IMG/VR virus record: IMGVR_UViG_2585427777_000008
Coordinates: 1-63,513 of that record
DNA length: 63,513 bases
Direction: 5' to 3' (one strand)
Origin: a virus
Taxonomy: Duplodnaviria; Heunggongvirae; Uroviricota; Caudoviricetes
The notes under the pieces are model-generated. The model was not told the DNA's origin. It made no database searches and worked only from the letters and a program-made list of their open reading frames with translations. The translations under genes were made by a program, and so were the position numbers. Below are positions 1 to 63,513 of the stretch, piece by piece (the first letter of the stretch is position 1; every line of letters starts with the position of its first letter).

Positions 1-1079
1 GCCCCGGCCTGACCTACGCCAAGCTGTCCTGGCTGCAAGCCTGGCACATCCGCGACGAAACCTATTCGGCGGCCTTGGCCGAGCTGGTCAACCACCAGTA
101 TCGCCACGCCTTTGCCGCCCACTGGGGCGACGGCACGACCTCATCCTCCGATGGCCAGCGCTTCCGCGCGGGTGGCCGGGGCGAGAGCACCGGGCACGTC
201 AACCCGAAGTACGGTAGCGAGCCGGGACGGCTGTTCTATACCCATATCTCCGACCAGTACGCGCCGTTCAGCACCCGCGTGGTGAATGTCGGCGTCCGCG
301 ATTCCACCTATGTGCTCGACAGCCTGCTGTACCACGAGTCCGACCTGCGGATCGAGGAGCACTACACCGACACGGCCGGCTTCACCGATCACGTCTTTGC
401 CCTGATGCACCTGCTAGGCTTCCGCTTCGCGCCGCGCATCCGCGACCTCGGCGAAACCAAGCTGTACGTGCCGCAGGGCGTGCAAGCCTACCCGACGTTG
501 CGCCCGCTGATCGGCGGCACCCTGAACATCAAGCACGTGCGTGCCCACTGGGACGACATCCTGCGCCTGGCCAGCTCGATCAAGCAGGGCACCGTCACCG
601 CCTCGCTGATGCTGCGCAAGCTCGGCAGCTACCCGCGCCAGAACGGACTGGCCGTGGCCCTGCGCGAGCTGGGCCGGATCGAGCGCACGCTGTTCATCCT
701 GGACTGGCTGCAAAGTGTTGAACTGCGCCGCCGCGTGCATGCCGGCCTGAACAAAGGTGAGGCGCGCAACTCGCTGGCCAGGGCGGTGTTCTTCAACCGC
801 CTTGGGGAAATCAGGGATCGGAGCTTCGAGCAGCAGCGCTACCGGGCCAGCGGCCTCAACCTGGTGACGGCGGCTATCGTGCTGTGGAACACGGTGTACC
901 TGGAACGCGCCACCCAGGGGTTGGTCGAGGCCGGCAAGCCGGTGGACGGCGAGCTGCTGCAATTCCTGTCGCCGCTGGGCTGGGAGCACATCAACCTAAC
1001 CGGCGATTACGTCTGGCGGCAGAGCCGCAGACTGGAAGACGGGAAGTTTCGGCCCTTACGGATGCCCGGAAAACCTTAG
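1..1079 (+). CDS. tnpA: Tn3-family transposase TnpA, C-terminal portion (gene begins upstream of the window)
   Basis: Frame is open from the window edge to a TAG at 1077-1079. GC-rich unlike the rest of the window. Translation resembles the C-terminal region of Tn21/Tn501-group transposases and ends inside the terminal inverted repeat. Confidence 0.85.
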
Positions 1080-1112
1080 CGTACGATTTTTTCCGAATTC
1101 TGCGGGCTCCCC
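1075..1112. repeat. 38-bp terminal inverted repeat of a Tn3-family transposon (outer end GGGG at 1109-1112)
   Basis: Reverse complement reads GGGGAGCCCGCAGAATTCGGAAAAAATCGTACGCTAAG, the canonical 38-bp Tn3-family IR shape (GGGG...ACGCTAAG). Sharp GC drop immediately after 1112. Confidence 0.8.
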
Positions 1113-1244
1113 TTAAAACAATTTTCCTCAATAGTTAAGTCAAACATCCCGGCGTTAATTGTTAACTGGTTAACGTCACCGGGAGGCACCCGGCACCGCA
1201 ATCTAACAGCAATGGCGTTTTGTCTTAAAAGGTAGCTGCAAGTG

Positions 1245-1373
1245 ATGGATTTTTGGGCCTTTGCCGATAAGAACCCTGGTTGGACATTTTTATTTCTGCT
1301 GGTGGTTGCATATGGGATCGAGCAAGCGGCAAAAGCCTTACGCGGTTCTGGCAAAAAGCGTAAGCGGAATTAA
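1245..1373 (+). CDS. possible small hydrophobic peptide (42 aa)
   Basis: ATG at 1245 to TAA at 1371-1373; translation MDFWAFADKNPGWTFLFLLVVAYGIEQAAKALRGSGKKRKRN has a hydrophobic core and basic tail. Below the ORF-track size cutoff; no family assignment. Confidence 0.2.
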   Translation: MDFWAFADKNPGWTFLFLLVVAYGIEQAAKALRGSGKKRKRN

Positions 1374-1382
1374 CAGTAATCT

Positions 1383-1458
1383 GGCCCTTTAGCTCAGTGG
1401 TTAGAGCTGGCGACTCATAATCGCACGGTCACCGGTTCAAGTCCGGTAGGGGCCACCA
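1383..1458 (+). tRNA. tRNA with CAU anticodon (closest in shape to enterobacterial tRNA-Ile2/lysidine type; elongator Met not excluded)
   Basis: 76-nt cloverleaf: acceptor GGCCCTT/AGGGGCC, D-arm GCTCAGTGGTTAGAGC, anticodon loop CTCATAA (CAT at 34-36), T-arm ACCGG/TTCAAGT/CCGGT, discriminator A, encoded CCA. G1-C72 pair argues against initiator tRNA. Confidence 0.85.
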
Positions 1459-1911
1459 TATTTGGTTGTAACACGGCGTATGGCACATGCGTCGTTAGCG
1501 GTCTGGTGACGTTAAAGGGGTTAACTTTTCCCCTAGCTCAGGCAACAAACCAGGTAGCCGGAATGTGCAAGCCCCGTTCATATCGTCGGACCGAGGACTC
1601 ACCATCCTGGCGATTCGGTGTGACAGCCGGAAGAGTACGGCGCACAACAGGAAAAGGCGTTTAATTAGCGTGAGCGCCGTTTCCGTTGTGGTAATTGCGG
1701 CTATGCGCTCGTGACGAAGCCATTTTCATTCACTACGTTCTGATAAGTGACGTCGCCAGGAGTGGCTAACCTGGCAGGTGGAGGCACCACCGCCACAACT
1801 CCTTTCAATTCATCATATAGCCGCTCAGGCTGTAACCCTTAATTAATACGAAGTTTCGACATCTCTATCGGTTTAACCGAGGGATGGTCGCGCGTGTAAA
1901 AAGGAGACGTT

Positions 1912-2487
1912 ATGTTAACGGCGAACGATAACGCGTATGCAGAAGCAGATCTCATATTGAGTGACTTCATCGGTCAGCGGGAACGCTGGACACAAAAGCG
2001 AGAGGAACTTTATGCCTCGTTAGTTCGCAAAGGTGTCAACATTGAAACCGCTCAAAGCGGCGATATGACGGTAGTCAGTGTTGGATTACATGGTGTGAGC
2101 GTGTCCGCAGCCAATCATGAGCCATACGTAGCGTTATCCGAGTCGATGGCAAGGCTAATTAAGTTTCTGAAGCAAACAGAAGCCAATAATGTTTTCATCG
2201 CCAAAAAGAACATCAATTTTTCTGCCGCCATGTTCTGGATGATGAAGGGGCTGGATGCCCGCCGGGCATCATGGCCTAAAGGGAGCTATTTATCGATGTT
2301 CCGTGGCAGTATTGGCAGTAAAGAAAAGCTCGTCGAATTCCTGCCTGAAGAAGCATTCGATATTGTGGAAGGGTGCGATGTGATGGTTATGCCTCGGCTG
2401 GTAATGATGAATGGAGACTTACAGGCACAGACAGACTGGTTCGCCACTGGCGTGGATATTATCGCGACTGACTGGGAGGCATTCTGA
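1912..2487 (+). CDS. hypothetical protein
   Basis: 191-aa ORF with RBS-like AAGGAG upstream; stop overlaps the start of the next ORF (ATGA at 2484-2487). Confidence 0.5.
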   Translation: MLTANDNAYAEADLILSDFIGQRERWTQKREELYASLVRKGVNIETAQSGDMTVVSVGLHGVSVSAANHEPYVALSESMARLIKFLKQTEANNVFIAKKNINFSAAMFWMMKGLDARRASWPKGSYLSMFRGSIGSKEKLVEFLPEEAFDIVEGCDVMVMPRLVMMNGDLQAQTDWFATGVDIIATDWEAF

Positions 2488-2879
2488 TGTACGAGACTAC
2501 AAAATTAAGCATTCACGAAGTCTCCAATGTGGAGTGGAATATCGTCACCTGTAAGATTGTATCGTGTAATGCTACGCGTACTGATGCAGGCCATAAGAGC
2601 ACGATAACAGGCTACATGGTAATGGCTTATAGGGGATTGAGAGTTCGCTTTATCTGGAAAGCTCGGCAATTGACACCATTCAGAGAGCCGTCAATGCCAT
2701 TAGAGGTAGAACAGGATTATTTAAGCCTGCCGGAAATAGACGGTGCAACGCTGGTGGATTCTGATGGTCGTAAGGCTGATTTTGAAGTCAGCTTAAAGGT
2801 GGCGCAGGCCGTAATTAATAACTCACGTGGTAAGTGGATCGCTAAGGTAAAACACGTCGTTCGCTTATCTCGCTGGTAG
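2487..2879 (+). CDS. hypothetical protein
   Basis: 130-aa ORF translationally coupled to the upstream ORF. Confidence 0.5.
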   Translation: MYETTKLSIHEVSNVEWNIVTCKIVSCNATRTDAGHKSTITGYMVMAYRGLRVRFIWKARQLTPFREPSMPLEVEQDYLSLPEIDGATLVDSDGRKADFEVSLKVAQAVINNSRGKWIAKVKHVVRLSRW

Positions 2880-2909
2880 TGTTAGATGAATGGAATTAAT
2901 TTTCTAATA
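2880..2909. promoter_or_regulatory. operator-like inverted pair TGTTAGA-N16-TCTAATA
   Basis: Member of the dispersed TTCTAACA motif family; sits directly upstream of the 2988 ORF. Confidence 0.4.
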
Positions 2910-2987
2910 TAACCAACTTTTTGCCAGTCTATACAGAAATAACATTCTCATTATCATCCCCTCGGTCATTTCCTGCCTGGGGGATTA

Positions 2988-3380
2988 ATGGAGCATATCA
3001 GCAGCGCAGAAATTGCGGATATCATGATTAGGGCTGACTGCTATCTGACAGTCACCGAAATCACCACTCTAGCTAAAGAAAAATATCCTCACCTTCATGT
3101 TTCACGCGTAAGTGTAACCAACATCATTCGGCATTTTGTGCGGTCAAGCCGAGCTATTTGTGAGCTTGATGATCGTGTTTACCCACGGAAATACTGGTTG
3201 CATGGCCTGAACGGATATCAGTTCAAGGTGCGCGGGCGCACGCCTGAATACGGTAGCTTACTGGTTAAAAACTGTAGCAGGAAATCAGTCGAACAGGCGC
3301 GAAAAGAGCAACGAGAGCTGGTGGACATGGCGAATAAGCTGTGGAATGCCGCCGTTAAAAAGCGTGGTGTTGCTTTATGA
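2988..3380 (+). CDS. hypothetical protein; candidate late-promoter activator by position (Lpa-like)
   Basis: 130-aa ORF immediately upstream of pacA, preceded by an operator-like motif, as for lpa in P1. Assignment is by synteny only. Confidence 0.4.
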   Translation: MEHISSAEIADIMIRADCYLTVTEITTLAKEKYPHLHVSRVSVTNIIRHFVRSSRAICELDDRVYPRKYWLHGLNGYQFKVRGRTPEYGSLLVKNCSRKSVEQARKEQRELVDMANKLWNAAVKKRGVAL

Positions 3381-4741
3381 GTCTGGTTAATTGGGAGGAG
3401 CACCGCGCCCGCTTTATAGCGTTGCGTGAAGAAAAAGGGATCACTGTAAAGGAATACTGTGAGGAGCATGGCCTTAGCTTCAATACAGCCAGAAAGCATC
3501 TCAATATGAAAAAAAATGAGGTGCGGTCGCAGGTAAAGACAACAAAAAAAAGCACCAAATCACCTGAAAAAAAACGGGCGGGAAGAGCAACAAAAAAGCT
3601 GGAAGAGGGTGCAGAAAAAACAAAATTTACAGAAATTGACAATTCGCAGGGTGCAGGTTCTTTCCGAAGTATGCCAAGAAAGAAAACTTCGGATCATGAC
3701 AATAATACCAATAATAACAATGAGATAAAAGAATCTGTCAGGAGATCATGGCGCAAAAAAATGGCAAAAATGACCCCCGCCGAAGATAAATGCGCTTCAA
3801 AAACCGAGGGATCTTCAGCAATGATCCCTGGCGGTGCTGTGCAGCGTGCCACGTTGCCCACTACGAGTGTGGCTCGCGACATGATGAAGAACGGCGCAGA
3901 AGAGCACCTGCGGTTAGCAATTCAAATGGCGCAAGAACGCGCACTTCAGTACCAAAGCATTGTTGATCAGGAGGCCGAACGCCTACAGGCGGAGATAGAC
4001 GCCCTGGGTGATCAGCAGCCAGAAGGAATGCACCCTGGGCAGCGACTGCTCGGTCTAATCAGTGACGCGGCCTACTACATGAACGATTTTATCAGTAGGT
4101 TGGCAGCGATATATCAGTCCGAACAAAAGCTGCGACAGGGTGATGAAAAACTTCGTCAGGGTGCTCGCCAGCAAGCATTCAGAGAGGCCGAGGCCAAAGA
4201 AAAACTCGAATTAGCACGCCTACAGGCCGAACAGCGTGGCAAAGAGATTGAATATCGCATTGGCGCTGACGCACGCGCAGCCAGAGTTATCGCCGCCGCT
4301 ATACGTATGCGTGAGCGCGAGGAGCTGGACGATATCGGTGTTGCTGAATACATCGAGCGTCAGGGTGTCAGTGTTCCGGCTATCCTCGCGGCGCGCGCGG
4401 CGAAAGCTATCACTCTTCTCGAGCCTCCAGTTTCTGACATCAATGATGTTGATGATGAACAGCTGGACAAAGAAGCGAAGGAGTTTGCATCGCTTCAGGC
4501 TAACCATCCGCAATGGCTGGCAGAGCGCCGGGCGGATGTGGCAACCATTGTTGAAGATCTGGGGTGCGGAGATTACGACCACAATGGCGAGCGTAAGGCT
4601 GGGGAATTCGAGGCCAACGACGAAGAGTTGGATATTGACCCTTCGGCTACGGCTGAAATTTACGGTGATTATGATGCATCAGACGCAGGATATGACGCCG
4701 GAGATGATGATATCGCGATAGAACCGCCGGAGGACGACTAA
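3377..4741 (+). CDS. pacA: terminase small subunit PacA-like
   Basis: 454 aa with an N-terminal HTH-like region, central charged coiled region and acidic C-terminal tail; overlaps pacB start (ATGA at 4738-4741). P1 PacA-like architecture. Confidence 0.7.
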   Translation: MSLVNWEEHRARFIALREEKGITVKEYCEEHGLSFNTARKHLNMKKNEVRSQVKTTKKSTKSPEKKRAGRATKKLEEGAEKTKFTEIDNSQGAGSFRSMPRKKTSDHDNNTNNNNEIKESVRRSWRKKMAKMTPAEDKCASKTEGSSAMIPGGAVQRATLPTTSVARDMMKNGAEEHLRLAIQMAQERALQYQSIVDQEAERLQAEIDALGDQQPEGMHPGQRLLGLISDAAYYMNDFISRLAAIYQSEQKLRQGDEKLRQGARQQAFREAEAKEKLELARLQAEQRGKEIEYRIGADARAARVIAAAIRMREREELDDIGVAEYIERQGVSVPAILAARAAKAITLLEPPVSDINDVDDEQLDKEAKEFASLQANHPQWLAERRADVATIVEDLGCGDYDHNGERKAGEFEANDEELDIDPSATAEIYGDYDASDAGYDAGDDDIAIEPPEDD

Positions 4742-6249
4742 TGGCTGGTGGGCGCAAGATTAAATGCGTCACCAGCGATCCACGCTGGCGCGATATGGTA
4801 ATCAAATACCGCTACAACTTTACCCAGGCTGTTGTTGATATTTTCGGGATGTTTCCCTCCCACCAGCAGCAGGAGATTATCCAGTCCGTACAGCAAAAAG
4901 GGAGCAGAACCACTGTTACTTCTGGTCACGGTACAGGGAAATCGTCGTTAACGGCTATGTTGTTGCTGATTTATTTGATTCTGTTCCCCGATGCCCGTGT
5001 CATCATTGTTGCTAACAAGATAGGCCAGGTTAAAACAGGCGTATTCAAATACGTTAAACAGTATTGGGCGAATGCAGTTAAGCGTCACGGATGGTTACAG
5101 ACCTATTTTGTCCTGTCTGACACCATGTTTTATGAACGTTCCCGCAAAGGGATCTGGGAAGTTCTCTGCAAAGGTTATCGACTCGGTAACGAAGAAGCAC
5201 TGGCGGGGGGGCACGCGGCACATTTGCTTCTAATTCTGGATGAAGCATCAGGTATATCTGATAAAGCGATCGGCGTAATGACTGGCGCTCTGACTGAAGA
5301 AGATAACCGAATGTTGATGCTATCCCAGCCAACAAGGCCAAGTGGTTATTTCTACGATTCGCACCATTCTCAAGCTAAAACCCCAGACAACCCGAAAGGG
5401 ATCTGGACAGCAATTGTTCTTAACTCAGAAGAATCACCGTTCGTCACACCACAATTCATCAGGCAGAAACTCCTGGAATATGGCGGGCGAGATTCTATTG
5501 AGTACATGGTAAAGGTGCTTGGTCAGTTCCCTAGGGAGATTAACGGCTATTTGCTTGGTCGTGATGAATGCGATCGCGCTGCGCGGCGCAAGGTGTTGTT
5601 GGAGAAAAACTGGGGATGGGTGGCTACTGCTGACGTTGGTAACGGGCGAGACAAGTCAGTTCTTAATATCTGTAAAGTGTCTGGTCACCGGGAAAAGCGG
5701 CGTGTTGTTAACTTTAAGGTAATGGAAATGCCAGGGACTATGGACCCGCTGGCTTTTGCTGACTTTATATACAACGAATGCACGCCGGATAAATACCCGA
5801 ATATTACAATCGCGGTTGACGCAGACGGTTTTGGTTCAGATACCTGTGCGCAGCTGGTGCGCCGTGGGGCTAATCCGGTACGGATTCGGTGGGGGAAACC
5901 CATGTTTTCGAACAAAGACAAGGAGCGTTTTGTTAACCAGCGTGCCTACGCAAATATTATGGCTCGTGATGCCATAAAGTCAGGTCGTATGCGAATAGAC
6001 AGCGACCCTAAAACGGCAGAGCAAGCGTCAAAAATCCCCTTTTTACTTAATGAAGAAGGGAAGATGGCGATGATGCGCAAGGAGCACATGCGGCAAAAGC
6101 TGAACATCAAATCACCTGACCGATGGGATACCTACTGCTTTACAATGCTGGTGGACTATGTTCCTGCTAATGAAGATATCGGCGCTGAAATGGCTACCTT
6201 CCGCGATCAGGTTCTTGCAGATGTAGAAATGCCAGATCTGGATATTTGA
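4741..6249 (+). CDS. pacB: terminase large subunit PacB-like
   Basis: 502 aa with Walker A (SGHGTGKSS), Walker B (LLILDEASG) and a C-terminal Asp-rich nuclease-like region (VDADGFG). Confidence 0.8.
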   Translation: MAGGRKIKCVTSDPRWRDMVIKYRYNFTQAVVDIFGMFPSHQQQEIIQSVQQKGSRTTVTSGHGTGKSSLTAMLLLIYLILFPDARVIIVANKIGQVKTGVFKYVKQYWANAVKRHGWLQTYFVLSDTMFYERSRKGIWEVLCKGYRLGNEEALAGGHAAHLLLILDEASGISDKAIGVMTGALTEEDNRMLMLSQPTRPSGYFYDSHHSQAKTPDNPKGIWTAIVLNSEESPFVTPQFIRQKLLEYGGRDSIEYMVKVLGQFPREINGYLLGRDECDRAARRKVLLEKNWGWVATADVGNGRDKSVLNICKVSGHREKRRVVNFKVMEMPGTMDPLAFADFIYNECTPDKYPNITIAVDADGFGSDTCAQLVRRGANPVRIRWGKPMFSNKDKERFVNQRAYANIMARDAIKSGRMRIDSDPKTAEQASKIPFLLNEEGKMAMMRKEHMRQKLNIKSPDRWDTYCFTMLVDYVPANEDIGAEMATFRDQVLADVEMPDLDI

Positions 6250-6294
6250 CATCCTCCACGCCCTGAAGGACGGGGTTTTACGGCGCACCGGATA

Positions 6295-6316
6295 AAGCCC
6301 CGGCAATGCGGGGCTT
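6295..6316. terminator. GC-rich hairpin between convergent pacB and c1-like genes
   Basis: AAGCCCCG-GCAATG-CGGGGCTT stem-loop in the 70-bp gap between two convergent stops; T-run is weak. Confidence 0.4.
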
Positions 6317-6320
6317 GTGA

Positions 6321-7358
6321 TTACCAGAGTTTAGCGGCGTGCTGTGTTTGGGAGAAAGTGAACCCGTAACGTTCTTCTATGGTTTTACCGTATCTTTTCC
6401 GCGCGTCTGTCAGTTTTATGCCTGTCAGGTCATCTCCGGATGTCATCATTACGTCTAACAACTCCAGATCCATTTTATTCAGTCTCGCCATCGCTTCGCG
6501 TGCTGTCTGTATTTTACGCTCAATGATATGGCGAATAGCCGGATCGGCTTCCTCAAGCATTTTGGCTGATTTGTTCTTTAAGCTCTCATTGCGGATGTCG
6601 ATGTTTCGCAAGATGTATGACTTCGCAACATAGCTTGGTTGGTGTTTCTCCAGATCGCGAACGCGATAGAGACTAAAGTCACCAAGCAGGCCGCAAGGTA
6701 TCGACTCAACCCCAGAATAAATAGTAATGCTGCGACGTTCGCCGACATTATTAACAACGGGCACTGTGGTGTTCGGAAGTTTTGCGAACACTAAGGCTCC
6801 GTGTGCGCCTACCCTGAATCGTGACAGAGCATTGCTGCCTTCAATGTTTGTTGTAAGCACTACATCTGTGTATCCATCTTTGCGCGCCCGGTAAACTTCC
6901 CCTTCAGGTTCTGATGCGAAAAAACGGCGCTCTTCTTCAAGTGCACCAACAATCTGCGAAAATATCTTGTTTTTCAGGCTTTTCTTTATAATTGCATCAT
7001 ATTTTTTGAGCAGATTTTCGCGCGTAAATGAGCGGGTGGTGGTCGCGCTTTGCACAACAATATGCGTGCTTTGATTTGTGTCCTCGATAATGAATGGGAT
7101 CGGAGAATATACAGACTCAACAATGTTAGACGCTTTGCCGTCAGCGTTACGGCACAAGTCAACAAAGGCTTTCCATTCTGTGAGGCACTTTTCAGCTTCT
7201 TCTAGCACATTCTGATCATGTGTTAGTGCAACATGGCGGAATTCCTCGCCGGCATAACTGGTATCATGGAAAACAGAGTTTGCGACCACCAGCTCTTTCC
7301 ACCGTGCAGCGGTTTGCAGGAACCGTTTGTACTCTTTCTCGATCGACTTCTTACTCAT
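6321..7358 (-). CDS. putative C1-like immunity repressor (assignment by position)
   Basis: 345-aa ORF between pacB and the rox site, transcribed away from rox as c1 is in P1; operator-like motifs lie in its upstream region. No motif-level confirmation. Confidence 0.4.
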   Translation of the reverse strand: MSKKSIEKEYKRFLQTAARWKELVVANSVFHDTSYAGEEFRHVALTHDQNVLEEAEKCLTEWKAFVDLCRNADGKASNIVESVYSPIPFIIEDTNQSTHIVVQSATTTRSFTRENLLKKYDAIIKKSLKNKIFSQIVGALEEERRFFASEPEGEVYRARKDGYTDVVLTTNIEGSNALSRFRVGAHGALVFAKLPNTTVPVVNNVGERRSITIYSGVESIPCGLLGDFSLYRVRDLEKHQPSYVAKSYILRNIDIRNESLKNKSAKMLEEADPAIRHIIERKIQTAREAMARLNKMDLELLDVMMTSGDDLTGIKLTDARKRYGKTIEERYGFTFSQTQHAAKLW

Positions 7359-7376
7359 TATTCCTACTCGATTTAG

Positions 7377-7386
7377 TTTTCTAACA
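7377..7386. promoter_or_regulatory. operator-like motif TTTTCTAACA
   Basis: 19 bp upstream of the c1-like start codon; dispersed motif family. Confidence 0.4.
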
Positions 7387-7461
7387 TAAAATTACTATGA
7401 CAAATCTATGCCGAATAACAGGGTGAGTAAAGGATCAAGATGTGTTTTTTTATCATCAAAT

Positions 7462-7471
7462 TTAGAAAATT
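7462..7471. promoter_or_regulatory. operator-like motif (inverted orientation, TTAGAAAATT)
   Basis: Second copy in the c1-like upstream region; a third copy (AATTTCTAAC, 7554-7563) overlaps the left arm of rox. Confidence 0.3.
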
Positions 7472-7559
7472 CCGCTTAAAAACTGCCTGGCATAACTTAA
7501 AGCCCACACCAGCAATGCATTGCCCATCTGCGCGGAAAGGAAAAAATTTCCTAAATTTC

Positions 7560-7591
7560 TAACTTTAAATAATTGGCATTATTTAAAGTTA
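7560..7591. other. rox: rox-type site-specific recombination site (Dre target)
   Basis: TAACTTTAAATAATTGGCATTATTTAAAGTTA: perfect 14-bp inverted arms around a 4-bp core; its reverse complement is the rox sequence described for phage D6. Lies 150 bp upstream of the recombinase gene. Confidence 0.85.
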
Positions 7592-7743
7592 GGCTATAAT
7601 CATGTGTAGATGAACAGTGTTGACATCACTGAAAATACGTGCCTCGAATCAAAGGCTTGTATTTTGAAAATTAACTTATAGCTACCCTGTCATTTTTATA
7701 TTTTTCGCGTAGCGTCATCTGTATATAGAGGTCAAATAGTTTC

Positions 7744-8772
7744 ATGAGTGAATTAATTATCTCTGGCAGTTCCGGTGGTTTTCTGCGCAACATTGGCAAA
7801 GAGTACCAGGAAGCCGCAGAAAACTTTATGCGGTTCATGAATGACCAGGGAGCTTATGCGCCGAATACTCTGCGCGACCTCCGTTTGGTGTTTCATTCCT
7901 GGGCGCGCTGGTGTCACGCTCGCCAGCTTGCCTGGTTTCCGATCTCACCAGAAATGGCCCGCGAGTATTTTCTTCAGCTGCATGATGCCGATCTGGCTTC
8001 GACCACCATTGATAAGCACTACGCCATGCTGAACATGCTGCTTTCGCATTGTGGCCTTCCACCACTTTCGGATGATAAAAGTGTTTCTCTGGCTATGCGG
8101 CGCATCCGGCGCGAAGCGGCAACTGAAAAAGGCGAACGAACAGGCCAGGCTATACCGCTGCGGTGGGACGATCTGAAACTGCTCGACGTCCTGCTGTCCA
8201 GGTCAGAACGGCTGGTGGATCTGCGCAACCGGGCTTTTCTCTTTGTTGCATACAATACGCTGATGCGTATGTCGGAAATCTCGCGTATTCGTGTAGGAGA
8301 TCTGGACCAAACAGGTGACACTGTCACGCTACATATTTCACACACGAAGACAATAACGACCGCCGCCGGGCTTGATAAGGTGCTTTCCCGTCGCACTACC
8401 GCTGTGCTGAATGACTGGCTGGATGTTTCCGGGCTTCGCGAACATCCTGACGCAGTGCTGTTCCCGCCGATACACCGTAGCAATAAGGCCAGGATCACGA
8501 CAACGCCCCTTACTGCACCTGCAATGGAGAAAATATTCAGCGACGCCTGGGTGTTGCTGAATAAAAGAGATGCTACGCCAAACAAAGGAAGATACCGGAC
8601 GTGGACCGGGCATAGTGCACGCGTCGGGGCCGCTATTGATATGGCTGAAAAGCAGGTGTCTATGGTGGAGATCATGCAGGAAGGAACCTGGAAGAAACCG
8701 GAAACACTTATGCGGTATCTTCGCCGTGGCGGCGTGTCTGTGGGGGCTAATAGCCGCCTGATGGACTCGTAA
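7744..8772 (+). CDS. dre: Cre-family tyrosine recombinase, Dre-like
   Basis: 342 aa colinear with Cre: conserved SLAMRRIRRE, AYNTLMRMSEI, GHSARVGAAIDMA and C-terminal Tyr region (ETLMRYLRR). Adjacent rox site. Confidence 0.9.
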   Translation: MSELIISGSSGGFLRNIGKEYQEAAENFMRFMNDQGAYAPNTLRDLRLVFHSWARWCHARQLAWFPISPEMAREYFLQLHDADLASTTIDKHYAMLNMLLSHCGLPPLSDDKSVSLAMRRIRREAATEKGERTGQAIPLRWDDLKLLDVLLSRSERLVDLRNRAFLFVAYNTLMRMSEISRIRVGDLDQTGDTVTLHISHTKTITTAAGLDKVLSRRTTAVLNDWLDVSGLREHPDAVLFPPIHRSNKARITTTPLTAPAMEKIFSDAWVLLNKRDATPNKGRYRTWTGHSARVGAAIDMAEKQVSMVEIMQEGTWKKPETLMRYLRRGGVSVGANSRLMDS

Positions 8773-8778
8773 ATTAAA

Positions 8779-8788
8779 TTTCTAACAC
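8779..8788. promoter_or_regulatory. operator-like motif TTTCTAACAC
   Basis: Immediately after the dre stop and upstream of the 8846 ORF. Confidence 0.35.
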
Positions 8789-8845
8789 ATCTTTTTAGAT
8801 TAACGCCTTTGCTGTAAAGTACCCTCGCCTATTTAGGAGGGTGCT

Positions 8846-9190
8846 TTGCAGAGTCAAATCACGGAATCAAGACGCTTCAAGGTGGATGGTTACACCGTAA
8901 CCTTCGCCGCTGGTGTTAAGAACAGTCATGCTGTCGTTGTGTTCGGCATCATGACCGGGCTTGAGGCCGTCCCTGTGTTTACCCTCGAAAAAAACTGGCG
9001 AAATCTGGAGGAAGCAGAAAGCTACGTCCGGAAAGTAACCATCATTGCCGCCGAAAAACTCCTGGCCCACTATCAGGAAAATTATCGCACTATGGTCGAG
9101 AAGATTAATCTCGCTTTCACTCGCCCCACTACCGGCTTTATTGCACCGGATACTAATGCAGGTCGATATCCGGCAAGGGGGCGTCGGTGA
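8846..9190 (+). CDS. hypothetical protein
   Basis: 114-aa ORF preceded by RBS-like GGAGG; overlaps the next ORF start. Confidence 0.4.
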   Translation: MQSQITESRRFKVDGYTVTFAAGVKNSHAVVVFGIMTGLEAVPVFTLEKNWRNLEEAESYVRKVTIIAAEKLLAHYQENYRTMVEKINLAFTRPTTGFIAPDTNAGRYPARGRR

Positions 9191-9663
9191 AAACTTATTA
9201 CCCATCTCTGAATTGTTACCCGTCTTCCTATCCAGAATTGTCCGGGAAGCTGTTAGCTCTATTAGCTAAAGCACCTACGGAATGGTTTAAGCCAGTCGTT
9301 ATCAATCCACACTTCCTGGATTACGGATCTGTTCGCACTCGTAACGAACTCAAAAACCTACTGGCGCATGGATTCATTCGACACCGTGCCGGGAAAGGCT
9401 ATCAGTTAGCGATTGCGCCAGACGAGGCCGTGCGGCTATTCGCATATCGTGACAGCCAGACAAAAGCTCGGGTAATAGCTCAAATACTTCATAACGGCAG
9501 CACCTATGCCCGCCAGTTTGGCGGCGACACGTCGCAGTTCTTGCGGGCGGTGCGATCGCTGGAGGAGCAAGGGGTTATTGAAAGTTCCTGTCTTCCTGTT
9601 CCTACCGTTCCACATATCAAACGTCGGGTTTACACCTTCACGCAGAGAGCTAAAAAACAATGA
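9187..9663 (+). CDS. hypothetical protein
   Basis: 158-aa ORF coupled to the flanking ORFs (overlapping stops and starts). Confidence 0.45.
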   Translation: MKTYYPSLNCYPSSYPELSGKLLALLAKAPTEWFKPVVINPHFLDYGSVRTRNELKNLLAHGFIRHRAGKGYQLAIAPDEAVRLFAYRDSQTKARVIAQILHNGSTYARQFGGDTSQFLRAVRSLEEQGVIESSCLPVPTVPHIKRRVYTFTQRAKKQ

Positions 9664-10154
9664 TTTACGTAAAAGTGAAACGCCTACATCCGGCAGCAAA
9701 ACTTCCAGCTTATGCCACCTCCGGATCGGCGGCGATGGATTTTGAGGCTGTTGAAATAAAACCATGCGTCGATAGCAATGGTGCAATTTCCTCAAGCTGG
9801 TGGGTGTATACCGGACTGGCTATGGAGATCCCGCCCGGCTGGTGTCTGAAACTCTATCCGCGATCCGGATTGGGCTGCAAAAAACATACTCGCCTGGCTA
9901 ACTGCGTAGGAATTATCGACTCCGATTATCGCGGTGAAATCATGGCAAAACTGATTACTGATCCCGGCGGGGAAGGCGTTTGTCTCAAGCCTGGAATGGC
10001 TGTCATGCAAGGCATTTTTGAGCGTGTTGAACAAGTCTCACTAGTCGAGGTTGAGGAACTCAACGAAACGGAACGTGGTGCTGGTGGCTTTGGTAGCACA
10101 TCGGAAGGCCACTTTGAAATTAAGCGTTCACCGCTTCAGTACGAAAAGTTATAA
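9660..10154 (+). CDS. dut: dUTP diphosphatase (dUTPase)
   Basis: 164 aa with trimeric-dUTPase motifs GIIDSDYRGEI and C-terminal RGAGGFGSTS. Confidence 0.85.
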   Translation: MIYVKVKRLHPAAKLPAYATSGSAAMDFEAVEIKPCVDSNGAISSSWWVYTGLAMEIPPGWCLKLYPRSGLGCKKHTRLANCVGIIDSDYRGEIMAKLITDPGGEGVCLKPGMAVMQGIFERVEQVSLVEVEELNETERGAGGFGSTSEGHFEIKRSPLQYEKL

Positions 10155-10168
10155 GCAGAGAAAAGACT

Positions 10169-10846
10169 ATGAATAACATGGCAACGAAAGAGCTTTTTAA
10201 GTTCCTTCCCAAATACAAAGCTCACAAAAACGTTAGTGCATCGAAAATCAAAAATGTTGTTATTTTCGGAGTAACTGATGCCCCACTTTGGGGCTGCATC
10301 GAACTCGTTGAACCAAAAGGGGCAACAGTTTGTGTTGACGCAATGTTTTTACAAAAACACCGACCAAAAACTGGCGGGTATCTGATCGTTTATGAAAACG
10401 GTTATCTGTTCTATGCCCCGGAGAAACCATTTGAGGAACGCTATGGCCTGGTTAACGACGCCTCCAAAAATGGAACCACGGTCATCATTACGGATGACAA
10501 CGGCGTGATGATTAATCTTACCGGGAGCGTAACTATTTCTGCTGGTGGCATCACCACCCAGCAAGAAGAAATCGACCTTGAAGCAGCCGACTTTTCTGAC
10601 GCGCTGATGTGGCTGAAGGATGGCAAGAAAGTTGCTCGACGCGGGTGGAACGGCGAAAACCAATTCTGCTGGCTGGTTCCTGAAGGACAGTACCCGGCAC
10701 GAATGGAAGCCATTAAGGGATATTTCCCCGGCGACCTCGTTCCGTATGGTGCTTATTTCGCCTTAAAAAATGCACAAGGTGTAGTTGTTCCGTGGGTTCC
10801 TTCTGTAGGCGACTTACTGGCATGTGACTGGTTTGTAGTGGAGTGA
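10169..10846 (+). CDS. hypothetical protein with DUF2829-like C-terminal region
   Basis: 225 aa; C-terminal segment (ALMWLKDGKKVARRGWNG...GAYFALKNAQGVVVPWVPS) resembles a phage-associated domain of unknown function. Confidence 0.45.
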   Translation: MNNMATKELFKFLPKYKAHKNVSASKIKNVVIFGVTDAPLWGCIELVEPKGATVCVDAMFLQKHRPKTGGYLIVYENGYLFYAPEKPFEERYGLVNDASKNGTTVIITDDNGVMINLTGSVTISAGGITTQQEEIDLEAADFSDALMWLKDGKKVARRGWNGENQFCWLVPEGQYPARMEAIKGYFPGDLVPYGAYFALKNAQGVVVPWVPSVGDLLACDWFVVE

Positions 10847-10852
10847 TTTGAC

Positions 10853-11620
10853 ATGGAAAGCACCAAAACAATTCAATACCGCTTGCGTAATGGCCTGCTG
10901 GTGGCTGTTAACGCCGACATGTCACTGCCGTTTGACACGATTGAACGCACTATCATGACGTATCTCGGCTTTAATGAAGAGCTGAATGAAGAGCATGGCG
11001 TAGCTATATGGAGTGATGCAGACAGCGGCGTTCGTCGTTACATCACCGCCAGGGGCAAAGACTACTCTCTGGAAGAACTGTTTACCCTTGCGCAGTCTTT
11101 CGAATGTGTAGCATTAGACCTGTTTAATGATCCTGCTATAGCGCAACGACTTATACGCGAGCTTGGGCTATCCGTTACACCAATTATCTTTAAAAATGGC
11201 AGCCTGACTGGCACATGGCGCGTAGAACGCATCTCAAACTACCTTCCATATAACCGACAGTTAAATGGAGTAATCTCCGGCGTTAATCAGCCCGTAGCGT
11301 GTGAAAATGTAAACCTAGTTGTCGCTGTTTTGGCAACCGCATGTCGTGTTATCGGTTTGGCTAAACAGGCATTTATTCATTTCCCAAATGGTGCAGAAGG
11401 TAGCGCAGAGATTATCGCGTGTGATTTCGAATTTACCTGGATGCTACGCGAATATCTGGACCAAACAGTATTCCGTGCCGAAGAACTGGATATGTATATC
11501 ACGTCAACGATTCCAGACGATGTGCGAGCTGAAGCAATCGCTACAGCCAGGGCGAAATGCCGTGCGGCAATTGCAGAACAGGCCAAAGAAAAAGTTAAGG
11601 AAGTGGCAGATGGCGACTAA
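10853..11620 (+). CDS. hypothetical protein
   Basis: 255-aa ORF; its stop overlaps the start of the PacB paralog. Confidence 0.5.
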   Translation: MESTKTIQYRLRNGLLVAVNADMSLPFDTIERTIMTYLGFNEELNEEHGVAIWSDADSGVRRYITARGKDYSLEELFTLAQSFECVALDLFNDPAIAQRLIRELGLSVTPIIFKNGSLTGTWRVERISNYLPYNRQLNGVISGVNQPVACENVNLVVAVLATACRVIGLAKQAFIHFPNGAEGSAEIIACDFEFTWMLREYLDQTVFRAEELDMYITSTIPDDVRAEAIATARAKCRAAIAEQAKEKVKEVADGD

Positions 11621-12704
11621 GAGCAATATTTATAAAGATCCGCGCTGGCTGTCGCTGGTGGAGAAATATAAAGACAATTGGGTACTGGCAGCAAAAGAAT
11701 TGTTTGATATTGATTTAAGCCACCAGCAACAACAAATTGTTGAAGCTATACAGCCCAATAATGCAAAAGCTACTGTCACCACTCCGTATGGGATCGGACG
11801 ACCGCAAGTGCTTGCTGTTATTAGTACCCTTTATACGATTATGTATCCTGATTCCCGGACAGTAATTGTTTATCCAAAATCAAATGTTTGCAAAAGAGGA
11901 ATTGTTGCATATGTGTGGCAATGTTGGGAGGCATTGCTGAAAAAACAACCTTTTATCATTGAGTATTTTAAGGTCGGTGATAGCGGTCTGATGTTCAATG
12001 AATTTTGGGGAATGTGCTTTTGTAACTACCGCCTTAACTATGAAGATAGCATTGCAGGTCACTACGCCGACCATCTTTTATTCATTATTGTGGATTCCGC
12101 ACATATCAGCGATCGGGCATACAGCATTGTGTGGGCAAGCATGACTAGTGGTGATTCACGCATATTGCTCACTTCAATTCCGTCACCAGAGGAAATAGGC
12201 TTTTTTTATGATTCACATCATGGACGTGCTTTAGCTGAAGATAATCCGAGTGGTGTATATAAAGCCATTAAGCTGAGTGCGGAGGATTCACCATTTATTA
12301 CCCAAGAATATCTTGATCATTTTGCCGAAAGGTATGGCGGGCGAAATAGTGATGACTATCGTCGTATGATTCTTGGTGAGTTCCCTGGTATTAGGGAGGC
12401 TGTTCTTGAATCAGATATGCCGAAGACAATGCGCTTTTCGATGCCTGATGGTAGTGAATGGACAATGCCATTACGAGTGATAGCCCGGCATCATGCGCAG
12501 CACCACGCCAAAAAACATGGCGTCACGACATTAGAATGGTTGAAATCGCACACTATTCCACTCTTCACTGCAGATCACAATGCTATCGTTGAGTGGGCAA
12601 AAACAATTCCGTGGGAGCATGTCGCTGAATATGCTCACATGCTAAAACCGCCGAAAGACAGGCACGAAATTAGCTGGCTGACAGCCGAAAAAATCATTGA
12701 ATGA
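11610..12704 (+). CDS. PacB-like paralog with degenerate ATPase motifs and no nuclease domain
   Basis: Start taken at the ATG at 11610 (MATKSNIYKDPRWL), not the overlapping upstream ATG. Aligns with the PacB N-terminal half (DPRW, SHQQQ, YFYDSHH) but Walker A is PYGIGRP and Walker B is LFIIVDSAH; the C-terminus is unrelated to the PacB nuclease region. Confidence 0.6.
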   Translation: MATKSNIYKDPRWLSLVEKYKDNWVLAAKELFDIDLSHQQQQIVEAIQPNNAKATVTTPYGIGRPQVLAVISTLYTIMYPDSRTVIVYPKSNVCKRGIVAYVWQCWEALLKKQPFIIEYFKVGDSGLMFNEFWGMCFCNYRLNYEDSIAGHYADHLLFIIVDSAHISDRAYSIVWASMTSGDSRILLTSIPSPEEIGFFYDSHHGRALAEDNPSGVYKAIKLSAEDSPFITQEYLDHFAERYGGRNSDDYRRMILGEFPGIREAVLESDMPKTMRFSMPDGSEWTMPLRVIARHHAQHHAKKHGVTTLEWLKSHTIPLFTADHNAIVEWAKTIPWEHVAEYAHMLKPPKDRHEISWLTAEKIIE

Positions 12705-12749
12705 TATCAACAAAAAGCCCGCCTGGTCTGGCGGGCTTCTTTATGCGCC

Positions 12750-13139
12750 TTAAATCACAGGTCTATAATCAAACTCCCCACTTCGGGCATCATTAATGAC
12801 ATGAGTGATCACACCAAAAACAGCATTACTGCCCGTGCATCCATCGTCATCTACTGGTAACGCCTCTTTCTTCCCGGTGCTTAAATCCTCCAGGTGCTGG
12901 CGCGGATATTTCCTGTATCTCTTTATGCGATATTCACCCTCCATAGCGCATATAAGCAGTGAACCATCAACCGGAGTAAGTGAGGAATCAACCACCAGCA
13001 AAGCACCTTGCAATATTCCCTCACGGTGATGGCTGTCTGCCGCCCGCATGAAGTAGGTCGCGGAAGGATGTCTGATTAGTTGCTGATCAAGAGAAATGCG
13101 GCTCTCTGCATAATCCGCCGCAGGAGAAGGGAAGCCCAT
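12750..13139 (-). CDS. humD: UmuD'-like SOS mutagenesis protein (HumD-like, S24 peptidase fold)
   Basis: 129 aa starting GFPSPAADY, colinear with the processed UmuD' form (HPSATYF...VFGVITHVI). Confidence 0.85.
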   Translation of the reverse strand: MGFPSPAADYAESRISLDQQLIRHPSATYFMRAADSHHREGILQGALLVVDSSLTPVDGSLLICAMEGEYRIKRYRKYPRQHLEDLSTGKKEALPVDDDGCTGSNAVFGVITHVINDARSGEFDYRPVI

Positions 13140-13262
13140 AGCGTTTTACCTTAATGATACTGTTTATTCATACAGTATACATTGAAAAGGCATAGTTTGT
13201 GAAAGCGGGGTTTGTAGGCGCGCCACGCTGGGGGCTAATCACATTTCTCCCCCATCTTGCCG

Positions 13263-13529
13263 TTATTTTTTTGGTGCATCCTCGTTCTGATACACCGGAT
13301 CGCTCCCTTTTGGCAACTGGAGGCTTAACTGCCGGTAGTGCCGTAGCCGTTCCATGAAATAGGTGCGCAGATTCTCTGGTTGCTCGCGGGCTACCTGTTC
13401 AGCTATGACAGGTATGTTCAATCGCTCTTTGTACGCCACACCGCTGGCAGCCAGATCAACGTTAACCTTATCCCGTTCTTCCTGACTTTTGGCTGCAATA
13501 TTCCAGTCGCTCATGTTTAAGGCTCGCAT
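13263..13529 (-). CDS. hypothetical protein
   Basis: 88-aa ORF at the distal end of the long minus-strand operon. Confidence 0.4.
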
Positions 13530-13789
13530 TTCCAGATGGTATTCTGAACGCCTGTTCCGGGCGCAAGATGAGGATTAGCGTTAGCACTATGCTGATATAC
13601 GGCTTTAGACTTTCCGTATTGCTGGCAGGCTTTATCCGCTGTTTTTTGCAGGCTATCCAGGCCATACCAACCATCTGACTGGATGCTAACCTTTTCTCCG
13701 TCATTGTATTGCACCATAGCACACCCAGACATAGCCAACATCGCACCGACAATAACGCTTTTACCTAAAAATCTACGCAACATATACAA
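13517..13789 (-). CDS. putative lipoprotein
   Basis: 90 aa; N-terminal signal-like segment ending in a lipobox-like LAMSGC. Confidence 0.5.
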
Positions 13790-13886
13790 AAATCCCCTCT
13801 GTGAATTGAGGGGATTTTAGCATGGTGATCAGATATCAGCTTTATTCAGAATTTTACCCACCAGCTATGTGATTTTTTCTGACAGG

Positions 13887-14726
13887 TCATCTTTTATACT
13901 TGCACTTATGACATGCGAATCTCCACTGTTCATGGTCAAAGCACCAGAATACTTCCCTGGGCAGATTGTGTTTTTTCATTTGCGCCAGCACGTGCGTTGG
14001 CGTATTTGCGGGGATTTCTGGTAGCAAAGCCTTAGCCATTTCATGAATTAACATAGCATCTATTACCCCAAGCGTATGCCCCGCCTTAATCTTTAATGCG
14101 GTTTCAAGATGGCCCCTTTCCAGAGTTGTACTCACTCTTGGCTTCGGCGCTTGTGGATGGGTATCCAGACGGTTGCCAGATTCATAGGCTACCCGCAGCC
14201 AGTGCATGAATGTTTCCGTAGACACACAACCGCAGTCCTGGTCGATTTTTTCGTGTTGCTGCCCCAGCCACTGCTCAAAATTTAACTTGTTGGATGCTTC
14301 TAGAGCCTCTTCGTATTGTTTGCGCGAAATTATTTCCGTGTATTCCTCACGATCAAGGTTACTTATCGGGAGTCTGACCTCAAGGCAAAAATGGCGTCCT
14401 CGCAGGCTTTTTGCTGGGTCAGAGCCAAAAGCAAAGAGGCCATATGATGGTTCATACTCGTCCTCTCTAACCATGCGACAATCGAGCACATCATCAGGCC
14501 ACCCTCCACGCTTTGGCAGCTCCTGCACCAACAAGTCAATCAGCTTTATGGTTTCACCATCCTTGCAGGTTGCTAACGCTATTTTGGCAAGCTCCAACAC
14601 CTCATCTGCCGTATATCCAGCACCGTGTCCATACATTTCGATGCGTGCAATAATCTCTGATATGCGCAATTTAGTGATTCTGGTCATTTCTTGTTGCTCC
14701 ATTTCTTTTCGCATTCTTTGGTCCAA
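13887..14726 (-). CDS. hypothetical protein with C-terminal Cys/His cluster
   Basis: 279 aa; C-terminus WCFDHEQWRFACHKCKYKR suggests a small metal-binding knuckle. Confidence 0.45.
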   Translation of the reverse strand: MDQRMRKEMEQQEMTRITKLRISEIIARIEMYGHGAGYTADEVLELAKIALATCKDGETIKLIDLLVQELPKRGGWPDDVLDCRMVREDEYEPSYGLFAFGSDPAKSLRGRHFCLEVRLPISNLDREEYTEIISRKQYEEALEASNKLNFEQWLGQQHEKIDQDCGCVSTETFMHWLRVAYESGNRLDTHPQAPKPRVSTTLERGHLETALKIKAGHTLGVIDAMLIHEMAKALLPEIPANTPTHVLAQMKKHNLPREVFWCFDHEQWRFACHKCKYKR

Positions 14727-15058
14727 TTTTCAATGTTCCTTTTGGCAATATCAGTCATTCCATCACCTAAGAAATACTTATTCCGGTATGCCTTGCACTT
14801 AAACCACACTACAACAGCCACCAGCCAGAAAATAAAAGGCCAAAAAACAATTCCAACGAGTGAGACAATAAAGCCAAATATCCACAAATGAAGCTCGCCT
14901 ACTTCTGTTTCCGGTAATATCTTTAAAGAGTTAAGCAGCAGGATGAATGAATGGTCGTATGCATTTGCGGCATAAGACATGCAATCCATATAATTAAAGT
15001 CATAGCCTGCGGCTGCCGCCCATAATGGACGGTCAAGAAAATGTTTGAATGTCATCAT
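14684..15058 (-). CDS. putative membrane protein
   Basis: 124 aa with a long hydrophobic stretch (LWIFGFIVSLVGIVFWPFIFWLVAVVVWF). Confidence 0.45.
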   Translation of the reverse strand: MMTFKHFLDRPLWAAAAGYDFNYMDCMSYAANAYDHSFILLLNSLKILPETEVGELHLWIFGFIVSLVGIVFWPFIFWLVAVVVWFKCKAYRNKYFLGDGMTDIAKRNIENWTKECEKKWSNKK

Positions 15059-15140
15059 ATAAAATTACTCAATTACACAGTGTTGCAGCCCCCTGCCGTA
15101 ACGACAGGGGTAATAATATTGCTGGTGGTTTGAATCTTTC

Positions 15141-15299
15141 TCATGAAAGAATAAAAGCTAACATGCCCGCGAGTAATAAGGTGTCACCAACCATTACGCC
15201 GCAGTTCTCCGTTCCCCATTCTACGCCACCAGCTAAAGCAACAAAAAAGCCACAAACACAGACAAATAAAAACGTAGACCAAAACTTTTTATTTTTCAT
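15141..15299 (-). CDS. possible small membrane protein (52 aa)
   Basis: ATG overlaps the stop of the upstream gene (TAATG); translation MKNKKFWSTFLFVCVCGFFVALAGG... has two hydrophobic segments. Not in the ORF track. Confidence 0.3.
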   Translation of the reverse strand: MKNKKFWSTFLFVCVCGFFVALAGGVEWGTENCGVMVGDTLLLAGMLAFILS

Positions 15300-15592
15300 T
15301 ACGGATTGCTCCAGTTATCTTCAATAGCAATACTTAATCTCTGTAGCCATTCTGCTAATTTAAGCATTGCTTCTCTTTCGCTTAAACCACGCGGAAAATC
15401 ATCAAGCGCTATTGTTGGCTTGAAGTTACCAAAATTATCCATTTCAACGGTAAGATTTTGCTCCAGCACGGTATTCCTTACGCGGCTATTGTGCCGGAGC
15501 AAATATACTGAGCGTGATTTATTGGTTTTGTGGTCTAACGTATATTCGGTAAGTATCATCTGGCTTCTGCCATGACTATTACCACGCCACAT
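15299..15592 (-). CDS. hypothetical protein
   Basis: 97-aa ORF in the operon. Confidence 0.4.
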   Translation of the reverse strand: MWRGNSHGRSQMILTEYTLDHKTNKSRSVYLLRHNSRVRNTVLEQNLTVEMDNFGNFKPTIALDDFPRGLSEREAMLKLAEWLQRLSIAIEDNWSNP

Positions 15593-15604
15593 AATTACTC
15601 CGTG

Positions 15605-16045
15605 TTAATAAGAGAAATAGACCGTTGCAACACTGTTATATTGGTCGAACGAAATAGCATTTACTTCATAGCTGGTGGGCAGCTTCTTACCAAGAATGTA
15701 GCCAGGCCATGAGTTCCACGGAATTTCTGTTCGGTCGTCGTCTTGCCACATTACACAACCAAGAGAACCAACCATTTCGCTATTCCTCTTTCCGCAAGTA
15801 ACAAAGCCTATATTCGGTTTTGATTGTGTGACTGATACCGTGGTGGTGTTTGCGGAAGCATTGGTTGCAGCACGCCGCGCTTGCTCGCTGGCGATAGAAG
15901 CATTTACTGCCGCCGTGGTCGCCGCTGTTGCCGCCGCTGTTGCCGCCGCTGTTGCCGCCGCTCCAGCGGCAATAACTGACGCGTGGGATAAATGACTGGC
16001 TGATAACATAGCCAGAAAAATAATAGCTCTTTGAAATTTAGCCAT
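15605..16045 (-). CDS. putative secreted protein with (AAAT)n low-complexity repeat
   Basis: 146 aa with an N-terminal signal-like segment; repeat AAATAAATAAATAATTAA encoded by a 12-bp tandem DNA repeat. Confidence 0.5.
   Translation of the reverse strand: MAKFQRAIIFLAMLSASHLSHASVIAAGAAATAAATAAATAATTAAVNASIASEQARRAATNASANTTTVSVTQSKPNIGFVTCGKRNSEMVGSLGCVMWQDDDRTEIPWNSWPGYILGKKLPTSYEVNAISFDQYNSVATVYFSY
15918..15962. repeat. 12-bp tandem repeat (GTTGCCGCCGCT, about 3.7 copies) inside a coding region
   Basis: Direct tandem copies read on the + strand; in-frame, so copy-number change would alter repeat length without a frameshift. Confidence 0.6.
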
Positions 16046-16319
16046 TGATATTAACCTTTATCGCAAATACCTTAACCGGATTCTCTCCAAAGTGCGGATG
16101 TGTAATTGTCTTTATTTCATACCCTTCATACGGGACGTCTATTCTGCGACTGGAATCGTCGCGCTTCGGATATCCCTTTGTGATAATCAGGCGGTCATAT
16201 TCCCGGAACATGATTCGCTTATTCCAGTAGCCATTACACAAGCGATACTCTTCCGTTTTCTCTCCGCGAATCATGGCATCGAAGTATTCACCTTTGACGG
16301 CAAGTTGCAGGTTAGCCAC
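16038..16319 (-). CDS. ASCH/PUA-like domain protein
   Basis: 93 aa; N-terminal LAVKGEYFDAMIRGEKTEEYR resembles the ASCH-type G-x-K-x-x-E-x-R signature. Confidence 0.45.
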   Translation of the reverse strand: MANLQLAVKGEYFDAMIRGEKTEEYRLCNGYWNKRIMFREYDRLIITKGYPKRDDSSRRIDVPYEGYEIKTITHPHFGENPVKVFAIKVNING

Positions 16320-17115
16320 GGTTAACCTCCTGCGGCGGCTCTGGTAGTGGCATCCAATTGATTACATCGCATTCAGGGATGCTGATATCATCACCAAGCC
16401 ACCCTTGACCTTCAGACCAGCATTGCACGTAATACCCGTATTCTGTGTTCACTACGCACCACTGCGCGTCGTTCGGCATTCGCTCACTACAGCTTATCCA
16501 ACTATCCGGAGTTACCGGATAGTTGCGCATTGCGACCTTTAATGCCTCATAGAAGCAACCTTTCAGATTGTTGAACTGACGCCCATTAAGAGGGCCGTGT
16601 TCAGTAAGCATGTTGCGTAATTTCCATGCCGCGTCGTTTACTTCGTTGGATGACAGGGGAGGCAACTTGTAAGTTTGGCTTACAGGTTCGGCACCATGAA
16701 GCATGGCGCCGCTCCGCTCTATGCCATCCAGCGCGATTCGCAGTGCCTGAATTGTGGTAGAGCTATCGTTTGGGGCTATTCCATATCGCTCGAATACAGC
16801 TAAATGGTTGCGCATAATCTCAGGCGTAAGCTCTTTGTAAGCATAAGCAAGAGGCTCTGATGCATTATCCGGCACAACCGACGCAGGCGCGGCAGCATAA
16901 ACAGGAATAACGTCCGCTTGCTCTTTATTGCTTTCATCCGTTAAAGCCCAGAATAATTTCCCGGCCGGATGTTTGAAAATATAAGCAACTGGATCTGCTT
17001 CCAGCGATGCCAGTGCAATTTCATAAGCACGGCGCTCAATATTGTCTCGAACGTCCAGGCTGCTGATACGCTCTTTGATTTCTTTAATCAGTTCTTTGTC
17101 GGTGAAAGTGGTCAT
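16312..17115 (-). CDS. hypothetical protein with DUF551-like Cys/Trp-rich C-terminus
   Basis: 267 aa; C-terminal WISCSERMP...WCVV...CWSEGQGW pattern typical of a prophage domain of unknown function. Confidence 0.45.
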   Translation of the reverse strand: MTTFTDKELIKEIKERISSLDVRDNIERRAYEIALASLEADPVAYIFKHPAGKLFWALTDESNKEQADVIPVYAAAPASVVPDNASEPLAYAYKELTPEIMRNHLAVFERYGIAPNDSSTTIQALRIALDGIERSGAMLHGAEPVSQTYKLPPLSSNEVNDAAWKLRNMLTEHGPLNGRQFNNLKGCFYEALKVAMRNYPVTPDSWISCSERMPNDAQWCVVNTEYGYYVQCWSEGQGWLGDDISIPECDVINWMPLPEPPQEVNRG

Positions 17116-17116
17116 A

Positions 17117-17419
17117 TCACTCTCCTTTTCCCGCTGCTTTCGCCTGCTCTTTAGCGAGTCGCTCCGCTTCTCTGAAATCCCAATCCACTCGATGTGCTAT
17201 ATCAAGTGCAGAACGCACGGTCCGTTCAATTAGCGTATCCAGGTTATCAATTGTCATTGCCATATCTGGATTGCGAGATAAAATCTCCGCCCTCTGAATC
17301 TGCCAGTTGTTGCATGTTTCAAGTAATGAGTTAGCCATATCACTCTCCTTTGATGCGAATGCCAGTGGCGCGTGGCACATTAACTTCCACGATGCGCACT
17401 GTTGGTTTGTACATCTCAA
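17117..17419 (-). CDS. hypothetical protein
   Basis: 100-aa ORF; overlaps the neighbouring ORF by about 80 bp, so the true start is uncertain. Confidence 0.35.
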   Translation of the reverse strand: MRCTNQQCASWKLMCHAPLAFASKESDMANSLLETCNNWQIQRAEILSRNPDMAMTIDNLDTLIERTVRSALDIAHRVDWDFREAERLAKEQAKAAGKGE

Positions 17420-17984
17420 TCGCTGTCAGCCAGTCAGCTCCTGTCATGCGCTTTTCCGCATCGCCATTAGTCCACTGAACCGGTACACCAATAGCCTTCA
17501 TCGCGATTTCTATTTCCCCGGCGATGGCGCTTTTTCCGCAACCAGTAAAACCAGAAACAACGACAAGAACTTCACCTTTGGCTGGTTTTATTTCCCGTGC
17601 TTCCAGTTCTGCTATGCGCTTACTTCCATCCGCGATTACTCCCTCGTAATATTCACGCTGTTCGTTGAGTTTTGATTTTGCCGACTCCAGTTGTTTTGTT
17701 AGTTCCGCAATACGGCAAACATCGTTGATACGCGTTTCCTCTAATGCGTTGATCTCATCCAGTAGTGCCAGCACGGTTTCTGGTCCGGCCAGAAATTTGA
17801 AGGCGTTGAGGGCATCAATATCCACACCGTAATCTTTAAGTTCTTGTTCACTTAACAAATCATCATCAGCTGGCAACATTAACAGGCGTTCCATTGCTGG
17901 AATTGCACGTTCCGCCGCCTCACGCAGTGCCTGGTAATTAATTTCGCTCACTGGTTGCCTCCTTTGCGAAGCTGTTCCGCCCAT
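17340..17984 (-). CDS. Ea22/Ead-like lambdoid early protein (paralog 1)
   Basis: 214 aa; N-terminal INYQALREAAERA signature shared with paralog 2, followed by a coiled-coil. Confidence 0.5.
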   Translation of the reverse strand: MGGTASQRRQPVSEINYQALREAAERAIPAMERLLMLPADDDLLSEQELKDYGVDIDALNAFKFLAGPETVLALLDEINALEETRINDVCRIAELTKQLESAKSKLNEQREYYEGVIADGSKRIAELEAREIKPAKGEVLVVVSGFTGCGKSAIAGEIEIAMKAIGVPVQWTNGDAEKRMTGADWLTAIEMYKPTVRIVEVNVPRATGIRIKGE

Positions 17985-18652
17985 TCTTCAAGGGATTTCT
18001 CCGCATATTCACCAGATAGGCCATCAATCGGATGCGCTTCATTAGCCAACTCTTCTTTCGCTGACAAAATCATGCGTGTAACGTCGAAAACTTCACGCAA
18101 AGACTTATTGATAAATCCGTGATTGAACGCAGCAGCAAGACGGCTGGCGGTATAGTTAATCCCCTCGTTGCGTGCTTCCGCACGAATTTCAGCCAGAAAA
18201 GCATCGGTGGCTGGGGTTTCGCTGTGGTGCAGAGCATCGTTGATAATCATCGCAGCAACTCCGGCCTGCCCTGCATCCGTTACCGACACATGCTCAAGAG
18301 TTACGGCCATTGCGTGTTTCAGTCCGGCGTTCTCTGCCACCAGCGCCGCGATATTAGTTTCAAGCTCTGCAATACGGCACATAGCATCAATATTTGAGTC
18401 CTCCTGACGTTTAATTTCATCCAGTAGTGACAACGCAACTTTTGGTGGGATAGCAGCGATATAACGGGCATTAGCACCAGCATTCCTTTGTCCATCAATG
18501 CCAGGCCAGTCAATAAAGTATCCGCAATGCCTACCCTCAGATGTGCGCGCAGGATAAATGCCGTTATGCCCCGGCAAAATATATGCTACCCATTCATCTT
18601 GCGTTGCCTGCTCCGCTGCCTCGCGCAACTCCTGATAGTTAGTTTCACTCAC
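17948..18652 (-). CDS. Ea22/Ead-like lambdoid early protein (paralog 2)
   Basis: 234 aa starting MSETNYQELREAAEQ; C-terminal region is paralogous to the ORF at 21763..22272. Confidence 0.5.
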   Translation of the reverse strand: MSETNYQELREAAEQATQDEWVAYILPGHNGIYPARTSEGRHCGYFIDWPGIDGQRNAGANARYIAAIPPKVALSLLDEIKRQEDSNIDAMCRIAELETNIAALVAENAGLKHAMAVTLEHVSVTDAGQAGVAAMIINDALHHSETPATDAFLAEIRAEARNEGINYTASRLAAAFNHGFINKSLREVFDVTRMILSAKEELANEAHPIDGLSGEYAEKSLEEWAEQLRKGGNQ

Positions 18653-18839
18653 TATCTGCTCCTTCCGCTTTCTCTGCTTTATCCGCCATGATTTCCAGCT
18701 TTTGTGCTGCTGATGCCGCTAACATTTGAAATTCTTCATCTGTTTCAACTGGAATTGGTACAAACCTGACTCCAATTTGAGCAAGGCTATGCGCCATCTC
18801 TAGACTTGCTCTTAACTCTGCTGGTGAGGCTTTATTCAT
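18645..18839 (-). CDS. hypothetical small protein
   Basis: 64-aa ORF coupled to neighbours. Confidence 0.3.
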   Translation of the reverse strand: MNKASPAELRASLEMAHSLAQIGVRFVPIPVETDEEFQMLAASAAQKLEIMADKAEKAEGADSE

Positions 18840-18935
18840 TTGGCTTCCCCCTTCCGATACATCATGATTACCAGGCCTCCATTTGTAGTAATGCGGATGG
18901 TGCTGCCTGGCTCCATGCTCATGCCTTTATCCCAA

Positions 18936-19931
18936 TCAGTTATTAAACGTGATTACTCCGCGCTCGATGGCGAAGTCAAAAAGCTGGTTAGCGGCTACAT
19001 AAAGGCGTATGCCATGTGCTTTTTCCCATGCCCGGACATCGTGTTCTGCGCTTCTGGCGCAGTCATCGCAAAGAGGAACAGCCCAGCGGTCGTGTTCGTT
19101 TAACGAGCGGGCGCGGTACATGAACGGGTGTTTAACTTTGCCACCGCATCCGATGCACGGACGAGAAACCACAAACCGGAGATAAGCTGGGCTTTTACCG
19201 AGGACCGCTTTTGGTCGGCGCATATAAAGCAGGCCGGAATCCTCATCTACAGACAGGTTGACGATCTGCTCTGCGGTTATGTCCACCAGCTCGCGGGTAC
19301 TGTGCTCCCAGGTGATATCTGATTCTTTCAGCGTACCGGTAGGGATTTCAGTTTTTGGCTGACAAAATGCAATGCGCCCGGCTTCATCTGGCAGCTCATC
19401 TTTCAGATTCCGGCGAATGGCCCAAAAAGTGAGTTCAACCATGCTCAGATCGCGTTCTGGCGGTAGTTTTAACTCGCTCGCAGCCCAGTTCATAACCCAG
19501 TTGGCGCGATTCAGGGATAACTGGTCGTCCAGCTTGCTGTACCCCTTCATCATGTATTCCGCATCATGCTTCCAGCACAGGCGAACGGCAGAGCCGTTAT
19601 AGAAATGAGTGGTTAGCTGGTGGCTGCAATCGCGCTTATCGTGCGCCTGGCAATCGTGGATATTGGAACTTACCCAATGAACAAGCGAATCTTCACCGCC
19701 TAACGCGTTAAATACGCGCTCGCTTTGAAAAAATGGTTTCAGCGACTGGTTGGCAACCAGCGAATAATTCAGATCCACTACGCCATCTGGAGTGTTTTCA
19801 GCCTGTTCTCGCGGAAGTGGTGAGATAATGAAACGGCGACCTGCGCCGATGTAGTTGCTGGTGGGCTTGTCTACCGGAAAGACAGCCACACCAGTTTCAT
19901 TTACGACATATGGGGTGATTATTGCACTCAT
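18936..19931 (-). CDS. hypothetical protein with DUF968-like Cys cluster
   Basis: 331 aa; first gene of the leftward operon; C-terminal CIGCGG...CDDC pattern. Confidence 0.5.
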   Translation of the reverse strand: MSAIITPYVVNETGVAVFPVDKPTSNYIGAGRRFIISPLPREQAENTPDGVVDLNYSLVANQSLKPFFQSERVFNALGGEDSLVHWVSSNIHDCQAHDKRDCSHQLTTHFYNGSAVRLCWKHDAEYMMKGYSKLDDQLSLNRANWVMNWAASELKLPPERDLSMVELTFWAIRRNLKDELPDEAGRIAFCQPKTEIPTGTLKESDITWEHSTRELVDITAEQIVNLSVDEDSGLLYMRRPKAVLGKSPAYLRFVVSRPCIGCGGKVKHPFMYRARSLNEHDRWAVPLCDDCARSAEHDVRAWEKAHGIRLYVAANQLFDFAIERGVITFNN

Positions 19932-19973
19932 AATGCATACCGACTCTGTTTTGTTCCGAGTGGTAAAATAATA

Positions 19974-20003
19974 TGTTAGAAAACTAAAATCAATGTTCTA
20001 ACG
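19974..20003. promoter_or_regulatory. operator-like inverted pair TGTTAGAAAA-N12-TTCTAACG
   Basis: Lies between the phosphatase stop and the start of the 18936..19931 gene, at the head of the leftward operon. Confidence 0.4.
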
Positions 20004-20028
20004 CATTTTGAGTGCGTAAATGATTTGA

Positions 20029-20721
20029 TCAGACTTTAAGCTGCCATCCCTTCACCTGCATTAGCGTCAGATTTCCACAAAAAACCGCGCCCGTGTCTAT
20101 GTAATGCTGATTCCAGTATGCTTTTGGTCTTCGTACCGGTGTGTGCCCAAAGATAAAGCGATCTGCGCCTGTGATTTCTCCACCAATGCCATCTATCGAA
20201 TCACCGACGCGACTGCGCGACCAGACAACATCAAAAAGCGATACATCCTTACCGAACTGGTACTCTCCACCTGGATAGTCGGCATGGGCTATAACGATAG
20301 TTTCATGTCCGGTGTTCAACTCAATGATATATGGCAGACGCTTTACCAGCTCCACCAGCGCCTTGGCTAATATTTCCTGATCAGTGTCCAGCATGAAGAA
20401 CCATTGTCCGCCATTCATTAGCCAGTTATTCACGTTGCCATCTGGACTTAACGCATCAAGCATCAACCGCTCATGGTTCCCCATTACTGCCTTGAACCAG
20501 GGCATCTGCAATAGTTCCAGACATTCGACATTTTCAGTACCGCGATCGATAAGGTCGCCAACCGATATCAGTAAATCCTGCGCCGGGTCAAAATCCACAC
20601 GATGGAGTTCGGACATCAGTCTGGTGTAGCAACCATGCAGATCACCAACTACCCATATGTTTCTGTAGCCAGAACCATCAATACGGCTATATAAATTCAC
20701 TTCATGCATAGCTTGGATCAT
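20029..20721 (-). CDS. Ser/Thr protein phosphatase, lambda PPase-like
   Basis: Start placed at the ATG overlapping the upstream stop (ATGA). Metallophosphatase motifs GDLHGC, GDLIDRG, GNHE; colinear with lambda-type phosphatases. Confidence 0.85.
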
Positions 20722-21029
20722 GCGGCAACCTTCTCCCGCAGCCAGATACAAACTGGACCATCTTCAGTGTCATGAATAGAGCCAACAAACCAGCCTTCAC
20801 CCTCTGGTCGCTCCGGTTCCCAGGCGGCAATATCGGGACCAGCTGCGTCCAGATCAAAATCATCTTCATCCATACTGCGAATAGTCCACTGAAGATTATT
20901 TTCCTTCATCCAGGCGTCAAATTCCTCAGTGGAAATATATTCACGACCTGCGCAAAACTTCTCATACTCCGGATGTGTCCAGCAGCCATATTCATCACGT
21001 TCTACCGGCATTTCTTTAATTGTGTTCAC
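20718..21029 (-). CDS. hypothetical acidic protein
   Basis: 103-aa ORF, translationally coupled. Confidence 0.45.
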
Positions 21030-21250
21030 TCTTCATCCTCCAAATCAGCAATCGCGTCCATCACATCAGAACCGCGAATAACTTCAAAAGCGCGACAGGC
21101 CATTTGAAATACCCGTTGCTCTTGCGGGTGCGGAGACTCCCAATATTTGAAGCCTGGGCGATGCGTGTACCCCATCATGGAATAAAAATCGCCAGCAAGT
21201 TCAATCGCGGCATCAACAAGTTCGCGATTAGTCATTCGCTTTGCTGCCAT
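21026..21250 (-). CDS. hypothetical protein
   Basis: 74-aa ORF, coupled. Confidence 0.4.
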   Translation of the reverse strand: MAAKRMTNRELVDAAIELAGDFYSMMGYTHRPGFKYWESPHPQEQRVFQMACRAFEVIRGSDVMDAIADLEDEE

Positions 21251-21521
21251 TTGCTTTCTCCTGTCGGAACATCACGATCATCAGGTCATCTTTTGTTGCT
21301 ACCCTGGCTGTTGTGCCAGGCTCAATGCGGCTAAGTTCAAAGGCGTCATAGAACGCCTCTAACGCTTTCTGGCGTATCTCCTGTTTGCGGCGCTTTCCCC
21401 ACTGCTTTAGAAAAACAGAGGCCGCCCACTTCCCCGCACTGAACATGATGTAAAACCAACCGAGCAGGGCCAAACCTGTGTTGAGGGCCGTATCGATCGT
21501 TATCGTGGTGTCGATATTCAC
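21228..21521 (-). CDS. putative small membrane protein
   Basis: 97 aa with a hydrophobic N-terminal segment. Confidence 0.4.
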   Translation of the reverse strand: MNIDTTITIDTALNTGLALLGWFYIMFSAGKWAASVFLKQWGKRRKQEIRQKALEAFYDAFELSRIEPGTTARVATKDDLMIVMFRQEKANGSKAND

Positions 21522-21766
21522 TGTGGTGGCTCCTGCTTTTCTGCCTTTAATACCATGCGCGAACCATCATCCAGCTCCCAATTAATTTCACCGCCTTCTG
21601 CCATGACCAGATGCCAGACGAGTTGAGCGGCCTCGTTGGTTACATCACGACCGCGATCATTGCCAACACGACGTTTTGTTCCATCCCCTAAGTCACGCAT
21701 TTTTGCCAACACGATGGTTTTTGATAGCGGTGAAAAACCAAGCTGTAGTCGTGCGGAATTACTCAC
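21518..21766 (-). CDS. hypothetical protein
   Basis: 82-aa ORF, coupled. Confidence 0.4.
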   Translation of the reverse strand: MSNSARLQLGFSPLSKTIVLAKMRDLGDGTKRRVGNDRGRDVTNEAAQLVWHLVMAEGGEINWELDDGSRMVLKAEKQEPPQ

Positions 21767-22272
21767 TGTTTGCCTCCTTTTCCAAGCTGGGCGGCGATAT
21801 CTTCGAGAACGCCATCAGAGAATGAGCGGTCAAAATCGCCTTCCGGCGCATTAGCCATAAACTCAGTAGAGGTAAGAATCATCCGGGCAATATCCGCGGC
21901 GTTCTTCGCAGTATCATCAATAAAACCAGCTACCCAGGCAGCCAGCATTCTGTTCGCCACAAAGTAAGCGCCCTCCTTGCGTGCTTCAGTCTTCACTTCA
22001 TCCAGGAAAGTGTCGGTCGCAGGAGTAGTTTTTTGTGGTGATAGGGCGATACGAATTGTTTCAAGAGCTGGATCTATTTCCACTGTTGGCACCTTGATAA
22101 AACCAAGCTGCACACCATTCATAATGAACGTGCGGCGATCCTCACATATCGCCTTCAGTCTCGCATTCTCCGCAGCCAGCGCCGCGCGCTCTTTCTCAAG
22201 TCGGGAAATTTCCGTTACATACTCAGCGTTACGCTCTGCCAGTTGTGCGGGCGTTAAACCTTCAGACTTCAT
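21763..22272 (-). CDS. Ea22-like C-terminal-domain paralog
   Basis: 169 aa; C-terminal TPATDTFLDEVKTEARKEG...AAQLGKGGKQ closely parallels the C-terminus of the 17948..18652 product. Confidence 0.5.
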   Translation of the reverse strand: MKSEGLTPAQLAERNAEYVTEISRLEKERAALAAENARLKAICEDRRTFIMNGVQLGFIKVPTVEIDPALETIRIALSPQKTTPATDTFLDEVKTEARKEGAYFVANRMLAAWVAGFIDDTAKNAADIARMILTSTEFMANAPEGDFDRSFSDGVLEDIAAQLGKGGKQ

Positions 22273-22579
22273 GCACTCTCCTTTCGAAATAAACGTACTG
22301 ATTAATCATTCCCAGGGGCATTTCGAGTTTTTCTGCGATCTCACGGCGGGGAACACCACACTGATGAAGCTGCCGCGCCAGTTCTATATCGCTCTGCCGG
22401 TATTTGGCTGACTGGTGAAAGTCTCCTTTCAGAATCATGCTGATCCGCAGCTCCCGCGCTTTGGTCCTGACGGCATCACCGGTACGACCGATCAGCTTCC
22501 CAATACTCTCTACCGTCATAGTTCCGGCGCACTGGCGGAGTATCATGATTTCTGCCCTTCCCCATCCCCGCCAGCTCAC
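22262..22579 (-). CDS. putative HTH DNA-binding protein
   Basis: 105 aa with two HTH-like segments. Confidence 0.4.
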   Translation of the reverse strand: MSWRGWGRAEIMILRQCAGTMTVESIGKLIGRTGDAVRTKARELRISMILKGDFHQSAKYRQSDIELARQLHQCGVPRREIAEKLEMPLGMINQYVYFERRVHEV

Positions 22580-23226
22580 GCCGACATCCTCTGAGACATA
22601 AACTCCACAAAACGAACTGCATCTTCAGAAACAACGCCGCATGACTTCAGATAATTCATTGCGTCATTAGGTAGCGGATTAGTTGGTTCGGCATTTGCCA
22701 GGGATTGAGATAAACGCGTGATTAATTTGACCATTCTCCGCTGCCGGAGGTTGTATCCTTCAGCTAAAGACAGGTAACTGGAAAGGGTATTGCTTAAGCG
22801 GGCGCGAAGCTGATCCGTGCCGTGACATTCAATAGCAACATCACGTAACGCATCGACCAGTTCACGGTAAAGATGCGCTGCCATTCTGCAATCTGTGTCA
22901 GATGGTGCTTCATAAATTACCGTCAACCCCAGTTTTTCAGCCAGAGCGTGTTCTGCACGTGCTCCTGCGGACACATCCCATCCCTTAAGCAGATAGATCG
23001 CATCAGCAGAACGCACCATTGCCAGGCAAATATCCATGTATTCACTCTGACAAAGGCCACCAGGTAACACAGCTGGATTCAGAACGATATGCCCTTCAGC
23101 CATCAGCTCGCTCGCTTTCGCATTAAACGCCGCACGGTTGTAATCTGGATAACCAGTCATCGGCCCCGCGATGTAAATTTTCAAAACACGTTTCACCATC
23201 AAAATTTCCCCAAAATCGTGACGCAA
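22576..23226 (-). CDS. DUF4406-like (nucleoside 2-deoxyribosyltransferase-like fold) protein with C-terminal extension
   Basis: 216 aa; KIYIAGPMTG near the N-terminus matches the signature of that family; about 95 extra C-terminal residues. Confidence 0.45.
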   Translation of the reverse strand: MRHDFGEILMVKRVLKIYIAGPMTGYPDYNRAAFNAKASELMAEGHIVLNPAVLPGGLCQSEYMDICLAMVRSADAIYLLKGWDVSAGARAEHALAEKLGLTVIYEAPSDTDCRMAAHLYRELVDALRDVAIECHGTDQLRARLSNTLSSYLSLAEGYNLRQRRMVKLITRLSQSLANAEPTNPLPNDAMNYLKSCGVVSEDAVRFVEFMSQRMSA

Positions 23227-23391
23227 AACATAAGCACTGCGAAAAGCTCAATACCAAGCTCAAGTAGCGCCAACGCCCCGAAAAACAACACATAGAACAG
23301 GCCAATTTCATTCACAGATGGCTGGTGGATCGCACTTAAAGCTATAAGCATCATGTCCTCCAAACAGTTATCAGGAATGATATTAATGTTT

Positions 23392-23423
23392 TGTGTTAGA
23401 AAATCAATTTTGAATATCTAACA
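23392..23423. promoter_or_regulatory. operator-like inverted pair TGTGTTAGAAAA-N13-TCTAACA in a divergent promoter region
   Basis: Between the divergently transcribed 22576..23226 gene and the ref-like gene. Confidence 0.45.
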
Positions 23424-23471
23424 GTTTTGATCAATCATAGAAAAATCGTTGAAAAGTAAGAGACTGCCATC

Positions 23472-24050
23472 ATGCAGAAACAGAGTTATTGGGAGAAACA
23501 GAGACAAAAAGCCATGCAAAAATTGGCTGACCCGGCCTGGCGAGAGGAACAAAGGGCAAAGCGCCTTCAACAAGCTCAACGCCAGCAGCAGCGAGCGAGA
23601 GAAAAAGCCGCATCGCCTGAATATCGGCAAAAGAAAATTGAAAAAGCAAAGCAATATGAACAGCGGAGAAAAGATAAAGCTGTATCCGCTCCGTCCAAAA
23701 AAACACGCACGTCACGCGGCCTGAAGGGCAGATCACTCACAGCTGATGAACGCCGGATACAGACCGCTATCGGTACTCTCCCCTGCATTGCCTGCCATAT
23801 TCACGGACAACATAGCCCAGTAGTATCCCTGCACCATATCTTCGGGAGAACGGCAGAGAACGCGCATAAATATGTCCTCCCTTTGTGTAAATGGCACCAC
23901 CAGTACGCAGCGCCAGCCGAGGTCCGAGAACAATATCCCTGGCTGGTCCCTGTTCATGCTGATGGAAAAATAGGCGGAAAAGCAGATTTCATACGGCACA
24001 ATGCCGATGAAATGGCGTTGTATCAGATGGCGATTGAATTGATAAATTAG
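23472..24050 (+). CDS. ref: Ref-like HNH endonuclease (recombination enhancement function-like)
   Basis: 192 aa; highly charged Lys/Arg/Gln-rich N-terminal half and C-terminal HNH-like Cys/His cluster (CIACHIHGQH...CKWHH). Operator-like motif upstream, as for P1 ref. Confidence 0.6.
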   Translation: MQKQSYWEKQRQKAMQKLADPAWREEQRAKRLQQAQRQQQRAREKAASPEYRQKKIEKAKQYEQRRKDKAVSAPSKKTRTSRGLKGRSLTADERRIQTAIGTLPCIACHIHGQHSPVVSLHHIFGRTAENAHKYVLPLCKWHHQYAAPAEVREQYPWLVPVHADGKIGGKADFIRHNADEMALYQMAIELIN

Positions 24051-24060
24051 TTTTCTAACA
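24051..24060. promoter_or_regulatory. operator-like motif TTTTCTAACA at the head of the immI-like region
   Basis: Directly after the ref-like stop, upstream of the candidate immunity RNA region. Confidence 0.4.
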
Positions 24061-24381
24061 TTTTAAGTTGAATTGTAAATTTCTCCGATGTACATTCACT
24101 ACCGATTGGCACACCGGTCAACTTTTTGAGACAAACTATTTAGTTTTTCGTATGATTGCCGCCGCCATACCAATGGCGGTGCAATATAGGTGGCTGAAAA
24201 GCCCCCGTTGACTCACGGTGTTCCAGCCTTTATTGCGCCGCCACCAGACCGTGGAACAGTCGATGGCGGCTCCGAAAGCAAGGAGTCACTACACTATGAA
24301 CAACTACAGTCTTTTCCCATCACTCGTCGTCCACCACTCACGCGATAATCTGCATTCTTTACTCGCGCCGGGGGTGTCAAA

Positions 24382-24549
24382 ATGACTGTTCGCTACCTCA
24401 ACTTTCAAATCAAGAACATTACTGGCGGTTGCTATGACTGGTTTGTCACTCTCGGAAAAGAAGTGATCACCGGGAAGCTGGATGAAGTGAAAGCTAAAGC
24501 AATGGCCTACGCCTGCAAGCAAGCCCGGAAGAAATCCGCCAAAGCATAA
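24382..24549 (+). CDS. possible small protein (55 aa)
   Basis: ATG 24382 to TAA 24547-24549, translation MTVRYLNFQIKNITGGCYDWFVTLGKEVITGKLDEVKAKAMAYACKQARKKSAKA. Preferred over the overlapping minus-strand ORF 24304..24522, but weak. Confidence 0.25.
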   Translation: MTVRYLNFQIKNITGGCYDWFVTLGKEVITGKLDEVKAKAMAYACKQARKKSAKA

Positions 24550-24643
24550 AATACTGACTGTTGCGCCCTGGCATTATCGTGGGGTATATTTCTACGGCAC
24601 CTTAGAAAAACGGGTGCCGGGATTGGAACCCCGGATAATGTCA

Positions 24644-24667
24644 AAGGCGACACAGACGCCGAAAGCG
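24644..24667 (+). terminator. rho-independent terminator
   Basis: AGACGC-CGAAA-GCGTCT hairpin followed by seven T residues. Confidence 0.65.
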
Positions 24668-24689
24668 TCTTTTTTTGTGTCACGCCATC

Positions 24690-24830
24690 GCACAGCCATA
24701 CGTAGCGTTTAGCTCAGAGATCAATGGTAGTGCTGGCTGGGCTGCCGAAAGGCAGGCCGGTTCCCTTTGACGCCGGTAGTTCCAACCCAGTCAGTGCTAC
24801 CGCCATTGAGATTGGAACCTCACGCGGTAG
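24690..24830 (+). ncRNA. candidate c4-like antisense immunity RNA (boundaries approximate)
   Basis: Structured non-coding stretch with a tRNA-like 5' part (GCGTTTAGCTCAG...) and a GNRA hairpin (CTGCC-GAAA-GGCAG). CCTTTGAC at 24755-24762 is complementary to GTCAAAGG at 24843-24850, which overlaps the Shine-Dalgarno of the icd-like ORF, and to an upstream copy at 24630-24637. Confidence 0.35.
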
Positions 24831-24861
24831 CTCCTTAACTTAGTCAAAGGAGGCTGCCAAT

Positions 24862-25077
24862 ATGGCTACTATCCCTACCCCAACTCATTCTGAATTTATC
24901 TGGCGTTTCTATTCCTGCCAAAAACACCTGTATATCTGCGTCATGGCTGCTACCGAAGCAGAGGCGCGCTCATACCTTCCCGAAGAACCCTGCATTTTTG
25001 CTGCTCGCTTCACTCTTGATGCGATGGAGATCCTCAATTACTGGAATCTGCCGATGAACTGCGTGGAGGTACACTGA
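24862..25077 (+). CDS. Icd-like small protein (by position)
   Basis: 71-aa ORF whose RBS is the candidate antisense target; its stop overlaps the antirepressor start (ATGA at 25074-25077). Confidence 0.4.
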   Translation: MATIPTPTHSEFIWRFYSCQKHLYICVMAATEAEARSYLPEEPCIFAARFTLDAMEILNYWNLPMNCVEVH

Positions 25078-26003
25078 TGAATCTGTCCATCTCTCAAAAA
25101 GCGACAATGACAAGTATTGAGATCGCGGAGCTGGTGGGTAAGCGTCCTGACAACGTTAAACGCACCATTGAACACCTGGCGGAACGGGGCGTAATAACTT
25201 TTCCTCAAATTGAGGAAAAGCCCACCGCAGGCCGCCCGGCGAGCTATTACGTCTTCGAAGGCGAACAAGGCAAGCGCGATAGTATTATCGTCGTCGCGCA
25301 GCTCTCTCCCGAATTCACCGCCCGGCTGGTGGACCGCTGGCGCGAACTGGAGAGTGCCAGGGGACCGTTAAAATCAAAAGCCGAAATTCTGGCTGAAATG
25401 GCGCAAATGCATCTTGAGCATGAACGCCGGATCAACGCCGTAAATGCCCAGGTAGCCGAGGTATCGGCACAAGTATCGATGGTCGCTGAAACACTCGAGC
25501 AAATAAAGAAAGGCAATATTCCGGAAGGCTACATTGGCTACCGCCAGCTGGCGGCGAAATGTGGCCTGACTGAAGCCAAATGTCGCAACCTGGTTAACGC
25601 TTACCGGATTCCAACCGATACGCATGAGTTTTTAACGCCAGATGGTTTGCTTGCCCGACGCTCCATTGTGGCCTTAGCCCCCTTCCGGAAAGCCTTCAAG
25701 CAGGTTATGTCGGAGGCAGAACCACGCAACAAACGCTGGTATCATCCGAAGATGGGGCTGTTTCAGGCAATCCATCATCCTTTACCGGAAATCCCAAAAG
25801 ATAATCTGTCACTGCATACCGCCAGAGAGAAGATCAGAAGTGGATATGCAACGGTATGCCGTCGCGCCTCATGGTCTGAAGGTGTATGGGTATGGCCCGA
25901 AGGCGGATCAAGGAAGCACTGGCGCACTATCCGGGATGGGAAAATCCATGCTATTGATTTAGCGCCAGAGGATATGGTTGCTATGGACTGGATTGTTAGT
26001 TAA
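25077..26003 (+). CDS. ant: antirepressor-like protein (Ant/Rha-type N-terminal domain)
   Basis: 308 aa; N-terminal MTSIEIAELVGKRPDNVKRTIEHL resembles phage regulatory/antirepressor N-terminal domains; coupled to the icd-like ORF. Confidence 0.55.
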   Translation: MNLSISQKATMTSIEIAELVGKRPDNVKRTIEHLAERGVITFPQIEEKPTAGRPASYYVFEGEQGKRDSIIVVAQLSPEFTARLVDRWRELESARGPLKSKAEILAEMAQMHLEHERRINAVNAQVAEVSAQVSMVAETLEQIKKGNIPEGYIGYRQLAAKCGLTEAKCRNLVNAYRIPTDTHEFLTPDGLLARRSIVALAPFRKAFKQVMSEAEPRNKRWYHPKMGLFQAIHHPLPEIPKDNLSLHTAREKIRSGYATVCRRASWSEGVWVWPEGGSRKHWRTIRDGKIHAIDLAPEDMVAMDWIVS

Positions 26004-26011
26004 TTACTGTT

Positions 26012-26038
26012 GCCCCGGCCAGGTCGGGGCTTTAATTT
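26012..26038 (+). terminator. rho-independent terminator after the antirepressor gene
   Basis: GCCCCG-GCCAGGT-CGGGGC hairpin followed by TTTAATTT. Confidence 0.55.
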
Positions 26039-26039
26039 A

Positions 26040-26915
26040 CTAGTCCTGCTGACAATTCAGGAACATAAACGCACGTTTGTCCGTTAAATCCGTAACATAA
26101 TATTCACGAATACCATTCGGTTTTATGCGGCGAGCATACACAAACTTATGAACTGGCTGGTCGCTGCCATAACTAACCTCAGTGCGAAATTCATCGACCG
26201 TGCTACCATCCTTTTCTGTCTCTTTGCGTATCAGCTTATTGTTCAGAACTGGTTGAGTCTCATCCATTCCGCTAAATGCATCTTGCCCGGTACTATTACC
26301 CCGGTTGCCACGTGGTAAATCCCACGAGAAATAAGTCCCATAGTCTGTAATTACCTGATCCCACGCCCCGGCTTCATCCATATAATGACTACGCTTCCCT
26401 TGGTATGTTACGTCAACCTTACAGGAAAACGTTGGCGCGCTATTACTTGCAGCAGAGGCCGTTGAAGATTGTGTAACACTGCCATTGTTGGCATTTCCAT
26501 AGTTCCAGCCATCATGCAACGCTTTAACCCACAGATTAGTCAGGGATAGCGTAACATCATTCCCCAGCGCCTGGCTGATTCGAAGCCTCTGTATCCGACG
26601 CAACCCATACTCATAGGCTTCATCGTCATTAATCACTCGCCCACGTTGAGCGGCTACCACCCCAGATTGCCACGCACGATTAATTTCACGAATAAGATAT
26701 ACTTGTGGATCAACTCCGTATCTGTTGTATTCATAGTAAAGGCTCATTGCGCCATGTTGGCTCTGGTATTCATTAGCCCATGATATAACCGCGTTTCTTC
26801 CATAATCCGCGAGCGCAGAATGACTTGACAGAAGAAGAGCAACGCCAACAGTCTTCAGTAATTTGAATCGGAATAACTTTTTAATAATACGATTGGGAAA
26901 TATGTTTTTGCTCAC
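26040..26915 (-). CDS. secreted protein of unknown function (moron-like)
   Basis: 291 aa; basic N-terminus, hydrophobic core and ALA cleavage-like site (LLLSSHSALA-DYG). Opposite strand to both neighbours, with AT-rich flanks. Confidence 0.6.
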   Translation of the reverse strand: MSKNIFPNRIIKKLFRFKLLKTVGVALLLSSHSALADYGRNAVISWANEYQSQHGAMSLYYEYNRYGVDPQVYLIREINRAWQSGVVAAQRGRVINDDEAYEYGLRRIQRLRISQALGNDVTLSLTNLWVKALHDGWNYGNANNGSVTQSSTASAASNSAPTFSCKVDVTYQGKRSHYMDEAGAWDQVITDYGTYFSWDLPRGNRGNSTGQDAFSGMDETQPVLNNKLIRKETEKDGSTVDEFRTEVSYGSDQPVHKFVYARRIKPNGIREYYVTDLTDKRAFMFLNCQQD

Positions 26916-27143
26916 TTTTCAACCTTTCACCACAAATCAAGACCAACAACCCAATAATAATAACTAACCACTCTGTTTTTTTGATAAGCACCAAATCGTT
27001 TACAAAAAAAATAGCAAATGACTATTGACACTATTCTGGAAATCACAAACTGCACATAATCCATCGCGCTAACGGCTCCCGTTGAAGGTTCTTTTGACGA
27101 TTAACTTTCAGCCGAAGCGCGGTAGGGAGTCATAACGCCAAAG

Positions 27144-27167
27144 CAGGCCGCCATGTGCGGCCTTTTT
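27144..27167 (+). terminator. rho-independent terminator or attenuator upstream of the 27197 gene
   Basis: GGCCGC-CATGT-GCGGCC hairpin followed by TTTTTTT. Confidence 0.5.
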
Positions 27168-27196
27168 TTGTATCCGTCATCCGTGGAGGAAGGACA

Positions 27197-27850
27197 ATGG
27201 AAAAGATCGCAATATTCAGCCTGACCACCAGCAAGCCTCAAATGCTCACTGCAATACTGAAAGACGGTGCTCTCATTATTAACGAAGTAAAACCCCTTCC
27301 CGCGTCAGCATTGGAACAAAAGCAAAAAATTCCTCCAGCTATAGCAGCCCTGCGGAAAAGCAAATTTAAGGTGCTGGTTGACGAAATTACGCCAACGATC
27401 TCCGCTGGCACCGGAGCAAGCCAGGTAACACTCAAGACACGTCATGCCGACGGCAGAGCTGCGATCATCGTAGGGATGGAAAGATACAGAGAGCTAAAAC
27501 TCCAGAAGCTATTATCCCTGCCGCAAAATAACAAAGGTGCTTTCGAAATCCCCGACTCCATCGTTGACACCGAATACAACGGTAACGGAGAAGAAGTCTA
27601 CAGGGTGAACTGGCAGGATATCAGGCCGGAGCATATTCTGATGATCCTGTGTTGCTACGCGACCGTATACCACAACGTTGCCAGTGCAGATTACGTAGAG
27701 CAGATGACCGGCACAGTCGAGAAAGAGCAAAAAACAGGCATACTCGCTTCGTTCCTGTCCATTATTGGGCATGAAAAAGTTGAAGCAGGCACCTCCCAGC
27801 CAAAGTCACTGGCTGGGAAAGAAGTTGATGAAGATACCGTGATACTTTGA
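27197..27850 (+). CDS. hypothetical protein
   Basis: Start taken at MEKIAIF (RBS GGAGGAAGG) rather than the overlapping upstream ATG; 217 aa. Confidence 0.5.
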   Translation: MEKIAIFSLTTSKPQMLTAILKDGALIINEVKPLPASALEQKQKIPPAIAALRKSKFKVLVDEITPTISAGTGASQVTLKTRHADGRAAIIVGMERYRELKLQKLLSLPQNNKGAFEIPDSIVDTEYNGNGEEVYRVNWQDIRPEHILMILCCYATVYHNVASADYVEQMTGTVEKEQKTGILASFLSIIGHEKVEAGTSQPKSLAGKEVDEDTVIL

Positions 27851-28178
27851 TCACATTAGTAGCTTTGTTAACTCCCTCAATACCAGGTAGAAGAGTAACA
27901 AAAATATTGACGCCAGTATTTGAGTGGACAATGAAGCGTTCATAAACAGATCAATTAGCATTAATAATTCGAAGATAACATCCATGTCATTCACTCCGTT
28001 TAATTTTTAATCTAATGCCAGCAAATGAAGCTGGCCCCCGCATAAAGATTAATGAAAGTCACTTGTCACCAGTGAGGGGATTTATGAACCACATCCCCCT
28101 GAACTGGTGGCCAGTCTGTTTCTCGCATTTCACACCCTGCATACAGTTTCCACCAGGTTATGACTGAGAGGCTTTGTT

Positions 28179-28508
28179 ATGGGCTATAGCAGACTCGACG
28201 ATAGGTACATTGAAGACGATATTTTTCGTGCGCTGTTTCACCAGGAAATGATTAAGCGGGTATCGGAGTATCACTCTGATAATTTCCAGTACACGATAAA
28301 GATTGATGAAGTATATCGTTCAGACCTTGCAGCCTACAGGGCGTATGGCAATGCAGATTTGCGCTGGGTATTCCGGGTGCTGGTGGGCCATGAGTCAGAA
28401 ATGGAAGAAATGCCCGCCGGGACCACGTTAACTCTTCCTGATGTCGCATGGCTGAGGAACAAGATCCGTGATTACGCGAGCGCGGAACCGGAGATAGAAA
28501 ATGCCTGA
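28179..28508 (+). CDS. hypothetical protein
   Basis: 109-aa ORF; its stop overlaps the start of the next ORF. Confidence 0.5.
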   Translation: MGYSRLDDRYIEDDIFRALFHQEMIKRVSEYHSDNFQYTIKIDEVYRSDLAAYRAYGNADLRWVFRVLVGHESEMEEMPAGTTLTLPDVAWLRNKIRDYASAEPEIENA

Positions 28509-29697
28509 TTTCCTGAAAAACCAGGACGGGCGCTATATCACTGATGGCCTGTCCTCTAAGGACTTCACGCGTTTATTCGACCTTATCAGTAAAGAACAAA
28601 CCCGTAAGCGCCGACAAGCTCACCGGACGCTGACGCCCGGCAGACTGAGGAACAAATCCGCCGAAGATATTCTCAAGTTGGGGAAGAAGAAAGGCGGCAC
28701 GTTCTTTACGCGAGACGATCTGAAAGGCTTCGAAAAGCTACGGAGTAAAACGCGCGAAAAATATGACAGTAAGACGGCAGGCATCACATACGCCCAGCTG
28801 GTGGCATCCAGCCAGGCTATCGATATTAAGCGTGCAAATAACGCCGTGGATGACGGATCTGGTATCAAAAGAGCTACACCCGTATCTCTTCGCCACAATG
28901 TGATTAATATCCGCGTAGAAGCATCGGATATATCCGTCCACCAGCACCATATCGTCCGTATACGCTTTGAAGAATGGGATCAGATGGTCGATGACATCGC
29001 AGAAGACGATAAATCAGCTCTGAAAATCACTAAATCACTGTGCGCCGGGCGGGTGTCTTTCGATTGTGACTGTGGTCGTCATCAATACTGGTATCGTTAC
29101 ATCGCTACTGCGGGTAACTTTGCCTTGGCCCCGCCAAAAGAATACGCCTATCCAAAAGTTCGTAACCCTAAGCTACAAGGCGTCGCCTGTAAACACGTGA
29201 TCCACTCAATGACGCGGTTACAGTCCGCCAGTTGGCAAATGAGTATTGCTCGTGCGTTACAAAAGGCCGCAACGCAAATTGCATTTGGTGACGATCGCCG
29301 CCGTACAACTAAACACTTCTCAAAAGAAGACGAGAAGGAGTTTAATCGCAATCGTAGCAGTAAAACGAACGTTGAAGCCGCCAAACGCGAATGGAGGCTC
29401 TATCAGAAACGCCAGGCCGCTTTAAGCACAAAACTGGCAAAGGACAACGGGAAGATTGACAAGCTACGTGACCAGCTGACCAGGGCCAGAAAGTTGTCCG
29501 ATGCACAGAAAAAACGGGCAGCAGCAAAAGAAGCAGCCTTGCAACGTGAGAAACAGAAAAACAAGGAGCTTCAGCAACGCCTTGCCGATCAATTCGCACT
29601 GAAGAAGCAAGCGTTCATTGATGCACTGGTCATGGCAGGAACGTCACCTGAGCAAGCTGAAAAAATGTTTATGGAGTACGTGAAGAAAGGTTCTTGA
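28501..29697 (+). CDS. hypothetical protein with SWIM-like zinc-finger signature and basic coiled-coil C-terminus
   Basis: 398 aa; CxC...CxH pattern (FDCDCGRHQYW...GVACKHVIH) followed by a Lys/Arg/Gln/Glu-rich helical tail. Confidence 0.5.
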   Translation: MPDFLKNQDGRYITDGLSSKDFTRLFDLISKEQTRKRRQAHRTLTPGRLRNKSAEDILKLGKKKGGTFFTRDDLKGFEKLRSKTREKYDSKTAGITYAQLVASSQAIDIKRANNAVDDGSGIKRATPVSLRHNVINIRVEASDISVHQHHIVRIRFEEWDQMVDDIAEDDKSALKITKSLCAGRVSFDCDCGRHQYWYRYIATAGNFALAPPKEYAYPKVRNPKLQGVACKHVIHSMTRLQSASWQMSIARALQKAATQIAFGDDRRRTTKHFSKEDEKEFNRNRSSKTNVEAAKREWRLYQKRQAALSTKLAKDNGKIDKLRDQLTRARKLSDAQKKRAAAKEAALQREKQKNKELQQRLADQFALKKQAFIDALVMAGTSPEQAEKMFMEYVKKGS

Positions 29698-29731
29698 TTG
29701 ACAACAAAGGCGGTCATACAGACCGCCAAAC

Positions 29732-30091
29732 TCATACACCAACCAGGCTTTCAAGAGGAATGCCAAACTGGGAATGTAAACGACGAATCATAGGTAACGT
29801 TAAATTTCGTGTCCCATTTAGCACTTCGTAAACACGATTTGACTTACCAATCGCCGGTTCCAGATCCTTCACGGTCAGCCCTTGCTGTTCCATACGGAAT
29901 TTAATGGCTTCAATAGGTGATGGTGGCTCAATTGGGTAATGCTTTTTCTCGTACTCTTCAATGAGCAGGCACATTACTTCAAAGAAATCGCCTTCCGGTG
30001 TGTTCATTTCCGGTTCGTTATCGAACATCGGTTCGACCGCACGCAGTGCGGCCTCATAATCTTGTTCTGTACGGATAGGTTTAATGTTCAT
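29732..30091 (-). CDS. higA: HigA-like antitoxin (HTH)
   Basis: 119-aa ORF immediately downstream of the toxin, with a C-terminal HTH-like segment. Confidence 0.75.
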   Translation of the reverse strand: MNIKPIRTEQDYEAALRAVEPMFDNEPEMNTPEGDFFEVMCLLIEEYEKKHYPIEPPSPIEAIKFRMEQQGLTVKDLEPAIGKSNRVYEVLNGTRNLTLPMIRRLHSQFGIPLESLVGV

Positions 30092-30094
30092 GAT

Positions 30095-30397
30095 TTACTC
30101 CAGTTCTATTGTATCAGCTTCAATGGCATCGTATTCCTTATGTGTTCCAATAAACTTAACGAACATCCATCCTCGCTGATAAGCAATTGCGACAATTAAC
30201 CTGTAATCATTTCCCTTAATATTGAACACCACGCGCCTGTTTTTAAGGATGCTGGCTGTCCGGTACTGTTCTTTGATCTCAGCCGGATTTTTCCAGTCAG
30301 CCTTTGTTGCTTCATCAACCCATGCCTTTAATGGCTGTTCTGCATCGGGATTCTTCGCCCAGAAATCCCTTAGTGTTTTTACCGAAATTATTTTCAT
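30095..30397 (-). CDS. higB: HigB-like toxin (RelE/ParE superfamily)
   Basis: Start taken at MKIISVK with upstream AAGGA; C-terminal RVVFNIKGNDYRLIVAIAYQRGWMFVKFIGTHKEYD matches the HigB family pattern; toxin-first gene order typical of higBA. Confidence 0.8.
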   Translation of the reverse strand: MKIISVKTLRDFWAKNPDAEQPLKAWVDEATKADWKNPAEIKEQYRTASILKNRRVVFNIKGNDYRLIVAIAYQRGWMFVKFIGTHKEYDAIEADTIELE

Positions 30398-30426
30398 CAC
30401 AGATTCCTTCTCGCTGAAAGTATAGT

Positions 30427-30473
30427 AGTCCCAATATGGGACAATGTAAAGCACTTTAGTCCCATGCTGGGAT
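30427..30473. promoter_or_regulatory. two palindromic operator-like sites in the higBA promoter region
   Basis: AGTCCCAATATGGGAC and TCCCATGCTGGGA lie 30-75 bp upstream of the higB start. Confidence 0.5.
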
Positions 30474-30542
30474 ATGAATTGAAATCACAATCTCCAGACA
30501 ATGCACCCTCGATACCTGATAAATCGACCTTTGAGGATGCTT

Positions 30543-31334
30543 ATGGGCCGTTTTGACGAATGGTTTGCTGACGATGCAAACCTGGCAAGTAAGGAGTCAG
30601 AACATGACAGCACGCAGAGAGAAACGCCAGCGACGGTTGAAGCGGATGCAGGAGGCGCGCCGGAACATGGCAATACCGGTTCGGATTCATTCAGCATTCT
30701 GGAAGAGCAACCCGCCGCCAAAGCTGATAGCCATGATAATTTTGCTGATAGCAACGGTGGCCTTACTCCGGATGCTGGCGAATCAGATATAGCCATACTT
30801 CCATCTTCCCTGGCTGGCAGAGAACCGACTCCACAGTTAAAAGCACGCTATAACGGGCATAAAGCCTTTAACGACCAAATCCGCGCAGACTGGATGCTAA
30901 TTATTGAATCCAGCCCAGACGCGTTTCAGGCTCTCTTATATCGACCAGATGTTGGCACATATGGGGTAGTCAGCGACGAAACAGGAGAAGAGTCATTCAC
31001 CGAACTGGATAACAACCAACGCGAACTGACTTACCAGGAACCTGAAATCGTTTATGTGCTGGATAACCCTGACGGGCGTGACTCTTTCCATGCGATTGAC
31101 GCAGACGGTGAGCAGGATGGCTTAACCGATGATGTTCTGATTCTGCGTATTGCAGCAAATAACGTCCCCGTCGGATCAATTCTTGAATGGAATGAAGAGA
31201 TGGTAAACGGCGTAGCCCGCCGCTGGTGGTACGTGCACCGTATTTTTAGCTACGGCACACAGCATGTTGGTTCGCTTTACTACTGCATACCTGCCAGGAA
31301 TTTTGATACGACTCAAAACGGAGTGATCGAATGA
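30543..31334 (+). CDS. hypothetical protein, acidic N-terminal half (possible virion protein)
   Basis: Start taken at MGRFDEWF (RBS GAGGA) rather than the overlapping upstream ATG; first of four coupled ORFs ending in the spike gene. Confidence 0.5.
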   Translation: MGRFDEWFADDANLASKESEHDSTQRETPATVEADAGGAPEHGNTGSDSFSILEEQPAAKADSHDNFADSNGGLTPDAGESDIAILPSSLAGREPTPQLKARYNGHKAFNDQIRADWMLIIESSPDAFQALLYRPDVGTYGVVSDETGEESFTELDNNQRELTYQEPEIVYVLDNPDGRDSFHAIDADGEQDGLTDDVLILRIAANNVPVGSILEWNEEMVNGVARRWWYVHRIFSYGTQHVGSLYYCIPARNFDTTQNGVIE

Positions 31335-32098
31335 CTTCAAATAAAACCCTCCTGGCGCGAACAGGTGAATGGCAAACCTCACGCACAGGAAAATTCCAGA
31401 CCACGGGCTTTGAAAACGTGGATAACGCGTTTGCTACGCTAATCAGCAATATCTTTTCTGATATCTTACTGGTGGCCCCCGCGCCGGAAGAAAAACGCTT
31501 TGCGTCATTCCTGAATCGTCCACCAGCAGAGCGTGTCTATGTGGCCCGTTTCGACAATGCGATCGAGTTTCTTAAAGCAGTTCGTCGCGCAAATGCTGGG
31601 CAAGGAAGAAAACCGGAAAACCAGAACATTAATCGCGATGCCTTGCCGTTGATCAACATCTCCCGGTCTATGGATATCAGCTATATCAATGATGATCAGC
31701 AGATAGACCGCAGGCAAACTGCCAGTTTTTGCAACCCGGATACTGGAATGCCTTTAGCGACTCTGGAATACACCCAGGCTATCCTGACTTATGACGTTAC
31801 GTTAATGGCTACTGATAAAGCAACCATGAGTCTGATGTGTAATTCGCTGGGCGCGCGGCTCCGCCTGATGACCGGAACACAATTTGAGGCAAACACTAAC
31901 CTGGTGCGTGTTCCTGTTCCTCTGATTTGCTCCATTCAGGATGCTAAAGACGTTGGATTTACGGATGTTTCGGCACCAGTGGGAGAAGAGAGGATTTATG
32001 CTACTCAGGCACCTGTAAGCGTCATTGCGGATGTAATCACAGCCTGGGAATTGGACGCGAAACGCGTTGTTACTGAAACCTCGCTGGCTATGGGGTAA
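31331..32098 (+). CDS. hypothetical protein (probable baseplate/tail module member)
   Basis: 255-aa ORF coupled to neighbours. Confidence 0.45.
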   Translation: MTSNKTLLARTGEWQTSRTGKFQTTGFENVDNAFATLISNIFSDILLVAPAPEEKRFASFLNRPPAERVYVARFDNAIEFLKAVRRANAGQGRKPENQNINRDALPLINISRSMDISYINDDQQIDRRQTASFCNPDTGMPLATLEYTQAILTYDVTLMATDKATMSLMCNSLGARLRLMTGTQFEANTNLVRVPVPLICSIQDAKDVGFTDVSAPVGEERIYATQAPVSVIADVITAWELDAKRVVTETSLAMG

Positions 32099-32101
32099 TC
32101 A

Positions 32102-33082
32102 ATGTCCCAGGAGTTACAACAATACTTCCTCCAGTCAGTCACAATTAACGATAACAAAGTGCCACGAGACTGGATTTTTACCGCAGTGTACGTGGAAAAG
32201 AGCAGCCTTAAAGCGCCGTTATTGAAGCTGGAAATTCATGACATGACAGGCACCATAATTGATGACTGGAAAGCTAAATACGGTGCATCGCTGGTGGCTG
32301 AAATGGGCGATCCAAACGGTAATGCAGGCACTTTTAAAACAACTTTTTTTGTTACGTCAGCAATGTTGGCTGGGGATGTAGTTACCGTTATTGCGGTCAG
32401 TGAAGACGTGCATCGGTTTAAGATCCCCTCCCCTCGCACCAATCTACACACGAACAAAACGCCGGACACCATATTCAAGGCGTATAGCGGCAATCTTAAA
32501 ATTTCCAGCAGTGTCTTAAAGCGTGCGGTTACATATCACCTGAACGCAGGCGACAAACCGTCAAAAATGCTCTCGCAGATAGCGCGAGACAAAGGTGCAT
32601 TATGTTGGGTATGCCGGGGGGAATTTAACTTTTACACCCTGGCTGATCTGATGAAGCAAACGCCATCATTTACCTACGAGGGGAATAACCCTAAAGCAGA
32701 ATACACTTTGTCCAAAATGCGCCTACTCCAACAGGAACATGCGACAACAGCAAAGAATCAATATCGTTTTGTTGGGTATTCCATGACCGATGGCTACGTC
32801 GAATATGGCGATAGCTCACTCCCAGTGCGTTATATATCCGACTCTGATATGGAAACTCTTCGCAATATGCAGCTGTCTCTCGTCCCCAAAATGGATATAG
32901 AAGTCGCAGGCAATCCGGATATAAAACCGGGAATGGTAATAGAGATTATCGTATACCGCTATGACCAGGAAAACCGCATTGATGAATCAATGCCCCGCAA
33001 GCTGATAGTAAAAAATGTTGCGCACTTTGAAGACCGCGTAGGCTACACAACACGAATGATATTAGGAGTGCCGAACAAATGA
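32102..33082 (+). CDS. hypothetical protein (probable baseplate/tail module member)
   Basis: 326-aa ORF coupled to the downstream spike-like gene. Confidence 0.45.
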   Translation: MSQELQQYFLQSVTINDNKVPRDWIFTAVYVEKSSLKAPLLKLEIHDMTGTIIDDWKAKYGASLVAEMGDPNGNAGTFKTTFFVTSAMLAGDVVTVIAVSEDVHRFKIPSPRTNLHTNKTPDTIFKAYSGNLKISSSVLKRAVTYHLNAGDKPSKMLSQIARDKGALCWVCRGEFNFYTLADLMKQTPSFTYEGNNPKAEYTLSKMRLLQQEHATTAKNQYRFVGYSMTDGYVEYGDSSLPVRYISDSDMETLRNMQLSLVPKMDIEVAGNPDIKPGMVIEIIVYRYDQENRIDESMPRKLIVKNVAHFEDRVGYTTRMILGVPNK

Positions 33083-33732
33083 AGCGTAGAGCGCAAATTG
33101 TTGGAACTGTGCACCCGGCAGGGCTTATGCGTGCTCAGGTCCGTGTTTTACCAGACTGGAATGGCGTTCCTGATGACGATCTACCCTGGGCAGAATACCT
33201 GTTACCCATAGGTAACGCGTTTGTACCTACAGTAAAAGGCGACCTGGTATGGGTAGAGTTTCCTTATCTGGATGTTAATGGTCGAATTGATACCAGACGC
33301 CCAATGATAGTTGGCGCAGCTCAGGATGCGCCTGGCGGAGTACCAAACGTCGCGCCGGAGGCGTCAGGCAATGGTAGCGGCTGGACGCCACCAGAAGTAG
33401 ACGGAGCGCCTCCCCGCCCGCAATTTTCGGCGACAAAAGATTTCGTGATTCACCGCAACAATGTGCTCGAAGTGCGAACGGCTGGCGGTGGATATGAAAT
33501 AGCGAATACGGCAGCAGGCTCAAGGATTGGAATGAATGAATCAGGGCAGATATACATCATTGGTCCGGCTGATGTAGTAGTGAATGCGGGAGGGAGTGTT
33601 AACGTCAAATCAGCCGATAACATCAGCGTTAATGGCAAAAACATTACTGTGACAGCCGACGAAAATATTGATTTCAAGGCTGGAGGCACCTTCCAGGCTA
33701 TCGCAAGCAACTTTGATTTCAAGAAGGGATAG
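33079..33732 (+). CDS. baseplate central spike protein, gpV-like
   Basis: 217 aa; N-terminal OB-fold-like pattern (GTVHPAG...RAQVRV...GDLVWVEF) followed by a Gly-rich beta-helix-like tail. Confidence 0.5.
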   Translation: MKRRAQIVGTVHPAGLMRAQVRVLPDWNGVPDDDLPWAEYLLPIGNAFVPTVKGDLVWVEFPYLDVNGRIDTRRPMIVGAAQDAPGGVPNVAPEASGNGSGWTPPEVDGAPPRPQFSATKDFVIHRNNVLEVRTAGGGYEIANTAAGSRIGMNESGQIYIIGPADVVVNAGGSVNVKSADNISVNGKNITVTADENIDFKAGGTFQAIASNFDFKKG

Positions 33733-33746
33733 AAAACACATACAAT

Positions 33747-33780
33747 TGTGTTAGATAATTGAATAGAATTTTCTAACACA
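33747..33780. promoter_or_regulatory. operator-like perfect inverted repeat TGTGTTAGA-N16-TCTAACACA
   Basis: In the 59-bp gap upstream of rdgC. Confidence 0.45.
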
Positions 33781-33791
33781 ATTGGTGAAAC

Positions 33792-34697
33792 ATGAGATCA
33801 GTCGCTTTCAAAAACATCTTCATCTATCGTCTTTCACGTGAAGTTAACTGGAGTGCCGCAGAAGTATCCGATGCTCTTAGCAAATTCGTGTTTACTCCTT
33901 GCGGTTCTCAGGACACAGCTAAAGTCGGTTGGACACCTGTTCTTGGTGACAACCTCACCCATGAATACCAGGGTTTTCTGCTAATACAGCATAAGCGAGA
34001 AGAAAAAATTCTCCCCTCGCAGGTGCTCAAGGAAGAGTTGCAGAAAAAAGTCCTGAAACTCGAAGAAGAGCAAGCCCGCAAGCTGAAGAAAACGGAAAGA
34101 GACAGTCTTAAAGATGAAGTCCTGCATTCACTTTTGCCTCGCGCGTTCACGAGAAAATCACTCGCCAAAATCCTGATCGACCGCAGCAACCATCTGGTAT
34201 TCGTTGAGGCAAGCAGCGCCAAAAAGGCAGAGGACCAGCTGGCTTTATTGCGAAAGTCGCTCGGCAGCCTGCCTGTCATTCCATTCACACCACGCGAACC
34301 GCTGGAAATTACAATGACCGAGTGGTTTAAAAGCGGCTTCCCTGCCGGATTTACAGCAGGTGAAGACGCCACATTAAAGGGTCTGCTCGATAATGGTGGT
34401 GCCGTTCGCTGCAACAAAGTTGATCTACAGTCCGACGAGATTATGTCTCACATTGAGGCGGGGAAAGTAGCTACGACCGTTGCAATTAACTGGATGGACC
34501 GTGCGTCGTTCAGAGTCAACGATGATATGAGTATCAAAGCCCTGACATTCTGTGATGATCTCTATGACCAGAACGACGATATCGACCGGGAGGATGTAGC
34601 ACAACGATTTGATGCTGATTTCGTGCTCTTTACGGGCGAATTATCTGCACTGTTTAACGCGCTGGTGGAGGCCATTGGCGGTGAAGCAGAACGATAA
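33792..34697 (+). CDS. rdgC: recombination-associated protein RdgC
   Basis: 301 aa, colinear with enterobacterial RdgC along its whole length ([37 protein letters not shown]-terminal GGEA.R). Confidence 0.85.
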
Positions 34698-35361
34698 TAA
34701 CCGACCGCTTGTTGTGAGTCTTTGTGATTTTACGGGGGCAATGGTTGCCCCCTGGCTGGAATACGGTGTCGATGCCGCTATCGTCGATCCACAGCACTTA
34801 TCGACCAGTGACGAGCGGATGCAATCAGGTGCCGTTCTGACGCGTATTAGTGCGATCATCGATAGCGATGAAGTATACGCTTTTCTCCGTAAGAATTTGC
34901 AGCGCATCGTGTTTCTGGCCGGGTTCCCACCGTGTACTGACCTGGCTGTTTCCGGCGCGCGCTGGTTTTCGGACAAGGCTAATAAAGATCCGGTTTTCCA
35001 GTTCAAAGCAATGCAGGTTGTCTGGCAGTGTTATGACATTGCAAAGATGATCGGTTGTCCGTACATGATTGAAAATCCGGTCAGCAAAATATCGACATTC
35101 TGGCGTAAGCCAGATCACATCTTTCACCCTTACTTCTTCACTGCATATTGTCAGGAAGATAACTACACCAAAAAAACATGCCTCTGGAGCGGCCAGGGCT
35201 TTGTCATGCCTGATGCCCTAATGGACGAATCATTAGGCAAGCCAGATAACAGAATCCATGCCGCGCCACCAGGGCCTGACAGGGCTAATTTCCGAAGTGC
35301 TACTCCACATGGATTCGCAAAGGCAGTTTTCGAAGCGAATAAGGGGGTGCTCTATGAGTAA
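34681..35361 (+). CDS. short C5-cytosine methyltransferase-like protein (atypical)
   Basis: Motif I-like [11 protein letters not shown], motif IV PPC ([12 protein letters not shown]) and ENV-like ENPVS, but only about 227 aa with no evident target-recognition domain. GTG start is uncertain. Confidence 0.45.
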
Positions 35362-36259
35362 ATCTATAGCAAGCATAGCCATAGAAAAACAGGATACGAT
35401 GGCTGAAATTAGCTATATGCGCACCATTCGGACTCCGGATGAATATGAGCGTCCGATATTCAAATGGGTAGGTGGTAAATTCTCAGAATTGCCTACAGTG
35501 CTTGAGCATCTACCACACGGTAAGCGGTTAATAGAACCATTCGTTGGTGGCGGTTCCGTATTTACGAATGCAGGATTTCGCCACAACCTGCTTAATGATA
35601 TTAACGGTGACCTGATTAACTTCTATCAGACATTGCAGCGAGAAGGACATTCGCTCGTCACGCTGTCATATAGTTTTTTCAAAAATTACAACAACGCTGA
35701 CGCTTACCTCGAAGTGCGTGAGGCATTTAACAGAGGAAAATATGACCAGCTACATCATGCTGCCGCATTTTTGTACCTTAATCGTCACTGTTTTAATGGC
35801 GTAACGCGGTACAACCAAAATGGCGAGTTCAACGTGGGGTATGGCAAATACAAAGCGCCCTACTTCCCACATGCAGAGATGGAGGCATTTTTGGCTGATG
35901 ACGTACTCAAAAACACTTCCTTTGTATCAGGAGACTTTGCTAGCGTCATCGAGGCGGCTGGTGAAGACGATGTGATTTTTTGTGATCCGCCGTATGAACC
36001 GCTTCCGGATACAGAGGGATTTACCAGCTATTCAGGAAATAGCTTCCGTTTCGATGAACAAAAACGGCTTGTATCACTGTTGGTGGATGCCCACCAGCGC
36101 GGCGCTAAGGTAGTGATAACAAATAGTGGTGCTCCAAACATCCGTGAGCTATATGAAGGAAACGGGTTTAAAGTACATCATATGGCAGCCAGACGGTCGG
36201 TTTCCTGCAAGGCGTCAACACGTGTAGTTGCTAACGATATAATTGCAATAATGAAGTAA
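35354..36259 (+). CDS. dam: DNA adenine methyltransferase (Dam-like)
   Basis: Start at MSKSIAS (RBS AAGGGGG). Motif I region KWVGGK...EPFVGGGSV and catalytic DPPY. Confidence 0.85.
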   Translation: MSKSIASIAIEKQDTMAEISYMRTIRTPDEYERPIFKWVGGKFSELPTVLEHLPHGKRLIEPFVGGGSVFTNAGFRHNLLNDINGDLINFYQTLQREGHSLVTLSYSFFKNYNNADAYLEVREAFNRGKYDQLHHAAAFLYLNRHCFNGVTRYNQNGEFNVGYGKYKAPYFPHAEMEAFLADDVLKNTSFVSGDFASVIEAAGEDDVIFCDPPYEPLPDTEGFTSYSGNSFRFDEQKRLVSLLVDAHQRGAKVVITNSGAPNIRELYEGNGFKVHHMAARRSVSCKASTRVVANDIIAIMK

Positions 36260-36307
36260 AAAACGCCGCAGTAGCGGCGTTTACTTTTTCATGTGGCGAA
36301 ATACCTA

Positions 36308-37969
36308 TTAACCTAACTTCGCCCAGGTATCACGCAGCCCAACGGTGCGGTTAAATACCGGTTTTTCCGCCGTAGAATGGCGGCTGTCGAGGCAGAAATA
36401 ACCTTCACGCTCAAACTGGAATGCTTTACCCGCTACCGCTTCTTTCAGCGACGGTTCAGCAAAGCCTTGTTTGATCACCAGCGATTCCGGGTTAATCACC
36501 GACAGGAAATCATCCGCAGCACCTGGGTTCGGCACGTTGAACAGACGATCGTACAGGCGGATTTCAACCGGCAGCGCATGTGCCGCGCTCACCCAGTGAA
36601 TAACGCCTTTCACTTTACGACCATCTGCCGGATCTTTGCTTAAGGTGTCGGCGTCATAAGTACAGAAGATGGTGGTGATATTACCTTCGGCATCTTTCTC
36701 CACGCGTTCAGCCTTAATGACGTAAGCATTACGCAGACGCACTTCTTTACCCAGCACCAGACGTTTGTACTGCTTGTTAGCTTCTTCTCGGAAATCGGCG
36801 CGGTCGATCCAAATCTCACCGCTAAACGGCACCTGACGGCTACCCATTTCCGGTTTGTTTGGATGGTTCGGCATGGTGACCATTTCGCCTTCGCCCTGGT
36901 AGTTTTCGATAACCAGTTTCACCGGATCGATAACCGCCATTGCGCGCGGGGCATTTTCGTTGAGATCTTCACGGATGCAGGATTCCAGCGACGCCATCTC
37001 AATGGTGTTGTCCTGCTTGGTCACGCCGATGCGTTTGCAGAACTCACGAATAGAAGCCGCAGTGTAACCACGACGACGCAGACCGGAAATGGTCGGCATA
37101 CGCGGGTCATCCCAGCCTTCAACGTGCTTGTCGGTCACCAGCAGGTTCAGCTTACGCTTGGACATCACAGTGTATTCCAGATTCAGGCGCGAGAATTCGT
37201 ACTGGCGCGGGTGAACAGGAATGGTGATGTTGTCCAGCACCCAGTCGTACAGGCGACGGTTGTCCTGGAACTCAAGCGTACACAGAGAGTGCGTAATACC
37301 TTCCAGCGCATCGCTGATGCAGTGGGTGAAGTCGTACATCGGGTAGATGCACCACTTGTTGCCAGTCTGGTGGTGTTCAGCAAACTTAATGCGGTACAGC
37401 ACCGGATCGCGCATCACGATAAACGGCGACGCCATGTCGATTTTCGCACGCAGGCAGGCTTTACCTTCTTCAAAACCACCGGCACGCATTTTTTCGAACA
37501 GCGCCAGGTTCTCTTCAACGCTGCGATCGCGGTACGGGCTGTTTTTACCCGGCTGCGTCAGGGTGCCGCGGTATTCGCGGATCTGTTCCGGCGTCAGTTC
37601 GTCAACATACGCCAGGCCTTTGTTGATCAGTTCAACAGCATAGGCGTGGAGCTGATCAAAATAATCGGAGGAGTAACGGATGTTGCCAGACCAGTGAAAA
37701 CCTAACCATTCAACGTCGTTTTTAATCGACTCGACGTACTCGATATCTTCTTTTACCGGGTTAGTGTCGTCGAAACGCAGGTTGCACTGGCCTTTATAGT
37801 CCTGGGCGATCCCGAAGTTCAGGCAGATAGATTTCGCATGACCAATATGCAGATAGCCATTTGGTTCCGGCGGGAAACGGGTATGTACTGTGGTGTGCTT
37901 ACCACTGGCCAGATCTTCATCGATGATCTGACGAATGAAGTTAGTCGGGCGGGCTTCTGCCTCACTCAT
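36308..37969 (-). CDS. glnS: glutaminyl-tRNA synthetase
   Basis: 553 aa, full length, with class I signatures HIGH ([12 protein letters not shown]) and VMSKR; colinear with enterobacterial GlnS throughout. Confidence 0.9.
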
Positions 37970-38237
37970 TGTGGATTCCTCAAAGCGTAAACAACGTATA
38001 ACAGCGTATGATCTTATAAGCCGAATAGGCTGACAACCACTAGTTGATTAGAAATTGCTTTCTATCGTTATTTCAATAATGAGCTTTTTCATGAAGCCCA
38101 CTTTTGCGCATAAGTAAATTAATGACAAATGGTACACAATTGATACCAAAAAGGATGTAAAAGTGCACCAAATTAGTGGTGTATTGGTGCACCTTTGGTT
38201 CAAAACTTTTTAAGTTCTAAAACCAACCTGAAAGACT

Positions 38238-38525
38238 TTATTTTGCTTCCTCAGACTCCGCTAACATGAGGATAGCATGGCGGATCATATTCAATTTGCT
38301 GCGATTATGCTTTTTGCTTAACGCATCAAGTACCTGGTACTCGTATTCATTGAAGCCAACACGAATGGATTTAAAATCACGTGGGGCGTCCTTATCGAGC
38401 ACTTTGTTGTCTTCTGGTTGCTCACCCGGCACCAAATCAGCTTTGCTGGCAAAAGCCTCAATTCGGCGTTCAAGATCGAGGTCTTTTACTTCGGGGGCTT
38501 TTACCGATTTACGAGGCTTAATCAC
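38238..38525 (-). CDS. parG: ParG-like centromere-binding protein
   Basis: 95-aa ORF directly downstream of, and overlapping, the ParA-type ATPase gene; basic N-terminus. Confidence 0.55.
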   Translation of the reverse strand: MIKPRKSVKAPEVKDLDLERRIEAFASKADLVPGEQPEDNKVLDKDAPRDFKSIRVGFNEYEYQVLDALSKKHNRSKLNMIRHAILMLAESEEAK

Positions 38526-39159
38526 TTAATAACTCCTTAACCAACATCTGGATTTCACCTTTAGCTTTCCCGTTGTCCATCTCAACAACGCCCTTCCCTT
38601 CAGCCATACAATCGCGGTAAACCTTGCGATCGCGAATGATGGTTTTCAGCAACTTCAGTTGCGGATATTCAGCCAGGTACTCTTTGGCCTCATTGGCTTC
38701 ATTCACAACCGGATTGGATGGGGCCATTGTTAAGACTGCGCACGCCTTAATGCTAGGATTAGGCATCAGATCCAAAGCCTCTTCAAAGACTTCAACAAAA
38801 TGCGCCAGAGTGTCTAAATCTGGCTGAGATGGCCTGAATGGAACAAGCAAAACATCCGCCGCAGTAATACCGGTGCGCATTTCTTTGCTATCACGACCAG
38901 CGGTATCAACAACCACAAATTCATAACGCTTGTCCAGATCAAGAAGTGTTTCACGAATATTCCCAAACTTCTGGACGCAATGAATTACTGGAGAAACCTC
39001 TGCCGCATTACGGTCCGATGCCCAACGGGCAGATGTTCCTTGCTTATCTGCATCAAGTAGAACTACGTCCTTATTTGCGCGGGCAAGCTCCGCACAAATA
39101 TTTACGCTGGTGGTTGATTTGCCACAGCCACCTTTTTGGCTGGCTACCAATATAATCAT
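38518..39159 (-). CDS. parF: ParF-like small ParA partition ATPase
   Basis: Start taken at MIILVASQKGG; deviant Walker A QKGGCGKST; about 213 aa. Confidence 0.8.
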   Translation of the reverse strand: MIILVASQKGGCGKSTTSVNICAELARANKDVVLLDADKQGTSARWASDRNAAEVSPVIHCVQKFGNIRETLLDLDKRYEFVVVDTAGRDSKEMRTGITAADVLLVPFRPSQPDLDTLAHFVEVFEEALDLMPNPSIKACAVLTMAPSNPVVNEANEAKEYLAEYPQLKLLKTIIRDRKVYRDCMAEGKGVVEMDNGKAKGEIQMLVKELLSD

Positions 39160-39194
39160 ATCCGTTCCTCGGTGTGATTTTGGTATCAAAACGG

Positions 39195-39380
39195 TTCCAG
39201 ATAAGAGCCTTTTTGATGCGGGACAGGCTCTATAATGGAGTCATGAATGTTTGGCAAAGTATAACATCAATCAGACCAAATACACCTAATATTGCATCCT
39301 ATTTAACACGAAATCAGCCCCAAATTGGAACCAGATACAAAATTGCACCATAACAGCACCTAACTGGTTCCAGATTAACA
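39195..39380. repeat. centromere-like repeats upstream of parF (GGTTCCAGAT / GGAACCAGAT family)
   Basis: At least three copies of TGG(TT/AA)CCAGAT(A/T)A plus CACCA(A/T)T motifs in the 290-bp parF upstream region. Confidence 0.4.
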
Positions 39381-39401
39381 CCAATTAGACACCATTAATG
39401 C

Positions 39402-39428
39402 ATAAAAAAGGCTGCAATTTGCAGCCTT
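39402..39428 (-). terminator. rho-independent terminator after parR (minus strand)
   Basis: AAGGCTGCA...TGCAGCCTT palindrome preceded on the + strand by an A-run, i.e. followed by a T-run on the minus strand. Confidence 0.5.
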
Positions 39429-39446
39429 AAACCAGCACATCTTCTG

Positions 39447-39791
39447 TCAATCAGGTAGAGAGTCAGCCAGATTGCGCGCCGACGCGCTTTTGGCAACAAC
39501 TTGCTCCTTCACTGGCTCAATGGAGGCAGGGCGCTCCTCAACCGCAGCTGGTAGTTCCAGGAAGGATGCCAGCATTTTTCGGATCAGCTCCGGGTTATTG
39601 TCTTCGGTCAGCAGGGAAGCCAGTAATCCTGGAAGCCTGCTATCGACTTCTCCCAGCGCAAGCCCTGCCAACAATGCGGTTCTTGCCATATCGCTATGTT
39701 TTTTTATCTTCTCGCTAGCCGCCTTTTCATTGGCATAAGCCTCTGGGCGAAGATAAATCATCACTTTCTTACGTTCCTGAGACATGGACAT
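39447..39791 (-). CDS. parR: ParR-like adaptor
   Basis: 114-aa ORF immediately downstream of parM; segment ARTALLAGLALGEVDSRLPGLL parallels ParR/StbB proteins. Confidence 0.55.
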   Translation of the reverse strand: MSMSQERKKVMIYLRPEAYANEKAASEKIKKHSDMARTALLAGLALGEVDSRLPGLLASLLTEDNNPELIRKMLASFLELPAAVEERPASIEPVKEQVVAKSASARNLADSLPD

Positions 39792-39798
39792 TACCTCG

Positions 39799-40779
39799 TT
39801 AACCGATTGCTTTCAGGCCATGAACAAGAGCAAGTTGCGGGTCATCCGCCACGAAGAAACGGTCATCACGAATATTAACTTGCTCGCGAATTGCATCTGC
39901 CACCAGCGGTGCGCCACCACCGATCACCATGACATGCGTATATCCTTTAAAGTCGCCAATCACATCAAGAACGCGGGTACGCAGACGGTCAATGCTTGCG
40001 GCAATGGCCTTTTTCACATCACCAACCGCTGATGGGTCATTGATATTGTCGTTCAGATAATCTTCATCGTGGCGGTTAATAATGAGCTGATCGACATTGT
40101 AATTTGACGTTTCGGTATTGGCTCTGGCAAGTGCTTGCCTTACTTCCCTGGTGACCAGTGATACACCAAGATTCGAATCGCCAAAAACACGGGAAACTGC
40201 CGTCATTTGCCCGGCGACCATTGAAACATCAAGGGTAGTTCCACCCAAATCGACGATAAGAACAGAATGGGCAGGGTTCAGATTGTCGCACAGGCCAATT
40301 CCTGCCGGAATAGACTCCGGGCGTACCGTAACTTTCTTAATCGTGAACACATTGCCTTTATTCAGCGTGACGGGGCGCATAAGGCTGGCTTTCTTGCGCT
40401 CGATGTTATCGAGATTGTATTGCGCGTCGACGTCGTAAAACTCCGCCAGAGGCAGCGTGACCACAATTTCTACTTCCTGCGGCTCAATGCCACTTGTCAG
40501 CAGGGCATGGTGAACAGCCAGGACGTTAAGCGGGCTGTATTGCCATTCCACGTTATTCGTCGGCAGAACATCTGGCGAGATCAAATCATACGAATACTTT
40601 TCGTCGTCAATGACATAGTTAAACGGCTTGCCAGCACCAAATGTTGCTGACCATCCGCGCTTAAAGCTGTTAGGGCTGATGTGAGTGCGAGTTTCCCCGT
40701 CGTGCTCCCACAGCATTTTGATATTGGTTGAACCATCATCGATAAAAATGCGCATCTTCTTGCTCCACTTCTGAGACAC
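39799..40779 (-). CDS. parM: ParM-like actin-type segregation ATPase
   Basis: 326 aa; actin-fold phosphate motifs FIDDGSTNIK and LIVDLGGTTLD, colinear with ParM/StbA. Confidence 0.85.
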   Translation of the reverse strand: MSQKWSKKMRIFIDDGSTNIKMLWEHDGETRTHISPNSFKRGWSATFGAGKPFNYVIDDEKYSYDLISPDVLPTNNVEWQYSPLNVLAVHHALLTSGIEPQEVEIVVTLPLAEFYDVDAQYNLDNIERKKASLMRPVTLNKGNVFTIKKVTVRPESIPAGIGLCDNLNPAHSVLIVDLGGTTLDVSMVAGQMTAVSRVFGDSNLGVSLVTREVRQALARANTETSNYNVDQLIINRHDEDYLNDNINDPSAVGDVKKAIAASIDRLRTRVLDVIGDFKGYTHVMVIGGGAPLVADAIREQVNIRDDRFFVADDPQLALVHGLKAIG

Positions 40780-40780
40780 A

Positions 40781-40936
40781 TTTGAGAATCAAAATGTAAT
40801 TTTAAAAGAGAAGCACCCAAAAATCCACACCAAACGAGATAAAGAAGAGCGATTGTTGAGTTTATTTTGAGAATATCTTAATCACCCACCGAATGATGGT
40901 CTGATAGTGAGATTTATTTGAGAACGAATTGAGAAT
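40781..40936. repeat. parC-like centromere repeats (TTGAGAA(T/C) iterated)
   Basis: At least four copies of TTTGAGAAT/TTGAGAAC in the AT-rich region upstream of parM. Confidence 0.45.
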
Positions 40937-41021
40937 ACAAAAATATTCCGAAATTTAACTCTCCGTTTGAATGACGAAATAACAAAGTGATGACAATAGG
41001 AGGATAACCAGGAGGTGAAGA

Positions 41022-41306
41022 ATGAGCGCAATAGCCACCAGCGACACCCTTTGTTCTGGTCACGGAGGATTTCCGCCGCGACTGGTAGCTGAAACCGTTC
41101 CCTGGTTCACCGTTAACGGTAAGCCAGTTGTTGTAGATGGTGCCATGTTTCCCAGTCACACTGACGGTAACAGTGCACATCCAGGGGCAGCTGTATCGAC
41201 GCGAGTATGGTTTTCGATAGGTGGAAAGGGAGTTGTCTGTGTAGGCGATCCGCTTTCTTGTGGTTCTGTTATCGCCAACGGCGAGGATATTTTTCAGGTT
41301 GCATAA
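41022..41306 (+). CDS. PAAR-like spike-tip protein
   Basis: 94 aa, Gly-rich, with repeated G.P.V.G/VGD...C..GS..V segments typical of PAAR cone proteins. The overlapping minus-strand ORF 40914..41318 is rejected. Confidence 0.55.
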   Translation: MSAIATSDTLCSGHGGFPPRLVAETVPWFTVNGKPVVVDGAMFPSHTDGNSAHPGAAVSTRVWFSIGGKGVVCVGDPLSCGSVIANGEDIFQVA

Positions 41307-42112
41307 TGCTTGATTCAATAGGTGAAGTTAAAGCCTTCAAAATTCTGTCAGATGCCGGTATCTCTACACCAGAATCTATAACCATAAGCCGGGCAGCTTC
41401 TGTAAAAGCCTCATCGCTCGCCAGCGCCATACACGGGATAGTTCACGCCGATAAAACCTATCCTGATTCTGTTTCGGCCTGGACCACTCAATTGCTTGGC
41501 TTTTCTGAACAGCTCAATGAGGCCAGCAAAGCGTCTTCATTACTGGCTGATTCTCTTTCCCCATACACCAAGCCATCAGAATTGTTACAGATGAAGATTG
41601 GCTGGGAATGCTACGCAAAAGGTAACGAGCTGACCCCCATACCTGCTTTCGCCCTTGTTGAGGGAATGGGGAATGTTTCCATTCCGCAATCTCTAACGGA
41701 CGCATTGACGGCGCTAAAACTTGATGCTCTGAAAACCGCCATGAACGCCATTAACGCAAAAATTGAAGCTGCCGGAAGTGCTGGTGGTGGTGAAAGCAAT
41801 GGTGGACAGGGTGGTGCTGGGGGCGCTCAGGCTCCAGTCATTACTCAGGATGAAATTGATGCTTTACGGGAAGCAGTGACAGCCGCCGAAGTTTTACTCT
41901 CCGAAATTAACTCAGCAAGTGAGGGTGTCGTAGCCCTTACAGGTCGCATTAAAACGTCAACCACTCAGGCAACCAAAGGTTTAGAGAACGCTGTCGCCAT
42001 CACGTTAACTGGTTCTCTACTGGATGATGCAGTAATGAGTCCGGCAATCAGTTTAATCATGCCACAAGGCGTTATCGATGCGCTCCAAAAGAACACCAAA
42101 AAGGAATCATAG
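41306..42112 (+). CDS. hypothetical protein (Ala/Ser/Thr-rich; possible virion-associated)
   Basis: Start at the ATG overlapping the PAAR stop (TAATG); 268 aa. Confidence 0.45.
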   Translation: MLDSIGEVKAFKILSDAGISTPESITISRAASVKASSLASAIHGIVHADKTYPDSVSAWTTQLLGFSEQLNEASKASSLLADSLSPYTKPSELLQMKIGWECYAKGNELTPIPAFALVEGMGNVSIPQSLTDALTALKLDALKTAMNAINAKIEAAGSAGGGESNGGQGGAGGAQAPVITQDEIDALREAVTAAEVLLSEINSASEGVVALTGRIKTSTTQATKGLENAVAITLTGSLLDDAVMSPAISLIMPQGVIDALQKNTKKES

Positions 42113-42168
42113 AAACACCACTTAGGCACACAAAAGGATGTAAATTGGTACATGTTTAACACCAAATA

Positions 42169-42642
42169 ATGAACCTGGAGAGGATGGTTTTGAAAAAGAT
42201 AATTTTGATTGTAATTGCGCTTTTAGCCATTTCTGGAATTTACCGAACAACGACGGCAGTTATCGAACACATCAGGTATGTCCGATCGCTTGAAGACTCA
42301 AAATCACAACTGGAAAGCACGAACAACACGCTTTCTACCGCATTACAGTTAAGTGAGAAGGCTCGCTCAGCCATGCTGACCGAAAACGAAAGAATTAAAG
42401 CACTGGAAAAGGAGTACCAGCGCAAAACAGCAGAACTGAATGCCAACCTAATCAAACAACGAGAGGAAAGCCAGAATGAAATCACTCGCCTTGAAAATGC
42501 GTTACGCCGTGCTGGGATTAACGATGTGCGTGTGCCTGATGACGTTATCAGGATGCAGCGGGAACGGGCAAAAGCCATCAACCAGCGTGCCAGTGAAAAT
42601 TACCGTAGAAGCCACCAGCAAGCCGCAGGCAAATCTGATTGA
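42169..42642 (+). CDS. inner-membrane spanin (Rz-like)
   Basis: 157 aa; N-terminal transmembrane helix followed by a long coiled-coil periplasmic region. Confidence 0.55.
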   Translation: MNLERMVLKKIILIVIALLAISGIYRTTTAVIEHIRYVRSLEDSKSQLESTNNTLSTALQLSEKARSAMLTENERIKALEKEYQRKTAELNANLIKQREESQNEITRLENALRRAGINDVRVPDDVIRMQRERAKAINQRASENYRRSHQQAAGKSD

Positions 42643-42808
42643 TTATTCCCCTTGTCTGGTGCCAGAGGACACGCCAGTGCTGTTAAACAAGTATCCAACA
42701 TACACTGAACAGTTATTCAGCACGATCGATGAATGCAACCAACGAAACGCACTGAATAACCAAAGGAATAGGGAGATTTGGGAAGGGAAGGGTAATCACG
42801 GCTCCTGA
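42476..42808 (+). CDS. outer-membrane spanin lipoprotein (Rz1-like), overlapping Rz in another frame
   Basis: Signal-like segment with lipobox LSGC; starts inside the Rz gene in a different frame and extends beyond it. Start codon uncertain. Confidence 0.45.
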   Translation: MKSLALKMRYAVLGLTMCVCLMTLSGCSGNGQKPSTSVPVKITVEATSKPQANLIDYSPCLVPEDTPVLLNKYPTYTEQLFSTIDECNQRNALNNQRNREIWEGKGNHGS

Positions 42809-43254
42809 AGCCAGATATCCTGGCTGTCAGCTTCTTCGAAACCGTGACAGACGTTAAAGTCACTCAAGCGATACTGACGCTGACGGCCTCTATTTCGCTC
42901 ATACCAATGCATATATCCACCAGCAAATGCCAGCGGGCAATCGCTATAGTCTATGTAGCCAATGCCATTCCCCAAACGCGCTTCGCGCGCCCCGGCTTTC
43001 CAGGACAGCAGAAAAGAGTCACGATCTGCCAGCATGACAACAAAATCATCCGGATCGCCTATGCAGTGAAGAATCCCGGCTTTGCACAACTGTTTTAGTG
43101 CTTTCGACTGTCCCAGAATGTCTTCACCGTAATACTGAAAACAATCATCAACAACAGCGGGATAGCCAGCAGGGGGATTCAGGCTGGTTGGTATAGCTGA
43201 CGCGATCGCCAGCATTAAGCGATATTGTGTTTTTGATGGATTCGCGTGACTCAT
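42796..43254 (-). CDS. hypothetical protein
   Basis: 152-aa ORF downstream of the 43273 gene, same strand. Confidence 0.45.
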   Translation of the reverse strand: MSHANPSKTQYRLMLAIASAIPTSLNPPAGYPAVVDDCFQYYGEDILGQSKALKQLCKAGILHCIGDPDDFVVMLADRDSFLLSWKAGAREARLGNGIGYIDYSDCPLAFAGGYMHWYERNRGRQRQYRLSDFNVCHGFEEADSQDIWLQEP

Positions 43255-43272
43255 TTTGCCCCCCCTGTTTAC

Positions 43273-43665
43273 TCATTGTCGCCATGCGTTTTTTAACTCT
43301 GGAATATCTGCCATTTCAATTAACTTTCGCAGTCCAGCACTGACTTTCCCGTTGCCAATCACAGCAAGCCAGTCTCTTACTGCTTTCGGCATATAGAGCG
43401 TAGCGGTTACCGGCTCTTCAACTCTCGCCGGGCATCCACATACAGGCCATTTAATGGATTCCATGACTTCGGAGGCCGGGGTGAGGGCGGGGACATTAAG
43501 AATATCTCTACCAGAAAACTGGATGACGATTCGTTCAGCGAGGGAGAGTATCTCACTTTCAGCAAGAATTGATGCCAGTTGCGCCTCAACAAGAAAGCGG
43601 CTCGTTGTGTTCAGGGAGTGGCTTTTCGCGCCATTTTTATACGAAACAAAGATCCGATACGCCAT
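43273..43665 (-). CDS. hypothetical protein
   Basis: Start moved to MAYRIFVSYKN (43665) so that the operator-like motif at 43679-43690 lies in the promoter, not the coding region. Confidence 0.45.
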   Translation of the reverse strand: MAYRIFVSYKNGAKSHSLNTTSRFLVEAQLASILAESEILSLAERIVIQFSGRDILNVPALTPASEVMESIKWPVCGCPARVEEPVTATLYMPKAVRDWLAVIGNGKVSAGLRKLIEMADIPELKNAWRQ

Positions 43666-43678
43666 AACCGTAATGATT

Positions 43679-43690
43679 TGTGTTAGAAAA
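43679..43690. promoter_or_regulatory. operator-like motif TGTGTTAGAAAA
   Basis: 14 bp upstream of the revised start of the 43273..43665 gene. Confidence 0.4.
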
Positions 43691-43823
43691 TTAAAATTAA
43701 ACCACATAACAACACGTGTGTTAACAGATTTTATTTTACTAATGCTATTGACTAAATCACAAAGTTGGTATTGTTAGCGCGTCAAAAGAACCTTCACGCC
43801 GCGACCGAATTTAGGGCTTAACC

Positions 43824-45521
43824 GTGAATAAAAACATTCAGCCAGCTCGTGATCGCGAGCGCGAGATTATGAATCGGGCGGCAAGCGTCATGGCTATGAC
43901 CGTCGATCCGACCACCGATGCTGCGGGCAATATGATTGCTGATCAGGCAGCGATGATGGAGAACCTGGATAAAGCTATCCAGAAGGAGGCTATGTTTGAA
44001 GGCGTAAATCCAGAGGTTGCACGTCAGATCGCTGGTGGGTGGGCTATGTCTCTGCATGAGTACAAGCGCCAGCATGGTCACTACCCGGCAAGCGATATCC
44101 TGGCAAACGCACACATGGCACTTGAACGCCTGATGACTGAATGTGCCAGCGATACACACGTAGGCACTGGCAAGGCAATGTTTGAGTCTGTCGCGCAATC
44201 AATGCGTAGCTCTGACGGCGTAATGAAAGTTGCTCAATATGCTGCACTAATTCTGCCTGCCTCTCTGGGTGCTGCTACCAGTGATGCCTGTACTTTTGTT
44301 CCTTGTGATCGTGATGAGTCAAATATTTATGAACTGGTCAACGTAGCAGGCACAAAATTCGGCACCTTCGAGCAAGGTGACGAACTGAATATGCAGTCCG
44401 CTGGTGTTTATTCTCAAATGAAGCGCCTGTATACCCTTTCCACGAAAGGGGACGGCAGCACCAAAACTTTCCAGTTCGACATCCAAAATTTTGAGGGGCA
44501 GTCCTGCCCGCTGCGTGCTGGTTATAACAAGCTGCTTATCAACCGCAAACCGTCCAAGGTTGACGACGGTGATGGCAACCTTTATTTCAATGATAAAGAC
44601 TGCAAAGGCAATGCATTCTCAGCTACCGCAAAAGTCGCTTATGACACTGGTGTCATCGACATTACCTTCACTCAAGCGCCAGCAGAAGGGACTGAAATTG
44701 CGGTTCAGGTCGAAATTAACATCGAGCGCAATCCAAGCCTGATTCCGGTAATCAACCAGGCTATGCGTAAGTATGAAGTTCGACCGTCTCAGTACGTAAT
44801 TGCTTCCGAACACACCGTAATGTCCGCTTCCGATTTAAGCCGTGAACACGGCCTTGAATTGGCGGCACTTCAGTTCTCCGCAATGCGGAACTGGATCTCC
44901 CATGAAACCGACATCATGCGTCTGCGCACCCTGGTATTCCATACCGTTTATGGTCGTGAATTTGATGTGGCTCTGCCTGAAGCTCAAAACTATGAGTCCT
45001 GGGTCGGCCTCCTGCGCCACGCAGTAAACGCCCTGTCTCAGGAAATGGCAAACCGCACCCTGACCACAGGTATTCGCGGTGGCTTCGCAGGTGGTGACGC
45101 CGCTAACTTCCTGCGTTCTCTGCCTCCACAGCACTTCCAAATCGCGCCGGGCTACGTTCAGTCACCGTATGTGCAGTACATCGGCACCCTGTTTGGCACG
45201 ATTCGTATTTACGAAGTGCCGCAGCCTGTGTGTGAGCAATTCAAGGCTCAGGGATATGACTTAGGTCTGGATGACATTTATTTCTATGGTCGCGGTGAAG
45301 GCATCGGTAAAGCCGGGCTGATCGCTGGTGATGCGGTCCCAGCAATCCCGTATGTGCACGAAACCAATCCATCTCTCGTTAACCGCACCACTCTCTGGGG
45401 TAGTGCTATCAACGAAGTCCACCCGCGCAACGGTGAGAATTATTTCGCCCGCCTGCGTCTGACTCGTGCCAAAGAAGGTGCAATCGACATGCTGTCCGGG
45501 AAGGTCAACGAAAAAAAGTAA
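43824..45521 (+). CDS. putative major capsid protein precursor
   Basis: 565 aa; charged, helix-prone N-terminal about 100 aa (delta-domain-like), then a long mixed domain; followed by an Ig-like gene and a sheath-like gene. Assignment is by size, architecture and context. Confidence 0.45.
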   Translation: MNKNIQPARDREREIMNRAASVMAMTVDPTTDAAGNMIADQAAMMENLDKAIQKEAMFEGVNPEVARQIAGGWAMSLHEYKRQHGHYPASDILANAHMALERLMTECASDTHVGTGKAMFESVAQSMRSSDGVMKVAQYAALILPASLGAATSDACTFVPCDRDESNIYELVNVAGTKFGTFEQGDELNMQSAGVYSQMKRLYTLSTKGDGSTKTFQFDIQNFEGQSCPLRAGYNKLLINRKPSKVDDGDGNLYFNDKDCKGNAFSATAKVAYDTGVIDITFTQAPAEGTEIAVQVEINIERNPSLIPVINQAMRKYEVRPSQYVIASEHTVMSASDLSREHGLELAALQFSAMRNWISHETDIMRLRTLVFHTVYGREFDVALPEAQNYESWVGLLRHAVNALSQEMANRTLTTGIRGGFAGGDAANFLRSLPPQHFQIAPGYVQSPYVQYIGTLFGTIRIYEVPQPVCEQFKAQGYDLGLDDIYFYGRGEGIGKAGLIAGDAVPAIPYVHETNPSLVNRTTLWGSAINEVHPRNGENYFARLRLTRAKEGAIDMLSGKVNEKK

Positions 45522-45668
45522 TGGTGGCGAACGTGTCGGTATCACCAACGTCAGTTGACGTAAATGAAGGTGAAACTATCGCCGCGAGCACTTCAAAGGC
45601 ACAGAAAAAAACAAAGCAGAAGTAAGGCAAAAACACGCCCCTGAATAAGGGGCGTTCAGGAGAAAAGA

Positions 45669-45947
45669 ATGGCAAACATTCAAGTAACTATCACGCCATC
45701 TGACGCAACAGACAAATCTTTCACTGTTGAGTCCGATCACCCTGAAATTGTCCAGGTTGATGGCACTACATGTACCGCTCTTAAGGCAGGGCAGGCAGTG
45801 CTGACAATCAAAACTAATGACGGCAATAAAACCGCACAGTGCACGGTCACTGTTAGGGAGGCACCTAAAAGCGTAAGCGCCGTCAGTGTTGAACCGACTA
45901 CGAAAGAAGTAACCGTAGGCGACAACTTCACGGTAGGCGAATCCTGA
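45669..45947 (+). CDS. bacterial Ig-like (Big_2-type) domain protein, possible decoration protein
   Basis: 92 aa, Thr/Val-rich beta pattern typical of Ig-like domains; followed by a GC-rich hairpin. Confidence 0.5.
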   Translation: MANIQVTITPSDATDKSFTVESDHPEIVQVDGTTCTALKAGQAVLTIKTNDGNKTAQCTVTVREAPKSVSAVSVEPTTKEVTVGDNFTVGES

Positions 45948-46015
45948 TCAGAGGCTACCCATTAACCGTGGGTAGCCTTGCCTCGTTCTCTCGCTTTAGA
46001 GGATAAGAACACAGC

Positions 46016-47674
46016 ATGAATAAGATTAGTTTTTCGGTAGGGCAGGCAGCTGGCGTTGCTGTAATGGCGGTAAATGCTGACGCTACCCTCACCAATACCA
46101 GCGGTGGCGCATCTGTCTTTGCTGGGCTTGTAATATCGCGTCGTGGCGCACCGGGTAAAGTGCTGAAAGTTGACGATACGACTTATCAAAGCGTATTAGG
46201 TTCACCTATTCACCCTCGCCTGGGATCGGCATTTGAACCATACCGCCACGTGGAGCGTGCCGTAAAAGGTGGCTCTGGTTATGTCGTTCGTGTTTGCGCT
46301 AAAGACATGAAGGTGCCGGGAATTTCTGTTTCCGTCGCGAGCAGAGCAAAAGCGGCAAAGGCCAACAAAACACTTACCGTGGAACCTGCTGAAACCACAG
46401 TAAATCCAGGTGACACATTGAGCGTGGGTGTTGCTTCAACTGCAACGACACAATCAGTAACTTTCACACCAAAAGAAACTCCCCAGATTAAAGACGAAGG
46501 GAAGGCATTATTCTTCATCAAAGATGGTGATGCATCTCAAAATCGCACGTTATCACTAACTCGCGATGATGAAGAAAGTGAACTCTTTACGCTGACGCTG
46601 AAAGAAAAACAAACCGATGGGTCTGTTGAGGTGCTGGAAAGCCACCAGGTGTCCTTCAATCCAGAAGGCACTAACGACATGGGCCAACCAGCATGGATTC
46701 CGACACTGCTTGAAAGCCAGTCCACTCGCATTGGTGCCGTCCTGGCAGATAATGCGGAAGCATCTGCTGCTCAACTCATGTTTGAGGATGTGGCTTTTGA
46801 AGGCGGCACTGATGGCGATTTGTCCACCATTGACACCGAAGACTATCTGGAAGCATTAAAGGTTCTCGAAGCCTCGGAGGTTAATTACACCGCATTACTG
46901 TCACTGGGCTGCTATGACGCATCCGCCTTAGCCGCGCTCAAAAATCTGGCAGAAGACGTTCGTGTAGACATGTTCTACGACCTGAAGGGCAACCAGACAC
47001 CAGAAAATGCTATTTCAGAAGCGAAAAGCCATAGTTTTGGCGGCTCACATCAACCAAGCCGTTACTACTTCCCGCTCTCCTGCCGAGATACTTTCACTGG
47101 AATGAATGTCGTCTATGGCATTAGCTGCGACGCATTCGTAGCGAAAGCAAAAGGAGTGGCGCTGGTACCGGATGTTGGTGGTTGGCATTACGCACCGGCA
47201 GGTATATCACGCGCGATTATTGATCGACAGAACATTGCCCGAATTCCAAATATCGGTGCAGTTGATCGTGAAGCCTTCGTTCTTGCGCGCATTAATCCAG
47301 TTTCAGTTGCTGCTGACGGGTCCGTTTACATTGACGACTCTTTAACAACTTACAGCAAAAACAACTATCTGCGATTCCAGCATGTGTCTTCCTTGATGAA
47401 CGCCATCGCCAGAGATTTCTATGAAGTAGCTCAGGCGATTAAGCACGAACCGGATGGCATTACCAAAGAAACGCTAATGAAAGCAATGACTGAATTGCTT
47501 GACCGTTACGTTGCAGCCGGTGCGCTGGTTACTCCACGTGACAAGTCCCAGGGCGAAGATCCATATGTTGTTCAGGTTGTCCAAAAGGACATCGATCTGT
47601 GGGAAGTGTCCTGGTCTGTTTGTCCGACCGGTACAGCTCGCCGAATCGTCGGTAAGCCAATTCTGATGCGCTGA
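46016..47674 (+). CDS. putative contractile tail sheath protein
   Basis: 552 aa with an internal Ig-like insertion and a C-terminal region resembling myovirus sheath C-terminal domains. Context-supported, not motif-proven. Confidence 0.45.
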   Translation: MNKISFSVGQAAGVAVMAVNADATLTNTSGGASVFAGLVISRRGAPGKVLKVDDTTYQSVLGSPIHPRLGSAFEPYRHVERAVKGGSGYVVRVCAKDMKVPGISVSVASRAKAAKANKTLTVEPAETTVNPGDTLSVGVASTATTQSVTFTPKETPQIKDEGKALFFIKDGDASQNRTLSLTRDDEESELFTLTLKEKQTDGSVEVLESHQVSFNPEGTNDMGQPAWIPTLLESQSTRIGAVLADNAEASAAQLMFEDVAFEGGTDGDLSTIDTEDYLEALKVLEASEVNYTALLSLGCYDASALAALKNLAEDVRVDMFYDLKGNQTPENAISEAKSHSFGGSHQPSRYYFPLSCRDTFTGMNVVYGISCDAFVAKAKGVALVPDVGGWHYAPAGISRAIIDRQNIARIPNIGAVDREAFVLARINPVSVAADGSVYIDDSLTTYSKNNYLRFQHVSSLMNAIARDFYEVAQAIKHEPDGITKETLMKAMTELLDRYVAAGALVTPRDKSQGEDPYVVQVVQKDIDLWEVSWSVCPTGTARRIVGKPILMR

Positions 47675-47712
47675 TTTATAACCCCCCGCTAAATGATGCG
47701 GGGGAGAGAGGT

Positions 47713-48453
47713 TTGAATATGAAAAATTATACTGCTGATCCTTTTATGCGTGCGATTTTCGGTTCTGGCTGCTTTGAAAGCGGTGATAAATCCACGCAGG
47801 ACAATAATGATAACGCCATGCTGGAAAGCGCAGGACAGAAAGGAAAGGACACTCAACCAAAGCCCAAAGACGACATTGAAACCGCGATGATGGAAGCGGT
47901 TGAATCCCGTGCACAAGGTGATATGCGCAGCCTGGCAGCTTCCATGCTTGCTGGTTGGGTTGAAGATGGTGATCCGGAGGCTGACTCATTTGATGCATTA
48001 GCAATCACTATGGCTGGCCTGGCTGATATCGATGAAGACACCGATTTCACCGATGAGCAAATCGATGCTTATAACGATGCTCTCGCAGCTCTTGCTGATG
48101 CAGCTGTTGCGCTTGGCGCTGATCAGGACGATGTAACCGAAATGATCGACGATGAAGATGACTCAGCTGCCGAACGTGTTTATGACGCTCTTTCCGAAAG
48201 CGACACCGACATGATGGAAACAGCTATTGCCATTTACACCGTTGCTGGTGGTGATAGCGCAATGCTGGAAGCGGTACGTAAAAAAGTGGTTCGTGATGGC
48301 AAGGTTACCATCATCCGTAAACGCCCGCGTCCTCGCCGCATGACGTCATTGCAAAAACAGGCGCTGAAAAAAGCACGCCGCAAAGCACATACATCCGTAG
48401 CGAATATCAACCGCAAAAAATCAATGCGCATTCGCAAAAAACGCGGTTTGTAA
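47713..48453 (+). CDS. highly acidic protein with basic C-terminal tail
   Basis: 246 aa; long Asp/Glu-rich region then an Arg/Lys-rich tail (RKRPRPRR...RKKRGL). Confidence 0.45.
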   Translation: MNMKNYTADPFMRAIFGSGCFESGDKSTQDNNDNAMLESAGQKGKDTQPKPKDDIETAMMEAVESRAQGDMRSLAASMLAGWVEDGDPEADSFDALAITMAGLADIDEDTDFTDEQIDAYNDALAALADAAVALGADQDDVTEMIDDEDDSAAERVYDALSESDTDMMETAIAIYTVAGGDSAMLEAVRKKVVRDGKVTIIRKRPRPRRMTSLQKQALKKARRKAHTSVANINRKKSMRIRKKRGL

Positions 48454-48502
48454 GTGACATAGGCCGCCTGCAAAGGTGGCCTCTACCTGGGAGAAATAGC
48501 GT

Positions 48503-49093
48503 TTGATTTGCGGCGCGATAATGCCTGACGGAATAAGTCCGTTAATGAAGGTTTATATCCTCTCTTCAGAGGATATGGTCGTCGGTTATATCGGTGAAGG
48601 ATCTACCGCAGAACTGTCATCAATGTGGCAATCACCATTTGAAAACCAGTCAGTAGGAGGTTTGCTTGGCGGTATTAGCGCTGCGGCTGGCTCTCTTGCA
48701 GATACGCTTCAGACCGCAACCGGCGTAACAACAAAAACCCTCTTCAACTCAATGCTTGTTTGGGAAGGTCAGCAACCGCCTGAATTTAATCTGGTAATTG
48801 ATTTCATGGCGACAACGAACGCGCAACTTGAAGTGAACGCAGCCATTACAGCATTGCTGAAGATGGAATCGCCGGAACTGAACAATGTAGCGCCATTCGG
48901 TCGTCGCCCGGAGACAGTAACGTTAAACATAGGTAGGAACATAGCCCTTACCGACGTTGTTATCAAAAGCGTGAGTTACCAACTGGACGCCCCGCGCACA
49001 CCGGAAGGCTATTTCACTCATAACACGGTAACCCTGCAATGCAGCGGTAACACATCGATCAACCGTAGCAATATCTCATCTGTTTTTGTGTAG
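48503..49093 (+). CDS. virion structural protein (tail-tube candidate)
   Basis: 196-aa ORF in the structural block; no diagnostic motif. Confidence 0.35.
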   Translation: MICGAIMPDGISPLMKVYILSSEDMVVGYIGEGSTAELSSMWQSPFENQSVGGLLGGISAAAGSLADTLQTATGVTTKTLFNSMLVWEGQQPPEFNLVIDFMATTNAQLEVNAAITALLKMESPELNNVAPFGRRPETVTLNIGRNIALTDVVIKSVSYQLDAPRTPEGYFTHNTVTLQCSGNTSINRSNISSVFV

Positions 49094-49101
49094 GAGTATT
49101 T

Positions 49102-49593
49102 ATGTCCGGTTTTGCAAATACAAAAGCCGATATGGCCTTTCTAAAATCCCGGTTTAATAAAAACCTGGCTGCAGGCGAAAAACTTATTGGTTCTGAATAT
49201 TGGATGACCATTAAGGGTTACGAACATCTGTCTGTACTAGTTCGTACAGCTCAGTTACCAGAAATGACACGTGAAGATGTGGAGGATTACGCCCCTGGTG
49301 GCATGAAATTCAACCAGCACGGACCATTACGCAACTCTGGTGAATTTCAGGTCACATGCGCGGAAACTATCGAAGGCGCAGTTCTCGCCGCTGTAAAACA
49401 GATGGTATACGGAAAAGAATATCTGGAAATTACCTTACAGGCGGCGGCTGAATCGAATAGCGGTAACCATAAAGGTCTGATCCGCACATATTCTCATTGC
49501 AAAGTGTATTCCGACGCCGTGGACTTCTCATCCGAAGACGTAACGGCGGTCGTTAAACCTTCCCTGCGCATTGTTTACAACTGGGCGGAATAA
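49102..49593 (+). CDS. virion structural protein (tail-tube candidate)
   Basis: 163-aa ORF with strong RBS GGAG, in the structural block. Confidence 0.35.
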   Translation: MSGFANTKADMAFLKSRFNKNLAAGEKLIGSEYWMTIKGYEHLSVLVRTAQLPEMTREDVEDYAPGGMKFNQHGPLRNSGEFQVTCAETIEGAVLAAVKQMVYGKEYLEITLQAAAESNSGNHKGLIRTYSHCKVYSDAVDFSSEDVTAVVKPSLRIVYNWAE

Positions 49594-49647
49594 TCCCTAT
49601 CCCGCCCTTGTGGCGGGAACATCCTTGTTATTGAGTTGTAGGCAACA

Positions 49648-50199
49648 ATGACACCAATTGAATTATTAGAAAGCGTTAAAGAGCGATTTAATCCGCTGCT
49701 TGTGCGTGAAGAAGAAACGTTGAAAGCATTCCTGATCAAAGCTCTGACCACGTATCAGGACAGGGCAGGGGTAGTGAAAACGTTAAAACTTGAAAAAGCT
49801 GGTGGTACTGCAATCCCGTTGCCAGAAGATTATCTCTCTCTGGTTCATGTTACCGACAACAACGGCTTGTTGGTCTATTCGGATGAATTATCCGGATTTA
49901 TTGAATTAGAGCTAACAGGTTCAGAACGCTGGCCTTTTCGAATGCTGTATCTGGTTAATCTACGCGACAGAGAGCTGGATGAATGGCAAGTGCCTCCTGC
50001 AATCATTGGAATGCTGGAGGAATATCTGGAGGCGCTTATCAATGTAAGAAATGTCGCCCGGCAGCGTAGAGCGTCCATCGACGGGAAATTTGACTACTCC
50101 GATCTGCCCGATGAAGCCACGCTATATGCCCGCGTGCAGGAGATTGAGGAAAAAATGTCCTCAAACCGGGCCATTATTCCGGGGGCTACCATTTTTTAA
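49648..50199 (+). CDS. hypothetical structural-module protein
   Basis: 183-aa ORF. Confidence 0.4.
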   Translation: MTPIELLESVKERFNPLLVREEETLKAFLIKALTTYQDRAGVVKTLKLEKAGGTAIPLPEDYLSLVHVTDNNGLLVYSDELSGFIELELTGSERWPFRMLYLVNLRDRELDEWQVPPAIIGMLEEYLEALINVRNVARQRRASIDGKFDYSDLPDEATLYARVQEIEEKMSSNRAIIPGATIF

Positions 50200-50214
50200 C
50201 GCTGGAGGCGCAGA

Positions 50215-50922
50215 GTGAGTATTTTCAGCAGCGTTGGTAGAACGTTGACCACCGCATTGTCATTTAACACGAAATCATTCACCAGCAACCTCATTAGCGA
50301 CATTCTTGATAAAGCCATATCAGGCGGCGGGGTAAGCGGGAATTACAGTAGCGATATTGCCTACGGGAAAAATATTGTTGCTGCCGCTATGCGTATCCGT
50401 TACGCCCAGGGGTGGCAGTGGACCGTTGAAGTGGATGGTCTGAACGGCTTCGATATGTTCGTGAAGGATATCACCTACAGCAGTGGGAACATCGAGACAG
50501 AAAGCAAGGTGATCGGCAGCGTAGAATTCAGCAAGCCAACCTATGTTAGCGCCGGACCGGTCACTATGACCGTGAGGGATACCGAAGATGGCAAGATCAT
50601 GGACTGGTTCAAAGAGCGTCGTTCTCGTGTAACAAATCCTGATGGAACAATAAACCTTCCTCCGGAATATCTGATGAAAATCCGTGTCTACCGGGTAACT
50701 CAGGACGGCGGAAAAGAACTGGAAGAAGAAATGCGCGTATTTCCTACTCAACTTGGGGAAATCACTCGCTCACGTGATCAGGTGTCAGAGTTCTTGTCAT
50801 ACCCAATCACTTTCCAGAAATACACATCCGCAGGCTCAGGTGTTTCTGCTTTGGTCAACGGTGCCGCTGGCATGGCTACAAGTGCGTTAAAGGGGGCTGT
50901 GAGTGGAGTGATCAAATTCTGA
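50215..50922 (+). CDS. hypothetical structural-module protein
   Basis: 235-aa ORF. Confidence 0.4.
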   Translation: MSIFSSVGRTLTTALSFNTKSFTSNLISDILDKAISGGGVSGNYSSDIAYGKNIVAAAMRIRYAQGWQWTVEVDGLNGFDMFVKDITYSSGNIETESKVIGSVEFSKPTYVSAGPVTMTVRDTEDGKIMDWFKERRSRVTNPDGTINLPPEYLMKIRVYRVTQDGGKELEEEMRVFPTQLGEITRSRDQVSEFLSYPITFQKYTSAGSGVSALVNGAAGMATSALKGAVSGVIKF

Positions 50923-51012
50923 ATAGCTTTAATTATGTGTGCTGGAGGGTTGCTCATTTCCCGTCAGCACCCACGCCCTCAACGATAGCGTGTAGGGAAG
51001 GTAGCGCAATTT

Positions 51013-51307
51013 TGAGGGCATTTTTTACATCATTAATCCATCTGTAATGAAGGCATTCTTTACACATTTCAATAATATCAATCAGTTAACACAGTGAATG
51101 ATAATAAAAAAGCGCAATAAGAATGCACGATACGCACGATATTGGTTGAGGGTGATTTTTACATAATCCTTATATGTCAATATGTTATATAAAAACACAA
51201 CTTGCCAATAACAAGATACATGCAATTAAGATGTAAAAATTGCCCTCAATTGCCGATCGTTAAGGGCAAATTCTACACCTTGAGAGGGGTGTAAAAATTG
51301 CCCTTAA
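51013..51307. repeat. iteron cluster downstream of rep (about 5 copies, both orientations)
   Basis: Copies of the 19-bp unit TGAGGGCAAATCTTACACC and variants at 51013-51031, 51147-51165, 51231-51249 (inverted), 51261-51279 and 51289-51307 (inverted), in an AT-rich region. Confidence 0.7.
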
Positions 51308-52059
51308 GACTGCTGATAGGTAAATTTTATCCTGGTAACTTTGCCGCCTTCCGTCACCTCTGAGAAGACTATTTTCATTTTTGTATTTTTTTCAATCTCT
51401 GCTACAGCCTTCGTTAAAAAACTTCTCTTAAATTCGGCATACCGCTGATAGCTTTTTGGTAACCCATAACGCTCACGCATCCATTCGACGCCAAGTATGG
51501 CAAAGCCGCTTCCATCATCCTTCCTGTACTGGCATAAGGACTCATAAAGCCGCATAGAATAAGGATTTGTAAGGCGAGATACTTCAGTAAAATTCAGCCT
51601 TGTGAATCTCTTATCAAGCAGAGTAAAAAACGGCATGAGATATGGATTAAGATGAATAATGTAAGTCCCGCGCCGTGGTGAATAGGCATCCTTAATCATC
51701 CAAGGATAAGACTCATAACTGTCTTCTGATTCGGTCGATTCATCAGGGTTATATATCGTAACTTTCTTCTCGCTAAGACCTGAAATGGCCTTACGAATAT
51801 CCTTGCTGGCTTCAGCAGAGGGCAAATTATACATCTCTGCATATTCGTTGACCGTCAACTCACAGGCACCTGAACCAAGAACGCCATCCTTAGAAGCATA
51901 GCGAAGCCTTCCCACCACAATAAACAACAGTCGCTTTTGGTCGCGAGTCAGGTGATAAGCAGCCTCCGTGATCTCATTGGCTTGTGCCAAACTACGACTA
52001 ATAGGTGTCGCTGACTCAATCAGGCTGACGGCTTTTGCTGTTAATTCCGCTCTGTTCAT
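51304..52059 (-). CDS. repA: iteron-type plasmid replication initiator (Rep_3 / RepA-RepE-like)
   Basis: C-terminal half (NPYSMRLYESLCQYRK...FAILGVEWMRERYGLPKSYQRYAEFKRSFLTKAVAEIEKNT...) has the Rep_3 winged-helix pattern; iterons on both sides. Start could also be the upstream ATG at 52092. Confidence 0.7.
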   Translation of the reverse strand: MNRAELTAKAVSLIESATPISRSLAQANEITEAAYHLTRDQKRLLFIVVGRLRYASKDGVLGSGACELTVNEYAEMYNLPSAEASKDIRKAISGLSEKKVTIYNPDESTESEDSYESYPWMIKDAYSPRRGTYIIHLNPYLMPFFTLLDKRFTRLNFTEVSRLTNPYSMRLYESLCQYRKDDGSGFAILGVEWMRERYGLPKSYQRYAEFKRSFLTKAVAEIEKNTKMKIVFSEVTEGGKVTRIKFTYQQS

Positions 52060-52083
52060 AACCCTGTGTGATCCTTCAAATGG

Positions 52084-52201
52084 TGAGGGCAATTTTTACA
52101 TCACTTTGAGGGCAATTACTACACCTTTTGAGGGTAAATCTTACACCTTTTGAGGGCAAATCTTACACCGATCGTATTTAATTGAGGGCAAATCTTACAC
52201 C
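52084..52201. repeat. five direct 19-bp iterons upstream of rep (origin-like)
   Basis: TGAGGGCAATTTTTACATC, TGAGGGCAATTACTACACC, TGAGGGTAAATCTTACACC, TGAGGGCAAATCTTACACC (x2), spaced 21-32 bp; an inverted copy at 52324-52342 and a DnaA-box-like TGTGGATAT at 52297-52305. Confidence 0.8.
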
Positions 52202-52447
52202 AGCCTCCTCTACAGCCCGCGCCACTACTGGCTCCAGCGACGCCTAAAAAGGATCTAAAAAGGATTAAAAATGGAAAAAGGTTTATAAAAATACTCTGTG
52301 GATATGTGAGTAGCGTCACTTAAGGTGTAAAAATCACCCTCAATAATCGCTTCTCGACCGGCAAAGATCTTCATTCAATCCCCATCGCAAATCACACACT
52401 CCCTATCCTCTGGAAAATGAACAGATACCTGCTTTTCGGAGGAATAA

Positions 52448-53269
52448 TTGAACATTCCAAAATTCCCATTGCCTTCCCGTCCTGAGACAGAAATTCAGTT
52501 TCACGCCCCTACCGTGAAGGATGCGCTGAAATATTCTGACCTGAACCCGGCAGAAGATGAGGCAACTACTACAGAGTACCTTAACTCTATGCAGGATGGT
52601 GAAATTAACGACAGTGCTAACTGGACAGTTCAGGATCGCAGAACTGCTCTTTGGTGGATATTTGTTAATTCGCGCCCTGATGCAGTAATGACCTACTCCT
52701 ATGAGTGCAGTCACTGCGGTAATACGCATCATGCAGATATTAACCTGAGCGACCTGGCCCAAACAGTAGAAATACTCACTGTGCCTCCTTACGTGAAAAC
52801 CAACGTACCAGTAAATGGAGTACCAACTGACTGGATACTTAAACCATTAACCGGGAAAGGCGCGGAACTCCTTGAACGAATGCGAGCGTCACTTCCTGAT
52901 ATGAAAAGCCCCGAATACAGTGCTGGCGTGGCACGGATGCGAATTGCTGAACTCGCTTTATGCACGGCGCTTGAAGACGATCCGGAGGACTTCACGCAGG
53001 CCGCTAACCGACGCTTTGACATCATTGAAAGCATGGCGCTTGAAACCGAATTTACTCCGCTTGTGGCTCGCATACAGCTTATGCAAAAAGACCTACGCCA
53101 CGGCCTGAAAATGTCTATTGAGAGAGGCACAAGCCGACTGATCCTGCCTCCGCAACATTGCAAAAACGCTAAGGAGGGTGCAGATGTGACAACCACACTG
53201 TACGTCCCCTTTCTCAATAGAGAGTTTATCCCATCAATTAGATCTGAATGGATGGCTAACCATTATTAA
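52448..53269 (+). CDS. hypothetical protein
   Basis: 273-aa ORF between the replicon and the giant structural gene. Confidence 0.45.
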   Translation: MNIPKFPLPSRPETEIQFHAPTVKDALKYSDLNPAEDEATTTEYLNSMQDGEINDSANWTVQDRRTALWWIFVNSRPDAVMTYSYECSHCGNTHHADINLSDLAQTVEILTVPPYVKTNVPVNGVPTDWILKPLTGKGAELLERMRASLPDMKSPEYSAGVARMRIAELALCTALEDDPEDFTQAANRRFDIIESMALETEFTPLVARIQLMQKDLRHGLKMSIERGTSRLILPPQHCKNAKEGADVTTTLYVPFLNREFIPSIRSEWMANHY

Positions 53270-53323
53270 CAACCTGACTCTATATGGATATCAGCCCGTT
53301 AGTGACGTTGAACAATTGCCACA

Positions 53324-56300
53324 ATGGCGAGCACTCCATATGTCAAAAGCCCTGGAAGAAAAATACAAAGCTCAAGCCAGGAAACGTTGATCACCGCTGG
53401 CAAAAGAGAGGTTATTTTGAAAGAGAATAAAGACCGTATCGCAATAATTGACGCTATTCAGGGGGCGAGCACAAACGAACTTAAGGCTCTTGCTGAGATC
53501 AAAGACGCCATTCTCTCTGGGGCAAGCACCATAACTCAACAGGACGAAAGGCAAGGCAGAGTTAGCAACAGACTATCACGCAGGCGTAAAGACTACGAGC
53601 AAAGTACATCTGATAGCGTCAGAGATGCCCAAGCTAACCCATATAAAAAACGTCTCCCTGCTAAAAAGGAGAGGGCACCGATAAACCAAACCGTGGACCG
53701 CTCTATCGTTGCAACGAACACACCAGAAAGTGTTCGCTCCGTGCAATCACGTCAGACCATCCGAAAATTGGACGGTTTCATACCGGTAGCTGCTAATTCA
53801 GCCCCTCTTGAACCACAATCCCCCCAAAGTCTAAAAGGCCCGCTGCGGGATAGTAATGGACGTTTTGTATCCCAAAAAAGCAATGAGGATGTAGCCAGAA
53901 AAAAAGAATTGCAGAACGCACGTAAAGCCGACGCAAAATTACAAGCTGGCTTTCTCAGAAAGCTAGGTTCCATTATGGGGGTAGATGGCAATCAGTCTTC
54001 CAGTGAAGAGTCTTTAACAAATGCAGCTGGTGTCGGTGCTGGTGGGCCGTTATGGATGGCGGCTCGTGGCATGTACGACATAACTAAAGAGATCACAGGT
54101 AAAGCAGAATCTCTTAAAGAATGGGTAGAAAAGGGGAAAAAAGAAACATCAACCTCGAAAGCAATATCACCAGTAATTACTTATCCGGCGGCGGTGAATT
54201 CTCAAAAAGCAACATCTGCAAAAGCGTTCAATAACGCTGTTGAGACAAAATCCGCACAAGCAGTAGAAGAGCAAACCACAATCCTTCAGGCCAATGACAA
54301 CAAAATAATTGATGGTCTGGAAAATGTTTCTGACGAGATAGTTAAGCTTCGGAAATCAGTGTCTTCTGGAAATAAGTTCGGCTTAAGTGATCTCTGGAAA
54401 AATCGAGCAAGCAGAAGAAATAAAATCAATATTGGTGATCAAACGGAAAAAAATAAACGGAATAAATCGAAAAGGAAAGGCCGCAATCTTGGGAAAAAAG
54501 CACTCTCCGTTGGCGAAAAAGTTGCTGCCGGTAGTGCTGCAGCTGGCACTGGTGTCGGAGCAGCAAAAGTAGTTAAAAATAAGATCAGCAAACCCAAAGA
54601 TGTAAGCACTATCAGCGATACATCAAAGGGGATTGCAAAGGAAACAAAAAATACTGCTAAGGCCGTGAAGTCAGCTGGTGTTGTGGCTGAAGATGCCACC
54701 ATTAAAACCGGCGAAGCCATTGCAAAGAAAAAAACTGAATCTGTAGCCCTCAAAAGTGCTGCAAAAATAGGAGTTAAATCAGCAGCATCCACAGCGGCAA
54801 GAGCGGTCCCTATCATCGGTTCGCTGGCAATGGCTGGATATGACGCCATAGATGGTTACACAGATACAGAGGCGCAAAAGGCAGCCTTTGGTTTAAGTGA
54901 CGATGATGCTGTATCCGAACAGCAAAAAACGGCTTACGCAACAGCTAATGTGCTCGATATGGGGGGCTTGGTGTCGGGCGCAACAAACTTGATAGGGAAA
55001 GGAATTTCTGCGCTAGGATTTGAAAGAGCAGGTGAAAAACTTCAGAATTTTGATACCGGAGATATTGCTCGTGGTGTTAACGGCGCGGTAGATATCACCA
55101 AATCTGTTTTTGGTAGCCTTAAGGATACATTTTTATCCACTGACGAAAACACAAAACAAGTAAAAAAAGCTGTTGAAGACGGCACCAAAAAAACTGTCGA
55201 TGCGATTCATTCTTTAGGTGAGCAGCTACAAGGCGGGCGTGATGGTGAAGATGGTGTTGGTGAGCACGGGTATACTTCCCCGGCTGAATTTAATGCCCCT
55301 ACCAGCAACACCATTGCAGCGGATCTGAATATTGGTGGCAGCAACGCTAAAAACCGCAATTACCGGAATAATAATCTCGGCAACCTTGTTTTCGCTAATC
55401 AGGAAGGGGCGACGCTGGAAGCACCAAATGCAAAAGGTGAACAACGTTTTGCGCGATTTAACACGCCTGAAGAAGGGATCAGGGCGCTGGCAAACCAGGT
55501 GTCAAGCTATTACAACGGCACCAGCGCCGCTGCTGGGTATCAGAAGCTACAGACGGTATCCAGTATTATTTCCAAATGGGCACCCCCAAAGGAGAACAAT
55601 ACTAATCAATATATTGATAACGTCAGCAAATATCTTGGCGTCTCGCCTAATGAAAAAATAGACGTCAGCAACCCAGAGGTTATGACGCAATTAGTTCGTG
55701 CAATAGCGACGAAAGAAGGTGGAAACCCGGCGGTTAACAATGAGTACATAAAGAATGCTCTTGGGGCATTTAACACAAATACTGGTCGATGGGAGGGACA
55801 ATTCTCTGACGAAACATTGGCGCGGATTAATAAAATTCAGAAAGAAAATGGTGGTCAGCTAATTGCCCGCGATTCGCAATATAGTGTTGGTCGCAAGGTA
55901 AAATATGCTAATGGAAAATCTCCAGCTCAACCAGTTTTGAATGCCGTTCCGACAGCAACACAACAGCCAATTGAGGTTGCACAACATGCTCAGACAGTCA
56001 AAAAGCCACAAAAAACAGGCAATCAATCGCAACCGATTAATCCAGAGAATGTTGATGTTAATACTGGCTCGCCATCAAGTCTGCTTGAGAGATTAATCGC
56101 TATAAATGACAGCGGGGTAGGTAATTTATTTGGAGGTGCGGCTACCAGCATTGCTGGTACAAGCCTTGGCCTGATTAAGGATTTTGCGTCGGCGACTTCG
56201 TTTGGTTCTATATCTTCGCTTTCCGAAAAAGCGAAAGGAATGGATCAGGCTCTTACTGAAAAGATATCCAGCTTAACCGGTAAATCTTTTGGATTTCAAA

Positions 56301-57067
56301 AAGCAAGCCAGGTAACTGATATAAGAAACGCTTTACAAAAAAGACCAAAAACTGAACGCGATATGCCTTCAGTGGATCTTCTCTCCGGTGTTTCTTCGGC
56401 AAGTGAGAGTGAAAAAATCTCTGTAAACTCAAGGGAGATTCCAGTTTATGACAATGGATACAAGGTAATTGATGGTGAAGATAAGGGGGTGCTTGGCTCT
56501 TTGTTTGACTCGTCATTAACCGGTCTGAAACGTATTAGCTCTGCTGTGTTACCTGCAATTGGCGATAACGTTTCACAACTTATTGGTGGGGTAGATGGCA
56601 CTGGTATTGTTAATGATTTGGTTTATCAGGCTACTGGACAGAACTCAACAATTGCCAGGGCTATTAGCCCGCTTACCAGGAGCGCCGGTAGTTGGCTGAA
56701 TAATGGTATTCAACAAACCGCAGATAGCATTAGAGGTATATCAAACGAAGCCAATAATGCCATATTTGGCTCTGCGTCAGCCGTGCAAGAACCTTTTCTT
56801 GCTATGCCACCACAGCTTCCTACTGTAACAGATCTCGCACGAAGCGGAATAAGACAACCATTAACTACTGACACTATAAATAACGATCCTGCTATGTTGA
56901 AGGCGCTGGATAACATCTGCTCTATCCTGAACGATCTTCTGAATGTGAACAAGAACAATACAAAAGGCGATCCGGATAAGGTTGTCAAAACATCGCAGCC
57001 GCAACCGCGACCACGTGCTAGCACAACTATTAATGACCCGTCGCTGGATGCTCTGCTTGAGGATTAA
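53324..57067 (+). CDS. large tail protein, tape-measure / Sit-like
   Basis: 1247 aa; Lys-rich low-complexity N-terminal third, Ala/Gly-rich helical middle, and a conserved-looking segment (NNLGNLVFANQEG...TKEGGNP) that may be an enzymatic insert. Lies directly upstream of baseplate genes. Confidence 0.5.
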   Translation: MASTPYVKSPGRKIQSSSQETLITAGKREVILKENKDRIAIIDAIQGASTNELKALAEIKDAILSGASTITQQDERQGRVSNRLSRRRKDYEQSTSDSVRDAQANPYKKRLPAKKERAPINQTVDRSIVATNTPESVRSVQSRQTIRKLDGFIPVAANSAPLEPQSPQSLKGPLRDSNGRFVSQKSNEDVARKKELQNARKADAKLQAGFLRKLGSIMGVDGNQSSSEESLTNAAGVGAGGPLWMAARGMYDITKEITGKAESLKEWVEKGKKETSTSKAISPVITYPAAVNSQKATSAKAFNNAVETKSAQAVEEQTTILQANDNKIIDGLENVSDEIVKLRKSVSSGNKFGLSDLWKNRASRRNKINIGDQTEKNKRNKSKRKGRNLGKKALSVGEKVAAGSAAAGTGVGAAKVVKNKISKPKDVSTISDTSKGIAKETKNTAKAVKSAGVVAEDATIKTGEAIAKKKTESVALKSAAKIGVKSAASTAARAVPIIGSLAMAGYDAIDGYTDTEAQKAAFGLSDDDAVSEQQKTAYATANVLDMGGLVSGATNLIGKGISALGFERAGEKLQNFDTGDIARGVNGAVDITKSVFGSLKDTFLSTDENTKQVKKAVEDGTKKTVDAIHSLGEQLQGGRDGEDGVGEHGYTSPAEFNAPTSNTIAADLNIGGSNAKNRNYRNNNLGNLVFANQEGATLEAPNAKGEQRFARFNTPEEGIRALANQVSSYYNGTSAAAGYQKLQTVSSIISKWAPPKENNTNQYIDNVSKYLGVSPNEKIDVSNPEVMTQLVRAIATKEGGNPAVNNEYIKNALGAFNTNTGRWEGQFSDETLARINKIQKENGGQLIARDSQYSVGRKVKYANGKSPAQPVLNAVPTATQQPIEVAQHAQTVKKPQKTGNQSQPINPENVDVNTGSPSSLLERLIAINDSGVGNLFGGAATSIAGTSLGLIKDFASATSFGSISSLSEKAKGMDQALTEKISSLTGKSFGFQKASQVTDIRNALQKRPKTERDMPSVDLLSGVSSASESEKISVNSREIPVYDNGYKVIDGEDKGVLGSLFDSSLTGLKRISSAVLPAIGDNVSQLIGGVDGTGIVNDLVYQATGQNSTIARAISPLTRSAGSWLNNGIQQTADSIRGISNEANNAIFGSASAVQEPFLAMPPQLPTVTDLARSGIRQPLTTDTINNDPAMLKALDNICSILNDLLNVNKNNTKGDPDKVVKTSQPQPRPRASTTINDPSLDALLED

Positions 57068-57072
57068 TACAG

Positions 57073-57447
57073 ATGCTTTATGAAATAGACGCAAGACTTC
57101 AAACGAATGAGAGCGGTGTCATTATTGCAGAAGGAAGTACCGCAGCATGGATGGCCCGACTTGACGAGTGGCTACGAACCCCTGAAGGGAGTGTTTATGG
57201 TTTACCCTCTTGGGGGAATCCAATGGAAGAATTTAAGCATGAACCATTCGGCTCTGAAACTTCGCACATAGTTGAAGTGGCTATTGAAGGGAGAATGATG
57301 AAAAAACTACGACAAGACTTGCCAGGTTTGGATGTGCAGGGGATTCGTTGCACATCAATTTCTGAAGATTCTTTATTAATTAGTTTTTATGCGAAAGGTG
57401 GGAGCATGGATATTGTTATGCAGAAATCAAGTGGGGTGGGCGCGTGA
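57073..57447 (+). CDS. baseplate wedge protein, gp25/gpW-like
   Basis: 124 aa; pattern WLRTPEGSVYGLPSWGNP...EPFG...IVEVAIEG resembles the gp25/W family; overlaps the next gene. Confidence 0.45.
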   Translation: MLYEIDARLQTNESGVIIAEGSTAAWMARLDEWLRTPEGSVYGLPSWGNPMEEFKHEPFGSETSHIVEVAIEGRMMKKLRQDLPGLDVQGIRCTSISEDSLLISFYAKGGSMDIVMQKSSGVGA

Positions 57448-58874
57448 CGATTACAGAATTACTGGACAAATTTAACGCTAAGTTAAATGAAAACACATGG
57501 TGGTCACGATTTGTAAATAGTCAGTTTGTGCAGATGCACGCTATATTCGGATCACAGCTTATTTATATTGCCCGTACATTTGCAAGCCGCGGCCTCACTG
57601 AGGGACTTATTTCAACGGCTACGCGCCGCTCAAGTATTTTAGCGGTTGCTGAAGACCGTAGCTACGTAGGGCGATTTGTTAGTGCTTCATACGGAACAAC
57701 GTCTATAACCAATAAAACTGATCGGGATATTACGTTACCAGCCGGGGCTGAATTGCTTGCCAATGACCAAACACCTTTGGCAATTATTAACAGCGTTGTA
57801 ATTCCTGCTGGAGGAACTGTTTCTGGCGTAGAAACTAAACAGCATGAAGCTGTTAGCGTTACATTTGATATTGAGAAGGAAACTTTATTTCTGACATTGT
57901 TGCTTTCCAGAGAGTTAACAAAAGAAGTCTCTAGCCTGGATGTTTATGTTATTACAGATGGCGTAGAAGAAAAATGGACATATAACCCATTATTTAGAAT
58001 GTCCAGAGACAAGAGTAAGCACTATTCATTGGCATATAAACCTACAGAACAACTTGGAGTCAAGTTTGGTGATGGTTCTATGGGTATGATGCCTCCAGCA
58101 GGCTGTCAGGTTCGAATCGATGTTATGGCTAGCCTTGGCGACTATACTTTGGCTGAAGGACAAAAGTTAGAACCGGCTGGAAATATCGCTCAATATGTGG
58201 AGTCACTAGAGTTTAAAACTGATTCGATCATTACCGGTGGTAGTGGTATGGAAACTACAGAAGAAACTCGAAATCGTGCTCAGTATTATGTTGCATACGA
58301 TGAACAAGTGGTATGGGGCGGTGATTATCGCCAATTCATTCAGAATGTTGTTCATGGAACTTCATGGTTGAACGTTTGGGGCGAAGCGTTGCAAGAGAAA
58401 ATAACTGGGTTTGACGTTCGAAACATCAACAAGATTTTCTTTTGCGGACATAAGCCAGGTGTAAGCCAGGCTCAGCTAAAATCAGAAATACTGAAAGCTC
58501 TAGAGAATGTTCCAAATGAGTTGAACAAGCGGTTTGAGTATGTAGATACAAATGAACAACCATTTACTATAAAATTTACAGGTATTGCACGTAAAAATGT
58601 TCTGATAGACGACGCTCAAAATGCTATTAAAGCAGCGTTGGAAGATAATTTTGGTCGTGATTCGTCATCATTCAGTTTATTACTACAGAGTGATGATGAT
58701 TCTCAGCAATGTTATGCACAGGTAAAAGTTAAAGATATTTGGCGAGTAATAGAGTCGCTGGATATGTTTCTCTCTTATGACATAAAAATACAAAATATGA
58801 AAGATGCAGTTTACTTTAATGACTTCATTTATCTTGACGTGAAATCTTCAACGTTCAGCATTTCTTACCCGTAA
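57444..58874 (+). CDS. baseplate protein, gpJ/gp6-like (by size and position)
   Basis: 476-aa ORF immediately after the gp25-like gene. Confidence 0.4.
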   Translation: MTITELLDKFNAKLNENTWWSRFVNSQFVQMHAIFGSQLIYIARTFASRGLTEGLISTATRRSSILAVAEDRSYVGRFVSASYGTTSITNKTDRDITLPAGAELLANDQTPLAIINSVVIPAGGTVSGVETKQHEAVSVTFDIEKETLFLTLLLSRELTKEVSSLDVYVITDGVEEKWTYNPLFRMSRDKSKHYSLAYKPTEQLGVKFGDGSMGMMPPAGCQVRIDVMASLGDYTLAEGQKLEPAGNIAQYVESLEFKTDSIITGGSGMETTEETRNRAQYYVAYDEQVVWGGDYRQFIQNVVHGTSWLNVWGEALQEKITGFDVRNINKIFFCGHKPGVSQAQLKSEILKALENVPNELNKRFEYVDTNEQPFTIKFTGIARKNVLIDDAQNAIKAALEDNFGRDSSSFSLLLQSDDDSQQCYAQVKVKDIWRVIESLDMFLSYDIKIQNMKDAVYFNDFIYLDVKSSTFSISYP

Positions 58875-58884
58875 TGAGGTTAGC

Positions 58885-59730
58885 ATGAAAGATAATTGGC
58901 TTAAGGAACGATTAACTAAAGTAAAACAGGATTCACATCTCTGGAGTGCATTTATAGACGCTTTACAGGATGTCTGGAATGAGGCAGTAGAACCAATATT
59001 AACAAGAATAAGTAACAGAAAATCCTTCTTCACTATGGACAGTGAGGACATGGATGCCCGCATTGCTGAATACGGGCGTTTTTTCGTTATCACTGAAAAA
59101 GATAAGGACCGTAGGCCAATGCTGCTGGCGCAACGTTTAGATGAAGTGCACTTTAAAGGCACTATCTTGCCTATTGAGCAGACATTCTGGCGTGAATTCG
59201 GTTGTATTCCTGTTAGTTGGGAACCGCTGTATGCACCTGTAAATATAGAAAAACACCCCTATGGTTCATATTTTGCGACCGAAATAGAAATACCTACGGC
59301 ACAGGCTCAATTCGGTGAGTTCTTCCTGACATCAAGGGGGCTGGTCGTTGTTGATCAGAACAAGCTATATCGCTCATATGGAGAGCAGGATAAAGAAGCC
59401 GCTGTGCAGAAATTGTTATCTGACTTCGAAACAGTAATAGCCCCTTTGTTGCCATTGCATATTGTTTTTGATGGCGTCTCGTTTCGGCTTAGTGCTGTAT
59501 TCCCTGAAGTGGCAGAAATACTAAATTGCTTGTCTACGGATGTTTCGGTAATTGAAGGTGTTTATGTTACTGAGAGTATGGCTGATATGCTATCCCATAG
59601 TGATACCTCCTGCCAGGTAAACAATATTTCTCTTAACGCCATACCGAACAGAACGGCAGAAAAGCAATTACATCTTGATGTAACCCCACTCGATGCGTGG
59701 CCTTTGGATTACCACCTTCAACCTGTTTAA
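58885..59730 (+). CDS. hypothetical baseplate/tail protein
   Basis: 281-aa ORF followed by a GC hairpin (CTTCCCCC-AAATG-CGGGGGAAG). Confidence 0.4.
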   Translation: MKDNWLKERLTKVKQDSHLWSAFIDALQDVWNEAVEPILTRISNRKSFFTMDSEDMDARIAEYGRFFVITEKDKDRRPMLLAQRLDEVHFKGTILPIEQTFWREFGCIPVSWEPLYAPVNIEKHPYGSYFATEIEIPTAQAQFGEFFLTSRGLVVVDQNKLYRSYGEQDKEAAVQKLLSDFETVIAPLLPLHIVFDGVSFRLSAVFPEVAEILNCLSTDVSVIEGVYVTESMADMLSHSDTSCQVNNISLNAIPNRTAEKQLHLDVTPLDAWPLDYHLQPV

Positions 59731-59824
59731 TAATTCTTCCCCCAAATGCGGGGGAAGAACAACGGAAATCACAAACTGAGCATACTCTCCTTTGGTTCAT
59801 TGCTTATGAAGGGGCTATGTTCGT

Positions 59825-60271
59825 ATGGCTGAAAATTTAAAGGCAAGAGATGGTAACCGCCTGTATAAGGCGCAATTGCTTTCCTACTATTATTCACGCC
59901 GCGCTGAGTCGGCGATCGGCAAAGGTGCGCGTTTTGTTATCTCTAAGGCGTATTGGTGCAAATCTAGTCTGGTAACTGCTAATGGTGCAGGAGGCTGGAA
60001 TATAGCGGACATTCCACTCGATTTTAAATTGAGAAACGCTCAGCAGTTTGCTGTGTCCGATCTGATATTGTCCAGTGTGGATGGGATTATCACTATCAAT
60101 GCAGCCTTCCCTCAAGAAAGAATGCCGGATAACACGCCTTACGACTTTAACACGCTTGTGCTTGTTGATGCTGAGGAACAGGCTTTTGCTGTGCTTTGCA
60201 CCCAGCAAGACACCCTCTATAAAGGTAAACGTTACAGTATTCTCATGACAATCGAGCAAGTTGAGGGTTGA
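59825..60271 (+). CDS. hypothetical protein upstream of the tail fiber gene
   Basis: 148-aa ORF; its stop is 2 bp from the tail-fiber start. Confidence 0.4.
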   Translation: MAENLKARDGNRLYKAQLLSYYYSRRAESAIGKGARFVISKAYWCKSSLVTANGAGGWNIADIPLDFKLRNAQQFAVSDLILSSVDGIITINAAFPQERMPDNTPYDFNTLVLVDAEEQAFAVLCTQQDTLYKGKRYSILMTIEQVEG

Positions 60272-60273
60272 TT

Positions 60274-63200
60274 ATGGGTGCTGATAAAACGAACAACATA
60301 ATGACACTATCCTCTGGTGTCTCACAGCCGTTGCTTGCTGATGTTCAATATTTCGAACTCTATAGTAGTTCGGCTCTTAACAGAAAACTTAAAAATATTG
60401 TTTTGCCGGGCTTTTACTGTGGATTTGAACCAGTTCCCGGCGCAGGGTTGAGAGTCCGTATAACTTCTGAAAACTCAGAAGGTAAAGGGGCTGCTTCAGT
60501 AGATGTAAATAATGTTCAGATATCCGTTCAGCAAATAGAAGATGTGACTGTCTCGGTAAAGGCTGGGGCTACCAACATTATTGTGCTAGAAGCCAATTTT
60601 GAACATGGTGTAAAAACGACACAGGTAGAGAGCGCATCTTCTGTCAGTGCTGCAAGAATTTACGCGCGTACGGACAATACTATTGGGCAGAATCAAATTG
60701 AATTATGTCGAGTTATCGTGCCTAACGGCGCAACGGCTGTGACGAAAGAAATGATTGTGCTTAAATACCGGGTTAACCGTGCTGTTGGTGTCGAATTCTC
60801 TAATGAAATAAGCAGTACAGAAGAAAGAAAAGCGGCTACACCTCTGGCTGTCAAAACTCTCCATGATTTGGTTGATACAAAAGCTCCGCTCGATAGTCCA
60901 CATCTGTCAGGTACGCCGACTTCGCCGACACCTGAACCCGGTACAAACAACACACAGATCGCAAATGCGGCCTTTGTTAAGGCAGCTATAACGGCACTTA
61001 TCAACGGTGCACCTGGCACATTGGATACGCTGAAAGAAATAGCGGCTGCGATCAATAACGACCCGAATTTCAGCACAACTATCAACAATGCCCTGGCTCT
61101 CAAAGCGCCTTTGGCAAGCCCGGCGTTCACAGGTACGCCGACAGCACCTACGGCCTCACAAGGCACAAATAGCACGCAGATTGCAAATACAGCCTTTGTT
61201 AAGGCAGCTATAACGGCACTTATCAACGGTGCACCTGGCACATTGGATACGCTGAAAGAAATAGCGGCTGCGATCAATAACGACCCGAATTTCAGCACAA
61301 CTATCAACAATGCCCTGGCTCTCAAAGCGCCTTTGGCAAGCCCGGCGTTCACAGGTACGCCGACAGCACCTACGGCCTCACAAGGCACAAATAGCACGCA
61401 GATTGCAAATACAGCCTTTGTTAAGGCAGCTATAACGGCACTTATCAACGGTGCACCTGGCACATTGGATACGCTGAAAGAAATAGCGGCTGCGATCAAT
61501 AACGACCCGAATTTCAGCACAACTATCAACAATGCTCTGGCCCTTAAAGCGCCTTTAGCAAGTCCTGCATTAACGGGAATACCTACTGCGCCTACCGCTG
61601 CACAGGGTACGAATAACACGCAGATTGCTACGACCGCTTATGTAAGAGCTGCTATCTCTGCATTGGTCGGCTCATCACCTGAAGCTCTTGATACCCTGAA
61701 TGAGCTTGCAGCAGCACTGGGCAATGACCCGAACTTTGCGACAACAATGACAAATGCGCTGGCAGGCAAACAGCCTCTGGATGCAACTTTAACCGCGCTC
61801 GCTGCCCTTGCGACTGGTGCAAACAAACTGCCTTATTTCACTGGTAAGGATACGGTAGCGCAGACTGATTTAACGTCAGTCGGTCGCGATATTCTGGCTA
61901 AAACAAGCACACTGGCCGTTATCCAATACCTTGGTTTAAGAGAACTCGGTACCAGCGGTGAAAAGATCCCCCTGTTGAGTACGGCTAACACATGGAGTGC
62001 GCGCCAGACTTTCAACGGCGGGATCACCGGGGCGCTGACAGGGAACGCCGACACCGCGACGAAATTAAAAACAGCCATAAACATTAATGGCGTCAGGTTC
62101 GATGGTTCGGCTGACATTACGTTGACTCCTAAAGATCTGGACGTTTACAGCAAAAGCGAAATAGACAATAAAAAAGGGATGAGAAAATACACTTTTTCAG
62201 CGCCTGCAAATGCAGTAAGCGGTAAGTGGTATCCTATAGTCTTTCGCCGATCTAGAGGCAGTACCGATGAATTAGCCTCACGAGTTGTGATAACTACTTA
62301 TTCCTCAGCTGGCGGATACGCCATGAATAATTGTGAATTTAATGGTTTTGTTATGCCTGGCGGTTGGTCTGATCGCGGTTCATATGCGGCTGGTTTTTTC
62401 TCAATATATTCTACTGCTGAGCGAGCTATACACTCGATTATTTCAAGTGTGAAAGATGACGATTTGTGTAGTGTGTTTTACGTTGAAGCCAGAGCATTTC
62501 CTATCAAGATATTTGCTGAGGAGGGCTTGAACGTAATTGTTCCAACTACTGACTATACCGTTGGTCAAGCCACCTATAAGTGGGGGGCCACAGATCCAGT
62601 AGCAGAAAGTACAAATACTCAAACCATTCTGGATTTTAAAAATGGACGTGGTTATTACTGCTCACATCAGTTTGTTTCAAGCCTTTCAGGAAATGCAGCA
62701 ACAGCAACGAAATTAGCAAGTTCAATAAACATAGGTGGTGTATCCTTTGATGGTTCAGCCGATATAGATTTGCCTGGTGTTAATGCGACTGGTAATCAGA
62801 ACACCACGGGGAATGCGGCGTCTGCCACGAAATTACAAACGGCAAGAACCATTGGTGGCGTTTCATTTGATGGCTCCGCCAATATCAACCTGCCGGGCGT
62901 GAATATTGCTGGTAGCCAGAACACGACTGGTAATGCTGCAACCGCAACGAAACTTCAGACGGCCCGCACAATAGGCGGCGTGTCATTCGATGGTAGTGCC
63001 AATATCGACCTGCCAGGTGTGAATAAAACAGGTAATCAGAGCACAACCGGTAATGCTGCAACTGCAACAAAACTGCAAACAGCACGCACAATAGGCGGCG
63101 TGTCATTCGATGGCTCCGCCAATATCAACCTGCCGGGTGTAAACATTGCTGGTAACCAGAACACAACCGGTAATGCAGCGACAGCGACCAAGTTACAAAC

Positions 63201-63513
63201 CGCTAGAACTATAAATGGGGTGTCGTTTGACGGTTCTAAAAACATTGAGCTAACTCCAAGGTCTATAGGCACGATCAACTCAGCAACAATGTCTTTTAGT
63301 GGTGGTGCCGGATGGTTCAAGCTGGCAACTGTAACCATGCCACAAGCCAGTTCCGTGGTTTACATAAGCCTGATTGGTGGCGCAGGGTTTAACGTTGGCT
63401 CCCCGCAGCAAGCAGGCATCTCTGAGCTGGTTCTGCGTGCAGGAAATGGGAACCCCAAAGGTATTACTGGTGCATTATGGCGACGGACCTCGGTTGGATT
63501 TACTAATTTTGCA
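60274..63513 (+). CDS. tail fiber protein (3' end beyond the window)
   Basis: Frame open from the ATG at 60274 to the window edge (over 1079 codons), so it is absent from the ORF track. Contains three near-identical 74-aa repeats (APLASPAFTGTPTAP...NFSTTINNALALK) and five 40-aa repeats (GNAATATKLQTARTIGGVSFDGSANI.LPGVN), both typical of tail-fibre shafts. Confidence 0.8.
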   Translation, partial: MGADKTNNIMTLSSGVSQPLLADVQYFELYSSSALNRKLKNIVLPGFYCGFEPVPGAGLRVRITSENSEGKGAASVDVNNVQISVQQIEDVTVSVKAGATNIIVLEANFEHGVKTTQVESASSVSAARIYARTDNTIGQNQIELCRVIVPNGATAVTKEMIVLKYRVNRAVGVEFSNEISSTEERKAATPLAVKTLHDLVDTKAPLDSPHLSGTPTSPTPEPGTNNTQIANAAFVKAAITALINGAPGTLDTLKEIAAAINNDPNFSTTINNALALKAPLASPAFTGTPTAPTASQGTNSTQIANTAFVKAAITALINGAPGTLDTLKEIAAAINNDPNFSTTINNALALKAPLASPAFTGTPTAPTASQGTNSTQIANTAFVKAAITALINGAPGTLDTLKEIAAAINNDPNFSTTINNALALKAPLASPALTGIPTAPTAAQGTNNTQIATTAYVRAAISALVGSSPEALDTLNELAAALGNDPNFATTMTNALAGKQPLDATLTALAALATGANKLPYFTGKDTVAQTDLTSVGRDILAKTSTLAVIQYLGLRELGTSGEKIPLLSTANTWSARQTFNGGITGALTGNADTATKLKTAININGVRFDGSADITLTPKDLDVYSKSEIDNKKGMRKYTFSAPANAVSGKWYPIVFRRSRGSTDELASRVVITTYSSAGGYAMNNCEFNGFVMPGGWSDRGSYAAGFFSIYSTAERAIHSIISSVKDDDLCSVFYVEARAFPIKIFAEEGLNVIVPTTDYTVGQATYKWGATDPVAESTNTQTILDFKNGRGYYCSHQFVSSLSGNAATATKLASSINIGGVSFDGSADIDLPGVNATGNQNTTGNAASATKLQTARTIGGVSFDGSANINLPGVNIAGSQNTTGNAATATKLQTARTIGGVSFDGSANIDLPGVNKTGNQSTTGNAATATKLQTARTIGGVSFDGSANINLPGVNIAGNQNTTGNAATATKLQTARTINGVSFDGSKNIELTPRSIGTINSATMSFSGGAGWFKLATVTMPQASSVVYISLIGGAGFNVGSPQQAGISELVLRAGNGNPKGITGALWRRTSVGFTNFA
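60893..61780. repeat. 222-bp tandem repeat (3 near-identical copies plus 1 divergent) inside the tail fiber gene
   Basis: Identical strings recur at 60971, 61193 and 61415 (period 222 bp = 74 codons). Confidence 0.8.
62691..63290. repeat. 120-bp tandem repeat (about 5 copies) inside the tail fiber gene
   Basis: Period 120 bp = 40 codons, each encoding GNAATATKL...GGVSFDGS...LPGVN. Confidence 0.75.

Follow-up and report, generated by a model that had tools for sequence, protein, structure and literature searches.

The glnS gene of D6-like phage-plasmids: a probable single-capture cassette for an ordinary glutaminyl-tRNA synthetase with a predicted Dam-sensitive promoter

Background

In 2019, glnS was reported as a "moron" of D6-like genomes (PMC6799933), and its presence in these elements is therefore already known. 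The gene of phage D6 (orf62) and D6-like plasmid prophages such as pYU39_89 trace to Gilcrease and Casjens (2018), as cited in PMC6799933. The location of glnS on D6-like phage-plasmids is thus published and routinely annotated, and it carries little weight as a discovery. The literature searched contained nothing on the expression, activity or fitness effects of plasmid glnS and, beyond PMC6799933, nothing on its function, and it yielded no transcript data for D6-like lysogens.

Two further systems are close to this one. On plasmid pBT1 of Salmonella Typhimurium D23580, the plasmid copy of cysS is the one required, and the encoded CysRS is less efficient and less stable (PMC6785131). The second is the chromosomal glnS gene, whose promoter is Dam-repressed according to Plumbridge and Soll (1987), a result that PMC12369378 cites and confirms anew.

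The question addressed here is why a phage-plasmid keeps a near-unchanged essential host enzyme under apparent purifying selection. Phage morons, following Hendrix and co-workers, are independent transcription units lying between conserved phage genes. What is new in this study is the definition of the cassette limits, the predicted native Dam-sensitive promoter and shared terminator, and the evidence for a single capture, for mosaic 3' halves and for purifying selection.

Results

The glnS gene and its product

We analyzed a 63,513-nucleotide stretch of viral DNA (IMG/VR record IMGVR_UViG_2585427777_000008), referred to as the window. Its ORF list contains a 553-aa reading frame, running from ATG to stop, with the following neighbors:

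36308..37969, minus strand: glnS coding sequence, 553 aa, intact (ORF, Pfam, TIGR00440, PDB 1o0b alignment and motif positions)
35258..36259, plus strand: D12-class N6-adenine (Dam-type) DNA methyltransferase gene, convergent, right flank (PF02086, E = 7e-57)
38238..39189, minus strand: ParA-type ATPase gene (38518..39189) and the gene of its 95-aa partner (38238..38525), left flank (Pfam/NCBIfam ParA-type matches)

The class I motifs HIGH and VMSKR, the latter in place of KMSKS, were found at residues 41-44 and 268-272, as expected of a class Ic aminoacyl-tRNA synthetase. The protein scored 1067.3 bits against the NCBIfam glnS equivalog TIGR00440 (cutoff 425.8), and every score against the NCBIfam GluRS models was below the model cutoff. 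Pfam domains PF00749, PF03950 and PF20974, each full-length or minus one position, account for a catalytic domain and two anticodon-binding beta-barrel domains. The crystallized E. coli GlnRS (PDB 1o0b) aligned with the window protein from end to end at ~99% identity, with five conservative differences. Compared with the K-12 enzyme, these are V97I, I112V, S478N, D510E and V552L, together with loss of the terminal E554. Ile-97 and Val-112 are the usual residues in other Enterobacteriaceae chromosomal GlnRS proteins, and Asn-478 and Glu-510 are absent from D6. All 21 residues that we take to be catalytic or to determine tRNA identity are present, including Arg-30, His-40, His-43, Ile-129, Leu-136, Tyr-211, Asp-235, Lys-270, Arg-341 and Arg-402 (mature-protein numbering). 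The window protein is predicted to be an ordinary GlnRS with full activity and wild-type specificity. The original prediction of a complete, intact class I GlnRS carried as phage-plasmid cargo is borne out by the ORF, the TIGR00440 match, the 1o0b alignment and the D6-like synteny described below.

We also ran the proposed comparison of GC3 and codon usage with the rest of the element, from which glnS stands apart. Its GC3 is 0.617, compared with an element mean of 0.479 (sd 0.075, 54 ORFs), a value topped only by the transposase, and its Gln codons are CAG and CAA in a ratio of 14:1. The composition of the gene is foreign to the element, and its codon usage is host-like.

The carrier element

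The element shares 97.0% identity with phage D6 across 4.5 kb, with the same gene order, and encodes a C4 antisense RNA (the P1-type immunity RNA) at 24720..24807. It is a member of the D6-like subgroup of P1-family phage-plasmids. This copy has a Tn3-family transposon at the start of the window. Related plasmids are ~90 kb in size, non-mobilizable and assigned to rep_cluster_1704.

As had been proposed, glnS is flanked on both sides by mobile-element genes: RdgC (PF04381) and the methyltransferase on one side, and the ParA-type ATPase with its 95-aa partner, followed by StbB/ParM, on the other. The label parFG given with the original prediction would call for a small ParA-type Walker ATPase and, after it, a small centromere-binding protein of the ribbon-helix-helix type. 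The ATPase beside glnS matched ParA-type models but scored 157.8 against ParA_partition NF041546, below the cutoff of 180, and the 95-aa partner protein matched no Pfam or NCBIfam family; we refer to this par locus as type-Ib-like.

The CAU-anticodon tRNA noticed earlier on the element was confirmed at 1383..1458. PGAP labels identical copies tRNA-Ile, and the identity to chromosomal tRNA-Ile(CAU) is 89.5%. By sequence, it is a P1-family-type AUA-decoding tRNA-Ile and is unrelated to Gln. It lends little support to the suggestion that the element invests in translation more broadly.

Limits of the captured segment

Comparison with chromosomal glnS loci divided the region as follows:

36312..38045, minus strand: host-derived segment, homologous to the Escherichia chromosomal glnS locus (blastn against the K-12, AF34 and E. 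ruysiae loci; junction alignments)
38008..38036, minus strand: predicted native glnS sigma-70 promoter (promoter scan; K-12/AF34/E. ruysiae alignment)
36261..36282, no single strand: bidirectional intrinsic-terminator-like hairpin (terminator scan, matches on both strands)
38046..38237, minus strand: plasmid-specific spacer of the left junction, from the 95-aa gene to the captured promoter, without homology to chromosomal loci

The host-derived segment spans ~1.75 kb. Its 5' limit varies with the reference used, from 38045 to 38057, and weak similarity reaches slightly beyond this; its 3' limit lies 3-4 nt short of the end of the ORF, giving the C terminus AKLG* instead of AKVGE*. Neither of the chromosomal neighbors nagE and chiP is found beside the window glnS.

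The predicted promoter consists of a -35 element TTGTCA (38036..38031), a 17-nt spacer and a -10 element GATCAT (38013..38008). Both hexamers are identical to those of the chromosomal promoter, and three substitutions lie in the spacer. A single GATC site (38010..38013) falls within the -10 element; in the chromosomal promoter, it is Dam methylation of this site that represses transcription. The hairpin has a 9-bp stem with six GC pairs and T-runs on both strands, and it occupies the 48-bp gap between the stop codons of glnS and the convergent methyltransferase gene; the alignment revealed no homology to K-12 in the DNA downstream of glnS, the hairpin included. Promoter and terminator are both predictions based on consensus or homology. 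In the plasmid-specific spacer there are inverted and direct repeats that include GTGCACC, as well as a mini-ORF of 14 codons (38092..38048), and the spacer aligns partly with relatives that have an empty site. No Rfam match was found at or adjoining glnS.

Distribution of plasmid and chromosomal glnS

Several complete E. coli plasmids of ~90 kb carry a glnS that matches the window gene at 100% identity. In phage D6, the same gene (orf62) occupies the same position, as it does in over 100 complete plasmids of ~90 kb; the glnS-carrying plasmids come from E. coli, Shigella and Salmonella. The exact window protein is encoded in 579 blocks of public assemblies, and the context was D6-like in all 10 places inspected. 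A possible frameshift was seen in one of ~119 plasmid glnS records. A seemingly divergent Salmonella allele on pSa1423-90k (88-90% identity) was discarded, as the assembly is error-ridden and filled with indels.

Among complete E. coli genomes, glnS is present on 77-81 plasmids and the plasmid-specific flank on 92; ~15% of the related plasmids appear to be without glnS, indicating that the gene is dispensable for this type of element. Empty-site relatives include the E. marmotae plasmid pRHBSTW-00605_3 and several E. coli plasmids, in which the 95-aa gene lies ~135 bp from the methyltransferase gene. This proximity of the flanking genes indicates that glnS was inserted. We also looked for base-precise insertion limits, target duplications and IS or att remnants; the empty-site flanks are 77-92% identical, and the intergenic DNA gave no clean alignment on which to define any of these.

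Of the 5,426 complete E. coli genomes, 5,425 have a full-length chromosomal glnS, carriers included, and the chromosomal gene was retained in every complete genome with any glnS match. Strain GF4, for example, has an intact 554-aa chromosomal glnS in addition to the plasmid gene. On a conjugative plasmid of Citrobacter, cysS and glnS are immediate neighbors and adjoin higBA.

One capture followed by exchange with host alleles

All 10 sampled D6-like alleles have both junctions and the promoter in common, end in AKLG* and carry a 5' haplotype that is specific to the plasmids. The BLAST comparison with chromosomes and D6-like plasmids that had been suggested resolved in favor of a diverged plasmid lineage, with overall identity of at most 97.4% to any E. 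coli chromosomal allele found. The plasmid 5' haplotype was in no E. coli chromosome among the matches listed in the search of 5,425 genomes; across the 5' third, the sampled E. coli chromosomal matches reached at most 95.6%, most of them 90-95%. Because junctions and 5' haplotype are common to all sampled alleles, these data point to one capture of glnS from an Escherichia chromosome. The dS of the 5' third to E. coli is ~0.21-0.25, compared with 0.055 within E. coli and 0.28 between E. coli and E. ruysiae, and just one to four nonsynonymous differences from E. coli were counted there. E. coli, E. ruysiae and an allele from an E. fergusonii plasmid each differ by ~5% from the plasmid 5' haplotype. 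Roughly 20 SNPs in the first 435 nt set plasmid glnS apart from the chromosomal gene. In one scan of genome contigs for a donor, E. ruysiae was the sole Escherichia species returned.

The 3' halves of the plasmid alleles are mosaics of E. coli chromosomal alleles. The window allele is AF34-like in this half, whereas D6 and pYU39_89 are K-12-like. Between nt 1020 and 1572, the latter two match K-12 at 22 of 24 informative sites, but at 5 of 34 elsewhere (Fisher p = 3e-9, uncorrected for the ~1,650 tracts scanned). We considered whether this tract in D6 is a laboratory artefact of growth on C600, and rejected this explanation, as the same tract is found in pYU39_89, from a clinical Salmonella isolate. 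The mosaic structure is best read as gene conversion, indicating that plasmid glnS exchanges sequence with the host chromosomal gene by homologous recombination.

The dN/dS between plasmid and chromosomal glnS is 0.02-0.05 (about 0.03). Polymorphisms within the plasmid clade comprise 59 synonymous and 7 nonsynonymous changes, of which 25 and 3, respectively, were absent from the four chromosomal alleles against which "private" status was judged. I112V is the sole amino acid change fixed over the 10 plasmid alleles within the host-derived part. From these substitution patterns, purifying selection appears to keep plasmid glnS intact. The low plasmid-chromosome dN/dS may partly predate the capture. 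It could also be maintained without selection acting on plasmid glnS itself, if the plasmid gene is converted time and again by the chromosomal one, which is under selection.

Discussion

Proposed explanation

As judged from its sequence, the window glnS is most likely an expressed, functional second GlnRS gene. We consider it likely that the known D6-like glnS moron is a ~1.75-kb cassette captured once, which encodes an ordinary GlnRS under its own promoter and supplies an extra dose controlled by the element. The cassette would have brought the native sigma-70 promoter, the 5'UTR and all of glnS except the last codons from an Escherichia chromosome, and would have been inserted with the type-Ib-like par locus on one side and, on the other, the convergent gene of the Dam-type methyltransferase. 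In the plasmid-prophage state, glnS would be transcribed from its own promoter up to the hairpin that it has in common with the methyltransferase gene, and the effect would be an additional, element-controlled amount of GlnRS. Lysogens would have approximately one extra copy of glnS, and lytic replication would provide many copies; new DNA would then be transiently under-methylated, and the glnS promoter should be derepressed. A role in GlnRS dosage is therefore plausible. We discarded the idea that a Gln-rich phage proteome drives demand for GlnRS. Gln makes up just 3.8% of residues in the other 53 ORFs, with a CAG share of 57%, so there is no obvious special requirement for Gln-tRNA.

A bolder version of this proposal, to which we attach only a small chance, is that glnS serves as an element-controlled switch of translation capacity and/or as an addiction factor. 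The Dam-repressible promoter adjoins the element's own Dam-type methyltransferase gene; fully methylated prophage DNA would allow little glnS expression, and newly replicated DNA after induction would allow a burst. Alternatively or in addition, the plasmid copy might displace chromosomal expression, as pBT1 cysS does, so that an essential enzyme would become an addiction factor of the phage-plasmid. The GlnRS would stay matched to the current host through continuing gene conversion with its chromosomal allele.

Alternative explanations

The takeover component can also be considered by itself. Plasmid glnS would become the expressed copy, with the chromosomal gene down-regulated, so that loss or mutation of the plasmid gene would be costly and the element would be stabilized. 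For D6-like glnS, the idea was put forward explicitly in PMC6799933, and pBT1 offers a precedent, as its plasmid cysS alone is required and the chromosomal cysS, though intact, is dispensable and shows poor expression (PMC6785131). The position of glnS adjoining two partition loci, with TA systems nearby, and the adjacent cysS and glnS next to higBA on the Citrobacter plasmid are also in agreement with it. On the other hand, carriers such as GF4 keep a full-length chromosomal glnS, as do virtually all complete E. coli genomes, and no mechanism for silencing the chromosomal gene is visible in the sequence. The GlnRS is ~99% identical to the host enzyme, unlike the catalytically weaker and less stable CysRS-pBT1, and curing of pBT1 itself is not costly (PMC6785131). 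Since every complete genome with a glnS match keeps the chromosomal gene, dependence on the plasmid copy could arise only at the expression level, as with pBT1 cysS. We regard a takeover as rather unlikely. We find it quite unlikely, too, that glnS is a neutral or selfish hitchhiker that brings no benefit. Such a gene would have reached fixation early in the history of the D6 subgroup, would do no harm at low copy number, would be repaired continually by gene conversion from the selected chromosomal gene and would serve, at most, as a patch of homology to the core genome. The mosaic 3' halves, which reflect ongoing exchange with chromosomal alleles, and the natural occurrence of related plasmids without glnS would fit this explanation. 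However, the 5' third is still a distinct plasmid haplotype (dS ~0.21-0.25), yet it is nearly free of nonsynonymous differences, and conversion cannot explain its integrity. Moreover, Salmonella-resident plasmids keep intact E. coli-like alleles beside a host copy that is only ~85% identical, and a possible frameshift occurs in merely one of the ~119 records. The plasmid-specific flank was chromosomal in none of 92 complete E. coli genomes; it was always plasmid-borne, and we saw no stable chromosomal integration via glnS homology.

Another reason to carry the gene would be an altered GlnRS that shields the cell or the phage from a GlnRS-directed toxin, antibiotic or defence system, and plasmid- or cluster-borne resistant aminoacyl-tRNA synthetase copies have precedent, e.g. 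the mupirocin-resistant IleRS. Apart from such general precedents, the evidence argues against it. The window protein differs from that of K-12 by just five conservative substitutions and the loss of E554, with I112V as the only fixed internal change; Ile-97 and Val-112 are normal elsewhere in the Enterobacteriaceae, Asn-478 and Glu-510 are not in D6, and the residues that we presume to be catalytic or identity-determining are all unchanged. We know of no toxin that targets GlnRS. The earlier suggestion of protection against GlnRS-targeting toxins or inhibitors is thus disfavored, and we judge a resistant variant to be highly improbable. The chance that the locus is an artefact, either a chimeric chromosome-plasmid contig or an accidental recent pick-up of host DNA, is negligible in our view. 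Host-like codon usage was all that we found in its favor. Identical junctions recur in D6, in over 100 complete circular plasmids that were assembled independently and in all 10 inspected places in public assemblies; the chromosomal homology does not extend beyond 1.75 kb and comes without nagE or chiP flanks; and the allele is unlike the E. coli chromosomal ones found, both overall and in the 5' third. These junctions and the plasmid-specific haplotype rule out a chimera or a recent acquisition, which settles the concern, raised with the original prediction, that the contig might be chimeric.

With an ordinary dosage cassette as the preferred explanation, the question of why glnS is kept is slightly sharpened by the predicted native Dam-sensitive promoter, the apparent single capture, the recombination with host alleles and the lack of an altered-specificity signature. 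Relatives without glnS are natural, isogenic-like comparators.

Comparison with known systems

D6 orf62 resembles the window gene in being flanked by the ParA-like/small-protein pair and by the Dam-type methyltransferase gene, in both junctions and in its 553-aa product ending in AKLG; the two are 97.7% identical in nucleotide and 99.3% in amino acid sequence. In glnS, the difference from D6 and pYU39_89 is only allelic, the window having Asn-478, Glu-510 and the AF34-like 3' half, and the window element differs from D6 by the Tn3-family transposon at its start.

With K-12 glnS (b0680), the window gene has in common the enzyme, the -35 and -10 hexamers, the GATC in the -10 element, the 5'UTR and the Shine-Dalgarno sequence. 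In contrast to K-12, it lacks the DNA upstream of about -50 relative to the -10 element as well as the native 3' end and terminator, has the three spacer substitutions, ends in AKLG* rather than AKVGE* and lies in a phage-plasmid context. Its 5' third has diverged to about the between-species level (dS ~0.22, compared with 0.28 for E. coli-E. ruysiae).

Like a moron, glnS sits between genes that are adjacent in relatives, has its own predicted promoter and terminator and a distinct base composition, and encodes a function of the host cell, not one of the virion or of replication. Most described morons have accessory functions, for instance in virulence, exclusion or defence, whereas glnS duplicates an essential core gene and still appears to recombine with it.

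The pBT1 cysS gene is likewise a complete housekeeping aminoacyl-tRNA synthetase gene on a large low-copy plasmid, with an intact chromosomal paralogue. pBT1 is not a phage-plasmid, however, and the requirement for its cysS is experimental, whereas the D6-like GlnRS is known here from sequence; at 99% identity and with conservative changes, the latter does not appear biochemically distinct from the chromosomal enzyme in the way that CysRS-pBT1 is. D6-like glnS, pBT1 cysS and the cysS-glnS pair of the Citrobacter plasmid all belong to a class of plasmid-borne aminoacyl-tRNA synthetases that is small and poorly understood.

The glnS gene and its carriers

The original prediction of a complete GlnRS gene was confirmed by an uninterrupted reading frame.

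36308..37969, minus strand: glnS ORF, 553 codons from ATG to stop (ORF reading)

A domain search found a class I catalytic domain and both GlnRS/GluRS anticodon-binding domains in the product, which scored 1067 bits against the NCBIfam glnS equivalog TIGR00440 (cutoff 426) and aligned end to end with the crystallized E. coli GlnRS (PDB entry 1o0b), with five conservative differences. The HIGH and VMSKR motifs occupy residues 41–44 and 268–272, and 21 of 21 residues taken from the GlnRS literature as serving catalysis and tRNA identity are retained. Relative to the K-12 enzyme, the window enzyme carries V97I, I112V, S478N, D510E, and V552L and has lost E554. Codon usage, a comparison proposed with the prediction, sets glnS apart from the element (GC3 of 0.617 compared with 0.479 ± 0.075 for 54 window ORFs; CAG:CAA 14:1); within the window, the gene is compositionally foreign.

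The predicted mobile-element neighbors are present on both sides: one flank has RdgC, an ORF that matched no family, and a D12-class N6-adenine methyltransferase; the other has a ParA-type ATPase, its 95-aa partner, and then StbB/ParM. Domain and family searches did not confirm the predicted parFG label. A locus comparison with K-12, E. coli AF34, and E. ruysiae revealed no trace of the chromosomal glnS neighbors nagE and chiP. The methyltransferase region (34609..36259) consists of two overlapping ORFs of 250 aa (no family hit) and 333 aa (D12-class). On the identical plasmid NZ_CP069886.1, PLSDB leaves part of the region without an annotated CDS, and some relatives, including some that lack glnS, have a single 2289-nt Dam-family gene right after rdgC.

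Several complete ∼90-kb E. coli plasmids carry a glnS 100% identical to the window gene, and dozens more from E. coli, Shigella, and Salmonella carry one 98.7–99.9% identical. In Escherichia phage D6, orf62, annotated as a glutaminyl-tRNA synthetase, shares 97.7% (nucleotide) and 99.3% (amino acid) identity. The gene order around glnS in D6 and the plasmids matches the window, supporting the interpretation of GlnRS as phage-plasmid cargo; over 4.5 kb, identity to D6 is 97%, and Rfam detects a P1-type C4 antisense RNA. Public assemblies index the exact protein in 579 blocks, on contigs mostly of 50–200 kb and none above 1 Mb. An assembly chimera is refuted by the same neighborhood in D6, in complete plasmids, and at all 10 inspected public-assembly places with the exact protein. 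The presence of glnS on D6-like phage-plasmids is therefore real, and it is already known (PMC6799933); no later study of its function turned up in a literature search. The C4 RNA (24720..24807), belonging to the P1-type ImmI immunity RNA region, adjoins an isrK match (24597..24675).

The prediction had also cited a tRNA as a sign of broader investment in translation.

1383..1458: CAU-anticodon tRNA (tRNA-Met by ARAGORN; tRNA-Ile by PGAP on identical plasmid copies)

The tRNA is indeed present, but the PGAP assignment and its 89.5% identity to chromosomal tRNA-Ile(CAU) indicate that it is most likely a lysidine-dependent AUA decoder, as in P1, and do not point to a translation module related to Gln. 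The window opens within the 3′ end of a Tn3-family transposase (1..1112; GC 66%; PF01526, E = 6e-138), with a 38-bp terminal inverted repeat, GGGGAGCCCGCAGAATTCGGAAAAAATCGTACGCTAAG (reverse complement), at 1075..1112. Judged by these features, this phage-plasmid copy carries a Tn21/Tn1721-type transposon ∼270 bp from the tRNA gene; resistance cargo possibly lies upstream of the window.

Cassette anatomy and insertion site

Homology to chromosomal glnS (K-12, AF34, and E. ruysiae) starts 76–88 bp upstream of the ATG and stops 3–4 nt short of the ORF end, where ...AKLG* stands in place of the native ...AKVGE*. Two regulatory features accompany the gene.

38036..38008, minus strand: native glnS promoter, −35 TTGTCA, 17-nt spacer, −10 GATCAT (promoter scan and alignment)
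36261..36282, both strands: terminator-like hairpin, 9-bp stem, T-runs on both strands (terminator scan)

The captured promoter keeps the chromosomal hexamers, 5′UTR, and Shine-Dalgarno sequence, with three spacer substitutions, and the single GATC of the region lies within the −10. According to the account in PMC12369378, the chromosomal promoter is released from repression in dam mutants or when its Dam sites are mutated (Plumbridge & Soll 1987); RNA-seq of a dam deletion re-confirmed the effect (+1.08 log2 fold change; PMC12369378). The hairpin sits in the 48 bp between glnS and the convergent methyltransferase stop and, by alignment, is not of chromosomal glnS-locus origin. A 14-codon mini-ORF (38048..38092, minus strand; MKKLIIEITIESNF) ends ∼10 nt upstream of the captured −35 and spans the upstream boundary of the chromosomal homology; nothing suggests a function for it, and it may be a chance reading frame.

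In empty-site relatives, which have both flanking genes without glnS (among them several E. coli plasmids and pRHBSTW-00605_3 of E. marmotae), the 95-aa gene lies ∼135 bp from the methyltransferase gene. Their flanks are only 77–92% identical, too diverged to give base-precise insertion boundaries or an insertion route. The plasmid-specific flank was found in 92 complete E. coli genomes, on plasmids in every case, with no stable chromosomal integration via glnS homology observed among them. Since glnS is found on 77–81 plasmids, roughly 85% of this plasmid type carry it, and the published “all D6-like genomes” goes slightly too far when extended to the wider group. Its insertion between adjacent genes, its own predicted promoter and terminator, and its distinct composition make the cassette a moron by classical criteria.

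The cassette was inserted immediately beside GTGCACC-containing repeats (38156..38202), just downstream of the 95-aa partition-locus gene, with direct copies at 38156–38169 and 38180–38193 and a 13-nt inverted pair at 38159–38171 and 38184–38196. Similar GTGTACC/TGGTG motifs occupy this position in empty-site relatives, and the repeats may be a partition site or operator.

Single capture and gene conversion

We compared ten D6-like alleles (window, D6, and eight plasmids, two from Salmonella). All ten are intact, with 553 codons, and share both junctions, the promoter, and one haplotype over the promoter and first ∼430 nt; by this reading of the alleles, D6-like elements captured glnS once. 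Among the matches listed in a 5,425-genome search, no E. coli chromosome had this haplotype, and sampled chromosomal matches reached at most 95.6%, most being 90–95%, which favors a diverged plasmid lineage over a recent host copy. In the first ∼430 nt, plasmid dS to E. coli alleles is 0.21–0.25, about fourfold that between K-12 and AF34 (0.055) and near that between E. coli and E. ruysiae (0.28), suggesting either an old capture or a donor from an Escherichia lineage other than E. coli.

The 3′ two-thirds are mosaic. Over nt 1020–1572, 22 of 24 informative sites in D6 and pYU39_89 carry the K-12 state, compared with 5 of 34 elsewhere (Fisher p = 3e-9, uncorrected for about 1,650 scanned tracts), whereas the window and pF374-2 alleles are AF34-like in the mosaic part. 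Matching different chromosomal alleles in this way indicates, at the sequence level, gene conversion from host chromosomal alleles, which may not have been noted before. We rejected growth of D6 on C600 as the source of the K-12-like tract because pYU39_89, from a clinical Salmonella isolate, shares it.

Two further records were considered. The D6-like E. fergusonii plasmid pEF-4 (NZ_CP137859.1, 2712..4376) has glnS at the same site, with 554 codons ending AKVEG* and the −10 GATC kept; it differs by ∼5% from other plasmid alleles and from E. coli alleles and may reflect conversion from the E. fergusonii chromosome. The apparently divergent allele of pSa1423-90k (NZ_MK356557.1; 88–90% identity) was rejected as sequencing error, with single-base indels throughout, glnS split into many frames, and 84 annotated features, mostly tiny.

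Selection and proposed role

All Escherichia glnS comparisons gave dN/dS of 0.02–0.05. Plasmid-clade polymorphisms comprise 59 synonymous and 7 nonsynonymous changes, of which 25 and 3 are absent from the four chromosomal alleles compared, a pattern of purifying selection. Conversion cannot account for why the unconverted 5′ third has stayed intact, nor for the undamaged copies in Salmonella, where the host glnS is only ∼85% identical. The plasmid glnS is intact, host-type, and selected, with its native promoter and a terminator-like hairpin after the gene. We consider it probable that the moron supplies a second GlnRS that is functional, expressed, and selected, with a putative dosage benefit as the most likely consequence. 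Transcribed in the prophage-plasmid state, glnS would add about one gene dose; during lytic replication, the dose would climb with copy number, and transient under-methylation of newly replicated DNA would make the Dam-repressible promoter more active, an effect that the neighboring Dam-type methyltransferase may modulate. Unusual Gln demand was rejected as the source of benefit because Gln makes up 3.8% of the element's proteins.

Among the alternatives, takeover of the host function or addiction to the element, in which the plasmid glnS becomes the required copy, has a precedent in cysS of Salmonella plasmid pBT1, required despite an intact chromosomal gene (PMC6785131). Universal retention of chromosomal glnS is compatible with such a takeover, chromosomal cysS being intact there too; however, the D6-like GlnRS is not biochemically diverged, judged by sequence, and nothing points to silencing of the host copy, so we regard this as unlikely. 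(One of 5,426 complete E. coli genomes has no glnS match, and a few have 2–3 places.) Conversion could maintain the integrity of a neutral hitchhiker, but the distinct plasmid 5′ haplotype and the intact copies resident in Salmonella make this explanation quite improbable. Protection against GlnRS-targeting toxins or inhibitors, another suggestion of the original prediction, is very unlikely given the substitutions: I112V is the only internal change fixed across the ten alleles, valine is the usual residue 112 in Citrobacter, Enterobacter, and Kluyvera, and the plasmid amino acid changes contain no signature of altered specificity or a resistant target.

The residual value lies in the functional question about this second GlnRS and in the details new here: the retained native Dam-sensitive promoter, the one-time capture, the exchange of sequence with host alleles by gene conversion, and the empty-site relatives.

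Other mobile GlnRS genes

Other phage-record matches were metagenome-derived contigs and 630–740-kb uncultured-phage genomes with distant GlnRS (50–57% amino acid identity). Enterobacterial-type GlnRS was otherwise rare in a plasmid search. The 98-kb conjugative Citrobacter cronae plasmid p.S175-1.4 (NZ_CP060445.1; MOBP, MPF_I) carries higBA, cysS, and glnS in a row (1923..7155). Its glnS is Citrobacter-like, ∼90% identical to Citrobacter chromosomes, and represents a second, independent plasmid capture, here paired with cysS, the same type of synthetase gene as the essential one of pBT1.

Follow-up and report, generated by a model that had tools for sequence, protein, structure and literature searches.

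Organization of the two cassettes

The window, by which we mean the whole 63.5-kb stretch of DNA analyzed here, was found to be ~96% identical to phage D6, and the element is a D6-like phage-plasmid. On the minus strand, four intact genes lie in the order parM, parR, parA and the gene for a 95-aa protein, with a terminator between parR and parA. As judged from sequence, these genes make up two complete plasmid-partition cassettes in a row, an actin-type ParM/ParR cassette and a small ParA ATPase with its 95-aa partner, which are accompanied by three repeat arrays that exceed chance and each have an 11-bp period. The features are as follows.

40769..40940, minus strand: array a, a parC-like candidate centromere/operator with ~10 iterons of 11 bp, core (T)TCTCA
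40799..40827, minus strand: putative parMR promoter (-35 TGGATT at 40827-40822, 17-nt spacer, -10 TAAAAT at 40804-40799)
39799..40755, minus strand: parM, actin-like segregation ATPase, 318 aa (ATG at 40755, preceded by GGAG)
39447..39785, minus strand: parR, predicted centromere-binding adaptor, 112 aa (or 114 aa with a start at 39791)
39404..39428, minus strand: intrinsic terminator closing the parMR operon (AAGGCTGCAAATTGCAGCCTT followed by TTTT; 9-pair stem with 5 GC pairs)
39270..39398, minus strand: array b, upstream of parA, ~11 direct boxes WGGTGYN with an AT-rich spacer
39258..39266, minus strand: putative parA promoter, extended -10 TGTTATACT, read by eye
38518..39159, minus strand: parA, type Ib deviant-Walker-A ATPase, 213 aa (ATG at 39159, preceded by GAGGAA)
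38238..38525, minus strand: gene for the 95-aa candidate centromere-binding protein (D6 orf61; GTG start, preceded by AAGGAG)
38130..38200, minus strand: array c, past the 3' end of the 95-aa gene, with ~7-8 copies of the box motif in mixed orientations and an 11-bp period

A sequence-only reading of this DNA had proposed two different partition cassettes, Walker-type (type Ib) and actin-type (type II), adjoining on one strand, and the homologies given below bear this out. It had also placed a terminator and a repeat array between the cassettes, and both were located there, the terminator as a hairpin with a T-run at 39428-39404. The idea that each module has its own repeat array was partly right: the arrays exist, but the type Ib cassette has two flanking ones, which brings the total to three. 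Position 38130, where that reading had begun the region, falls in array c. The higBA-like pair that it had counted as a further stability system is present in the window at 29732-30454. In D6-like elements, the two small cassettes sit between upfC and glnS/dmt. We found no Rfam family in the region and no GC or compositional anomaly across it that would signal recent acquisition, and the D6 record contained no other partition candidate.

The ParM sequence matched the Pfam families StbA_N (3e-69) and ParM_N (7e-55) and the PDB structures of R1 ParM (4a62/1mwk; E ~1e-111) over its full length, with residues 1-318 aligned against residues 1-319. The nucleotide-binding motifs DDGSTNIK, DLGGTTLD and GGGA were intact. 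ParM was 53.6% identical to a widespread class of plasmid proteins annotated ParM, IncF-type plasmids included, and 43% identical to the pB171-type ParM. The parM open frame reaches further upstream, to a GTG at 40779. Directly downstream, across an intergenic gap of 13 nt, lies parR, the product of which matched Pfam Plasmid_stab_B (3.5e-11) and the pB171 ParR/StbB structure (PDB 2jd3; E 1e-6) and was 32% identical to the ParR of L010, an IncF locus of the pB171 type. The C-terminal sequence ...NLA(D/N)SLPD was common to both ParR alleles.

We infer the parMR promoter by eye because the consensus scanner gave no match to it; the elements TTTTAAAAT and GTRTGGAT were kept across alleles. The iterons of array a are arranged in blocks of three (40939-40907) and four (40876-40833), one between the -35 and -10 elements, and two (40790-40769), the last block covering the parM 5' UTR. 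TTCTCA occurs in 30 copies on both strands of the window, four of which fall within 150 nt upstream of parM. The 11-bp period of array a (self-match at lag 11 versus shuffles) gave z values of 3.9-4.7 for the stretch 40769..40940, within an overall range of 3.9-6.0 for the iterons, and the iteron positions were kept in the diverged alleles L014 and L015. In L016 and L017, which carry ParR allele 2, the iteron core was GTCTC, not TTCTCA. With a ParM, a downstream ParR and phased iterons overlapping the promoter, the predicted cassette is a type II ParMRC system.

The type Ib cassette and its 95-aa protein

The ParA sequence contains the Walker motif KGGCGKS at residues 9-15 and aligned over residues 4-211 with TP228 ParF (PDB 4dzz; E 3e-18). 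Both modules were checked for disruption, and neither is broken, as ParM also aligned end to end with R1 ParM. Against the NCBIfam model ParA_partition, ParA scored 157.8 bits with profile positions 1-203 of 203 covered; the score lies below the cut-off of 180, and ParA is therefore a family relative rather than a curated equivalog. It was 45% identical to the IncI-type ParA and 42.6% identical to the pB171-type ParA. The protein is without an N-terminal HTH domain, and its size fits the ~200-220 aa of a type Ib ATPase. The putative parA promoter was not returned by the consensus promoter scan; its (T/C)TATACT was kept in all eight of the eight alleles despite divergent flanks.

Two arrays of the same motif flank this operon. 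Array b is the densest 150-nt WGGTGY window in the 63.5 kb, and array c is the second densest. Enrichment of the repeat motifs was confined precisely to the three intergenic arrays. Five boxes of array b stand in perfect 11-bp register (39394, 39383, 39372, 39361 and 39350), followed by a 6-nt phase shift and more boxes, the final ones overlapping the -35 position of the parA promoter. The boxes of array c read GGTGCACC, ACACCA, TGGTGCA, TGGTATC and GTACCA. Self-match at lag 11 against shuffles gave z = 3.9-4.0 for array b and z = 4.3 for array c. In other alleles, the counterpart of array c follows the stop codon and precedes a terminator, and distant stand-alone homologues carry GGTAC, GGCAC or ACACCA boxes on either side of the operon. 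Dual arrays are a documented type Ib layout in pB171, pSM19035 and pESBL (PMC7602700). Array b was also considered as a second ParR site and rejected, because it contains no TTCTCA and its variation follows the parA allele instead of the ParR allele.

The first 8 nt of the 95-aa gene overlap the end of parA, to which the gene is translationally coupled. Searches with the single 95-aa sequence gave no match in Pfam (E <= 0.01), NCBIfam or the PDB (E <= 10), and in a word-indexed protein search, the matches were limited to close relatives of the D6-like type. For nine members of the 95-aa family, no ParG-named Pfam family was matched at E <= 1, and a 62-sequence profile of the family did not retrieve ParG from the PDB. 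No similarity was detected to the pB171-type ParB or to the IncI-type partner. The sequence-only reading had labeled the pair ParFG, type Ib. The first half of this label holds, with a type Ib ParA related to TP228 ParF; the ParG half does not, since the 95-aa protein matched nothing in Pfam, NCBIfam or the PDB and so falls outside the ParG family as judged by sequence.

The top PDB matches of the 62-sequence profile were chains of the RHH proteins CopG, HP0222 and PutA, all of them weak (E 0.14-1), and Pfam RHH_1 and RHH_7 matched a minority of the homologues. The AF2 monomer model, built from a shallow alignment of eight sequences, had a pLDDT of 57 and showed helices at 60-73 and 77-93, with an unstructured KSIRVGF segment ahead of them. 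A Foldseek search of the PDB with this low-confidence model gave RHH proteins as the top matches, none of them significant (E > 3). These lines of evidence appear to converge, if weakly, and the 95-aa protein is probably a ribbon-helix-helix centromere binder with the predicted RHH at its C-terminal end. The family comprises ~100 clusters at 50% identity, and R5 was at least 90% conserved in 62 members. Its homologues were always downstream of a small parA, on ordinary plasmids of Serratia, Arsenophonus, Aeromonas and Moraxella, and the Arsenophonus pair adjoins rep.

The weak resemblance to CopG-type repressors, together with the fact that the protein matches no partition family, could also indicate that the parA/95-aa pair does not serve partition, but consists of a CopG-like transcriptional or copy-number regulator and a ParA-like ATPase with another cargo or role; a paper on a Salmonella D6-like element groups 'cop, parA, stbB and parM' into a single partition system (PMC6799933). 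We consider this reading very improbable. Unrelated plasmids carry the two genes together next to their replication genes, the phased arrays flanking the operon fit a type Ib centromere layout and not a single operator, and ParA is closest to ParF and plasmid partition ParAs. Moreover, with the D6 rep gene ~11 kb away, copy control is an unlikely function for this site.

Allele reassortment and the proposed mechanism

Eight alleles from related plasmids were compared, and the 11-bp period gave z = 3.1-6.0 in every scored array (23 of 24); one array upstream of parA was left unscored, as the pattern used to find the -10 element had matched prematurely. The iteron core switched together with the ParR allele, whereas divergence in arrays b and c tracked the parA/95-aa allele rather than the ParR allele. 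Each cassette reassorts independently of the other. The terminator hairpin was near-identical in 8/8 alleles, with one loop-base difference in three of them, and the sequence on its parA side diverged. In these alignments, the terminator appears as the boundary between the two reassorting modules.

This comparison also bears on whether the cassettes are functionally coupled in the manner of the pB171 double par, through a shared centromere, regulatory cross-talk or terminator read-through, which we regard as quite unlikely. Cross-talk is documented for pB171 (Ringgaard et al. 2007), and TTTGGTGTGGATTTTTGGGTGC in the parM promoter has two box-like motifs 11 bp apart. These boxes are not kept in L014 and L015, however, where the position reads ATTGTATGGATATTCAAAGGC. 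The TTCTCA iteron is missing from array b, and the cassettes are tandem rather than divergent, have a strong conserved terminator between them and reassort independently. An example of such coupling would be the 95-aa protein acting on TGGTG-like sequences in the parM promoter (40813-40835); this candidate was rejected because the motifs are not conserved in the same two alleles.

The partition region was matched by 132 PLSDB plasmids. The tandem is retained in ~125 D6-like plasmids, the hosts of which are E. coli, Salmonella, Shigella, E. marmotae and E. fergusonii. The four genes were annotated as intact in nearly all of them. In pCUVET20, a 1-nt deletion frameshifts parM in an otherwise identical sequence, and the type II function may therefore not always be needed. 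Such a case would fit a locus in which one cassette alone partitions, the other being a passenger that is redundant or in decay, or one that serves only in certain hosts or conditions; SCP1 likewise has two par systems, of which one matters under laboratory conditions (PMC13245405). We consider this unlikely. The lone frameshift could reflect an assembly error, and nearly all of the ~125 plasmids have the four genes annotated as intact. In addition, both cassettes have preserved their proteins and arrays despite considerable divergence and the replacement of alleles, an argument that each is under selection.

The origin of the tandem had been attributed to module capture from another plasmid. 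Capture as such is plausible, since the nearest non-D6 relatives of each cassette occur alone on ordinary plasmids; it is not recent, because the tandem is fixed across the ~125 D6-like plasmids and shows no GC anomaly. The combination of a type Ib with a type II system on pB171 was reportedly described in 2001. Carrying both types had been called unusual as well, a view that is not supported in light of the 971 PLSDB plasmid accessions with a type I RHH-ParB plus type II combination (PMC13245405), the pB171 precedent and the IncF pB171-type locus L010. Pairings of this sort are common and have been described before, and the tandem cassettes reveal no new mechanism.

Taken together, we consider it likely that two independent, complete partition cassettes, as predicted from their sequences, ensure that both daughter cells inherit the low-copy D6-like plasmid prophage. 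We infer the DNA binding, autoregulation, ATPase stimulation and activity of both. In the type II cassette, ParR would bind the ~ten 11-bp TTCTCA iterons flanking the parMR promoter, which would both build the centromere complex and repress the parMR operon, and the conserved C-terminal tail of ParR would capture ParM-ATP filaments that push sister plasmids apart. The type Ib cassette would run from its own promoter, downstream of the strong terminator. Its 95-aa protein, most likely an RHH dimer, would bind the WGGTGY-type boxes one helical turn apart, with array b, which overlaps the parA promoter, serving as centromere and auto-operator and the second array lying just past the 95-aa stop codon. 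The N-terminal tail of the protein, in which R5 is near-invariant, may stimulate the ATPase of nucleoid-bound ParA and so space the plasmids over the nucleoid.

A further proposal, which we put forward only tentatively and as one joint idea, is that the cassettes act as a combinatorial partition-specificity code, in which ParR/iteron and 95-aa/box alleles reassort at the terminator hairpin, and that the 95-aa protein would define an uncharacterized family of centromere binders reading GGTRCC-like boxes at one-helical-turn spacing. If this is true, having two systems of different mechanism could keep the prophage stably inherited when a co-resident plasmid or related phage-plasmid shares one of its centromere specificities. 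The reassortment of alleles is a hint that D6-like prophages fall into partition-based incompatibility groups, and such groups bear on which phage-plasmids, some with resistance genes, can coexist in a cell. The analysis provides a concrete map of the inheritance of D6-like phage-plasmids, which occur frequently in E. coli, Salmonella and Shigella; it gives a candidate role to D6 orf61, which is annotated as hypothetical, and coordinates for three candidate centromere/operator arrays.

Comparison with known partition systems

The double par locus of pB171 (par1, parMR, type II; par2, parAB, type Ib; parC1/parC2) also places an actin-type system adjacent to a small Walker-type system, and its ParR is of the same family as the D6-like ParR (PDB 2jd3). 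In contrast to the tandem D6-like cassettes with a terminator between them, the operons of pB171 are divergent around a shared parC1, and L010 shows the divergent layout. The identities to the pB171-type proteins are low (ParM 43%, ParR 32%, ParA ~43%), and the small DNA-binding proteins have no detectable similarity. The L010 repeats have a ~7-bp period and a different motif, whereas the D6-like repeats have an 11-bp period and WGGTGY boxes. Across the arrays and promoters of the alleles, we found no conserved evidence of pB171-like cross-regulation or of a shared operator.

R1 ParMRC likewise has ~ten 11-bp iterons on both sides of the promoter, as found upstream of parM in the D6-like locus. 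In R1 parC, two sets of five 11-bp iterons flank the promoter. The blocks are thus arranged as 5 + 5 in R1 and as 3 + 4 + 1 + 2 in the D6-like locus; the iteron and ParR sequences also differ from those of R1, and the host element here is a P1-like phage-plasmid.

In TP228 ParF/ParG and IncI pESBL ParAB, a small ParA (~210 aa) is likewise followed by a coupled DNA-binding protein of ~76-100 aa. Phased short repeats serve there as centromere and operator, as proposed here, and pESBL also has dual arrays. The TP228 parH site consists of ACTC tetramers with 4-bp spacers, which would differ from the D6-like boxes. The pESBL units are 8 bp long (PMC7602700), and the D6-like box motif and 11-bp spacing differ from them.

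P1 ParABS (type Ia) performs the same task with a Walker-type ATPase, partitioning a P1-family plasmid prophage. That neither D6-like system is of the P1 type, as the sequence-only reading had stated, agrees with our results. P1 ParA has 398 aa and a regulatory N-terminal domain, whereas the D6-like ParA has 213 aa. P1 ParB is a 333-aa HTH protein acting with a parS that has an IHF site; Pfam and NCBIfam searches found no ParB/Spo0J-type (HTH-ParB) protein in the region, and the P1-type genes are absent from the D6 record. P1 is without par-like genes at this site and keeps repA-parA-parB-parS at another locus, between upfA and gene 23, with the partition genes beside repA. The comparison shows that the D6-like elements have had the P1-family partition functions replaced wholesale, not modified.

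Identity and layout of the two partition cassettes

The 3-kb par region of the window shared 96.4% identity with Escherichia phage D6 (MF356679, 56865-59924) and up to 99.8% with ~90 kb non-mobilizable plasmids of E. coli, Salmonella and Shigella. It matched 132 PLSDB records, 113 of which covered at least 80% of the query. On these sequence matches to D6 and the plasmids, the window is assigned to a D6-like, P1-family phage-plasmid. The tandem, same-strand layout described in the sequence-only reading was confirmed, as parM, parR, parA and a gene for a 95-aa protein were all found on the minus strand, with a terminator between the cassettes.

Features of the par region and its flanks
41022-41306, +: PAAR-motif gene (P1 upfC homologue, 56% identical to P1 UpfC), upstream of and divergent from parM
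Upstream of parM: array a, ~10 iterons (core (T)TCTCA) grouped 3, 4, 1 and 2 around the putative promoter
40827-40799, -: putative parM promoter (TGGATT, 17 nt, TAAAAT)
40755..39799, -: parM, ATG after GGAG; the open frame reaches up to a GTG at 40779
39785..39447, -: parR
39428-39404, -: hairpin terminator (9-bp stem and T-run) between parR and parA
Terminator to parA: array b, ~11 direct WGGTGYN boxes, an AT-rich spacer after each
39159..38518, -: parA
38525..38238, -: 95-aa gene (D6 orf61), GTG start overlapping the parA stop by 8 nt
38130-38200: array c, 7-8 WGGTGYN-motif boxes in mixed orientation, just downstream of the 95-aa gene
36308-37969, -: glnS, full-length glutaminyl-tRNA synthetase (TIGR00440, 1067 bits), directly downstream of the type Ib cassette

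ParM contained two Pfam ParM domains (3e-69 and 7e-55), matched the R1 ParM structures (E about 1e-111) and was 53.6% identical to a widespread plasmid parM class annotated ParM. ParR had matches in Pfam (Plasmid_stab_B, 3.5e-11) and in PDB (2jd3, the pB171 ParR structure, E 1e-6). Identities to the ParM and ParR of a pB171-type IncF locus (L010) were 43% and 32%, respectively. ParA is a 213-aa deviant-Walker-A ATPase with the motif KGGCGKS, related to TP228 ParF (E 3e-18), 45% identical to IncI-type ParA and about 43% identical to pB171-type ParA; it spanned the entire NCBIfam ParA_partition model, but its score of 157.8 was below the cut-off of 180. Both modules were intact, with ParM residues 1-318 aligning with R1 ParM and ParA residues 4-211 with TP228 ParF. 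In the D6 GenBank record, orf58 is annotated as a StbA-type and orf59 as a StbB-type stability protein, orf60 as "possible ParA" and orf61 as hypothetical.

Relatives differed at several positions. The glnS gene was present in D6 and the D6-like plasmids L014 and L018 and absent from L002 (pCUVET20), L017 and apparently also L015 and L016, where a terminator directly followed array c; D6-like phage-plasmids thus carry glnS as variable cargo. The stretch upstream of parM measured 536 nt in L016 and L017; no PAAR gene was listed there, although the DNA resembled the reverse complement of one. A single-base deletion (CATTGAC to CATGAC) at ~1925 of L002 (pCUVET20-PYO4.3; window ~40610) broke the parM frame, the surrounding 240 nt being otherwise identical; the assembly may be in error here, or one lineage may truly have lost its type II motor. 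A HigB-like toxin and an HTH antitoxin, each of 119 aa, were encoded as a pair at window 29732-30454 (-). D6 differed at the syntenic position (67.5-69.4 kb), where a RelE-family toxin gene lay with two HigA-type genes and one additional ORF; relatives thus differ in the addiction module carried there. Window 11593-12758, syntenic with D6 phd-doc, contained no phd-doc-sized pair and instead a 461-aa ORF (11319-12704, +); by BLASTN, D6 similarity picked up again only at either side.

Repeat arrays and reassortment of the cassettes

Both cassettes carried repeat arrays of their own, as had been proposed, but three rather than two were found because the type Ib cassette has two. Each had an 11-bp period (lag-11 self-match, z = 3.9, 3.9 and 4.3). 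Four of the 30 TTCTCA copies in the window were inside array a, and arrays b and c were the top two windows for WGGTGY density across 63.5 kb. The first five boxes of array b (39394 to 39350) kept an exact 11-bp register, and its final boxes overlapped the -35 position of a conserved extended -10, TGTTATACT (39266-39258). Three copies of ATCTGGAACC were seen: array b held two, ATCTGGAACC and ATCTGGTTCC, and the third followed a hairpin, AGAGCC(N16)GGCTCT, in the parA 5' UTR at 39193-39231 (-). This hairpin-repeat element occurred only in the window/D6-type allele, with ordinary boxes there in other alleles. The mapping of the three arrays to coordinates appears new.

The comparison covered eight alleles: the window's own, those of D6 and pCUVET20, and those carried by plasmids of E. 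fergusonii, S. dysenteriae, E. marmotae and two E. coli strains. The 11-bp period was found in every array scored (23 of 24, z = 3.1-6.0), despite intergenic divergence beyond megablast alignment; the remaining array was one upstream of parA, where the pattern used to locate the -10 gave a premature match. ParR allele 2 (121 aa; L016 and L017) was accompanied by GTCTC-core iterons (5-6 copies versus 1), which at the sequence level is co-variation of protein and putative site, and arrays b and c followed the parA/95-aa allele rather than the ParR allele. The terminator hairpin, near-identical in all eight alleles (one loop base differed in three), marks the border between the two modules. Four small-protein alleles were paired with ParR allele 1, the window's type, and the window's type Ib allele was also found with ParR allele 2; the cassettes have therefore reassorted independently. 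This evidence for independently reassorting specificity alleles appears new.

Relatives of each cassette also stood alone. Ordinary plasmids from Serratia, Aeromonas, Moraxella, Acinetobacter and Arsenophonus carried the parA/small-gene pair by itself, next to a rep gene in Arsenophonus, and GGTAC/GGCAC/ACACCA boxes lay on both operon sides in the Serratia, Arsenophonus and Aeromonas homologues. The nearest non-D6 ParM (69.6% identity), from a Proteus conjugative plasmid, was accompanied by ParR and no type Ib cassette. Each cassette thus also exists as a module on its own, and the two were brought together in the D6 lineage, across which they are fixed. No GC anomaly was found at the cassettes.

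The 95-aa protein and a proposed mechanism

The label "ParFG" fitted poorly because single-sequence searches of Pfam, NCBIfam and PDB gave no match for the 95-aa protein. An exhaustive HMMER search revealed a small family of ~100 clusters of 75-100-aa proteins, some of which matched Pfam RHH_1 or RHH_7. The top PDB matches of a 62-sequence family profile were RHH proteins (CopG, a CopG-family regulator, HP0222 and the PutA DNA-binding domain), with E values of only 0.14-1 and alignments spanning strand, helix and helix. A low-confidence AF2 monomer (pLDDT 57) placed two C-terminal helices after KSIRVGF, a segment that could form a strand only in a dimer; with this model, Foldseek ranked RHH proteins first, although the matches were not significant. 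The protein is probably an RHH centromere binder outside the ParG family by sequence. ParG and other ParA partners have a flexible N-terminal tail with a basic residue that stimulates the ATPase, and R5, whose conservation in the family is at least 90%, would fit this role by analogy. The assignment of orf61 as a candidate type Ib adaptor appears new.

Two independent partition machines are the best-supported reading. The ParMRC pusher would be autoregulated through ParR binding to the iterons flanking its promoter. In the type Ib ParA system, the adaptor would coat the two box arrays flanking the operon and stimulate the ATPase, with array b serving also as a repressing operator; both cassettes are predicted to be active. 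Dual arrays have been documented in pB171, pSM19035 and pESBL (PMC7602700). Cross-talk in the pB171 style found no conserved support: box-like motifs of the parM promoter were missing in two alleles, and the ParR iteron motif was absent from array b.

Comparison with P1 and with known double par loci

In P1, dmt-hrdC-uhr is divergent from upfC-upfB, and the oriR-repA-parA-parB-parS block is located beyond these genes, ahead of gene 23. This rep/par block is absent from D6-like elements, consistent with the earlier statement that neither system resembles P1 ParAB. Their rep gene is Rep_3-type and ~11 kb from the par cassettes, which together with glnS lie between upfC and dmt. The suggested D6/P1 comparison yielded no ancestral module, as neither is shared with P1; both cassettes are non-orthologous replacements at a site other than P1 par. 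The D12-class adenine methyltransferase at window 35258-36259 (+) matched only part of the bifunctional P1 Dmt, and the D6 hrdC-dcm-dmt block was inverted compared with the P1 dmt-hrdC-uhr operon.

The observation of two par systems is confirmed, and the interpretation given with it is partly supported. The pB171 double par locus has reportedly been known since 2001, and the IncF example retrieved here (L010) had a divergent layout. The pairing was not unusual: in a 2026 survey, 971 PLSDB accessions combined a type I RHH-ParB system with a type II system, and 19% of the plasmids with any par system had more than one (PMC13245405). In PLoS One, D6-like plasmids from Salmonella had already been described with "cop, parA, stbB and parM" as their partition genes (PMC6799933). 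In contrast to the divergent pB171-type locus, the D6-like cassettes are tandem and terminator-separated, an organisation that appears new.
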